DNA of 52,004 nt from Vitrella brassicaformis CCMP3155 (Eukaryota; Protista; Chromerida): the NCBI GenBank assembly GCA_001179505.1, contig CDMY01000556.1, positions 1 to 52,004 on the forward strand, written 5' to 3'. A model generated the notes under the pieces. The model saw only the letters and a program-made list of their open reading frames with translations, had not been told where the DNA came from and did not search any database. Shown here piece after piece: positions 1 to 52,004 of this stretch; within the stretch, counting starts at the first letter, position 1; each line of letters begins with the position of its first letter. Both the position numbers and the translations under genes were made by a program.

Positions 1-245
1 ATGGAGCCACACTCGTTAACACGTCTGTCCATCCCTCCACTCATACCGTCTCAGCCAGGCCAACACACACAGAGAGAGGAGAGAGGGGAGCAGACCCGCC
101 ACCCACCCATGCGCGCGCCCATCCACCCACCAGAGGCATGGGAACATTCGCCTCACACCCAGCCATTGTGCCAACATCAGCAGCTCACCTACGCTACACC
201 AGTCAGCAGGCTACAGGTAATCTGCCTGTGTCTTGCTCTCACCGT

Positions 246-3200
246 CTAGGGGTCACGAGTGGCCATCAGCCCAATGCGCCCATCATAAACCCGTGTGTTG
301 ATGGTGAAGCCGCCCACTCGAGTGCCGTTGGGGCACAGCTCACGAATGGCGTCGTGAAGGCGGCCATGCATCGGCAGCAGCACCACCACACGCCTCAGGC
401 CGCGGACACCGGCGGTGAGCAAAGTCGACAGGCCGCTGCGGATGAACTCGGCAGCAGCAAGGGGCTCCAACTCATCAGACACTGACGAATGGCGGCACAC
501 AAACACAAACACACGATGAGCCGACGAGCACCTCGCTTCACTCACTGCAGGCATTCGCGGCATACCTTACCTTCTAAGAACATGCATATCTCTCCAATCG
601 ATGGCAGGCGACTCGACCCCCAGCCGTCAAAGACGCCGCCCTGCTTGAGACTGACCGCATCTAACGCACCCACATGGACAGTGCGCACCTCCCTCCCCGC
701 CCCCAATCCCTCCAGCACGCCGATCCTGTCCTGTGCACTGACAGCTTCATCAAACACCACCCACCCCACCTGTATAGGCATCTTCTCTGCCAGCAGCCGG
801 CCCGTAGCAACGCTCAGACGGCTGTCGACACACAGCTCTCCCACCCTCGGAAACGGCTGCAGGTGGTTGATGATGGTCGGGACGGGTGAGGGGCTGCCGG
901 GAGGGGGGACGAAGCCATCGGCATTGTGAACCGACACCCACTCCACCTTGTCGAATGTGAGGCTCTGTGCGATGTCGATGGCCGCCTCGCTGGGGCTGTC
1001 GAGGGGATGGGTGATGTCATGCTGGCTGATGGTGTAGACCACCCTGGCCGCCTGCCGTGCCGCCTCCTTGATGGCCGTCTTGATGAAGGGCGAGGGGCGA
1101 GGGGGGAACATGTCGGCGTAGAATTCGGACAGCTCGAAGAACTCATCGCAAACAGCGGTCACGGTGAGCGGCACGTCCGGCGAGGTGCAGTAGTCGTTGA
1201 TGAAGTCGTCGACAGCCAGCAGGGCAGAGAGGCTGTCACGTTTCTCGAATGGTGGGATCTCCACGTCGAGGCTCGTCAGCGACTTGTGGCAGCCACGCGA
1301 TGTGAGCACATCCTAGAAAGAAGCAAAGAGAGAATGACACCATTCGTATGTCTGCACAACAGGTGAGGCCTCCCCTGTGTGGTGATTGCCTACCTGCAGC
1401 CGTCTCACTTTGTCTCCCTCGATGCCCCCACTCGCGATCCCTCCGATGGTCTGTAGGTGTCTGAGCGGCCCTGGCTGCCCGGCGGATGTGATGGGGAAGT
1501 GCTCAAACACAGCCGCCCACCACTCCCATGAACGCTGACGCCCCCCAACCTCTTTCAGCGACTGAGACGAGCTGATGAAGCGGCCCAGCTGGTCGGCACC
1601 CCAGCCCCACAGCTCCACACGCTCGAGTGCGGGCATCTTCCAGCCCCTGTCGGCCAGCTCACTGTGCACTCCGACGGCTCCTGTGACGGCCCTGAGGGCA
1701 TGGAGGGTCGGGGGCTCGGAGAGGGGGGCAGTGATAGGGGGCCCTGTGAGGGGTAATTGGTAGGTGGCAGTGGTGAATTGGATGGTCTCCAGACTGCCCT
1801 CCGCCATGAGCCGCTGCCCCTCCTTCTCGCACGCCTCGCGTCGCCCGACCGCATGGCCTCCACGACGTATATCATGGTGTTCAGACACCACGACTGGTCG
1901 AGGAATGGCTGCACGAGGGTGAGGGCCGTTAGGTTGATGAGCCGCTTGCCGAGATGGAAGGCCTCCTCAGCCATCATGCTCCCCCAGAACTGCAGGTCGT
2001 CCTCGTTGCTGCAGTCGATGGCGATGTGGGTCTGCTGGTGAAGGGCGGCCGTGTGGATGGGGGAGGGGCTGCCCTGTGCGGCGCCGCCGGGTCGTTGCTG
2101 CTCAAAGGCCACACTGCCAGACAGGATGACTCCAGTCGAGAATGACGATTAACTGAATGAAGATGACGCCGCCACACCTGGTCGATTGACCAGGTGTGGT
2201 CGACCCACACACACATGCAGCCAGCAGGAGATTGACCCATCCCTCCATCCACTTATCCATGTGTGTGTTGTCAGCTGACGTCACTCACCTGTGCCGCCAG
2301 TGATGCTACCGCTGAAAGGGTCGAACATGCCAGCCGTCCCGGTGGCAGCCCCGCCCTGGCCAGGCAGACTCCCTCTGTCAGTGCCGCTGCTTTTCGACCC
2401 GACGTCGCCGACGAGAGAGCCACCTCCCGACGCTGCCGCCTCACCACAAAAAAGATTGCCACCTCCTCCCCCCGTGGATGCCTTGCCGAGCTCGAATGGG
2501 CTGCTGATGGGTGTGGTTGTCGATTGTGCTGTGGATGGTCCTTTGGCAGGCGCGAAGCTGCTGCCGCCGAAGAGGTCCGCTGGGGCTGCGGTGGTGGTGG
2601 TGGGGCTGGCGGTGAAGGAGGGCGAAGGTGCGCCACTTAGGCCGTTGAACACGTCGGTGCTTGGCTTGGGTGTGGGTATGGCTGCGCCAAATGTGGACAG
2701 CGACGAGGTGCCGCCGCCTGATGACGCAGCTGCACTCGACAGGCTCCCCTCTCCCGCCGATGTGCCAGACAGAGCTGATACCGATGGCGCACCCGGAAGT
2801 ACCCCGTCGGCCGTGTCCTCGTTGGCCGCAGCTGTGGTCTCGCCCTTGAGGGGTCCGGGGGCGGCGCCCGCAAAGAGCGAACCGCCAGTGGTCGACGGCA
2901 TGGTGGAAGACGATGTGATGGCCGAGAGAGGGTGCTGCCGTGGCCGCCAATCGAGGGAAGACGGCTGACAAGAAAATGACAAAGGAGGCAGCGGTGGTTG
3001 CATCGCTCTCGGCGTCCATCTGCCCACTCACTGGCCAGATTTGGTACGTGTCGGCTTCTGTCTGCGAGGCTTCTTGTCGGGGACCCCATTCGTTCCAGGT
3101 TCGAACGAGGGGCTGTGGGAAGATGGCCGACAGCTCGCGAGGGCTGAAGAAGCTCAACAGTGACGCCAGAAGGTCCCCGCCGAAGCGTTCAGGGGCCCGC

Positions 3201-3620
3201 ACCAAAGACAGGACCAAGGGAGATAGACATGAGAGTGGCTGACATCATTCGTGTGTTGTGTGTGGCTGTGTGTGTACCTTCTTGCTAACGTCCCACACCT
3301 GCACACACATCACACCACACACCAAAGCACCAAGCATCACAAAGTGCTGTCCGGAACCTTTCTGTTGAGGCGTGTCTGTCTACCACGGGGGCCGTTTGGT
3401 ACGTGTTCGTCGGCGCCGTGGTCTCGTTGTGCGGCACCACCACTTTGAACTCCTCCCGGTGTCCGCCCACCTCCCTCATGTAAAGCACCGTCCGTCCACC
3501 GCGCTCCTCGATGCGATACACGTCGGCCTTGACCCACCTCTGCTTGCCCTTCTCCCGCTTGCTGGTCACCATCTGCACACGACTGCCCTCTTTGTAACGA
3601 CTACTCGCAGAGCGTCCCAT
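246..3620 (-). pseudogene. Lineage-expanded hypothetical protein (F-box-like N-terminal helix, Ser/Gly/Thr-rich FG-like insert, leucine-rich C-terminal region); apparent frameshift at ~1857
   Basis: Approximate exons: 3620-3375 (MGRSASSRYKEG...), 3235-3032 (LSLVRAPERFGGDLLASLLSFF), 2964-2289, 2113-1394, 1312-550, 480-246 (stop TAG). GT-AG introns seen at 3031-2965 and 1393-1313. The plausible reading frame switches from ...WCLNTMIYVVE to GHAVGRREACEKEG at ~1857 with no intron. The junction near 2289/2113 is uncertain. Confidence 0.65.
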
Positions 3621-4922
3621 CGCCTGATGAATGAGACAAACAAACCACAAAGAAATGCCCAAACAAATGAACGAATAATTTGCACCTCACGGTGTGTGCC
3701 GTGCTCACTTCTGCTTGAGGCCGAACAGACGAAGATGAAGCTGCTGCCGCCGCTGCCATGGCGACACTCAAACACGGCTGACGAGAAGAGCACAGAGGTG
3801 TGTGTGTGTGCATCTCTCTCGGCATCTCTCTCGTCATTCGTGTGCGGCTTACCGCCGAGATCTGCCGAGCAGAATTCTATGAGCCGAGGCTTTTATCGAG
3901 GAAGCTGACGTCCCCGGGGCACTCACGGAGTGCAATTCGCCCGTACAACACTCTAATCCATTCATCAACAGGCGAGCTTATTCGCGAGCTCGCCGATCTG
4001 TTAGGCGCCGTTTTCTCTTCGTGGCCGAGCCGATTGATCACTGCAAAAGGGACCACACCGACGTCAGCGACGACAATTGAGAAAAAACAAGCAGCTGCAA
4101 CCGACAGTCACGAGATTTGATGTGCCGCAGAAAGGACCAAGGAAAGGACAAGTCCCTCATCCGGCCGTCGGCGAGTGCTGCTGCTGCCCCGCCACAACCG
4201 AAGATCTGCAGGTGGTAAATAAGTCGGCTTCGGAGCATCCAAGAAGCGATCCAATGCGTGGACGCCATGCCACACACACGACAAGCCAGCCATCCACTGT
4301 TTGCAGCATCCCCACACGCACACACACTGACTGACAGGAGCTGAGAGGGAGGCAATACGCAAAGATGGCCCACCTCTCATCGAACACAACGTCACCCAGC
4401 TGCACACACGGGCGTACAAAGAAGGCCATGCGGTGCACGTGACATTGGCCTGCCCAATCGCTGCCTGCACAGTGAGCCGACATGTGCCTCACCGGCCGAA
4501 GACAGCGATCAAGCAGTGGGAATGCCACTAGCTCCGTGCGGATGGGCTGTTTGCCGGCACTTTCTTTGGTGTGCAGCTAGAGCGACCGGAAGAATGAAAT
4601 GAGAATTGATTGATGCATACGAAGTCACACGAACGAGCAAGTAAACCAACAGAAATGCAAACATCCACCGTAAACCACCCCCTACTCAGATCAAGATCAT
4701 GCAGATAAGTAAGGAATGCCGCCACCCGACCCGCAATGTCTGTCTGTCCCGAGGCAGCCCAAAACACGCCATATGTGGGTGCAGGGCCCATGGACAAATG
4801 AAGACTTAAACCGGCAATCCACTCCCTTGTGGCACTATACGTACAGTACCGACCCACCGACACTTATCCCCCCTCTCTCTCCCTCTCTGTGCCTGGCATT
4901 TAGGTAGCCGGCCAGCCGACCA

Positions 4923-6979
4923 CTACGCGGCCACCACTTTCTCCCGGATGATGGCAGCTGTGCGAGGGTACCGCTCATCTGGGCGGCGCTTCCAAGCGAC
5001 AGGGGGCTCGGTGGTGCAGATCCTCATGCTGAAGTCGATGCAGACAAGGAACTCATTCGCCGCCTTGTCCCCACACAGAATTAAGATCCCCTGGTGGCAC
5101 AGCGTATTTGCGTCGTCGACCCACCACAAGCCCGCTTTGCGGCAGCCGTTCCACTGGCCCCTTGCGCGCCGCATGATGTCTTGAGTGAGCTGGTAGTGGC
5201 TGGGAGGCGGAGCGATGAGTAGGCATGGAAGGGTCCAGTGGGGGCAAAGACGGGGGTCCATCCCTATCAAAAAATGTTGGTCGACCAGCCGATGATATCC
5301 GTGAATGAAGTATATACGCACTTGCCACCTGCAGACACGAAACAAACGATCCACACACTCACTCCTCTCTCTCTCCCGCCGTCCATCCCATGTGTGTGTG
5401 TGTTCGCTCTCCCGGCCGCTCTGCTCACGTCTGGTCGGCGGGTCGGGATCACTCAAATCGATGCCGACGTACGTCAGTGCATCGTTGTCTGCTGAGTCGC
5501 CCAGATAGTCTTCGCCACTGACACGGCTCAAACGAATGGCTGTGAAACTCAGGCGGTGACTGAAAAGTGAGTACTGACGGACGCCTGTGGTCGCGAGCTG
5601 AAGACCGCCCGGCCGCCCACTTGATGCAGGTCGTATGCCGTGATGACGATGGGCAGAGAGGGGAGGAGGCGGCTGCTGTGCTTGAGGTAGTGGATGAGCG
5701 ACACACACCGGTCCCAGCAGCCGCCCTCCTCGATGACGTACAGCAGCCGCAGCAGATAGCCCACCCTGCCGTCGATCCGTAGCAGCTCATGCATCAGCTC
5801 ACTCCAGAGCAGACGGCACAATAGGACCAAGCAGACCGGCGACAAAATACAGAACAGCCATGGGATGACCACATCGGTGAGCAGTGCACGGCCGCTCAGC
5901 TGGTCCAGAGATTTCTTGTCGCCCAGCAGCACTGAAAACTCGTCGGTCGTGTAGCAGAGCCATGCGACGTACCAGGCGGTGTAGATGCCAAGAAAGAGAG
6001 GCCCCACGATGCAGAGCAGCGATCTGATGACCTCAACGATGAGTATTGGGCGGACGTCCCGGCCTTCGAGCGCTGATTTCTCCGCGACATCCTTGCCCAG
6101 CTGATGCACCCAGGAGTCCTCGCTCGACGTCATCCAGGCGGCGTAGACCCCAGGGAAGCAGAGCAGCACCACAGCACACGCGAAGCACCGCCTGCCGGTC
6201 GCCAGCGCCACACGCAGCCCACTCCTGACTCGGCGCTCGATCGCAGACCACAGAGGGTGAGGGAAGTCGTAGAACGCCACCCAAAACTGCCTGTACGCTC
6301 GCACAATGAAGGACGCCTCACCAAGCAATCGAACGACCATTCTTATCACGGGGAACGGTATCACGAAGGGCAGAAAGGCGATAGGTAGCTTGATGCCCCA
6401 GCCGATAAGAAGGTCGAGAAGAAACTTGATGCTCCCCTGAACCCACGGCAATGCATCCAGCGGCTGCAGCACCCACGGCAATGCGTCCAGCGGCTGCAGC
6501 AGAAAGTCAATCGGCGGCACGATCACACCGAAGATACCGGCCCAGACCACAATATAAACCACAAACAGAATGCCCACACCCACGGTAACTTGAGTGAGAG
6601 TGAAAGCCACACTGATAATGGCCGCGATCCACTGCAGCAGGACCAGCAGGACAGTCTCGCAGCGCTTGTGGTACGTCAGCACTCCACTGAGGCCCTTGTC
6701 GCGAATGGCAGCGTCGAGGCGGTCCGTCAGGTAGGTCTCGCTGACCAGCTGGGAGCCGACGCTCTTGGATGAGGCTCGGAGGGGGCCGCAGTCGTCGGCG
6801 GTGAGGGAGTCCAGCAGTTGCCTCTCCACATCCTCAGGCAAACCGACCAACCAACACCTACCGGGGACCGACTGACATTCGCACAAACACATGGCCCACG
6901 TGACATACCCAGTGGATTCATGTGTGGTGCTGTGTGGGTGCTCACTCACCGTTGGTGCCCCTATTCCGCTACTCGCCAT
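4923..6979 (-). pseudogene. Lineage-expanded hypothetical multi-pass membrane protein; apparent frameshifts at ~5584 and ~5285
   Basis: ORF 5549-7126 gives LVGLPEDVERQLLDSL followed by several hydrophobic helices. ORF 4923-5708 gives the C-terminus (ILCGDKAANEF...ICTTEPP...RYPRT). The frame change AVFSSRPQA->VRQYSLFSHRL has no intron. After the intron at ~5428-5330, GKCVYTSFTDIIGW switches frame to VDQHFLIG. The start codon is approximate. Confidence 0.6.
6441..6500. repeat. 30-bp in-frame tandem duplication (LQPLDALPWV x2)
   Basis: acccacggcaatgcatccagcggctgcagc followed by acccacggcaatgcgtccagcggctgcagc (1 mismatch). Confidence 0.95.
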
Positions 6980-8798
6980 CAGTTCCCGACAGCTCTCTAT
7001 CTCCTGCACCACATACATAAGTACACACGGAATGACAGCGTGCTGTTGGTGTTTGTGTGTTCGTCGTGCTGCCATGGCATGGGCAACAAGTGTGTTGCGT
7101 ACCGGCGAAGGTCCGACAGAAGACATGGGTCACAGACCACGTATCATCTGTTCAATGACCACACTCCAGAGCCAGATCCAGCCAGCCGTGTCAAATACGC
7201 GTCTGCCAACAACAGCTGCCATCAAACGTGCGAAGCACATGCGAGCTTGCGATCCGCTGCCGTGGACAAAAGGAGGGAGAAGCAGACCTTTCTGAGAAGA
7301 TTCAAGACGATGAGGAGGCAAAGAGCCGGAGGGAAGCAAGAAGACTTCATTCGACTCATCCCCTTTCACTCCTTGAGGCTGTATGTGAAGGCGTGCAGAG
7401 CCCCTGCCTTTCTGCAGGAGCCCGGCCGTCAGCTCAGCTTTCACAGTGGCCCAAGAACAGTATGGATTGGACATAACTAACTGTTCTTCCATTCTGCCAA
7501 GTGCGCAGCATACATGTGAACAGCCTGCGTATTTGCACTCATCTCATCAATTCATCACTGTTCAGGTGCCCGGCCTGCCACACGAGCGCAAGCCGCTTGT
7601 GGATCAGCTGAATGCACCGTTACGAGCGGGAGAGGGAGGAGATTGCTGATCAATGCGGATCTATGCTGCAAGCAGCTGGCCGACAAGAAGCCGTGGATCT
7701 GTTTCTCCGACTCAGAGCAGGCGGGCAGACTGACAATGCATGAGCCGTGTTTGGAGAACAAATGGCGCTCTCTTCATGGCATCCCTTTCTCACCGTGGGT
7801 TCTATTGGACCTGCTGCATTTTAAGTGTGTTTCCTTGGTGATGGAGCGGCGTGTGTGCCAGGAGGCCAGTCAGTCGTGTGTGTGTATGTTTTGAAGTGGC
7901 TGGCGTGTAGGCAACGTGATCGATAGACAGAGTGCGCCCGGACGGATGGACGCACTTGGTGAGTTATGGTGAGCGGTGGATGAGCCTGCCTGCCTGCCAG
8001 CGACGGCATGATACCATGGGCGGGCGCCGCTCAGTGTACGCACACACGAAGAATCCGGTCAGAATCCGCTCACCAATGTGTGTCATCCCACCCCCCCATC
8101 CACCGAGCCGCATGTCATACGCAGAGATGCAGCACACACACATCAGTCAGGGGCGGGCAATTAGGAAGCAGACGAGTCAGGCAGCGACATCCATCCATCC
8201 ATCCATCAGGATCCCCCCGCCTGGCTGCCTGCCTCCGTCGTCCCGGCCGCGTTAAAACACCTGTCCGCCATTGGATACAACACAGGAAGCGGGTGACTCG
8301 TCACTGCCTTCGTTCATGTGACACCTCCGTAGGTGGGTCAACACATGAACAGCGACGCGCCCCATCTGCCTGCATTGATTCTGGGAGGCGTTAGCTATAT
8401 TACATCTGGATCTTTGAATCGTAATTACATATGTAGTCAGATCTGTCGACGACACAGGCAGCTGGAAGGATGGATTCGCCTGTTGTGCACACACCTTATC
8501 TATACATGCCTCCACTCCGTGTGGCCTTCCAACATCCAAGGCCATCTCAGCTCGCATCTCCCCATAACGGCCGAAACCGTTGGAGACAGTAGGACACATG
8601 TTCTCTGTTTCTCGTCTGTGTTGGTCAAACAAATTCTCTGTTTCTCGTATGTGAAGGCCGTCATCCACCACCCCCTCCCAATCTAGCCTACCGAGCCCAG
8701 CGCGCATAGACAACATACACATCTGGGCGACGCAGAAGCACTCGAGTGGGTCAGGCAGTAACCACCTGCCTGCCTGCCATCTCTCTGTTGCGCTTCTC

Positions 8799-11238
8799 TC
8801 ACGCCATCCCCAGCCGTCTAAATGTCTCCCTGCCATCCCGCCCCTTCTCGACCCACCCCACCGCCCCCCACACCACCGCAGCCACATCCTTGCTGAAGCC
8901 GTTGTCGATCTCTCCCTCCAGCCCCCACTTGTTCGCCTCGTCCAGGATGGCCCGCTGGACCACCTCGCGCAACTCCACCTTGCGGCCACCCACACCCCCC
9001 AGCACAAAGCACTGCAGCTGCGGGCACCTCACCAACTGTCCCTCGCTGTCCCTCTTCCTGCCCCCACGGCCCACCACCTCCCCATTGCCCACCACCCGCA
9101 GTGACGCGGCGGCCTCCACGAATCGCGCCATGGCGGTGTTGATGCGGCGGCCGACCTTAGTCGCGTTCTGCACGGGCCGGGGGCTCTCGTCGAGCACCGA
9201 TGGCTTGACAAAGAATGACGCCACGCGCCACGCCACAGCCGACATGTCCAGGTTGGCCAGGGGAGTCTCGTCGTCCTGCCAGGGGGCCACCGGGGTGACG
9301 TGTGGGGGCAGGGAGGGAAGGAGTGGGTCTAATGAGGGGAAGGCGGCCTTGAGCTGCTGGGCAGTGCCGCTATGGAATGCCTTGGTCAGCGCGTCAGCCA
9401 TCTCGCGCTGAGGTCGCAGTGCGGCATTGACGGCCGCCATCACAGCAGTTGGCAGCTCGTTCAGCACCGTGGCATAGTCGATCAGCACCAGCTGGCGGCC
9501 ACGGCGGTCTCTCTCTGTGGCCGTGGGGATGCTGTTGATGTCGGCCCCCGCCCGCAGCACGGTGCGGATGGTCAGCTTGTAGTTGGGAATCTTGGCGCGA
9601 TACTCCTCCTTGTCGGCCTCGGGCGTGTCCGGGTCCTGAAGCCGTTGGGTGTACCGATCGAGCTCATAGGCAGCGAGGGCGAGGGGGCTGTCGCCGAAGA
9701 CTCTCCGTCTGTTGATCTGGTCAGCGAACAGCTTGTGGCAGAGGTAGTCGGCCACGTAGGGAGAGCCACACAGTGCCGCCCAGTGCAATGGCGTCCGTCC
9801 ACCGCCGTCGTCTGCCGTCATGTCAGCCCCGTTCGCCGTAATGAGGTCGAGGTAGCTGTCGATGAACGACTGGGGATAGTGCCCCATTGCCTTGAGGGCT
9901 GCCCGGTGCACCAGGTTTTTGCCGAGTCTTCGTTGGGTGGCGAGGGTGGGGTCTCCTTCGATGAGTTGCCGAAACATCGACATGAGCAGCTGCTGATACT
10001 CGGGAGGGAGGCGGACGACGCGGCTTGGGCAGCTCCATCATCATGTATCCGTCTGGTGGGCAGCTCCCACTCGCGCGGAGGTGGATGTCTTGACGCGCCA
10101 TCAGGAGGTCAAAGGCCGTCTGATTGCCGGATGCGATCGCCAAACGGATGGGCGCCAAACGGTAGGCTGTCTCATTGGGGTCGGCGCCTCCGTCGAGCAG
10201 TGCGGTCAGGATTGCCGCCTGCAGCTCGTCAGACGACCACTGCGGCAGGGCGACGGGGCGGTCATCATCATCGCCTTCCGCTAGAATGGTCTCGACCGTG
10301 TAGCCGGACTTGTTGTCAATGGCGAGACACAGGAGTGGGTAGCCGTAGACAGCACCACTGTCCCTGCCCTCCAGCCCAGTGATGACATCCGGGTCGGCGC
10401 CCTGCTGCCGGATGAGGTGGGTCACTTCTCGCCCATTGGTGAAGCGGCGGCCGATGATGCGCCGTGACAGCTGCTTGGAGGCGTCGCTGGTGCCCTTGAG
10501 GAATCGACCCACTAGACGATCGAGTCCGATGTGGCCCTCAGGTACAGGAAAAGCTGGATCCGCCAGGCCACTGAGAGGATAACCTGCCACACACACAGCC
10601 ACCATACATACAACGGACAGTGATTGTGCGCGTGGGATCTTCTCTCGCGTCTGCCTGGCCTGACGTACCTTCCACCTCATATTGATTGTAGTCGTCGTCG
10701 GAGTATCCGTCATCGATATAGGCATCTTGGTCATCATCGCCATTCTCCTCCTGCATGCCACCCTGACACACAACAAAGAGGCAGGCAGGGGGCGGAAAAT
10801 AACTCAAGGGCCTCCATCGCATGGACCAGTGTTGGTGCTGATGAGTGAGTGCCTCACCGATTCGTCTCCATCTGCTGCCTGCGGACCATCATCACCGTCG
10901 GCCATCTCATCGGCCACCGCGCTCTCCTGCTGCTGCTGGCCGCCTGGACGTCAACACACACACCCTCACGGACCCGGCCTGAGTGTGCTGCTGATGTGTG
11001 TGCGTCGAATGGTCCGTGTGGCAGGCCTGATCACTCACCGCTGTCTGCGCCATTGTTGTCTTGCCCGTCTGGCTGCCCGCCGCCATTGTTATCCTCCTCA
11101 GCCACATCGTCTGCACACACCATCGAAGGCACACACACACGTGTGGCGCTGATGCTGTGTGTTTGATGTGTCACATTCATCTGTGTGTGGCGTACCCGCA
11201 TCGCCACCGTCACCGTCCGCCATGGCAGCGGAGGCCAT
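8799..11238 (-). pseudogene. Ankyrin-repeat protein of a lineage-expanded family with acidic N-terminal micro-exons; apparent frameshift at ~10002
   Basis: Ankyrin motifs YPLLCLAID, LLDGGADPN, NGADMTADDGGGRTPLHWAA, GDSPLALAA, LRAGADIN. Short acidic exons lie between 11238 and 10667, then a large exon 10584-8799. The frame changes from MELPKPRRPPPS to EYQQLLMSMFRQLI without an intron. Confidence 0.7.
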
Positions 11239-11615
11239 GTGGGTGTCGTGACCCTCGGACATCTCACTTGAGCACACACCAACAGCTGCACCGACCACAC
11301 ACAGAGAGGCAACCAGAGATGGGCAGACACTTGCTGCATGTGTCGTGCCTGTGCTCGCCCACCTGTTATGAGTCAAATGGTACAAAGCCGCTCAATCAGT
11401 CCGCCCCGGCACCAAGGCAGACCTGCACAACCCGACACCGACACACAAAGGCAGCACCTCACCGACGACTAGCGGTGAGCCAATCGCGTCGCACTCAGTG
11501 TCGGTGAGAGCTGCTAAGCCGCGCGATGACGTGGCCGCTGTCGTGCGCAGACGCCCGTTCCGCGTTTTCTCCCTCCCTTATCTCCCTTCTTCTCTGAGCT
11601 CGCGAAGCCCCCCCC

Positions 11616-11915
11616 NNNNNNNNNNNNNNNNNNNNNNNNNNNNNNNNNNNNNNNNNNNNNNNNNNNNNNNNNNNNNNNNNNNNNNNNNNNNNNNNNNNNN
11701 NNNNNNNNNNNNNNNNNNNNNNNNNNNNNNNNNNNNNNNNNNNNNNNNNNNNNNNNNNNNNNNNNNNNNNNNNNNNNNNNNNNNNNNNNNNNNNNNNNNN
11801 NNNNNNNNNNNNNNNNNNNNNNNNNNNNNNNNNNNNNNNNNNNNNNNNNNNNNNNNNNNNNNNNNNNNNNNNNNNNNNNNNNNNNNNNNNNNNNNNNNNN
11901 NNNNNNNNNNNNNNN
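11616..11915. other. Assembly gap (300 N) flanked by C-runs
   Basis: Run of N with 8 C immediately before and 7 C immediately after. Confidence 1.
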
Positions 11916-12098
11916 CCCCCCCTTGCAAAGGAAGAGATCTGCACGTCGTCGAGATCTGAGCTGAACGTCCAGAGTCTGAAGTAGCGGTGCCAGTTTGAAG
12001 CTGATCTTCCATGCGAATGTGATCTTCAACTGCCAAGGCCGCTGCCGCTGATCCGCTGGAGTGAGTGAGCTGGGCAGCCGAATCACGACGGACGGCAA

Positions 12099-15000
12099 AT
12101 GAAGATCTGGCCACTGCTGAGTGGTTTCGTGTACATAAGCGGGTCTTTCGTCTTGGCTCAGCGTACCAACTACGAGGAGGGCATCCAGGCGTCCCCTGAA
12201 GATGACAATGGTGGATGGGATTACTATCGCCCTGACGGCCTCGGCAACAGCAGGGACAGCGGTGCCGCCAGACGGCCTTATCGAAGGCACGGCAACTCGC
12301 ACTCGTATGATGATCTGCCAGGCCAAGTGCAGCCCGACCTGCCATCCGCCGCTGAAGTATCACGCCGGGTGAGTACGGCATAGCACCGCCGTCACTCGTT
12401 GATCCCGTCTGTGGATGCTGTGTGTTGGTGTGTGTGTGCGTCAGATCTTTGCGTTCTCGCCGCACCACCCGCACCCGTCAGTGTCGGTGCTTTACACGGG
12501 GTGGGGACAGATGATCATGCACGACATCGTGGCCACACAGGAGGGCACCGAGCCAATGCCCATCCCCCTGCCCACTCAGTGGCAATGCAACGTCCCGCCC
12601 TTGCCTATCGTCGCTGGGACCTTCTCATGCCCATCGCCAGAGGCCGAGACCCCCGAGTCCATCCCATTCAACCGCAGCCACTACGAGGTCGGCGACGACA
12701 ATGTGCGTGTCCCCGTGAACACACGGACGGCGTGGCTCGATGGGTCGTCCCTGTACGGCGTGGAGAGGGAGGCAGTTATGGCGCTGCGAGAGGGAAGGGG
12801 AGGCCGGCTCAAGATGGACGACGAGGGCTTCCCACCAAGAGTGCCGGGAGGGGACAAAGGCTGCGAATTGTTCGCCTTTGCGCAAGGGGCCGTCAACCTG
12901 CACCCTGTTCTCACTTCTATCGGCATAGGTGAGAGGGGGAAGACGCTCGATGAACGCGGTGAACGAGACTCATTGAGTATATGCACATGTGTGTTTTTCT
13001 GTCGTCAGTGATGGTGCGGGAGCACAACAGATATGCCAAACTGCTCGAGAGTCGCCACCCCGACTGGGACGACGAGGCGATCTTCCGCGAGGCCAAGGCG
13101 TGGGTCGTTGCCCTCATCCAAAAGATCACCTTCTACTGGGTCAGCCAGCAAGGCCAGCGCGCCCACCGATGTTGGAAGGAATCGATGTCCATGTGTGTTG
13201 GTCCCTGCCTGCCTGTACGCAGTACCTGCCGATCCTGCTGGGGTCACCGCTGCCCTCCTGGCAGGCGCACAACGCCACCATTGACCCGCAGGTTGACGTC
13301 TTCAACGCGGCAACGGCCTTCAGATACGGCCACTTCGCCATCTCTGACACGGTCTTCCTTCTCTCTGCCCACTTCACCACCCACCCACTCGGCCACCAGC
13401 CCCTCCTTGCGACAATCAGACGGCCGTGCGCCATCAGGGAGGCCGGCGTGGAGCCGGTTCTGCGTGGCGCAATGGTTCAGCCGGAGGAGAAAATGGAGGC
13501 TGTCATGGGCCAGTCTGTCCGTCTGGCCTCACCGGCTGATCTGCCCGCTCTCAACATACAAAGAAACCGCGACTGGGGAGGTATGCAAGCCGAGGGACAG
13601 TCGACGGGTGACGCTATTTGACTGACATATTGCCGGTTTCTGTGTCTTTCCTCTGCCCACGAACCAACCAGTCGCGCTTTACAATGACATGCGTGAGGCG
13701 TACGGGCTGCATCGCGTGAGCAGCTTGGAGGAGCTGGTGGGCAGAGACAGGAGTGACCTGCTGGAAGCCTTGGAGGACATGTACGACGGCATTGATGCCG
13801 TGGAGGCGTATGTGGGGGCCATGCTGGGTAGGTTCCACATGCACCAACACATTCACTGCGACGTAGTTCCTTTCTAGATCTCTTTGTCTTCTGCCGCCTG
13901 TGGGTCACTCCCCTTCAGAGCCTCTCGAGCTGGCCAAGTCGTCAGGCTATGACGCCACCACGCCTGTCGTGCCGCCCCTCATCGCCGTGTCCATCCGTGA
14001 CGCCTTCACACGCCTCCGCTCATCGGACCGATTCTGGCATGAGCAGTACCTCCCCTACCTTCGAGACAGCATCCCCTATGAGACTGCCAAGAAGGAGCTG
14101 CCCTGGTTCCCCTTCAGAGATGTCGAGCTCGCCCGCGACCTGGCCACCTACGGGCTCACGGAGCTGCTGCTCAACAACACTCGGCTGTGCTGGGCCCCGC
14201 CGAATCCCTTCCGCATCGAGAGCTTCGCCAACGCCCGGGAGGGTCTGCAGAAGACCATGAAGATGGACACCACGCTTCCCAAGTGGACGCAGTGTGACGA
14301 GGGCGCGATGCCCGAGCCGTTCACGTCGACCAGGCGGCAGTCGCTGACATTCCTGTCGGGACAGTACCAGCTCGAGTGGGAGGTGAGGCCACCCAACATG
14401 GGCGATGGCAGCGCGCCAAATAGGATGGACATCACCATCAGTGGCCGGACCAGCGGCTGGGTTGGCTTGGGCGTCTCGCCCGACGGCCGGATGATCGGCG
14501 CCGACCTGCTCATCGGGTGGATCGATGCCGACACGGCCGCACCCGTCCTCCATCGCTACACAGGCGGTCCCGATCGCTACCCTGTGGCCGTACGAGAGGA
14601 GATGGACATCGACACCCAGACAGTCAGCGGGAGGGAGATGGTGGTGAACGGCGAGAGCTGGACGACACTCTCCTTCAGCCGCCCGCTCCGCTGGCCGTCG
14701 GGCGATGGCAAGGCCATCAAACTGGGCGAGACTACGACGATCCTCGTCGCTTTTGGGCCCGAGGGCGCGAAAGAACTGAGGGTAAGCGCAGTTTGTTACA
14801 CTCACACGCATCCGCGTGTGCATCCTTCATGTGTGGGTGTGTGTGAGCAGTTCCACGGTTCTCGACGGCAGGTGGCCATGGTTGACTTCGCCAGCGGCCG
14901 CAGCACCGTCATGGAGTCGAGCAAATCGGTAAGTGGATGGGCGAGTGGGAAGCCGCGGCGACCATTCCCCCTTCCCCCACGCCCCTCTGTCTGTCTGTGT

Positions 15001-18000
15001 CTGCACGCGTGTGCAGGTGCTCTACGTGCATGGGTTGATTATGTGGTTCCTGGCGAGTATCCTCATTCCCGGCTCCTTCTGCTCGGTCCGCTACTTCAAG
15101 CACCGAGAGGGGTGGCTCAATATGCACGAACGGCTGGCGCTGATGTCCATGTCCAATATGATCGGCATGGCGTTCTCAGCGCTGGGTACGCAGCACAGTA
15201 GCTAATCCCACAGACAGACACACAGACATCCTCCATGTACCTCACGTGTGCACCGCGCCCTTCACGCAGCGTCGACCAACGCCATTCTCGCGACGCCGCA
15301 TTCCATCCTCGGGCTGCTGCTCGTCGGCTGCATCGCGCTGCAAACCATCCTCGGTAAGTCAGCTAAGAGAGACGCCCATATGGGATTCAGAGCGTTTTGA
15401 CTGTGCCTTCCCCTTGGTTGCCTACAGGCATAAGCAACAAATACTGGCACTACAGCGCGTCGAAGCGCATTCTGCCGAGGCATGCCCGAGTGGTGCTGCG
15501 GTTCCTTCATGCCCTGTTGGGCACGACCATCCTGCTGGCATCGCTGGCCAACTCGGTCTTCGGCGCCAAAGCTCTGTTTCCCAACCACCCGGTAAGCCTG
15601 TCACCGTAAGTAAGAAGCAACAGGCAAGAAGCAACAGGCAGCTCACGTGGTCACTGCTGGTGTCTTCTTCTTTCAGATCTGGGTCGTTCAGCTGCTGATT
15701 GTTCTGGCCATCACGTGCATGATCGGTCTGCTCGAGTTCCGACGGAGACTCCCGACGCACTTCTTTGCCTTCGTTGACAGTCTGCCCCCCTACCTCCGCG
15801 TCGGTGTCCTCTCCCCCGTCGAAGCACAGCCACTCGTCCAGCAGCCCACAAAGCAGCCCAAGTGGCATCCACTTCGGATTCTGCAGCGGCTCGGCGGAGG
15901 GGGGCTGAACGTGATAGGGTCAGGGGAGCAGAGCTTCACGCCCGACTGCGTCTGCGAGGCAGTCGAGAACGGCTCCCAGTGGGTAGTCGTGCTGGACGGC
16001 GTTTACGACATCCGCAATTTCGTTGGCAGCCATCCTGGGGGAACGGCACTACTGGAGCGTCACGTGGGTTGCGACATCACTGCCCTCTTCCTGGGTCTAG
16101 TAGTGCCGGGCAGCGCCACCAGTGATCTCCGGAGCACTCCCCGCGCCTCCCCCATCACTATGCCAAGACGACCCAGGTTCGCCACCATCGGCGTCACGGT
16201 CCAGGCTGCCACCTCAGCAGAGAATGCACCGGTCGCCTCGCCGAGCGCACCGCCACATGACAATGGGACGGCCAACACTGGTGGTAGTGGTTGTGCTGCT
16301 GGTGGTGGGCAGCAGGTGGCGCCTTGTGCCATGGCGTCCATCATGGAGATTGGTCGGCGCTTCAGCAACAGCGGCCGCGTGATAAGGCTGGGAAGCCCCA
16401 CGAGGGCGGAGTCGTTCGAGCCAACGGTGGTGGGTCGGCCACACTCCGTCTTCGCCGCCTGTACACTTAGGAAATACCGGTCGGTACCGACGGTCGGCGC
16501 ACACAGCACGGCACAGCAAGGCATCTCACCTGACAAACACACCAAGAGATACATAAAAGTGTGTGTGTGTGTGTGTCTTTTGTTCTCAGGGTGGGCACTC
16601 TCTCTCTACAGGACGGCCGCGGCGAAAGAGAAGGCTCCTTCAACCCCCCTCCCTCCTACTTCCCTCAGAAGGTCATGGGCCCCAACAACGCCCAGCCCGC
16701 CCTCATGGCTTTGCTCAAGCCCCTCCTGCAGGCCTCGCCCACACCAGAGGCCATCCGCGGCCGCACCTCTACCCGAAGCGACATGCGCCAGAGGTAAGTA
16801 ATCGCCACAATTTTCTGTTGTATGATTATTTACTCCTCACCCGGTACCTACCGCTATTTCTCCTGCCAGGACGCTGCTGATGTATGGGATGCTGTTCAAG
16901 CACGTCAGCAACACGCCAGTAGCAAAGGCGGTGGGTGGAGCTGGGTCAGGCTCCTCTATCACCCACTCGTCACTGGTGTCGGTGCCGAGTGAGAAGAGCA
17001 GTAGGGAGGCCACCCCGGGCAAGGGCGGCAATGTGGCGGCGGGGCTCTATCAGCCCTTTATCGTGGTCGAGAACACTCAGCTCAACGCAAGGCGCCCAGG
17101 CGAGAGGCAGCTTGCCATCCACAGGATCACACTGGAGAGTGCCACCACCCTCTCCATCGAACACTACAGGCCAGGTATACCCTACCCGGACATGCACCCA
17201 TCGTGGTCTCCCTATCTTGTCTGTCTGTATGTCTGTCTATGTGTGTTGTGCGCATCTGTACATCTGTCAGGCCTGCACGTGTGCATCCTCGAGGACATCG
17301 CTGGGAGGCGTTTCAAGCGCAGCTACTCAGTCGCGGCTACACCGTCCTCCCATCTGCTGACGTTCCTCGTTAAGTCGTATCCCTCCAACGGGAGGGGCAT
17401 GGCCGAATTCCTGTCGTCGCGAAGACAGGGCGACACTCTGCGGCTCAGGGGCTTCCAAGGCACGAACCTGCTCCACGACGCACCCTCTGTGCCGGGCATG
17501 AGCACGGACACAGAGGAGGATACCGACGACGATGCCATTCTGGCGTTCTCTCCCGCGCGAGACCCCCACTTCGGTGTCTACTGGCCCTTCTGTGCGGTGA
17601 TCTCGGCAGGGACCGGCATGACACCCTTCCTCAACCTCATCCGACACCAGGGGCAGGTTATGGGGCGGCTGGCCAGAGACCCCACCACACGCCAAGCGGC
17701 CCTCTTATCGCAGCTGTCCGTCTTGCACGTCTCCCGGCACAGAGACGAGGCCCTTGCGCTGGGCTGGGACGAGATCCGCTCGATCAAGGCCACAGTGAAC
17801 GGGGCCCTTGCTGACGCGCCGGCGCCGCGTGTGACGGCCAATGTGGTTATCTCGGGAGAGTCGCGGGGACAGAGCGCCATCGAGGCTATATTTAAGCACG
17901 CCGCCAGGCCGGGCAGGGCAGCGCAGCTGCATCGGGGTGGTCTGGACGGTGATAATGACGTGCACGAGACAGCGACGGTCGATCGGCAGCTACTGGAGGC

Positions 18001-18541
18001 TTGCGTGCCGTGGCTGGGGCGGCTGTCCTCACGGCCGAGCACGCCCCACACACCGCCGCTGCAGGAGCTGCCGGAAGAGAGCGTGTTGGTTGCGCAGGAG
18101 GAGAGTCCGAGGGATCCCCCGGCCATGCAGACGCGGCAGTCGCCAAAACACGACAAGTGGCTGCAGAGCACACCCGTGACCGTACTCAAGTCGCTGGTGC
18201 ATCGGGCCAAGGGCGGCGCCTCCCCCACACAACCCACACAAACGGTGAGTCGGGGAGAGAGGGGGCAGTGCCAAGATGGCGATGCATGTAGGCCATCCTG
18301 TCTGTCTGTCTGTCTCTCTGTGCAGGTCAACGGTACTCCAGAGCAAAGCGCCTTCCTGTCAGCCTGGAGCATGGCGGCACCGGCACAACAGGAGCCCTCC
18401 CTCTCAGCCATTCTGGCTCGCGGCCCCTCCCCATCCACCGCCCGCATATTTATATGCGGTCCAGCCTCGTGGGTGCATTCGATGCGGCGGGTGCTCGAGA
18501 GTGAGATGCGGGTGCCGAGGGAATATGTCAAAACCCTCTGA
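12099..18541 (+). CDS. Multidomain oxidoreductase: signal peptide - heme peroxidase (peroxidase-cyclooxygenase fold) - DOMON - cytochrome b561 (+1 TM) - cytochrome b5 - FAD/NAD(P)H-binding reductase
   Basis: 15 exons: 12099-12368, 12445-12928, 13009-13139, 13223-13580, 13672-13827, 13919-14781, 14851-14928, 15017-15185, 15270-15353, 15428-15591, 15677-16479, 16590-16793, 16870-17174, 17271-18244, 18326-18541. All introns are GT-AG and the phases match. Total 5259 nt = 1752 aa + stop. Motifs: WGQMIMHD, TAWLDGSSLYG, REHNR, AFRYGH, DLPALNIQRNRDWG, DRFWHE; GVSPDGRMIGAD/FHG; four b561 His; HPGG...HS; RSYS, AGTGMTP, CGP. Confidence 0.92.
12220..14230 (+). other. Animal-type heme peroxidase-like domain (within 12099-18541 gene)
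   Basis: YRPDGLGNS, WGQMIMHD (12502-12525), Ca-site-like RTAWLDGSSLYG, PVLTSIGIVMVREHNR, WDDEAIFREAK, YLPILLG, FRYGH (His codon 13331), LNIQRNRDWG, RLRSSDRFWHE. Confidence 0.9.
14335..14900 (+). other. DOMON domain with Met/His heme ligands
   Basis: YQLEWEV...GWVGLGVSPDGRMIGADLLIGW (Met codon 14491) ...TTLSFSRPL...ILVAFG...LRFHG (His codon 14854). Confidence 0.88.
15017..15740 (+). other. Cytochrome b561-type transmembrane domain plus a fifth helix
   Basis: VHGLIMW (His 15029), GWLNMHERL (15125), PHSILG (15299), FLHALLG (15508), then a hydrophobic helix IWVVQLLIVLAITCMIGLL. Confidence 0.85.
15940..16600 (+). other. Cytochrome b5-like heme domain with long internal insertion
   Basis: WVVVLDGVYDIRNFVGSHPGG (His 16031)...GCDITALFLG, then a ~115-aa insert, then PHSVFAACTLRKYRVGTL (His 16442). 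Confidence 0.8.
17050..18541 (+). other. FNR/cytochrome-b5-reductase-type FAD- and NAD(P)H-binding domains
   Basis: YRPGLHV, KRSYS (17315-17329), LVKSYP..GRGMAEFL, LRGFQG, ISAGTGMTPFL, IFICGPASW. Confidence 0.87.
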
Positions 18542-19175
18542 GATGGTGGGTGGGTGAGTGGGGGAGTGTGCGTGAGTGAATGAGACCGACGTCATTCACC
18601 CCTTCATGTCGTGTCACTGTGTAGTCAGCGCTTCATTTAGCTAATATGATAGGCCATGCCAGTACGTTATGGCGGCTTGATGGTGTGTATCAGTGGTTTT
18701 TTAGTCTGCTTGTGCAGGCAGTGAAGTTTGTAGAGAGTAGAGGGAAGAGGGATAGAGAGAGAGGCGTCCAGCGTCACGCTTCTGTGCATTCATGTGGCTG
18801 TCTGTCGGTCTGTCTGTCTGTCTGTCTGTCTGGTGTGGCTCGCCAAGAGGGATCGCGTTGCGGTGCGGATGGCTGGCTGTCTGGTGCTGCATGCTTCAGA
18901 CCACTACTCATGCAATCAAGGTCAACACCGTTAGTGCACAGAAACGACCCCCAGAACTGATCGAGGCAAAACCTGCATGCCCTAGCAAGCAAAAGTCCCA
19001 CACTCCCTGACACACAGCAAACCACGTCCTAGGACAAGCCCCATCCTGTCTCCCAGACACACAGTACCCCAACGCAACAGAGCACACAACGCACTCGGAC
19101 ACCAAAAGCCACGCCAAGGTAGCCACAGCGAGAAGAGCAGCAGAGACACTACTTTTTTTAATACATGGACAGCAT

Positions 19176-19376
19176 ATCAGCCAGCTCAAAAGTAGGGCGT
19201 GTCCGCCCGCTTTGTGTTCACTGTTCACTCGTTTAGGTAGGCCATCCCTAATACTTCTCAAGACATGAACAAAGTCGAAAGACCAAAACACCATAAGCAC
19301 ATGACAGCAGCACCAAGCACAGCACAGCACAGCACGGCCCATCAGCCAGCTCAAAAGTAGGGCATGTCGGCCCGCT
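19176..19376. repeat. 36-bp direct repeat (19176-19211 and 19341-19376) duplicating the stop-codon region of the REJ/GPS gene
   Basis: atcagccagctcaaaagtagggc[g/a]tgtc[c/g]gcccgct, 2 mismatches, 165 bp apart. Confidence 0.9.
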
Positions 19377-22300
19377 GTCCGGCATAGTACTCATCATAGC
19401 TGTGCAGCGAAGACCTCTTCTGGTTCCGATACGCCCCTGGAGCCTTGGGAGCCACCTTCAACTCCTCCTTGCGAGGGATTATCATGGGCGATGTCTCGCT
19501 CAGCTCGCTCTCCTCATCGGACATCTCGTCCTCTCCTTCTGCTGCAGGCACCTTGGGCTTGCGCTGGCCGTCGCCGCCGGCGATGTGACTGAGTGTGGGG
19601 TCGCCAATTTCAGGCATGGCGGGGAGTCTCACGCGCACCCGCTCCTCGCCCTTCCTGGCCTCCATTGGCCACGCCTCGCCCTCGGCCATGTCCTGTGAGT
19701 GGGCAAACACACATCAAATGCCGGCAGGGAAGAATGGGCCAGTAACTACCTTGTGTTGCTTACCACTTTGCGGTCGGATGTGCGTCTTCTGATGGTCTTG
19801 ATGTCTGGGTGTGTGAAGGCGATGAGAGCCGGCCAGGCCATAAGTAAGAAGTCGCATATCCACGTCTTCTTGCTTATCAGCAGCACCAGCGACACCCACA
19901 AAGTGCGCGCCGCGGGGGCAGTCAGCACTCTGACCACACAAGCAAGGCCACACCACACAGGCAAGCAGATTTGTTGCTCGAGGCGGTGAGGAGGGCCGGG
20001 GGTCCGGCTGGCTCACCGGTGTGTGAGGCCGAGAATGGCCGTCTGGTTCCACTTGAGCACCAGCGTATCGTCGTACTTCTGCAAATATGCATTGGATACA
20101 TCTGTTGGTCAGTCCTCTGTATCAGTCAATCCTTTGCCTTGCTTACGAGTATGAAGAGCAGGATGAAGTATATGCAGAAGGCATCCCACAGGGACACGAT
20201 CGTGCCTCCAATAATCTCCTTGATGCGCCAGTAATTCAACTGCATTGCATTCAGTGCAGTGAGTCGAGTCAGTCAGGGGGAATATGGGTGAGACATGGAC
20301 ACAGTGAGTGAGATGTGCGTGTGCCGCTGTGTCGGTGTGGTGTTGATATGTACAATGAATGTCCTCTCTGCTGGCGTCGACAGCTCCTCGACAATCCTCT
20401 TGGCGAAACAAAACTGGTTATCACATACACAGAGAGAGACAACACGCAATAGGCCATACATGTGTGCAGTGCCCGAGCCGACCCGCAGAAAGAGGGGAAT
20501 GGGGACAGCCAGCACAATGCTCCACAACGAGCTGAAGAGCACGTGCCATGACGGCACGAAGGGATTGATCAGGGGAAAACACACCTCAGCTGATTGAGAG
20601 GCGTAGACAAGTTGCGCAGATTGATGAAGGTCCTGTGTGTGTGTGTGATGCTCACGTGACGGCTGCGAGACGCACTCCGCGTTGAAGAAGAGTGCAGAGA
20701 AGAAAAGCTCTGTAACAATCGAGCTGAACTCGATGAGGTATCGCTGGGACCTGCAGCGCACAGGGACAAGCTTACCCCGGAAACAAGCCATTCACAGCCC
20801 ATAGCTGACCTCGAGATCAGCGGGTTGTAGGGGAAGATCTTTGGACTGCTCAAATAGAGCCAAGCGAAATGAAAATGCCGTGCATCGTGTAATCCGCGTT
20901 GTGCTTACAATGGGTGCTCTCTGATGGCGACCGTCCATATGAGGCGACTGCTGGGCCACTCGTGATACTGCAGCCTCTTCGCGAGTACCAAATTCTGTGA
21001 TTGTGTCCACAAAGGCCAGAAATCGAGAGGGCTTTAGCCAGATGCATTGCCGCGTACCTGTGTCCGCTTGTTTTGTTTGCTGACGAGTGCGCGGAGGTTG
21101 GTGGCCTCCCACGTGTAGACGATCGTCTGGTTCTGGTAATTTTCAAACCATATGAGCCCGTCATGCAGCTTGCGGCAGCATTCACGAGGGGGCGCTTCCT
21201 CTCGCTCCTTCTCAGCGCCTTTCTTCTGGACTGCTGGCGCCTTTCGATCTGCCACAACAGCCGGCACACTCGCCTCATGGAAGACATCGTCACACACAAT
21301 TGACACGGGGGCCTCCTTCTCCTGTGTCTCCTCCTCCGCCACGCCATTCAGCGTGCTCTGGTGCTGCAGCGCCTCGTGCTCAGCGACTTGGATCGCTTGC
21401 TGGGCCGTCTTGTAGGACGTGGCAATGATGGAGTCGGCTGGCGGTGCTTCAATTCCGGCAGCCCCTGCGCCAACTGAGCTGACGTCGGATCGCATAGACG
21501 GAGATGCGTCCTTGCGCCGGCGGAGGGGAGTCACGAACGCGAGGTCGGCCAGGTTCGACACGAGACGAGACCGCTCGTCGGTTGCGCTGGCGGATTCGGC
21601 GCGCCTCAGTGACGCAATCCTCACAGGACCGAAGAAGCTTTCAGGACCAACTGCTTGCACCGGTCGGCCGAAGAAGTCGTCGAACCCCCCCACTTCAAGC
21701 TGGCCTTTCGTCGCATCGCCGGCCGCGCCATGCTGAATGACTGCCGGGCTCTCGATGTCAGAGAAGACCTGGGACTCGGACCAGACTTGCGACTCGCCAC
21801 CCGGCAGGATCTTGAAGCGGTCTGGATCGGTCCCGAAGGGATCTTTGGGCGTCAGCGCCACCGTCCCAAGGACTGTCGTGGTGCGCGTCAGGATACCTGA
21901 CTGCCGGTCGGCAGTGTCTTCGGCAAAGAGGGAGTCCACGTTGATGCCGCTGTCATCAGGCTCCATACCGAAGGCAACCGAAAGACGTTTCTTTCTGTGC
22001 TGCTTCTTGACGGACAGAGATGCGCGCGAAAGACCTTGGACGTTGCGGGCGAAGGCCTTGCTGACCATGCTATGTGGGAAGAAGAATCGAATGGACGATC
22101 CGTTCGCCAGCACCAGCTTCACTGATGGCAGGGTTGACACGTCAAGCCCGCCATCCTCGCCGCCCATTGTCTCGCCGTCCTGTACTTCCTCTTGCTTGCC
22201 CTCGACGGTCCGGATCTCGATGATGTCAGCAAGGAACACAACGTACACCTGACCAACAGTTTCATATCATACACATCACACCAACAATGTCATGCCATGA

Positions 22301-25300
22301 GACATGGGGTGTCTGTCGGTGAAGTACGCACAAGCCCTCACCCAGTAGAAGGCTTCCTCAGGGCTGGTGTCGCTCGAGCGCCGGAGACGGCCCAACAGGC
22401 TTTTGATCCCCCTGCTAACGCTGCTGGTGGCAACACTTGTCACTTCTTGTTGCAGCGCGTGGGTCTCCAAAGCTCGAAGACGGGATACCTGCATTGTTCA
22501 GGTACAACACATATTAGTTCATTCAGGAGAGCCTTTAAGGTCAGGTATCCATATATCCCGCACCTCTCGCGGTAGAATATTTAGGGCGAGTCCTTGATGG
22601 CTCATCCACAATGAGCACAGGCCCAGGAAGGGCGTGAAGGCGTCAAGGGCTGTTGATGGGATGGACAGTGGGCTCGTCTCGGCTTGATGCCGCAGTTCGT
22701 ACGTCGCTGACGCCCACTTGCCAGCTGTGACACGCTTCGCAGCCGGGGTCGCAGACTGCTCGTCAGCACACTTCCACTGGATGTCGCGCCGGGCGAAGGT
22801 GGGCTTGCTGGCAAAGAGGGACCGGAGGTCGCGGACATTCTTGGGGTCGATGTTTTCAATCAGCTCCATTTCAAGCGCGACTGTGGCACCGCTCATGCCA
22901 TCTCCGCTCAAGGGGGACGCATCGCTGTCGACCACAACATCGTCGGGGTTGGGACCGTCGTACAATTCGCCCACACGCGCCGATATGAACTTGCTCGAGC
23001 TCTGGAAGAGGATGGACTGGGCTCTCCGAGGCTTCTGCTCGCTATCCGAGAGCGCATGCTCGTCCGTGTCCGCACTCTCGATCACCAGCAGCTGCACCAG
23101 CGTCTGGTTGGTGTCCTTGTCCTTGATAAGTCGCACTCTGACGCTCTCCAGTGGCAGCATGTACCGCGGGCCTTCATATTCGATGAGTGGCAACAGCAGG
23201 CTTTCCGCACTGAAGCACACACATACAGGTGCAGCTCAATGTAAGTTATCGCCGTCACTCACAATTGACTCTCGGGGTGGATACACAGGGCGCGGCCCTT
23301 GTCCGTCAGCCAGAAGACATGTCTCGATTCCTCGAACAGATTAGTGGCCTCTGCTGAGATGGTGCCTGTCTGGATGGTGGCTTCAAAGTGCAGGTCGTAC
23401 CTACGTCACGGACAGGCCGAACACGACCGTGCTCTTGACATGCAGTGAGTGCCGACGGATGCACCTACCGCGGCATGAACAGCGCCTCGCGCTTGACCCT
23501 CTTGAGGTACACGGGCATGGAGCCAAGTGGAGGCGAATAGTTCGCGGGCTGGTTGGGCGATGGCACAGCACCACGCAGCTCAATATAGCGCGCAGCCAAG
23601 GCAACCTGGGCCGCCCTGTCACAAGTCGATCCACAACCGGAGATGACTAACGGAATTTGGGGCTTCCATCTTCGCATCCTTCACCTCATTTTCTTGAAGG
23701 CTTGGTTCTTCTCCTGTGCATCGAGAAGGGCGACAAACATGTACTTCTGCTGCATCAAATACTTCTGCTGCTTTTTGTAGATGCGCTTGAGCCGACGTTG
23801 CGCTCGACTACGACCACCAGCTGCAGACAGAATCGAAGACTCTAAGTAAGTCGATGAGATGCTTTGCTTGTGTCGCTGACTGGCCGTTTCCAAAAGGCTG
23901 TCAGCGATGTTTTGGTTCTTTTGCTGTTCAAACGCCTGCACCGCATGGGCGACCTGCATAACTTGAGGCCGCAGCTGCACTTCCTTGTCGACTGATAGCC
24001 CGTACAGCCGGAAGATGGGGCGTGCGAGAAGAGGAATCGTCCACTTGTCGTCGGTCTCCTTGCTGCCTTTGTTGCTCCGACGAGAAGCGCTGGATTTCCA
24101 AGACTGCTCGGTGCCTTTGTAGGTGGATGCAAGCGACGACCTCCGGTGGTTGTCTGACGAAGACGCAGAGGAAAGCGTGCGCTTGACGTTTACAGTTGAC
24201 GTCTCTTTACCTCCTAGTTGACCAGAGGTGATGCTCATGAGGATGTCTGGCGCTTCAGCCCCGTGCTGTGCCTCCTGCTGAATCTTCCGGGCTTCCCTGC
24301 CGCTCCTTCTGGCCACATTGCGCAGGGTGAGAAGAGAGGCTCCCAGCCTTGCCTGTACATCTCGATATTCTTTCTGTTGAACGCCTGAACGACACGGAAA
24401 GGGACACGGTTTCACTTAAAATGCACTCATGTGTTCGCCTCTAACGGTAGAATGGGACGAACTCTTCATTCCTGGCGGCGTCACGTTGCTTGAGCACGTC
24501 AGAAAAGCCCTTTGGGTGCTGCAGCCTTCGGGCAGCTATCATTGATCGCAGTGGAGTTCCTTCATCTTCCTCCTGATGATCCACAGCCATCGTGCGCCGC
24601 CCTTTGACAGCAGTACGCTATGTCTCTTACGTCTTTCTCTTTGTCTTTCCCTTCGCCCTCATTCTCAGCTTCGTGCGCCTTGTGTCGATCCCGCTTCCTC
24701 TTGTGGCGCTCGATGAGGAAGGCTAGCCACCCGAAGCAGCAGAAGAAACGTATTCTCCTCAAAATCCCCGAGATGTTGATGATAAGAGGCGCGACGAGAA
24801 TAAGGCCACCAAACCTGACAAGGGAAATGGACCATCACACGATGATACGCAGCGCCCATCCTTTGCTTCGTCCTTACAGCCGAAATGGTGGACACACCAT
24901 ACACATAAAGTCCATGTCCTTTCTCGGATCTACCAGACATAGACAAACGAGGCCAGGCGGATGCAACGTGCATTGCGGTGGATGCTGGTGTACATCTGTC
25001 CTGGAAGAAGAGACGCTTTCGCTTGTGCGGAGGCCGCCAATCGGTCCTGAAACGCGAAAACTAGTCCTATCTGCCTCCCTAACCGGCATCACGGACTACC
25101 TGTCTCTGTTGCAGAAGTGCACGAAGGGCAGCAGGAGGACCGAGAAGAAGATGAAATACTCGACCACGCGCACTGGCTTGTCAATTATGTCTTGCAGCAG
25201 ACTCACGGAGTCGCGCACTGTGTGAATGTTCGTGTCGTCAAATCGCTTGCTTGCTGTTGTCGCTGCCGCCGTGAACGAAGAGAGGTGGTCGCAGCCGCAT

Positions 25301-28300
25301 CGTACATGCGTCTCATTGCCTGGAAAACAAGCAGCCAACGCAGTTGAGGGTCAATCCAAGTGGAGCCGCTCACTGTCCAGCTTCCTGCATCCTTCGGCAG
25401 ACCACCCCCTGCTACTTGTGTCGAAGTACTCGCACAGCCACTCTTTCACCAGCGCAATGTACGATTCTGTGATGTTGAAGCACAGCTTTGTCGGGTCTCC
25501 GGCACACGGAAAAGAGCCCTCGGGCACTGGGGCAGCAAAAGACAAGACGGGCTCCTGCACATCGAGGTTCAGCTCAGGAGCACCGGGCAGGTGAAGCTGA
25601 AGTCGACACAGAGGAAGCACAGCACACCATCGTATGCACATCGAAATAACAAGGTCCTGACAATCGCGCGCACCTTCAGCAGGCTTTTGGCGCCTGCGAG
25701 TCGACGGAGCCGCCACGAATCGGGATCGGACACAATCGAGTCATGTACCGTCAACTCATCAGCCTCCAGTGCAGTCAGCTCTCGCTGATCTGTCGCATTG
25801 GCGAGCATCGGCGGCACTCTCAGGAAGAACTCTATGAGAGGTTCGCTGCCGTCGCCGGTCTTGGTCACCTCCAGGGGCTCGTTGCAGCAAATGAGCTCGA
25901 TTGTTGTCACCTCCGGCACTTGGCCGCTGTCACCGTTGTCGGCAGTGGTGGCGTATGAGAAGGGGCTGACAGGCCAAGTGAGGGAATAGACAGACGTCGG
26001 ACATGAACACAGGCTGGAACTCGACTGCAGACTGCGACCACTGCCACTCTTGATTGACATAGCCAAGCCGTGAGAAGTGTGCAGGCTTCCCTGACGGACA
26101 AATCGAAAAGACACTTGAAGTCGGCTATATTTCTTGTCACTCTGTGTCACTTACGTCCGCAAAGTGAAGTCCGCGTCCCTGAAAGTCGGCCACCTTCTTA
26201 ACTTTCAGGGTCAGGTTGCTGGTGCTGACGACGTCTTCATCCTCCTCCAGGGCCCTCTTGATGATGCTGTTGGCCACGTTCCTGACTGTGCCCTGCATCG
26301 CGCCAGAAACATCTTCGCTCGCTGCCTGATCCGTCCTGAGGAGCCCTGACATGGTGTCGAACATGTCGTGTCTCGCACTTTGCATGAAATCCTCGTCCGT
26401 CTCGCTGTCCACTATGCCGTTCACATGTGCCTTGGCCTGATTCAGCAAGGCCTGTGCCCTGAAGGATGCCAATATGAGTGTGTAGTGAAGGTTTCTGTGT
26501 CTGTCTCTGCTCCGTACCCTTTGACCATCTGCGCTGATGAAAGTCTGCCTGCTAGGGGGAGGTCTGCGAACAGCTCTCTCATACTCAGCGCGATGGTACT
26601 AAGCTCCTCTGCTGACTGCGTATTTGTGAACACCGGCAGGCTCTGCACGCATTATGACACGTTATCTCTGCGGGGCATTTCTCAGTTTTGGGCGTACGTA
26701 TATGTCAAGTATAGCATCCAAGGCGCTGGTGACCTCGTTCTCCTGGCCTCCTCCGTGGGTCGTGTGGGCGACGGAATATGCGGCGACGGTCGCTGCACCC
26801 GTTATTTGAGTGACGTCCGCACTCCGCGAAGCAATCTGGACAGCGAATATCATCGTGATGACATTTTTGCCTTAGCAGTATCTACGGACTAAATTGTCAC
26901 CTGTGCGATGGCCTGTACACCGTCGCTGACTGCCGACGCTGTGGGGGTAACCTCAATGGTCACTGAAGGGCAGGCGAGTCCGCTCGTAGCGGTGCCCACA
27001 TCCGGCTCATGCGTGAGGCACTGGAAGCCGTACGTGTCTCGAACAACTCCATACACTCGCCACTGTCCCGGAGGCAGCACAGCCTCACACCTGAGCCCGC
27101 CTTCGAGAGAAGTCCTGAATGGGCACAGCGGTCTGGCGGCTGCTGCTCCGCTTGGAGGCGACCGATAGAAGGCGAAGCGCTGCATGTCAGAAACGTAAGA
27201 CCGAGACGGAGGATTGGGAGCCATGCTATCGTTGTCTCACTTACGAGTGCCTTCGTGTCGCTGTCGTCCATCCATCCATTTTGCTCGAAGACGACGCTCT
27301 GAGAGGACAAAACTTCGGTAAACGACGCCGTCACTTCGCCACCAAAAGGCGGCCGGTCAATGGTGAAGGCGTCCGAGTAGATCGTGCGCGGCGAGGTGCC
27401 CCTTTCTTGATGAATTGTCACAACGCCCTTGATCTGATAGGCATGATCCACTTCGAGACCGATTGGGCTGACCGAGAAACCAGCAAAAGTCGTCGTGACC
27501 GCGGCATCGCCTGCACGTTGATGGCGCACAACTTTCTGGCTCTCAAGGGCTGTCAGATTCCGAATGACTCCTCCTGGGACACTCTTGTCGTGCGCGTCGG
27601 CAGGAACGATTGACCATTGAACTGTCAGTGTGGCACTGCCCGTTAAGCCCTCGTGACATGCTGAACCCGGGCTTTGCGCATCTTGCTCAGAAAAGGCAGC
27701 CGAGTCGAAGATTGCGGCTTCGATGGTCCGTGTTGCCGAGGCGCTGCAGGGGAGACAGCACACAGGGATAAGCAGATGCCTGCCTGAAAGGTCCAGAGAC
27801 ACTCACCTCGAAGGGATGCGAGAGAAGGCAATGATCGGATATTGCATTTGATCGACCGAAAGCACTGTGACCTTCTTAGCAGCCGTAGCTTGTTCAGATA
27901 TCTCTGTAGGGCCATCCTGGAGTGAAGCGGTCACACGAAAGTAGTAAACTCCTGGAGACAGCGTGTCTCCCTCAATTGTCCGCACGTCGATGTTCTCCTT
28001 GGCGATCGAGCTGGTATACGACTGACTCAACTCCTCGCCGCCACACCCATCCAGGAAGCTTGTGGCCTGATCCTTGTCGGTCACGAGCAGAGACACGAGC
28101 TCCTGCTCGTCCACTGTTGCTCCTTCTTTTAGCCGATAGCAGCTCCAGTCGAAGACAATGATCGCATCAGCCGACGCCGGAATCCATGTGACAAGAGCGA
28201 CCGCCCTCAGCGGCAGGGGGCATGAGGAGGAACTTAAGTGCGGTGCAGAAATGCTCAGCCCCGGGGCTCGATACTTGTCAAACTTCACGTCGAACTTCAT

Positions 28301-31300
28301 ATCCACCGCCGAGTCTGGCTGGTTGCTGTATGAGACGCGAGCGATAAATGCGTAGGTCGAGAGCGGCGGAAAGGTGTTGGGAGGGAGGGACAACATGAGC
28401 TGGGCCCCGCTGGAGTCACTGCTGGACTTGCGGTTGAATACGTCACCCACTGACTCTTCGTAGGGCCACTCCACAACGATGCTCCGTGACGTGGAAGCGG
28501 GAGCTGTCCCGCCTGATGTGCACCTCTCATCCAGGCGCCCCTCGTCCTCCACAACAATCCTCAGCCGAAGAGGAGCATCAACCTGAATGAAGTAAAACGT
28601 CCAGTCCTCTGTGTTCGCAGGAACAGTGCTTTGTCTCTTGTACCCTCTGAGTCATGACAGCTGGCGTTTCGGGTGCAGGGGACACAACTGGAAAAGAGAC
28701 GTTTGTTGCCAGATTAAGCCTGCTCTCGATTGTCCTTGAAACTTCTGAGCCCAGGAAGTTGCGAAGCACGAGCTTGAATGTGAAAGTCGCTTCCTGCGCG
28801 TCACTTGAATGGGTCTGATCCGTGTCCAGGGCCTCCCAAATATATGCAGGCTCGACGACGAGCGTCAATGTTGAGGATGTGACATTGAGTGGTCCTTTGA
28901 CGGGGCCTGGCGAACAGTCGCATAAAAGAGTGAATGCAGAAGATGCAGAAGGTCTTGTGGTGTTTCGTATGTAGTCTGACCTTCTGTGGTCCCATTGATG
29001 TGCTGGTTGAGATAGCTGCATGCCTGTTGAGGACTAATACAGCTCCACGTCGCTTCAATATGCCTTCCGAGTCCCCCGTCCAGGTTCACATTGATCACAA
29101 GCGGATGACAGATGGAATGGACAGGCTGCTTCACGACCACGGCAGTCGGGCTGGGGGTTTCTAAAACATCGTTGCTGATCCCGATCGGCTGGCTGGCACC
29201 CGCCAGAAACCAGCCGTCGGGGATCGTCGATGGAGACAGCTGCAAGGACTCAGCTCGAAACAGCGTCTTGTTCTGGATCGCGATGAGGTCTGCGAGGCCG
29301 GCTGTTGGATTGTGGCCAAGGGAGATCCTGATGACGCGCGCCGAATCGGCAGTGCAGGTCGGCGCGCTGCCCAACAGCATTCGACTCTCTGGTGTGAAGA
29401 CGTCGCACAGATCCAGCGTCGTCTCTTCAAGGGTGGCGAGAGACATGGCCTGCTGGTCAGAGACAGCCACATCTGCCGCGAAGACCGCCAAGATGGATGA
29501 GAAGCCGTCCTGATACTCAGCCGACAACAGCTCCGGCGGACCAAGCTCTCCGCACACAGACGGCTGCAACCCTGCAAAAGGAAAGACTTGCTGTGAGTGT
29601 GGGGAGGGTGTGCATCTTTACCAGGCTGACAACCGATGACTGGTTCGCCAGCAAGCTCGACCGTGTCGCTTTCGCAGGAAACTGGCGTAGCGCACTTGAC
29701 GAGCAGCTCGCTTGGAGGGACATGGACACCCTGCTTGCAGAGGTGCCAAGTGTCGTTCCATGAAAGATGCTCTTCCAGCTTCGCCAGAAGGTCACAGAGG
29801 GAGCCCTCTCTGCAGATAGATCGCCCATTATCGTCGGTCTCGCACACCCAGCGGTCCTCTACCATGCACTGCGCATCACATCCGTCGCCCGTCTCCTCAT
29901 TGCCTGCATACGTACGAAATGCCCTGATGGCATAGATGGCATATGCCAATCGCATTTTCTCCCCTCACCGTCGTCGCACTGCTCATCTGCCGTGACAATA
30001 CCGTTGCCGCAGACCGTAGTCTGTCCACAAAGACGCACAAGGCAACCTGTCAATGCCATTATTGTTCTGCCGCGTTGCGCATAGCTCTTACGCAGTTGTA
30101 CGTCGGGGGAACTGTGGGTAGCATCACGCAGTCATAGCCGTGGCTGCAATCCTCGAAGCAGCCCGGACCTGTACACACATGCATGAGCAGATCTGAATGA
30201 GACTCCGGGCGTGTCTCCGCGACATGCAATCCTTGCGGCAAACATACGGTATGTGACGGTAAGTATATTGGATGGTCCATTCTCGTTTCCGGCCAAGTCC
30301 ATTGCCGCTCCGGGCTTGATCTGGATGCTGAAGGTCCCCGAGCTGGCGAACCGCACCTCCAGGCGATATTCGTTTTCGGAGCCGCCGGACGGTGGAGACT
30401 GTGGTGTATCATCATCGGGACATCCGGACCCATAGCATGTGCACACGCCATTGATGCAGATCACGCTCGCCAAGCTCCTCCTTGCGCTTGGAGAAGATGG
30501 AGTGAGGGACAGATAGACAAAGCCTTGAAGGGTTAGCTGTGTGGCTAAGGCGGCCGAGTCGATGACCACTGGCTCGTCGAAGGACAGCAGCAAGGTCACG
30601 TCGGCTGAGACAGAGGAGTTGTCCGTCGGTCGAATGTTTGACCCTGTGGTGTCGAGCATGATGATAGGTGTTGGCGGCACCGTATCTGACGAAAAAGCGA
30701 GAGGCACACACCGACTGCCATGTCTCCGCTAAGACAGCCAATGCTTGGGTGCTTACCTGCAATGAAGCGCAGTTGCAGAGTGTTGCTTGTAATCACTGTC
30801 CCCACATCGACGGTCGCATAGACATCGAGTGTCCGTGCAGTGGCCGACGTCAGCTGGAACGTCGCCATGCCTTTGAACAGCGTGAGATCCGTTCCACACA
30901 CACCTTCAGTCACGGGCGAGCCACCAGCGCTGCAATGGACGGCGAAGCTGTCGTAAGAGCCTATCACTGTCGACCCCTGGCTGTCAGTAGCTTGAACAGT
31001 GATGTCTGCATCGCTGTTCGTCGCGTAGTCCGTCTGAGAAGCTGCCAACACCAGTGCAGCTACCGGACTAATGACAGTGACATTGACGCTTATCGCAACG
31101 ATGGGCGGAGAATTGCAACTCCCCCCGACGGTCACAGTGCCGCCTGTGGCAAAGCTGCGAGCGACGAACTTCTGGCTCTCGTTGCCGAAGGCGATGAGGT
31201 CCGTCTCAGAGCCGCTCGGCCCGTCGAAAGTGACAACCCCGCCGCTGATGATTCTTGCAGGGCTTCCGGTGCTGTCTTCGATTGACACCGTCACCGTAAG

Positions 31301-32287
31301 CATGTCGTTGACTGGAAGGGACAGCTGGTCGGGCGTCAGAATCATTACTAAAAACAACCAGGAAACCAGACAATCTCATTTCGTCGATGTAGCTTCATGC
31401 ATCAGACCTGGATAACATTCGACTTCGATGGGGTACGCAATGAGGGATGGTCCAGTCGCTCCGATGGTTACGACACCGGGTTGCACCAGCGTATGAGTGC
31501 TCAACGCATGGCTCACACCATCGAGCGTGAGGTCAGTCGTCTCGATGGTCGAGCCGTCCATCTCGAGAGTCAGTGTGACGATTACCTGCCCGCTGATGAC
31601 CACCGAGGCGTTGTAGACGTCTGTGATCGATACATTGAGAGTCAGGGTGCCGCCGGTCGTTACCCAAGCTGCGTCGGGGGACAGTGCAATCAGTGTCGGA
31701 ATTCCTGCATAGAAAATGAGATCATTGCATGAAACCGGGAGCCTGCCGGCCGATGCCCTGGTCGTCACCTGGCAATGGATAGCATTCGTTGACGTTAACG
31801 GAAGGCTCAACATGGGTAAGAGGGGTACGATGGATCTCGCACCGTGAGTCATCTGGATACTTCTTCACTTCAAAGCCCACACATTGAGGATCTGCGGCAC
31901 CTGCACACACACAAGGGAGCGGCAAACAACGGGTATATTCGTAGGCGGTGTCTTTTTGTCTTTTTAAGCAACTCACACATGTCCGAGCAAAGCGTCCGTC
32001 GTTGTAGAGTGGAAACGTTGGCGTTGATATGCAGGGTATAGTCGCCACCGGAGCTCCCACACGTGCTGCACCGGCAGGCTCCATCGCCCAGAGGAGGGCC
32101 TGCCAGTGGATACGTTGATCCGAACCAAGCAAGGATCAATAGCACTCATGCATCGTGCGGCTTCGTTCTGTGGCCATCGCGGCTCACCAGCCGTGAGATC
32201 AAACCCCCAATGGCGTGCCAGCAACGGGGAAAGGAGGGCGATGATGAGCAGCCCTCGTGAGAAAGGCCAGGTAGTGCACAAAGTCAT
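19351..32287 (-). CDS. Polycystin-1-like (REJ-GAIN/GPS, multi-TM) cell-surface receptor with PAN/apple-like, Ig-like and Cys-rich (Myxococcus-type) ectodomain modules
   Basis: Signal peptide MTLCTTWPFSRGLLIIALLSPLLA (ATG 32287). PAN-like TLCSDMCAADPQCVGF...CEIH...ECY. Beta-rich Ig-like exons 31730-30250 (AMDLAGN). CGNGIVTADEQCDDGNEETGDGCDAQC. REJ-like segments (GGLGRHIEATWSC, FDWSC, IDRPPFGGEV...GWMD, VYGVVRDTYG). GPS CEYF...WSAEGC...CGCDHLSSF. TM1 VEYFIFFSVLLLPFV, a long cytoplasmic region, further TMs (QRYLIEFSSIVTELFFSALFF; HVLFSSLWSIVLAVPIPLFL; IIGGTIVSLWDAFCIYFILLFIL), acidic tail, and stop at 19351-19353. Not all of the many exon junctions were verified. Confidence 0.78.
25272..25436 (-). 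other. GPS autoproteolysis motif (HL|S)
   Basis: Spliced LCEYFDTSSRGWSAEGC...GNETHVRCGCDHLSSF fits the C-x2-W/F...W-x4-C...C-x-C-x-H-L-[ST] consensus. Confidence 0.85.
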
Positions 32288-32573
32288 GGCTCCGCGCGGG
32301 AGAGAAGGGGAGAGAGGGGAAAATGATGATAGAGCTCGCAAAAGGAGCGATCGACGATCGCACCAGGGGATCTGGAGGATATCAAGCCCCTTCCTCACAC
32401 TATGTGTGCAGCATGCAGAGAAAAGGCGGCTTTGGAAATCTTGAGTAGCCGTCTCATTGTCTCGCCGACAAAGCCACTTTCAATAGATGCAGCCACATAA
32501 ATGGTCGATGGGCCATTGCAACTCAACCCAACCACATGCATGTACCATGGCACCCTTGTCCACATGCACTCAT

Positions 32574-34323
32574 TCAGTTGTCTGGCGGCTTGTAGAACAT
32601 CTCGGCGTACTGTGTCCTGAATGCGTGCATGATGATGCCCCCCGCCACCCCCACATTGAGCGAATCCATCAGCTCACTCATCGGCAAGGCCACCCTGACA
32701 CCACACACACACACACACACACACACACGCATACACAGAGAGAGAGAGAGAGATCTATACGTGTGTGTGTGTCGGTACAACCCATTTCTGGCCAGGGCGT
32801 CGCTTGCTCACTTGGCGCAATTGTTGAGTAGCAACTCTGAGGGCCCCGCTGATTCGTTGCCCAGAATGACGCACACGCCCCTGTAATGCGGGGGGACTGA
32901 CAACAGACAACAACAACACCAACAAACACATATGATCAGTGCAGTGCCCTCCCTTCAAGTGCGCCGCGCCCTGTGTGTGTGTTCAGGTTCCTTCCGCCTC
33001 CATCCCATCCACCCACTTGGTATCTCTTGAGGCGGTCTTCCCTGAACGTGTGCGACGAGGGGCAGGAGCTGCTCCTGTCGGCAGACGTCCAACAGCTGCC
33101 CACTCGTACCTGCACAGCACACGTGAGTGACATGAATGACACGTGCGGTGGGATGCGATGCGATGCGTGCGTCATGTCATGTCATGTCATGTATGTGCAA
33201 ACGTCGGTCGCATCGCTCGCTCACCTTTCATGTAGGGCATCAGGAACGCAGTGGCCTGGCTGGACTCCTGTAAACAGCCACACAGAGACAGACAACAGAC
33301 ACAAACCGCACACACATGTCACTAATTGGGCATCCCATGCCCTTCCCTGTTTGCTCGACAACTCACAAGGACTCTGTTGTTGAATGGGTCGGCGGTGCCG
33401 TCGACGAAGAAGAGCCCGTCGTAGCCAAGGGCAGCAGCGTTGGTCAGCAACAGACCCAGGTTGTGCACGTAACGAACACGGTCAAATGCCACCAGATACC
33501 TGCACACACACACGCACGCCGACACATGCGCCGCAGAGTGCACACACATGCCCGCACCGCATCCCCTGCTCTCTGTGCCGGCCGACCGAGGGCTGTCGAA
33601 CTGCTCCACAGGGAGCGGCATGGTCATCTCGCCCACACACGCGGTCTCCCGCTCGCTGTCGGTGCAGCAGATCCACTCCAGCAGCGACCTCTCCACCACA
33701 TAGATCAGCCGTGCGGCCCGCCGCGCCCTCAGCCGCTCAGCCAGACCCCTGTCGCTCGTCAGAACCATCCTGAAGGGAAATGGCAGGCCGATCTGGCACA
33801 CGCGGTCGCTCTCCGCCCCTGTCAACTGGCCTTCATTCTCCCCCAGCCGGCCTTCCCTCTGGGCAAAGTAGATCCGGTCGTCGTTGATGGCTTCCGCGAG
33901 GCTGGTCACGAGCTGCTCGCCCTTGACGATCAGCCTCCCACATGTGTGTCGGTAGTTGGTCTTGCGCTTGAGGCGCATGAGGTGCCTGACGAGGCGGCTC
34001 TTCTTGTGGAAGTGCTTGGTCATGACTATCGACGCGCCCAGCGACTCGCTGTCCGGCACTTTGCCGGTGTCATCGATGCGGAAGCGGCAGAGGTCCGCGC
34101 GGCGGTGCTTGATGGCCGAGTGGGATGGCAGCCAATCCAGCGGCCGTGATGCTGATGATGACATTGAGATAACGTCTGCGTCTGGAGCCTGTGATGATTG
34201 CGCCGGATCGGCCTGTGCGGTGAAGAACCTCCGCCGAATGGCGACGCAATCGGCTGTTGCGGTGATGGGGATGCAGGGTGGATGAATAAGAGCAGCTCCT
34301 CGAAGCGGTTGAAGCCTCCCCAT
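32574..34323 (-). CDS. SpoU/TrmH-family (SPOUT) RNA 2'-O-methyltransferase-like protein, MRM3/TsnR-like, putative mitochondrial presequence
   Basis: N-domain KSRLVRHLMRLKRK..R...GRLIVKG; motif 1 VHNLGLLLTNAAALG...GTADPFN; motif 2 VILGNESAGPS; motif 3 LPMSELMDSLNVGVAGGI; stop at 32574-32576. The ORF extends upstream to 34458/34500, but MGRLQPLRG (34323) is the likelier start. Confidence 0.85.
32701..32772. repeat. Intronic compound microsatellite (CA)n(GA)n(TG)n, representative of many in the window
   Basis: Directly visible. Similar tracts occur at ~18800-18830, 35325-35365, 43830-43940 and 50455-50505. Confidence 0.9.
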
Positions 34324-34456
34324 CGAAGATCTTGAGGAAGGAAAGGAGAATCCCTGCCAGTGGGCATTAGGCTCGCACCGCCCCCCGCTGCCCCCAGTCT
34401 CGCCCCCATTGCAGATTGTCTCGGTTGGACGAGGCAGAAGCTCCGAAGGCATCGCC

Positions 34457-37400
34457 ATGGCTTGTAAGTCCCCACTGACAGACAGGGAGCCGACATGCAC
34501 GCTTCTTATCGCCGTGCCTTTCTGCTCCTGTCCGTTCTTTCTGTGCCGCTTCTCACTTCTTTTCTGTGTGTGTTGGTTTTGTTGATGTGTGACACCGTGT
34601 GTGTGTGGCAGCGAACATCAAAGTGTATCTGCGTGTGCGTCCGACGGCCAAGCCTGCACCCTCATTCAACACATACGATGATGAGGGCGTTGTCGAGGTG
34701 CGCTCAGACACGCACACACAGGAGGATAGATGGACGGTCTATCTCCCCTGTCTGTCTGTGTGTGCATGGCATGTATGGCTGTGTCAGTTTGACATGCCCC
34801 GTGAGGTGCCTTACGTCAACAACACCCGCTCCAACTTCAGGTTCAAGTTCGACGGCGTCTTCGGCATGAAGGCCACCCAGGAAGAGGTCTTCAAGACACT
34901 CGCCGTGCCTGTCATCGATGACGTACCTTAAACCGCACACAGACGCACGCACACACACACACACAAACACCAGACACGGCACGTGGCTGTGTGTGTGCAG
35001 GTGCTCCAGGGCATCAATGGCACCATATTCGCCTACGGCCAGACGGGGAGCGGCAAGACCTTCACCATCACGGGCGGCTCCGAGCGGTACGTCGACCGTG
35101 GGCTCATCCCGCGGGCGCTGTCGCACCTGTACGGCCTCATGCATCGGCAGAAGGGCGAGACCTCTTACAAGGTCTACATCTCGTACCTGGAGATATACAA
35201 CGACAGGGGCTATGACCTACTGGCCACCAATGTCAAGGAGGCCAGGAAACTCGAGGATTTGCCAAAGGTCAGTTTGGCCGGTCAGTGTGGCCGAGCGAAA
35301 AGGTGCGAGCGATTTATCGGTTGTCTGTCTGTCTGTCTATCTGTCTGTCTGTCTGTCTGTCTGTCCGTGCGCGGGTGCGACGTGCTAGGTGTCTCTGATG
35401 GAAGACGATGAAGGCAACATTCACCTCAGAAACCTCAGCGTCAACAGCGCTCAGAACGAAGAGGAAGCTCTCAACCTGGTCGGCAAAACCCTTCATCCAT
35501 CCATCCATCCATTCCATCTGCCCTTTGCCCCTCCATGCAATGCAATGCAGCTCTTCCTAGGCGACACAAATCGTGTGGTGGCCGAGACGCCCATGAACGA
35601 CGCCTCCACCCGGTCTCACTGCATCTTCATCATATGGGTGGAGAGCCACCAGGCCGGGTCAGACGCCGTCCGACGCGCCAAGTTCCACCTCGTCGACCTG
35701 GCGGGCTCCGAGCGCGTGGCCAAGACCGGCCTCAACCCCGACGAGACGCTCTTCAAAGAGGCATGCAGCATCAACCTCGCCCTGCACTACCTCGAGCAGG
35801 TCTGTTGGTAGTGGTATTGGGAAGGGGGGATTGACATGTCTGTGGTGTGGGTGGGGGATGGATGGGCGCAGGTGATAGTGGCTCTGCATGAGCGTGCCCG
35901 GGGGAACAGGCTTCACGTGCCGTACCGGAACTCGATGATGACGTCTGTGCTGCGGGACTCGCTGGGGGGCAACTGCAAGACCATTATGGTGGGCAACGTG
36001 GCCGTTGATGGGCCTTGTATCGAGGAGACCATTTCCACTTGCAGGTGGGCACACACCGCACACCACACCGAGGGAAAGAAACATGACGCCATGCCGGCCG
36101 GGTCGATGTGTGTGTCCTGTTTGTGTGTGTGTGCCACTAAACCAACAGGTTTGCGCAGGCGGTAGCTCAGGTGGAGAACACGGCCACGATCAACGAAGAG
36201 ACCGACCCCAACCTGGTCAGACAGACCGGCAGCTTAGAGAGCAAATGATATGTATGCGTGTGCGGCCGGCCATTCATTCCATCCATCTCATCTGCACTGC
36301 ACTGTCCCTCCGGCATGCAGATGATCAAGCGCCTAAAACAAGAGATTGAAGAGCTGAAAGAGGAGATCCGCATACTCAAGGTGAAAGCGATGACGAGTGA
36401 GACAGGCACAGCACAGCACAGTGAGTAGTAAGACGTATACGCTTTGTTATGGTGCAGGGTGAGGGCGGCGAGGGATACGACCCGACTGCCCCCCTGACAG
36501 AGCAGGAGATGGCCGACTGCCGCGCCGCAGTGCAGGCCTACATAGAGGCCGACGACCCCTCCGCCAGCATCTCCCTCTCACCTGATCTCAGGAGAACCAA
36601 ACACTACTTCAAACTCATGAGGTGGGTGGCCACACACACAAACACACGAGACACCTCACAAGACACCTGCTTTGTGCCTCTACCTCTCTGTGTGTGTGGC
36701 ACACAGAGAGGAGATCTGGGCGGCGAGGCAGCAACAGCTGCAGAGCAAAGACAGCACCAAACACAGGGACAGGGATGGCGCGAGATGTGTGGTGGCGGCA
36801 TCATCAGCCTCAGCCTCAGCACCAGCATCTCACCATGACAACGACACCGTCCGTCGGCTGCAGATCGAGCTGCAGCAGCGCGACAACGAGCTCGCCATCC
36901 TTATGAACGTCATGAACCAGAAAGGAGGCCTCGCGGGGGTGCAGGGCATTCCCGAGAGGCTGCTAGGGCTCGGCACAAACCCACCCCCACCCCTACCCCC
37001 ACCCACACAGCCGTCGGTAAGTCCCGGGAGACCATGAGACGAGACAGACACGGACACAGCAGCCAACACGCGAGCACCAGAAGTGCCTCCCTGCGTCTCT
37101 CTCTCCCTCTGCAGACCTCTGCGGGGTCTCCCGCGTCGCCATCATCGGCCAGCTGCAGCCCGTCCACAGTCGAGGAGCTGGTCGACCGCAACAGGGCTTT
37201 CGAGGTCTTCAGAAAGAGCGTCAGACGTACTGAGGTAGGTAGGTAGGCACCCACATACCTACCTAACACACGGGCGGGAGTGCTTCTGTGTTTTGTGTGG
37301 TGGGCTTGCAGTCGTTTGAGGAGAACAAGGATCTGCTGCGACAGCTGTACGGCGAGGCCAAGGGGCTGGGGGAGCGGGCCAACGAGGCACGGCAGAAGAT

Positions 37401-38137
37401 CACCGACCTCAAGACCAGGATAGAGAAGGGGCGGGTGCGCAGAGCTATGGAGGCGGCTGAGACACAAAGCTGCTCAGCGGCTTTGGAGGAGCCCACTGCC
37501 GGTCGGCCAGCCAGCCATCTGTACATATAGATGCGCGCAGGACTGTGTGTGTGTGTGGATCCTTTGCTAGATGCCGAGGAGGAGGCATTGCTGACCGAGA
37601 TGGAGCAGCACAAGACCACCTACAAAGACTGCACCGCACAGCTCAGAGAAGTCAAAGGCGAGACAGACACCGACCGACCGACCGACCAGCCCTCACCCCT
37701 CCTACACACACACACATCCATCCCCTGTCTCCCTATCTCTTATCTCTCTCACTCAGGTCACATAGAGCGCATTCAGCAGCTGATGGTGCAGAACAAGGCC
37801 AGGCTCCAGCGCGACTTTGAGAGATGGCTGGAGACATGCAGACGAAAGGGGCCGCCAGCAGCAGCTGCGGCGGCAGCACCCCCCGCCCCACCCCCACCAT
37901 TGCACAGCTCTGGGAGCGATCTGCCGTCCCCCAGTGAGTGCCACCCCAATGGGGTGCCCAAATACACGGGCCACCAGGACACTGATATGGTGAGTAGAGA
38001 GAGCTACTGGGGTGGGTGGGTGCGGTGCACCGTCAGGGAGGGAGGGAGGGATGCATGTGTGTGTTCTGTTGGTTGGTTGGTTGCAGGACATAGCCAAGTT
38101 CTATCAGGCCAGGCTGGCCAAGAGACAAGGGCCGTGA
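34457..38137 (+). CDS. KIF6: Kinesin-9 family motor, KIF6-like
   Basis: Micro-exon ATG GCT T (34457-34463) followed by gtaagt and spliced to [11 protein letters not shown]-loop [10 protein letters not shown] (~35031-35060); switch [13 protein letters not shown]; switch [11 protein letters not shown]; [15 protein letters not shown]; [23 protein letters not shown]; C-terminal DIAKFYQAR; stop at 38135-38137. Confidence 0.88.
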
Positions 38138-39076
38138 GAGAGATGTGTGTGTGTGTGTATGCGTGTGTGTGTGAGGTGTGCGTGTTGATGCGACCTTGCC
38201 ATTGCCCTTGCAATTGTCACTGTCAATTTCGCGCATTTATTGATCGCCATAGAGGCAGGCAGGCAGGCAGGCACACACATCATCGCGCAGCAGGGTGTGG
38301 TGTGTTGTGTCTGTCAATCGGCAAGACTACCACACACACGAAGACACTCATCAGACAGACAACGTAGGCAGGAATTAAACCGTCACCCAAACCAATGCGC
38401 TCATGGCTAAGGAGGGAGGGAGAGAGGGAGGCCAGGGGGGGAAAAAGCCATCCCTTCCTCCACACACACAAATATAGAGCGGGCCCATCAACCAAGCCAT
38501 CACGCCCAAGTGAGATGTCTGTCTGTCGCCCTCCTGTCCGGTCGGCAAGCAACCGGTTGGAGAACTCCCTCATGTCCATCATCGAGGCCACACTGGTCTT
38601 CCGTCTGTTGCTGACGGAAGGCCGCAGTCACCCAGACGACGGCCATGTGTGAGCACTCACAACAGAGCTGCCGGCCCATGTTAATCAGGACTCGAGGCGA
38701 GAGGAGAGACACGAGGAAGACAGAGAGAGAAAGAAAAAGACCGACAGACAGACGGACAGACACAAATACGGAGGGGTGGTAGGTGAGCTTACGCAATTCA
38801 CCATCATAGCCAGAAGAGGGCGGGAAGGGAAAGCCATTAGGTCGGTGCTCTTCCCCCCACCTCGCCTCGCCTCCCCCCCCACCAACAACTCCATCAACTC
38901 CGCCAGACAAACAAAAAAACATAAGAGGGAGAAGAAAGCTGACGGTAACTGACGGAGCCCCCCCCCTCCCCCCGCCGGCCGCCGACCTGTCCGCAAAGCT
39001 AGCGAATTGAGCCGCACAGCCCCTTCCTGCCCCCCTCCTACCCTATCAGTCAGTCATGCCACGTCATGTCGTCTGA

Positions 39077-42000
39077 TCACCAGTCATCCTCCGGATCCTG
39101 CTCCATCTTGACCACTCCGCCGGGACTCCCGCCACCACCACCGCCACCACTGCCGCTGCCACCAGCAGCCTTGGTGTGGGCCCCATCCCCTCCTCCGCCC
39201 CCTGCCCCCGCCCCACCTCCTACGATAGCGTCCAGGCCGGCGTGGCGTGAGAGGTTCTCCAATATTCCCTCGATACTTCCAGCCCCCAAAGTGCCCTCGA
39301 GTGCATCACGCAACGTCGGCTGTTGCCCACCACCCTGTGGTGCAGCGGGAGGAGGGAAGTCTGGGGGAGGGGGTGCGGCAGATGTGATGGATGAGAGAGC
39401 CGACTGGACGGCGGCCTGGTAGTCGGTGTGCGACGGTTGCTGTGGCTGCTGTGGCTGCTGCTGCTGTGGCTGTGGCTGTGGCTGTGGCTGTTGGAGTGAC
39501 GGGATGCGGTCAGCTGGTCTGGGTGGGCTGGGCTTGGCGGAGTGCTCACTCTCGTGGGCATCCACGAACTCCTCGTTCGACGGCTCCTCGCGAGACTGAG
39601 AGAAAGAAATGCAGGGGGGGATGCACACAAGGATGGATGAGTCATGTGTCGATTGCGGTGCGGTGGGATGTGGTGGTGTGGTGGTGTGGGTGTTTTGTGT
39701 TGGTGGAGGTGGAGATGTCGCTCACTCTGCTGTGTTCGTCGCCGTTTCTCTCTCTGGGTGTGGACATGTCGTAGAACTCGGTGTTTGACGGCCGCTTGAG
39801 GTCGCGGTCGCCACCCACCACCTCACCCGACGCAGTGGTCGACGCAGTGCGCTGGTTGCTGACTCACACAGAAAGTGACACACACACACACAGACACCCA
39901 AGACAGAGGCATCCATCCACCTTATATCACACGTCGATCCATCTTGATCGACCGTACCTGATCTCAGCCACGGGTCCCCCACTCTCCTGCTGCGAAAAGC
40001 CGGGCGGCGGCCCCACAGACAGACCGCCGCCCCCCTGGCCACCTTGCCCAGTCCCCCAGCTGCTGCTGCTGGGACAGTCGAGCGACGGCTGTGTGCTGCT
40101 CCTGTGATGGTCGGTGAGGGCCTGGCTGCCAGAGGACGAGCCCATGCCCCAGCCGCCGAAGGAGTTGGCTCGCTGGGGGTCAAATCGAGGGGAGGCCTCC
40201 CACGCGTCGAAGATCTCACTGTCGGTCCACTCGCGGCAGAAGTTGTTGATGCCGGGCTTCCCGGGCCGGCCGGGCTTGCCTGACACACGCACACGAACAA
40301 CGCACAGATATATTGAGACATTGAGACATTGACATTCGTCTGTGGTGGTGGGCTGCTTACCCCCCCGGCCTCTGCCTCGTTCGCCCAGTCTAAACCCGCG
40401 GCCCCGTCCAAAGTCGCCCCTACCACGACCTCTAGCCATGCCGAACCCTCCCCCTCCCCCACCCACAATCCACGAGTCACCACCATACCCACCAAGGCCA
40501 CCACCACCACCACCAGCCCCGCCCCATGACGACGAGTCGCCCCCTCCCCCTCCACCGCCATATGCCGACCCGCCGAACCGTGAGAGGGATCCTCCGATGA
40601 TGTGTGGCAGCTGTGCGGTGGCCTGCTCGCGGTGCGGCTGCTGCTCGCGGTGCGGCTGGTTGGCGGGGCTGCCGTGGCCGCCGACGTCCCACGCGCTCGC
40701 CAGCGAATCGTCTAGCTGCCGGTGGGGCTGCGCCCCGAAGTAGGGGGAGCTCGACTGCTGTGCGCTGCCTGGCGATGCTGCTGGGGATGGGGTCGCCTTG
40801 GGGGCTTCTGTGGAAAAGGGATATCAAGGGGTGGAGAGGGAGAGCTTATCAAGGCAGGTGGCGAAGGTCTGCGGCGTACCTACGACGATTCCGATCTTGG
40901 CTTTGAGCGCGTTGACGAGGCCGACGGGCAGGCCCAGTTGCTTCCACTGGTCCTCTGTCAGCTGGCGAAGCGCATCCGCCCTGATGAATGACACAAACGG
41001 CAAAACCACAGCGGCTGCAACCATGGGGTGGGGGCTGGGCTGCTCTGCTCACGTGTTGAGCCACTGGCTGCTGAGTGTGGTGTAGACCCTCATGGCCTCC
41101 TCCTCAGTGCGGCCGTGAGACAACGCACACTCACGGATCGCCGCATACAACTCCTGCCTGCAGCCATTAACCACAACACACCACAACAACACACTAAATG
41201 ACACACACGCCCCTCGCCCTTCTGTATCATCCTGTGCCGTGTTGACTCACTGCTCTCGGTCCTTAGGGACGTCATACTGTTGCGGCTGTGGCTGCTGTGC
41301 CTGTGCCTGTGGCGGTGCCTGTGCCTGTGGCTGGGCAGCCATCATGCCCCCTCTCTCCGCCCCTGCCGCCATCCCCACCTGCTGCTGCTGCTGCGGCACC
41401 TGCTGGGGCGGCTGGGCGGCAGCTTGCTGCTGCTGCTGCTGGCCGCCATAGTAGGGGTATCCCGACACAGACATTACTCGCTGCTGCTTGGCCACGGGAG
41501 CAGCCTGCACCTGCTGCTGCGGCATGGTGGGCGATGTCCGCTGAGCCGGGGGCGGCTGGCGCGGCATGGACTGATAGAGCGGCTGTTGCTGTTGTTGTGT
41601 CTGCTGCTGTTGTGAGGGTGCCTGCGATGGGGGCGGCATGGCGGGGGCGGGTGAAGGGCGGGGGGCAGGGGCGGCGCCTGTCGCGCTCAACAGCTTCAGC
41701 ACCTCTGCACACACGAGAAATCAAGAAGGAAAGGAAAAGGGCAGAGATACGACGTAGATGGACGTGTAAGAGCGATTGATGCTCTCCTTCAGCTGGCTTA
41801 CGGCTGATTTCCGAGCCTTGCAGCGATCCGAGTGACCCGAGCAGCTGCCTGGCGGCCTCGTCGTTGCCCTGGTGCCCGCCTCCGTCCAACTGAAGGGCCG
41901 TGAACAAGGCCTCCATACCCTGAGTGTTGGCAGATGCCAACAAACACCCCACCCCGCAGCACAACACCATCAGGAAGGCAAGAATTGTGAGCTCCTATCT

Positions 42001-42242
42001 CCTCATTCATTGGCCTGGCCTCTCTGCTGACTGACCAAAGGGCATACCTGGTCGCCCGTCGGTTGCTGCTGTCCGTGCCTCTCGTCACCGAAGAAGGGCT
42101 GGCGTGCCGGGGACCCCGTCGCCGGTGGCTGCCCTGGCCCTCCGCTAACCTGACGCTGCGGGTGCTGCTGCTGCTGCTGCTGGTGGTGGGGCGGGTTGAA
42201 CGGCTCCGCACCCGCACGCAGATGCCCCGACTGCTGCTGCAT
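39077..42242 (-). CDS. Q/P/G-rich putative RNA-granule protein: N-terminal PAM2 motif, SAM-like domain, RGG box
   Basis: MQQQSGHLRAGAEPFNP (PAM2-like, 42192-42227); poly-Q tracts; spliced QWLNTADALRQLTEDQWKQLGLPVGLVNALK (SAM-like, ~41140-40890); GRGRGRGDFGRGRGF (~40370-40440); C-terminus ...MEQDPEDDW*. Internal junctions were only partly traced. Confidence 0.7.
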
Positions 42243-42643
42243 CGCTATCGCTGTGGTCCACTCCACTATACTATACTCCACTTTTGTGTCTCGGCTGGCA
42301 CACGATTGGAAGGTGGCTGCTGAGCAACGGGTAAGCGGAGGAACGTGCAACACTCCTGTGGTGTGCTGTGCCGCGGCGAGGCTCCAACCTTGCTGCTGGA
42401 GAGGGGATCTCCACTAACAGATGGCAAGAGGAAATGGCGATCGCCAAAAGCGCTGCGCCTGACCTGAGCCGGCTGCCAGCCGTCCGACAGCTACGCTGTG
42501 CAGCAATCAAAACTCCGTTGCGAGCTTATTAGCGAGCTTTTGGAGTACGAAACGGATGGCGCCTGCAGGGATGATGATGGCTACAAGGAGAGAGCTTCCC
42601 TGGAGATTGCCGCATCATCGTTTTTCTGAGGCCATCCCCGCTG

Positions 42644-43827
42644 ATGGATGATCTGCTTGGCTTCGACCTCCTCGAGGATGACCACCATGAGGATGGTTAT
42701 GATTATGAGTATGAGCATCAGCCGGACACCGCCCTCTCTCTCAACCATCGGCTGCAAGATGAGCTCCTGGCCTTCAAGGACGCCATCAGCGAGCAAATCG
42801 CCCAGAACGAGGCTACTCAGCGGCGCCTGCAGCAGTGGCTCGTCGCAGCCAAGGAGAACGAACGGAAGCGAAGGCATCCAGGCCGATATGTCCCTCCCGA
42901 CTCACTGCTCAGCTCGATAGCGCGTGACGGCTCGGCTCTCCCGACCAACCCCGATGCAGTTGCCAAGCGGCAGCTCAAGGAGGGCATCCCCGTGAACCCG
43001 AGAGCTGGTGGCGGGCCGGCGGTCTGGACGACGGTCGAGAAGACGGTCTTGCGGAAGATCATCGTGAGCCAGCTCAAGGCGCAGGTGCTGCAGGAGGCCA
43101 TCGACAGGGAGCAAGCCACCATCCCCAAGCCGGTCATCCCGCTCGGCACACCCGCGCCCGCGGCGTCCTCTCTGTCAGCCGCCCTCAAGAGCTACCAGGA
43201 CCGGGTCAACGGGATGGACCTGCCGGCCCTTCTGCAGGAGCTGCGCGGCCCAATCGACTGGGCTCAGATCGCTTCTCGGTACCTCTTCCGGATCGACGCT
43301 GGATGGGAGCAGGAGAAAGCTGAGCAGAAGGAGGCGTACGAGCAGTATCTCAAGAAACGCGGGTCGTCTTCTCGCGGCCGCAGGCGGAAGCAGAAGGAGA
43401 ATGACTGTGAGGGGTCTGACGGTGAGGGGGCTGAGGAGGAGAACGACGAGGCGGGTGGTGTGGGTGGTGGTGTGAATGGGGAGGCCTATGGCGAGAATTT
43501 CCTGAAGGGCAAGCGTCCGCCGACTCGGAGGGAGGAGGACTGCCAGCAGTGCTTTGAGCACTTCCTCGACCCGGACGTGGTGCGCACCAAGTGGACGGGA
43601 GCCGAGGACAAGAAGCTCCTGGAGCTCGCCACACACTACAAAGGGTGCAGACGCAGCCAGCACACACACACAGAGGGGGCAGGGGGGAGCTCCGTGTGTT
43701 GAAATGGTGCGGTGTGGTGTGGTGTTGTTCGTAGTCATTATTGGGATGAGGTGGCCCGTGAGCTAGGCACCGGCCGAACCGAGTACCAATGCCTCGTCAG
43801 ATACCAACGAAGCCTCAACAGAAGTAA

Positions 43828-43861
<34 letters not shown>

Positions 43862-45917
43862 GCTCTCTGAGATCCGTGTGTCTGCCTGTGGTGCGCGTCC
43901 TGTGTGTGGTGTGTCCATGTGTGTGTGTGTGTGTGTGTGTGCAGATTTAGTGAATCGTCCGTGGACCGAGGCCGAGGACGAGCATCTGAAGGAGCTGGTG
44001 GCCACCTACGGCGACAGCAACTGGCAGACCGTGGCCAACCTGCTGTCCAACAGGACACGAGAGCAGTGCATGGCCAGATACAACAAGACGCTGCGGGTCA
44101 GGGCGGCAGGGATGGAGGGAGATACACCACCCACACATGTGAGTGTGTGTGTGTGTGTGTGTGCAGCCTGGTCTGAGGGGCGGCAATTGGAGCGCCGCTG
44201 AGGACCTGAAGCTGCAGCTGTTGGTGGAGGTCTACGGTCGAGGCAGCTGGTCCAAAATCGCCGCCCACATGCCAAACAGAAACGACCAAAAGTGCCGCGA
44301 AAGGTCACCCACCCCAGCGCCTCACCACATCCCATCGGCATTACGTGCTGTGCTGTGTTGTGTTGTGTTGTGTTGGGTAAGGTATGAGAACCTGTTGGCC
44401 CCGGAGAAGAAGAAGAGCCCCTGGTCGGCACAGGAGGTCACAAAGCTCCTCGACGCGGTGGCGAACCACGGCCCCGGCAGCTGGAGCAAGATCAAGGTGC
44501 GTTGCCACTCACTTAGCCCCACAGGCACAGGCACATCGACGGGGTGCTGTGTGTTGTGTGTTGTGTGTTGTGTGTCGTGTAGGCTCATGTGCCAGGCCGG
44601 ACGGACGCCGAGTGCCGCATCAAGTGGGAGACGGTGGTCGACATCAAGGACTACGACAAGTACTACGAGCTCCACCAGAGGAAGAAGGTGCTGCTCGCCA
44701 GAGGCCAAAAGTAAGCGGCCGTTAACGGCATACACCACACACGCACATCCATCCATCCATCCATCGATGCGCGTATGCAGGCCCGCCGACCGCCCCCAGC
44801 TGGCCGTCACCGACCTGGAGACCGACCGGAAGGCCCTGAGGAAGGCCTTCAAGCAGGTGACCAACGTCAAGGACTTCGCCGACGACATCAAGCGGCGGAG
44901 GGACCTGAAACGCGACAGGGAGCAGGCGGGCCTGTCAGAAGGTGACGAGCAACACGAAGAGGAGGGTGAGAAAGAGGGCGACGAGGAGCAAGTCATCCTG
45001 GAAAAGGCCAAACAGACTGCAGAGTAAGCGACCTGACGACAAGAGAAGACACCGAGGGCACCGAGGCTTCGCGCTTGTGGATGTGTGTGGGTGTGTCCAG
45101 GTCTCTGCGTCACAAGACGTTGGCCCGGACTCTGGGCGACCACTACCGCGACCGCCGGAGCCAGAGCAAGAAGCTGCGGCTGGTGCTGCCCGCCCTCAAA
45201 GTAAACCCCAGCACACACAGCCAACAAAACAGACAATAATAAGAGGACACGCCACGTCGATCATACCGGGGTGGGTTGGTTGGGTTGGCTCGTTGCTATG
45301 TCCGTTCTCTATCCTCGATCAAGGGCCCCTCTACCATGCAAGTCCGGGCTATCATCGACAAGAGACGCAACAAAGAAGACGGCGACGATGACGACGAGGA
45401 GGATGCCGACACGGACAGATCACCGACCACCCCCTCCCCCCTCCCCCGCATCGGCCTCAAGGCCAACCCATTCGCCGTGGACATCACGCGGCAGGCTCTC
45501 ATCGAAGGCGCCCGAGCAGCCAAGGCCCTAGCGGCAGCTCAACCAACGGCCAAGGACGAGAAGGCCGAGCCGCCAGGGCGAGCGCCGCCAGCCATTCTCC
45601 GTCCCCCTTCCCCTCCCCTCTCCCCCTCTTCCCCCTCTCCACCGCGGCTGTGCAACATGCCCCCCTCCGCTCTGGACACAGCCGCATCCTCTCAGTCGAA
45701 TGCGGGCCGGCGTGTGCATCCCAGGTGTCTGGCTGTCAAGAACGAGGTCAAGATAGAGCGCCGGATGACCCGGAACTTGGCCAAGGCTATCAAGGCTGAG
45801 AGGGAGGCCCAGGAACACCGGCAGCAGAAGTGGCAGCTGCTGGTGGAAAGCCAGCAGTGGGGGAACGCCAGTGGTGCTGTGCCGTTTGTGTCGTCCTCTG
45901 TGCCTGTGACTGAGTGA
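42644..45917 (+). CDS. SNAPC4: snRNA-activating protein complex subunit 4 (SNAP190)-like multi-Myb protein
   Basis: N-terminal coiled coil ALSLNHRLQDEL, then LPTNPD. Half/split Myb (WTTVE...DWAQIA) followed by four Myb repeats: KWTGAEDKKL..WDEVA..GRTEYQC; PWTEAED..NWQTVA..RTREQC; NWSAAED..SWSKIA..NRNDQKCRER; PWSAQE..SWSKIK..GRTDAECRIKW. Confidence 0.78.
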
Positions 45918-46348
45918 GTGAATGTGTGAGCTACTGACAGGATGCGGTGCAGTCTGTAAGGCATGCACATTGTGATTGACGACAGCCAGGCGATTGAGCA
46001 GGCTGCTGATGCATGTCCATCAAGCGTTTTCGACAAATAGTGATTACCAGCTGGCCATTGGTGTGAGCGAATCTGTTCATTGAAGAACACACGACGCGAC
46101 GCAGAGGCATCTAGACTTAAAGTTACATGTCAATCTCAGACCTATCATCGTATTCCGTTCACAGCAGGCCAGGCCATACGACCCATGAATGGATAGACAC
46201 ACACAGACCTTCATCCATCTGCTCATCGCCGCACCGGCATGCATCCCCTTTCTCAACCAAAAGCTGTTCATCGGGCATCTCAAGCGTCGAATCCATGAGA
46301 TGTCGCGCGACATCGAATTGGCATCGCACTGCTCACCACACACCGATC

Positions 46349-49194
46349 TCACCACGCCACTTTGGAGAGTTTGGTTGAGTTCAAGAAGCGCTTCCACTGT
46401 GCTGGCTCGCCCCAGATGTCAGCGGTGAGCGGCCACAGCAGAGGCAAAGCTTTCTCGTCAATGGTGCCGCTCAAATCGATGTACTTGAACCCTGCAGACA
46501 GTCAGACAGACAGAAAGACAGACAGACAGACAGACCGAGATATGTATGCAAAGCCTGTCCATGTCTCACCTCCAGCGATCTTGTCCCAGTCTTCAAGCGT
46601 CCTGAGGGGTTTCCCGTGGAGCGTCCCACGACGCCAGTCCAGCCCAGTGGCCTCCGCGACTGTCTTGCTGGCCCTGGCCGTGTCGACTGCATCCGCAACC
46701 ATCTCCGAAAGACTGCGCTTGTAAGTTGAGAAAGGGTCAAGATTCTTGTCCGGCTTCAGGTAGGGAAACAGATATCCGAACACCTTCTCCCTCAGCTTGA
46801 GGACGCCGTTCGTGTCCCGCTTGGCGCTCTCGGCTGTGAAGCGCACATTGGCCTGAGCGTCTCCTTCCCCAGTCATGCTTCTGTCGTTGCAATTCGCACT
46901 GCCCACATGCGCATATCTGCAAACAAAGACAAAGAGAGAGACGACAGACAGACGGCAATCGAGACGCACCAATCCCCAATTACAGCCATACCTGTCGTCG
47001 ACGAGGAGCATTTTGCTGTGGACGTATGTGGTATAGGCGACGGTCCCTGCACTGCCAGAAGGCAGGTTGGCCACCCTGCCGTGGAAATAGACTGAGAAGT
47101 ATTTCTTCAGTGGCTCATGGATGTTGTTCTCGCTCCTATAGCGTTCAAGGCAAGGTACGAGGCCGCATTCGCCGAACAAAGACATGAGCACCGCGTAGAG
47201 GGCCATTGTTGGTTGCGGCTGCCGGGTCAGTCATATATATACATAGAAGAGGCGTGCACACGGATCATATTTCCATTGTGTGTGTGTTTTTTTCTTTTTT
47301 TGTGGTATGGATGCTGTACTTCATACCCCGATTGGCACGGATAGCACAAAGGAGAAATCCTCATTATCTCTCATGGCATTGGTGACGCGAGCGAAGATGG
47401 CGGCCGGCACCTTGTTTTTCGGATGGAACTGAACAGAGAGACAGACAGACGGCAATGGAGACGCACCAATCCCCCAAGTACAGTACCTTGGGGTCTTTGG
47501 AGTTTTTAGCGCATCTTATGTAGCTTGTCGGGAGTCCAACGTAAAACTGTGTTTCGAGGTAGACGTAGCGCTCTGCTTCGCGAATCAATCTGTCGTAATC
47601 GTCCTGCGCAGACGCAAGACAGGCCCATGAGCATGCTCGACTCTCTTTCTCCCGCTCCCCTCACCATGATGCTGGTGACGGTGACAGATTCAGGCGTTTT
47701 CAAAAAATATCTCGTTCCCGAGAGCAGGACTTGGCACGTTCCGTTGAAACCTCTGTGTTTCTGCAGGTGCGGCGTAAAGTCAACGTCCGGCGCGGTATAG
47801 TTCCAGGGCGGCATGTATTCTTCCTCGCACATTTCTCCCATGTCTTGCTCAATTCGGCATCGACGACCTTCCGGAAGAAGCCCATCACTCGGCTCCTCCA
47901 ATTCTTTCTTTGTTCATTGTAGATTTTACACCCTTCTTGCCATCTGCAGAAGCCACAGAAGGGCCAACAAATCGCTTTCTGTCCGACATCAGAGGTCGTC
48001 CTTATCGGGTTTGCCTGCCTGTGGACGTGAATGCAGGCAATGTCTTCAGCCGCCTGGTCCGTCACACGACTGTGAACGTCAAGCCCCACAGCACAAAGAT
48101 CCATCCATACACTCAAAGAGATGGTGGGTAGGTGCCAACCACCACTAGCAGGACCTGTCAATGTCTTGCCAAGGCTTCTGCAGCTCGCCTGCGTGCACAT
48201 ATGCGTGAAGTGCACTGTCTGTCTGTCTGTCTGTCTTTCTTTCTTTCTTTGCTCGATGCTCGCTCACGCTACCTTGCTTGCTTGAAGCGTATCTTGAAGG
48301 ATTGTTTTGTTGGTGCTGCGGCGAGTCCATGCGCCCCGGGCCGATGTCTATGCCACCGATGAAGGCCACACGGCGGTTGATAATAAGGCTGGACACATGT
48401 ACATAGATGGGAATAGCTTTGCTGCCCGCTGAAGAAGGCTATATCAACCTTTTCATGTGATTCGAGTTGGCCATCTCTGAAGAGCCCCTCTCTGTGCCAA
48501 CGTCCAGGAACACTCGCACGCCCATTTTGTCAAGCTCTTTGGCCTGCTGGTTGACATTCCATTTGCTGTGCGTGGCGGCATCAGCTACGAACGTGGCTGA
48601 AGAAATACACACTCCCGTCTGTCTCTCTCTGTCTTGTCCGTTCTCTTATCTACCCAGCTCACCCAAGTTCTGCCAGAATGTGACATAGACGTTTGCTTTT
48701 CGCTTGATCAGCTTCTCAAACAGCTCCGACAGCGGCGGATTGTCGTCTCTCTCCTGTGCGCCCAAGAGCCTCGTGTGAACGTCCATTTTGTATCCTATCG
48801 GTATCAGTCAAACCAGTCATGCCCGCTTTCCGTCGTGTGTCAACACTCACTACCTGTGAAGATGATTTCGCTGCCTTCCGCCAGCTTCGGATCCGTGAGC
48901 ATCTTGTAGAGCTGTTGTTACACATGTCTTGTTTGTGCAGAGGAGCGAGTCCGTGGTTACCTGTTCGTAGTAGCCAAGATGCCCCTTGTCAAAGGAATTC
49001 GAGCACACAATCGGGTGGAAAGTGCACTCTCTCTCAGGGAAGGTGCCGTCCCATTCTGCACCGGCCGTTCCGGCTTGATGGGCATGTACCGCGCCGTCGC
49101 TTTGCAATGCGGAAGTGTTGGAGGGACGGATGACGAACTGCAAGGAGAAGGCCGGCGACGAGATGGCGGCGGACAGAAGACAGAGGAGCTTCAT
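46349..49194 (-). CDS. Phospholipase D (two HKD-type motifs) with N-terminal signal peptide
   Basis: MKLLCLLSAAISSPAFS; GYKMDVHTRL..LSELFEKLIKRKANVYVTFW; spliced [77 protein letters not shown]; stop at 46349-46351. Confidence 0.9.
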
Positions 49195-49322
49195 TGAGGC
49201 AAAGGCCGACCAAAGACGAGGAGGATGGGTGGATGAATGAGACGCCGAATCGGAATCATGGCATGGTGCGTCCCTTACACGAGAAGAGCCCTAAGCCCTG
49301 AAGCTCCGGCGGATCCGTCCCG

Positions 49323-49796
49323 ATGGCAGCTCTACGGCCCTTTACTCGCCTTCCACTCCCGTCATCATGCCCGCATCTTCCCTCATCGCATCCCCCCGCT
49401 ACGTCATTACCCTGCCTTCGAGATGACCGCCGCTATGAGAGGCACTGGGCGCGTCGGAAGAAGATCACGCCCTTCAAGCGCATGCCCAACATCGCCCCTC
49501 GTCGCGAGGACTTCCGCGTGGCCCAGGCGGCCGGTGGCTACTTCCACCTGCAGGCGCCCTGGCCGCCGCACATCAACAAGACGTGTGAGCCATTCCCGCC
49601 CGCACACAGGAACCGCTTCACCCTCAACCGCAAATACCCTTTGAGGTGGCGCAATGTGGAGTATCTGTATGAGCCGAGGCAGCTGCCCAGGCCGCGGACT
49701 GACGGCATATGGGGCGGCGAGATAATCCGGATTGTGCACCCCCCGAAGAAGACCAAGGAAGAGCGGGTCAAGGAGAGGGCGATGAAGACCAGATGA
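49323..49796 (+). CDS. Single-exon basic hypothetical protein (157 aa), putative mitochondrial presequence
   Basis: Clean ORF with gene-like codon use. N-terminus MAALRPFTRLPLPSS is Arg/Ser-rich and acid-free. The body is rich in R/K/aromatics. Confidence 0.65.
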   Translation: MAALRPFTRLPLPSSCPHLPSSHPPATSLPCLRDDRRYERHWARRKKITPFKRMPNIAPRREDFRVAQAAGGYFHLQAPWPPHINKTCEPFPPAHRNRFTLNRKYPLRWRNVEYLYEPRQLPRPRTDGIWGGEIIRIVHPPKKTKEERVKERAMKTR

Positions 49797-50551
49797 ACAA
49801 ATGAGAGCCTTAGGTGGCGGGCGAAGTGCAGAAGGCGGCATTGCGGCTGTCCTTTTGGGGCGGTGCAGACGTAGATGACAGGAGGGAGGAGGGGGAAGGG
49901 AGAGAGGGAGATGGGTGCGGGTTGTATATGGCAACCAAGACTGGACTATGTGTGCCTGATTGAGAGTGATGACTTTTGTGGCTTCGCGAGTGGGACAGCG
50001 ATGGACGTGACATGAATTTGTCGCACCATTTCGGTTATCGAATGTGTCCCGAGCCATCCATTCACACATTCATTCACACTCTCACATAGTCGCTTTGAGT
50101 CACAGGCAGGCAGCACGATTGCAGAGAGCAAACCAACACCCGATGTAAAATGTAGGCAGGGATGACTGAAAGGGCCGTCTCCTGCAAGGCGGGCGTGAGA
50201 ACCGGAACAGGCGTGAGGCTGCACGCACAAAGCCCATTCACACCACGGGCACAATAATACCTCACACACGATATGCCCACCTGAATGCCGTAGCCACTCA
50301 CCATGCTTGACAATTGGGTTTGTGCAACAAAAAAAAAATCGATCTGTTCCTCATCGTCTGCATTTGTGCTGTATGTGTCTGTCTGACATGTGTCATGCCT
50401 ACAAGTGATACGAGCTTTGTGATGCATTGTAGTACTGTGTGCCTGCTTGCAATTCACACACACACACACACACACACACAGACAGAGAGAGAGAGAGAGA
50501 GAGAGGTCTGCCTGTCCAGAACTCAGCTGCCGTGGGTCAGCAGTCAATAGG

Positions 50552-51421
50552 TCAAAGATGCTGAAAACCTGATCCGATATCGATTGTCGCACGCACACAG
50601 GCCCTCAGGTGGTGTTTCATGACGTCTCGCCCCCCCTGGGCCGCTCTCTGTTGCTGCAGACAGACAGACAGACAGACAGACAGGCACACGTAGGAACATG
50701 TAACTCCCTCACCCACTGCGAGTGTGTATGTCTTTCTGTTTACCTGCGATATCGTAGTGGCCCTTCCTCCTCATCGTCACCAGCCGGGGGACGTGGCACG
50801 AGGTTCGGCGAACAGACACCACAAAACAAGAGACAACCACATAACAACACAACAGACAGCACACACACTCGTACTCACCCACAGCCAGCCAGCCAGCCTT
50901 TTTCATGTTCAAAGTGGAGTGCGTTTCGTTATGTGTGGGTGTGTGTAATGGTATCAAGACAGATTCAGAAAGTGTGTCTTCCACGCAACGCAGGGCACGT
51001 GTGTCGGACAGAGAGAGGGCAAACGAATTGCGGAGCACGGACCCACGGGTATCGATACCGAGATGTCTTCTCTGTAGACAAGAAAAAAAGGAGGACAGCT
51101 AGGCATTAGATGGCCCTATCTGTATGTCAAATGGCCATCAATCAAAGGATAGCACATTATATATCCACTGAGAGCACAAATGAATGTCAAGCATGACTGA
51201 CCAGTGATGAACAGCCTCCCATGTCCCGACCAGACAGACCATGCACGATGAACACGGACACAGACGCAAACACAAACACAAAGACAGAGATAGAGTATTC
51301 TACACCTGTCTTGTGTTTGTGTTTTCTTCCTCGATGCCTCACATACCCTGTCGCTTGGGTCCTTGAGTCTGCGGTATCTGGACGGGCCCTGCTCTTCGTC
51401 CATGTCGTCGTCCATTTCCAT
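50552..51421 (-). CDS. Small multi-exon hypothetical protein (structure uncertain)
   Basis: Start-like MEMDDDMDEEQGPSRYRRLKDPSDR followed by a gtatgt donor. Later exon-like pieces VSVRRTSCHVPRLVTMRRKGHYDIA and ESGPGGRDVMKHHLRACV...QHL*. Middle exons unresolved. Confidence 0.35.
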
Positions 51422-51674
51422 CCTCAGAGGATGCGCAGGGGCGGCGGAGCACGCCGAGGGAGGGGATGGTCCGCGCTCTGCGGCTGAGTAGGTGAGGGGG
51501 CCACAGAGGCCCGGGGCGGGGTCGCTGCATTCAGCGCAAGAGTTGCATCAAGGTGGCAGCTGCGCGGCCCGGCCGGGCCGTCTTGGTCATGGTGTCATTG
51601 CAGGCAGTTGTGCGCAGAAAAAATGCTTCGGCGCGAGAAGGTGGTTGGCCTTCTCACTACAAGCGGTACATTGC

Positions 51675-52004
51675 CAGAAAACTGACCGAGGGGGGTGGGA
51701 AACTGTGTTCTGTGCGGAAAACCGGGGCCCCATGCGGAAAACTGAGCCAGGGGCCCGGAAAACTGGTGATCTGCAGTGGAAAACTGACCACCTGCTTGGA
51801 AAACTGGCACTCCCATGTGGAAAACTGAGGCCCTGAGTGGAAAACTGGCCACCTGCACTGGAAAACTGGTGATCTGCAGTGGAAAACTGGTACTCCCACG
51901 TGGAAAACTGGTTTTCTGCCGCCTGTACCCAGTTTTCCATTGCCTGATGCCAGTTTTCCACTGTCTCTACCCAGTTTTCCAGTCTCTCTACCCAGTTTTC
52001 CATT
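51675..52004. repeat. 20-21-bp period array with GGAAAACTG core, switching to the inverted orientation (CAGTTTTCC) at ~51908
   Basis: Forward cores at ~51675, 51696, 51715, 51735, 51756, 51777, 51797, 51818, 51838, 51859, 51880, 51901. Reverse cores at ~51908 (degenerate), 51929, 51950, 51971, 51992. The array runs off the window end. Confidence 0.92.

Follow-up and report, generated by a model that had tools for sequence, protein, structure and literature searches.

A 15-exon gene of Vitrella brassicaformis encodes a peroxidase-DOMON-b561-b5-reductase protein, a putative trans-membrane electron wire

Introduction

Can a single polypeptide bring electrons from cytosolic NAD(P)H across a membrane to a peroxidase-fold haem on the other side? 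To our knowledge, only a few routes of trans-membrane electron export are known: NOX/DUOX/FRE, the ascorbate-fed b561 and CYBDOM proteins, and bacterial multihaem conduits. The question is raised by a locus of Vitrella brassicaformis CCMP3155 on contig CDMY01000556.1 (assembly GCA_001179505.1). The window, which is the whole stretch of DNA analysed here, is 52,004 nucleotides long. A preliminary description made from its sequence had read the locus as one protein composed of a peroxidase, a DOMON, a cytochrome b561, a cytochrome b5 and an NAD(P)H reductase, and had considered it an analogue of DUOX. Our analysis indicates that the protein is probably a conduit through which cytosolic NAD(P)H supplies electrons to a far-side haem enzyme.

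Gene Structure and Transcription

Two spliced RNA contigs, one of 5716 nt from run X5 (2013) and the other of 5722 nt from run X6 (2015), both map to 11921..18791 on the forward strand. The two runs are separate samples from separate studies. Fourteen GT..AG introns are removed in both contigs, and pieces from run X1 have two junctions in common with them. The contigs from X7 and X3 are unspliced and are therefore considered to be DNA. The spliced sequence contains a single ORF of 1752 aa in 15 exons, from the ATG at 12099 to the stop ending at 18541, and there is an in-frame stop upstream of the ATG at 12066-12068. The intact 15-exon frame described earlier matches the X5 and X6 contigs exactly, and the single ORF in two independent runs bears out the claim of one transcript and one polypeptide. 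The features are listed below. Pfam scores on the window protein were obtained from exon or ORF pieces.

11921..18791, + strand: transcript, one spliced RNA contig with 5' UTR, 15 exons and 3' UTR
12099..12368, + strand: exon 1 CDS, aa 1-90, signal peptide and acidic low-complexity N-terminal stretch
12445..12928, + strand: exon 2, aa 91-251, peroxidase distal side (Pfam An_peroxidase, 67.9 bits)
13009..13139, + strand: exon 3, aa 252-295, peroxidase, REHNR motif
13223..13580, + strand: exon 4, aa 296-414, peroxidase proximal side (Pfam An_peroxidase, 50.9 bits)
13672..13827, + strand: exon 5, aa 415-466, peroxidase (Pfam An_peroxidase, 29.7 bits, ORF piece)
13919..14781, + strand: exon 6, aa 467-754, peroxidase end, linker and DOMON with M658 (Pfam DOMON, 45.5 bits)
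14851..14928, + strand: exon 7, aa 755-780, DOMON end with H756
15017..15185, + strand: exon 8, aa 781-836, b561 TM1 (H785) and TM2 (H817)
15270..15353, + strand: exon 9, aa 837-864, b561 TM3 (H847)
15428..15591, + strand: exon 10, aa 865-919, basic cytosolic loop and b561 TM4 (H892)
15677..16479, + strand: exon 11, aa 920-1186, TM5, linker and cytochrome b5 (Pfam Cyt-b5, 40.7 bits)
16590..16793, + strand: exon 12, aa 1187-1254, b5 end (VGTL) and low-complexity linker (family profile)
16870..17174, + strand: exon 13, aa 1255-1356, linker and start of the FAD-binding barrel (family profile)
17271..18244, + strand: exon 14, aa 1357-1681, FNR-type reductase with inserts (family profile)
18326..18541, + strand: exon 15, aa 1682-1752 and stop, C-terminal reductase strand with C1725-G-P

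The 5' end of the transcript adjoins an assembly gap of 300 Ns at 11616-11915.

The RNA contigs are assemblies, and a contig that spans two genes is on its own no proof of a single transcript. Adjacent genes fused by read-through or by the assembler, with no single protein behind them, could give such a picture. The ORF is uninterrupted over all 14 splice junctions in two independent runs, and the collinear order recurs in more than 25 proteins whose source genomes and transcriptomes are unrelated. Against these observations, an artefact is hardly credible. The locus is one transcribed 15-exon gene, which encodes one membrane protein of 1752 residues.

Domains Preceding the Membrane Segment

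Three exon pieces match An_peroxidase of Pfam at 67.9, 50.9 and 29.7 bits (cut-off 25). Based on the alignment with relatives, the haem residues are distal H116 and proximal H332. The motif WGQMIMHD contains Q112, H116 and D117; FRYGH contains R329 and H332, and ALNIQR contains N406. The proximal pocket and the Ca site are fully kept in the alignment (R329, H332, N406, D117 and T-x-W-x-D-x-S). From the profile and these haem and Ca residues, the domain is assigned to the peroxidase-cyclooxygenase superfamily. By sequence it falls in the peroxidase branch, and COX matches the peroxidase domain of the family only at E 1e-15.

The distal side differs from that of classical (chordata-type, MPO/LPO) peroxidases in having neither the distal Arg nor the Asp/Glu haem ester links. 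The position of the distal Arg, which speeds Compound I formation in classical peroxidases, is occupied by A239, and the alignments place Met at the Asp column and Leu (L242) at the Glu column. Most members of the fused family keep the distal Arg, yet they are also without the two ester residues. In the alignment, a whole chytrid sub-clade has lost the distal Arg. With Gln and His only, the distal side of the window protein is similar to that of prostaglandin H synthase, whose peroxidase site acts on organic hydroperoxides.

Among solved structures, short haem peroxidases of bacteria and protists (8S6C; Dictyostelium peroxinectin A, 6ERC) are the nearest to the domain. The match of exon 2 to 8S6C has E 4e-5, and for the chytrid relative P0183 the matches to these short peroxidases have E 8e-88 and 2e-71. 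These enzymes and the window domain have both haem His, distal and proximal, and the Ca site in common, whereas Ala at the distal Arg position and the loss of the ester residues (Asp to Met, Glu to Leu) set the latter apart. In the family tree, the terminal branch of the window protein is 1.93 against a median of 0.56. Because this branch is very long, its peroxidase domain may be relaxed or re-purposed.

The DOMON follows in exon 6, where the exon piece scores 45.5 bits in Pfam (cut-off 32.7). The Met and His ligands described earlier are M658 (codon 14491-14493) and H756 (codon 14854-14856), both in conserved columns: all 25 of the 25 sequences have the Met, and 23 of them have the His. These residues indicate a DOMON of the haem-binding type with a Met/His pair.

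Membrane Core and Cytosolic Domains

Five hydrophobic helices are present at aa 783-941. Four consecutive TM helices contain H785, H817, H847 and H892, all in columns that are invariant among the relatives, as expected from the earlier claim of a b561 with all four His. The b561 domain of the window protein is split over exons 8-11, and the Pfam evidence comes via aligned relatives: Cytochrom_B561 scores 30.4 bits in P0145, about 47 (47.1) in P0050 and 25.4 in P0011 (cut-off 23). The four His columns of the family profile align weakly (E 0.38) with four His of Arabidopsis b561 4O6Y, which we take to be haem ligands. The membrane module is accordingly classified here, from its residues and helices, as a five-helix CYBDOM-type b561 with two predicted haem sites. 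The fifth TM helix of the preliminary description is present, but it is not an extra helix; it belongs to the normal five-helix core of CYBDOM-type b561 (PMC10784544). The cytosolic loops of the b561 region contain basic residues.

A signal peptide is found at aa 1-20, as had been proposed, with cleavage after VLA. Lys and Arg together number about 12 on the cytosolic loops versus 3 on the outer loops. The signal peptide, the five TM helices and the positive-inside rule support a topology in which the peroxidase and the DOMON are outside and b5 and the reductase in the cytosol, in agreement with the arrangement suggested previously.

The exon piece containing cytochrome b5 scores 40.7 bits against Cyt-b5 of Pfam (cut-off 23.7). 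The first haem His is H1038 within HPGG. Val occupies the canonical position of the second His, and H1048 is not conserved among the relatives. The second His is H1175 in the motif PHS, behind a low-complexity insert of 104 aa within b5 (aa 1063-1166, window 16106-16417). Three independent alignments agree that H1175 fits the family pattern H-S-x-x-A-x-x-x-L-x-x-x-x-V-G-x-L, and from its sequence context this residue is assigned as the second axial ligand. Both His of b5 are thus present as claimed earlier, the second one being displaced behind the insert. In the AF2 model of this region, pLDDT is 79-90 in the core, below 50 in the insert and 72-81 in the helix after it. Foldseek matches this model to cytochrome b5 structures with a probability of 1.00, and the match stops short of the far side of the insert.

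The reductase contains the FNR motifs in order: R1373-S-Y-S for FAD, GTGMTP from G1470 for NAD(P)H, and C1725-G-P, which align with those of benzoate dioxygenase reductase 1KRH, a weak match to the domain. A profile built from the relatives, with the window protein left out, covers the whole of aa 1003-1751 with a score of 104.5 bits. These results are in line with the FNR-type reductase of the preliminary description. FAD_binding_6 reaches 17.6-19.2 bits in the window pieces (Pfam cut-off 21.1), and NAD_binding_1 is not detected in them by Pfam; the relatives carry both. The reductase has three large inserts, Ala in the G-x-x-S/T motif where FNRs have Ser/Thr, and Phe in the RGP motif where the relatives have Pro. 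Taken over the whole protein, the domain order is as first described, and all haem and flavin ligands are there.

Distribution of Related Proteins

Collinear relatives with 24-30% identity are present in Cafeteria, Platysulcus, Cyanophora and at least 10 chytrid genera. The relatives have the same six Pfam domains in collinear order, for example P0184 (Obelidium), P0183, P0151 and P0064. At each ligand column, 23-25 of the 25 sequences compared agree, and proteins with the fusion occur in several eukaryotic supergroups. In the AF2 model of P0064, the peroxidase domain is helical, and a beta-sandwich, five long helices, b5 and a two-lobed reductase can be recognised. The architecture is not unique to Vitrella; it represents an unstudied family in protists and chytrid fungi, and the earlier guess that similar fusions sit in protist or fungal genomes proved right for both groups. 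A literature search found neither a characterised member nor a paper on the fusion.

Shorter natural forms also exist: peroxidase-DOMON-b561 in Diphylleia and Goniomonas, peroxidase-DOMON in one heterolobosean, and DOMON-b561-b5-reductase in P0072/P0291. These forms indicate that the modules are combined as units.

Electron Path and Alternative Functions

The following path can be proposed. After cleavage of the signal peptide, the peroxidase-fold haem domain and the haem-b DOMON would be outside the cell or in a lumen, the five helices would hold the two b561 haems, and b5 and the FNR-type FAD/NAD(P)H domain would be cytosolic. Electrons would pass from NAD(P)H to FAD and the b5 haem (H1038/H1175), then to the inner b561 haem (H817/H892), the outer b561 haem (H785/H847) and the DOMON haem (M658/H756), and finally to the peroxidase haem (proximal H332, distal H116) or to a substrate bound there. 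In the end reaction that we prefer, Compound I and II, the oxidised states of the peroxidase, would be reduced. The net result would be a self-sufficient trans-membrane NAD(P)H:peroxide reductase, removing H2O2 or organic hydroperoxides at the outer face, like a cytochrome c peroxidase with a built-in electron supply.

We infer that electrons flow from the inside to the outside because the only low-potential donor module is cytosolic. Each inter-domain transfer would be analogous to those in b5-reductase-b5 fusions and in the CYBDOM protein HYP1, and cofactor occupancy is predicted from the ligands. A CYBDOM protein conducts electrons across the membrane, with a proposed path via three b haems (PMC10784544), and the spacing of the b561 His pairs and the Met/His DOMON site here are like those of that protein. 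The electron wire itself is well supported. For the preferred reading as a whole, a type-I-like polytopic membrane flavo-haemoprotein whose reductase-b5-b561-DOMON-peroxidase wire ends in peroxide reduction, the odds appear about even (roughly 0.5). Counted against it are the change of the distal Arg to Ala, the long branch, the Pfam scores of the reductase below the cut-off with its motif changes, and the AF2 pTM of 0.42 for a relative, which bears on the geometry between domains and on the distances from haem to haem.

The potential of cytochrome b5 is near 0 mV, and NOX haem potentials are much lower than those of b5 and b561. In one b561 member, potentials of +144 and -19 mV are reported (PMC10005133). 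With such values, a high-potential terminus (Compound I/II, Fe(III) or Cu(II)) is sensible, and peroxide or metal reduction would be favoured over DUOX-like reduction of O2. The protein might nevertheless be a DUOX-like generator of oxidants, reducing O2 to superoxide or H2O2 at the DOMON or peroxidase haem for subsequent cross-linking (dityrosine, wall or cyst) or halogenation. The plan is alike: An_peroxidase is on the outer side, the membrane module has two haems, and the FAD/NAD(P)H domain is cytosolic. The solved relatives of the family's peroxidase domain include DUOX1 (E 1e-48), and many organisms with the family, such as chytrids, make walls or cysts. The b5 and b561 potentials are far above what the O2/superoxide couple requires, which makes an H2O2-generating role thermodynamically unlikely. 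In addition, this copy has neither the distal Arg nor the residues for covalent links that halogenating or cross-linking peroxidases typically have, and Pfam finds no EF-hand or other obvious switch. We consider oxidant generation unlikely; of the DUOX analogy drawn earlier, the likeness of architecture stands and the chemistry is not supported.

The same potentials suit Fe(III) and Cu(II) as acceptors, and the protein might be an NAD(P)H-driven CYBDOM metal reductase, in which electrons leave at an exposed DOMON haem, where chelated Fe(III) or Cu(II) would be reduced and then taken up. The role of the peroxidase domain would be accessory, clearing H2O2 near fresh Fe(II) or binding a substrate. 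HYP1 and CRR are ferric/cupric reductases (PMC10784544, PMC10784552), and the peroxidase-less P0072/P0291 show that the wire can work without that domain. On the other hand, the peroxidase haem ligands, Ca site and proximal pocket are kept family-wide and the fusion is kept across supergroups; from this conservation, the haem domain is considered a working part of the chain. Metal reduction as the main function seems rather doubtful. In the window copy, the domain might alternatively be degenerate, serving as a structural, adhesive or sensing ectodomain (compare peroxinectin-like and mammalian DUOX-like domains) on a generic trans-membrane reductase. The Ala at the distal Arg position, the loss of both ester-link residues and the very long terminal branch are consistent with degeneration. 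The domain still has Gln and His on the distal side, the triad of His, Arg and Asn on the proximal side, and the Ca ligands, however, and the Arg-less pocket is common to the whole chytrid clade with the rest kept, which suggests a changed rather than lost activity. Degeneration is quite improbable in our view.

In the most far-reaching reading, these proteins would form an unrecognised and widely scattered eukaryotic enzyme class: self-sufficient single chains, each with five haems and FAD, that pass electrons of cytosolic NAD(P)H to a peroxidase-fold haem outside the membrane. This proposal falls just short of an even chance. If true, it would be a third export route for reducing power, independent of NOX/DUOX/FRE and of ascorbate-fed b561, and its chemistry, either the reduction of peroxide or a reductive activation on the peroxidase-fold haem, would be undescribed for any known enzyme. 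With six redox cofactors built into a single chain, the family would lend itself to studies of long-range electron transfer. Free-living protists and the chytrid fungi, some of which are pathogens, could have in it a new way of handling extracellular peroxide or metals. One expression study could define the function of the whole family, for which the Arg-containing and Arg-less sub-clades are natural variants for comparison.

Comparison with Known Systems

DUOX1/2 are similar to the window protein in being single polypeptides with an N-terminal extracytosolic An_peroxidase fold and a membrane module in which each of two b haems has a pair of His ligands. In both, a FAD/NAD(P)H domain from the FNR superfamily forms the C-terminal part on the cytosolic side. 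The peroxidase-homology domain of DUOX1 matches that of the family at E 1e-48 to 1e-41. DUOX differs in having a six-helix ferric-reductase domain in place of the five-helix b561, and a NOX-type reductase in place of the FAD_binding_6/NAD_binding_1 type. In comparison with DUOX, the window protein has DOMON and b5 inserted, has neither EF-hands nor the extra N-terminal TM helix, and would be expected to operate at too high a potential to reduce O2. No Pfam match to the six-helix ferric-reductase domain, NOX-type FAD/NADPH domains or EF-hands was found on any window piece, in line with the earlier remark that a NOX core and EF-hands are absent.

Two systems are functional analogies only. In cellobiose dehydrogenase (CDH), a DOMON-like Met/His cytochrome domain is the internal shuttle that hands electrons to an outside acceptor, and in cytochrome c peroxidase Compound I is reduced by a cytochrome. 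Neither crosses a membrane, and homology is confined to the weak similarity between DOMON and the CDH cytochrome (E 0.042 and E 0.5). Fusions of b5 and b5 reductase (NCB5OR/CYB5R4, and the haem-FAD part of assimilatory nitrate reductase) have the same order, b5 followed by an FNR-type domain, and the b5 fold of the window protein matches solved b5 domains including that of Ncb5or. These fusions are soluble or peripheral, whereas the pair here is tethered to a membrane cytochrome and has long low-complexity inserts.

CYBDOMs (Arabidopsis HYP1 and CRR, and animal FRRS1/SDR2) have in common with the window protein the signal peptide, the outward Met/His DOMON, the five-helix b561 and the topology. 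The ligands of HYP1 are H211, H245, H278 and H314, with M90/H174 in the DOMON (PMC10784544), and the spacing of the latter pair is comparable with that of M658/H756. CYBDOMs use cytosolic ascorbate as the donor and end at the DOMON haem, whereas the window protein adds b5 and the reductase inside and the peroxidase outside.

Gene Structure and Transcripts

One gene on the forward strand encodes a protein in which a peroxidase domain, DOMON, cytochrome b561, cytochrome b5, and a reductase are joined. The gene region is GC-rich (~60%), and its reading frame is split into many pieces. Public sequencing runs were aligned to the window as transcript evidence. Two runs, X5 (2013) and X6 (2015), are separate samples from separate studies. 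Each gives a single contig on 11921..18791 of the forward strand (5716 nt for X5 and 5722 nt for X6), which omits 14 stretches. These stretches are 69–110 nt in length, and all are bounded by GT...AG after small shifts permitted by the tool. Pieces from run X1 have two junctions in common with the X5 and X6 contigs. Contigs from runs X7 and X3 continue through the introns, indicating that they are DNA. The joined exons constitute a 5687-nt mRNA with a single long ORF of 1752 codons, from the ATG at 12099 to the stop codon ending at 18541. An in-frame stop codon is located 30 nt 5′ of this ATG. The coordinates, exon count (15), and protein length in the preliminary description, made from the sequence alone, are identical to those of this RNA-based model.

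Coding exons of the fusion gene, from spliced RNA contigs
12099–12368, +, CDS exon 1
12445–12928, +, CDS exon 2
13009–13139, +, CDS exon 3
13223–13580, +, CDS exon 4
13672–13827, +, CDS exon 5
13919–14781, +, CDS exon 6
14851–14928, +, CDS exon 7
15017–15185, +, CDS exon 8
15270–15353, +, CDS exon 9
15428–15591, +, CDS exon 10
15677–16479, +, CDS exon 11
16590–16793, +, CDS exon 12
16870–17174, +, CDS exon 13
17271–18244, +, CDS exon 14
18326–18541, +, CDS exon 15

An assembly gap of 300 N (11616–11915) stops five bases short of the 5′ end of the RNA contigs. The 5′ UTR is thus possibly incomplete, and the coding start is unaffected. At this gap, the assembly lacks the promoter and probably some of the 5′ UTR. 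GTCT/CAGA-type microsatellites are seen in three introns (11, 13, and 14) and the 3′ UTR (16545–16588, 17218–17246, 18290–18326, and 18792–18840). They are flagged as contig-breaking repeats, and 17110–17243 shows a depth spike. At 18841–19100, a separate RNA contig of ~1.1 kb is seen, which begins just past the 3′ UTR repeat and has a depth of 137–151 versus 28–100 for the gene. It is either an adjacent transcript or the same transcript interrupted by the repeat. An upstream ORF (8799–9983, reverse strand) contains ankyrin repeats, and a distant ORF piece (37531–38367, forward strand) matches the KIF9 kinesin-like domain. No functional link of these neighbors to the redox gene is evident.

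Peroxidase Domain

Pfam was run on in-frame exon pieces, and key residues were located by alignment to relatives and then mapped to codons. An_peroxidase is matched with 67.9, 50.9, and 29.7 bits (cut-off 25). The motif WGQMIMHD contains Q112, H116, and D117, and the motif FRYGH contains R329 and H332. Also retained are N406 and the T-x-W-x-D-x-S pattern of the Ca site. The column of the distal Arg is occupied by Ala, and the Asp and Glu columns of the ester haem links are occupied by Met and Leu, respectively.

A cyclooxygenase or dioxygenase identity of this Arg-less domain was considered and rejected: cyclooxygenases are matched with only E 1e-15 versus 1e-88 for peroxidases, and the Tyr-x-x-His spacing is absent. 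A sub-clade of chytrid relatives also has an Arg-less domain. Its closest solved structures are the short peroxidases 8S6C and 6ERC, followed by LPO, DUOX1, and MPO, and the structure matches to cyclooxygenases are far weaker than those to peroxidases. With Gln and His but no Arg, the pocket of the window protein resembles the site at which prostaglandin H synthase reduces hydroperoxides. Based on this resemblance, organic hydroperoxides are as likely a substrate as H2O2.

DOMON, Cytochrome b561, and Membrane Topology

DOMON is matched with 45.5 bits (cut-off 32.7), and its haem ligands are M658 and H756 in the alignment to relatives. The His set of b561 is H785, H817, H847, and H892. Based on the helix order, the outer haem would be bound by H785/H847 and the inner haem by H817/H892. 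The pairing is the same in HYP1, a CYBDOM protein (DOMON and b561) of Arabidopsis, where H211/H278 are apical and H245/H314 are cytoplasmic (PMC10784544). When 24 relatives and the window protein are aligned, each ligand column holds the expected residue in 23–25 sequences.

Hydropathy indicates a signal-like segment at the N-terminus (aa 3–21), with V-L-A preceding the likely cleavage site, and five helices at aa 783–941. The stretch following the signal peptide is acidic, unlike a plastid transit peptide. Given a cleaved signal peptide and five helices, the N-terminal part is predicted to be outside and the C-terminal part inside. Lys and Arg total ~12 in the predicted cytosolic loops with flanks versus 3 in the outer loops. 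The same topology was established by experiment for CYBDOM proteins (PMC10784544).

Cytochrome b5 and Reductase

Cyt-b5 is matched with 40.7 bits (cut-off 23.7), and H1038 is within its HPGG. In the alignment with flavocytochrome b2, the canonical position of the second His is Val. The window protein has an insert of 104 residues rich in Ala, Ser, Gly, and Pro, followed by P-H1175-S-x-x-A-x-x-x-L-x-x-x-x-V-G-x-L. This is the canonical b5 pattern and also that of relatives, and three differently made alignments concur. H1175 is probably the second haem ligand of b5. H1048 was rejected as this ligand since its column is not conserved among relatives. Loss of the second His was also rejected; one alignment put Arg there, and better alignments give H1175. 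In the AF2 model of the b5 piece, the helix after the insert shows pLDDT 72–81, and the insert is below 50. Foldseek matches this model to b5 structures in an alignment that ends before the insert and does not reach the H1175 helix. In the family alignment, the loop between the two His is an insertion hot spot. Its excess over the canonical b5 loop is ~10 residues in all members, 20–40 in chytrids, and 104 in the window protein.

FAD_binding_6 scores below the cut-off (17.6–19.2 versus 21.1 bits). The reductase motifs are R1373-S-Y-S, G1470-T-G-M-T-P, and C1725-G-P, with large low-complexity inserts between them. With a profile of 23 relatives from which the window protein was left out, aa 1003–1751 are aligned as one piece with 104.5 bits. 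The single PDB sequence match of the reductase exon is 1KRH, which is weak (E 0.18). Past the second strand of the NAD(P)H lobe comes the stretch S-R-H-R, which is only a hint that NADPH might be the cosubstrate.

Distribution and Phylogeny of Relatives

An exhaustive search with exon 6 revealed no close orthologue among 1.84 billion representatives; the best matches are multi-DOMON proteins with 42% identity. The window protein itself was not found in two word-indexed searches either, and ESM Atlas returned nothing beyond generic DOMON clusters for exon 6. Collinear relatives emerged when the full model was compared locally with the exon 6 search results, and two more searches widened the set. 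Their Pfam architecture is An_peroxidase + DOMON + (b561) + Cyt-b5 + FAD_binding_6 + NAD_binding_1.

Sources of fusion relatives
Stramenopiles: Platysulcus tardus, Cafeteria roenbergensis
Glaucophyte: Cyanophora paradoxa
Chytrid fungi: Dinochytrium, Phlyctochytrium, Obelidium, Chytriomyces, Synchytrium, Geranomyces, Boothiomyces, Nowakowskiella, Quaeritorhiza, a Chytridiales isolate
Several metagenome and Logan assemblies

All of them are annotated as hypothetical, "heme peroxidase" or the like. They show 24–30% identity to the window protein from the peroxidase domain through b5, and the number of aligned columns varies among them (~720–1050). For the Platysulcus protein P0064, AF2 gives the folds in the order expected, with five long helices among them; the pTM is 0.42, and domain packing is thus not predicted. 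Shorter forms are peroxidase-DOMON-b561 in Diphylleia and Goniomonas and peroxidase-DOMON in a heterolobosean. A peroxidase-free form, DOMON-b561-b5(-reductase), is represented by P0072/P0291.

In the peroxidase-domain tree, 24 of the 25 b5-containing proteins and Goniomonas are on one side, and all bacterial and animal peroxidases are on the other (SH-aLRT 87). The exception is the b5-containing Nowakowskiella protein P0188, which groups with the latter. The window protein groups with the chytrid sub-clade in which the distal Arg is likewise lost (SH-aLRT 93), a placement that is unsure because its branch is very long (1.93).

Proposed Electron Path and Comparison with Known Systems

The C-terminal reductase would be the sole module able to accept electrons from a soluble cytosolic donor, and DOMON and the peroxidase domain would be the sole modules on the outer side. 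Outward flow from NAD(P)H would thus be the natural direction. Electrons would pass from FAD to b5, with b5-reductase fusions as a precedent, then from haem to haem through b561 across the membrane, which also has precedent, and then on to the haem of DOMON, a step proposed for HYP1 (PMC10784544). We infer the final hop, from DOMON to the peroxidase haem, and the reaction it would serve.

The potential of b5 is near 0 mV. Those of the b561 haems are near +144 and −19 mV (PMC10005133). Given these potentials, electrons on the b5/b561 haems would easily reduce peroxidase Compound I/II, Fe(III), or Cu(II). In the role ranked first, the protein would contain its own electron supply to reduce peroxide at the outer haem. 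A metal reductase with the peroxidase domain as an accessory is ranked second. A DUOX-like oxidant generator is ranked third: the plan is like that of DUOX, but the carrier potentials do not permit efficient superoxide formation from O2. Of the features that define NOX/DUOX, only the peroxidase-fold ectodomain and membership in the general FNR superfamily are shared. Every other defining feature is missing, and no Pfam match to ferric-reductase, NOX-type, or EF-hand domains is seen on the exon pieces.

The window protein can best be seen as a CYBDOM core lengthened at both ends. The outer extension is a short-type haem peroxidase, and the inner one is an NCB5OR-like b5-reductase pair. The parts are all known, and the combination can already be seen in public protein sets. 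The full-text literature searched, within the limits of that collection, yielded neither a paper on the fusion nor a characterized member. Judged from its sequence, the protein would belong to trans-membrane electron-exporting oxidoreductases and could be of high interest for redox enzymology.

Other Module Combinations

Two ENA metagenome proteins of ~1400 aa, P0215 and P0242, contain the family-C GPCR seven-helix domain (PF00003) besides An_peroxidase and DOMON in precomputed Pfam. Apparently, the peroxidase-DOMON ectodomain pair is joined here to a receptor in place of b561. In P0050 (906 aa), two DOMONs and b561 precede the two lobes of a copper type II ascorbate-dependent monooxygenase; this is another case of a CYBDOM core with a catalytic domain attached. 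P0238 of the diatom Seminavis robusta (1610 aa) is named "Dual oxidase 1". Pfam finds An_peroxidase and Cyt-b5 in it, and the usual distal His motif is absent in the alignment. It may be a misnamed member of the fusion family or a misnamed cousin. P0197 of Quaeritorhiza haematococci (1828 aa) contains SH3-like and CDH-type cytochrome domains besides peroxidase, DOMON, and b5.
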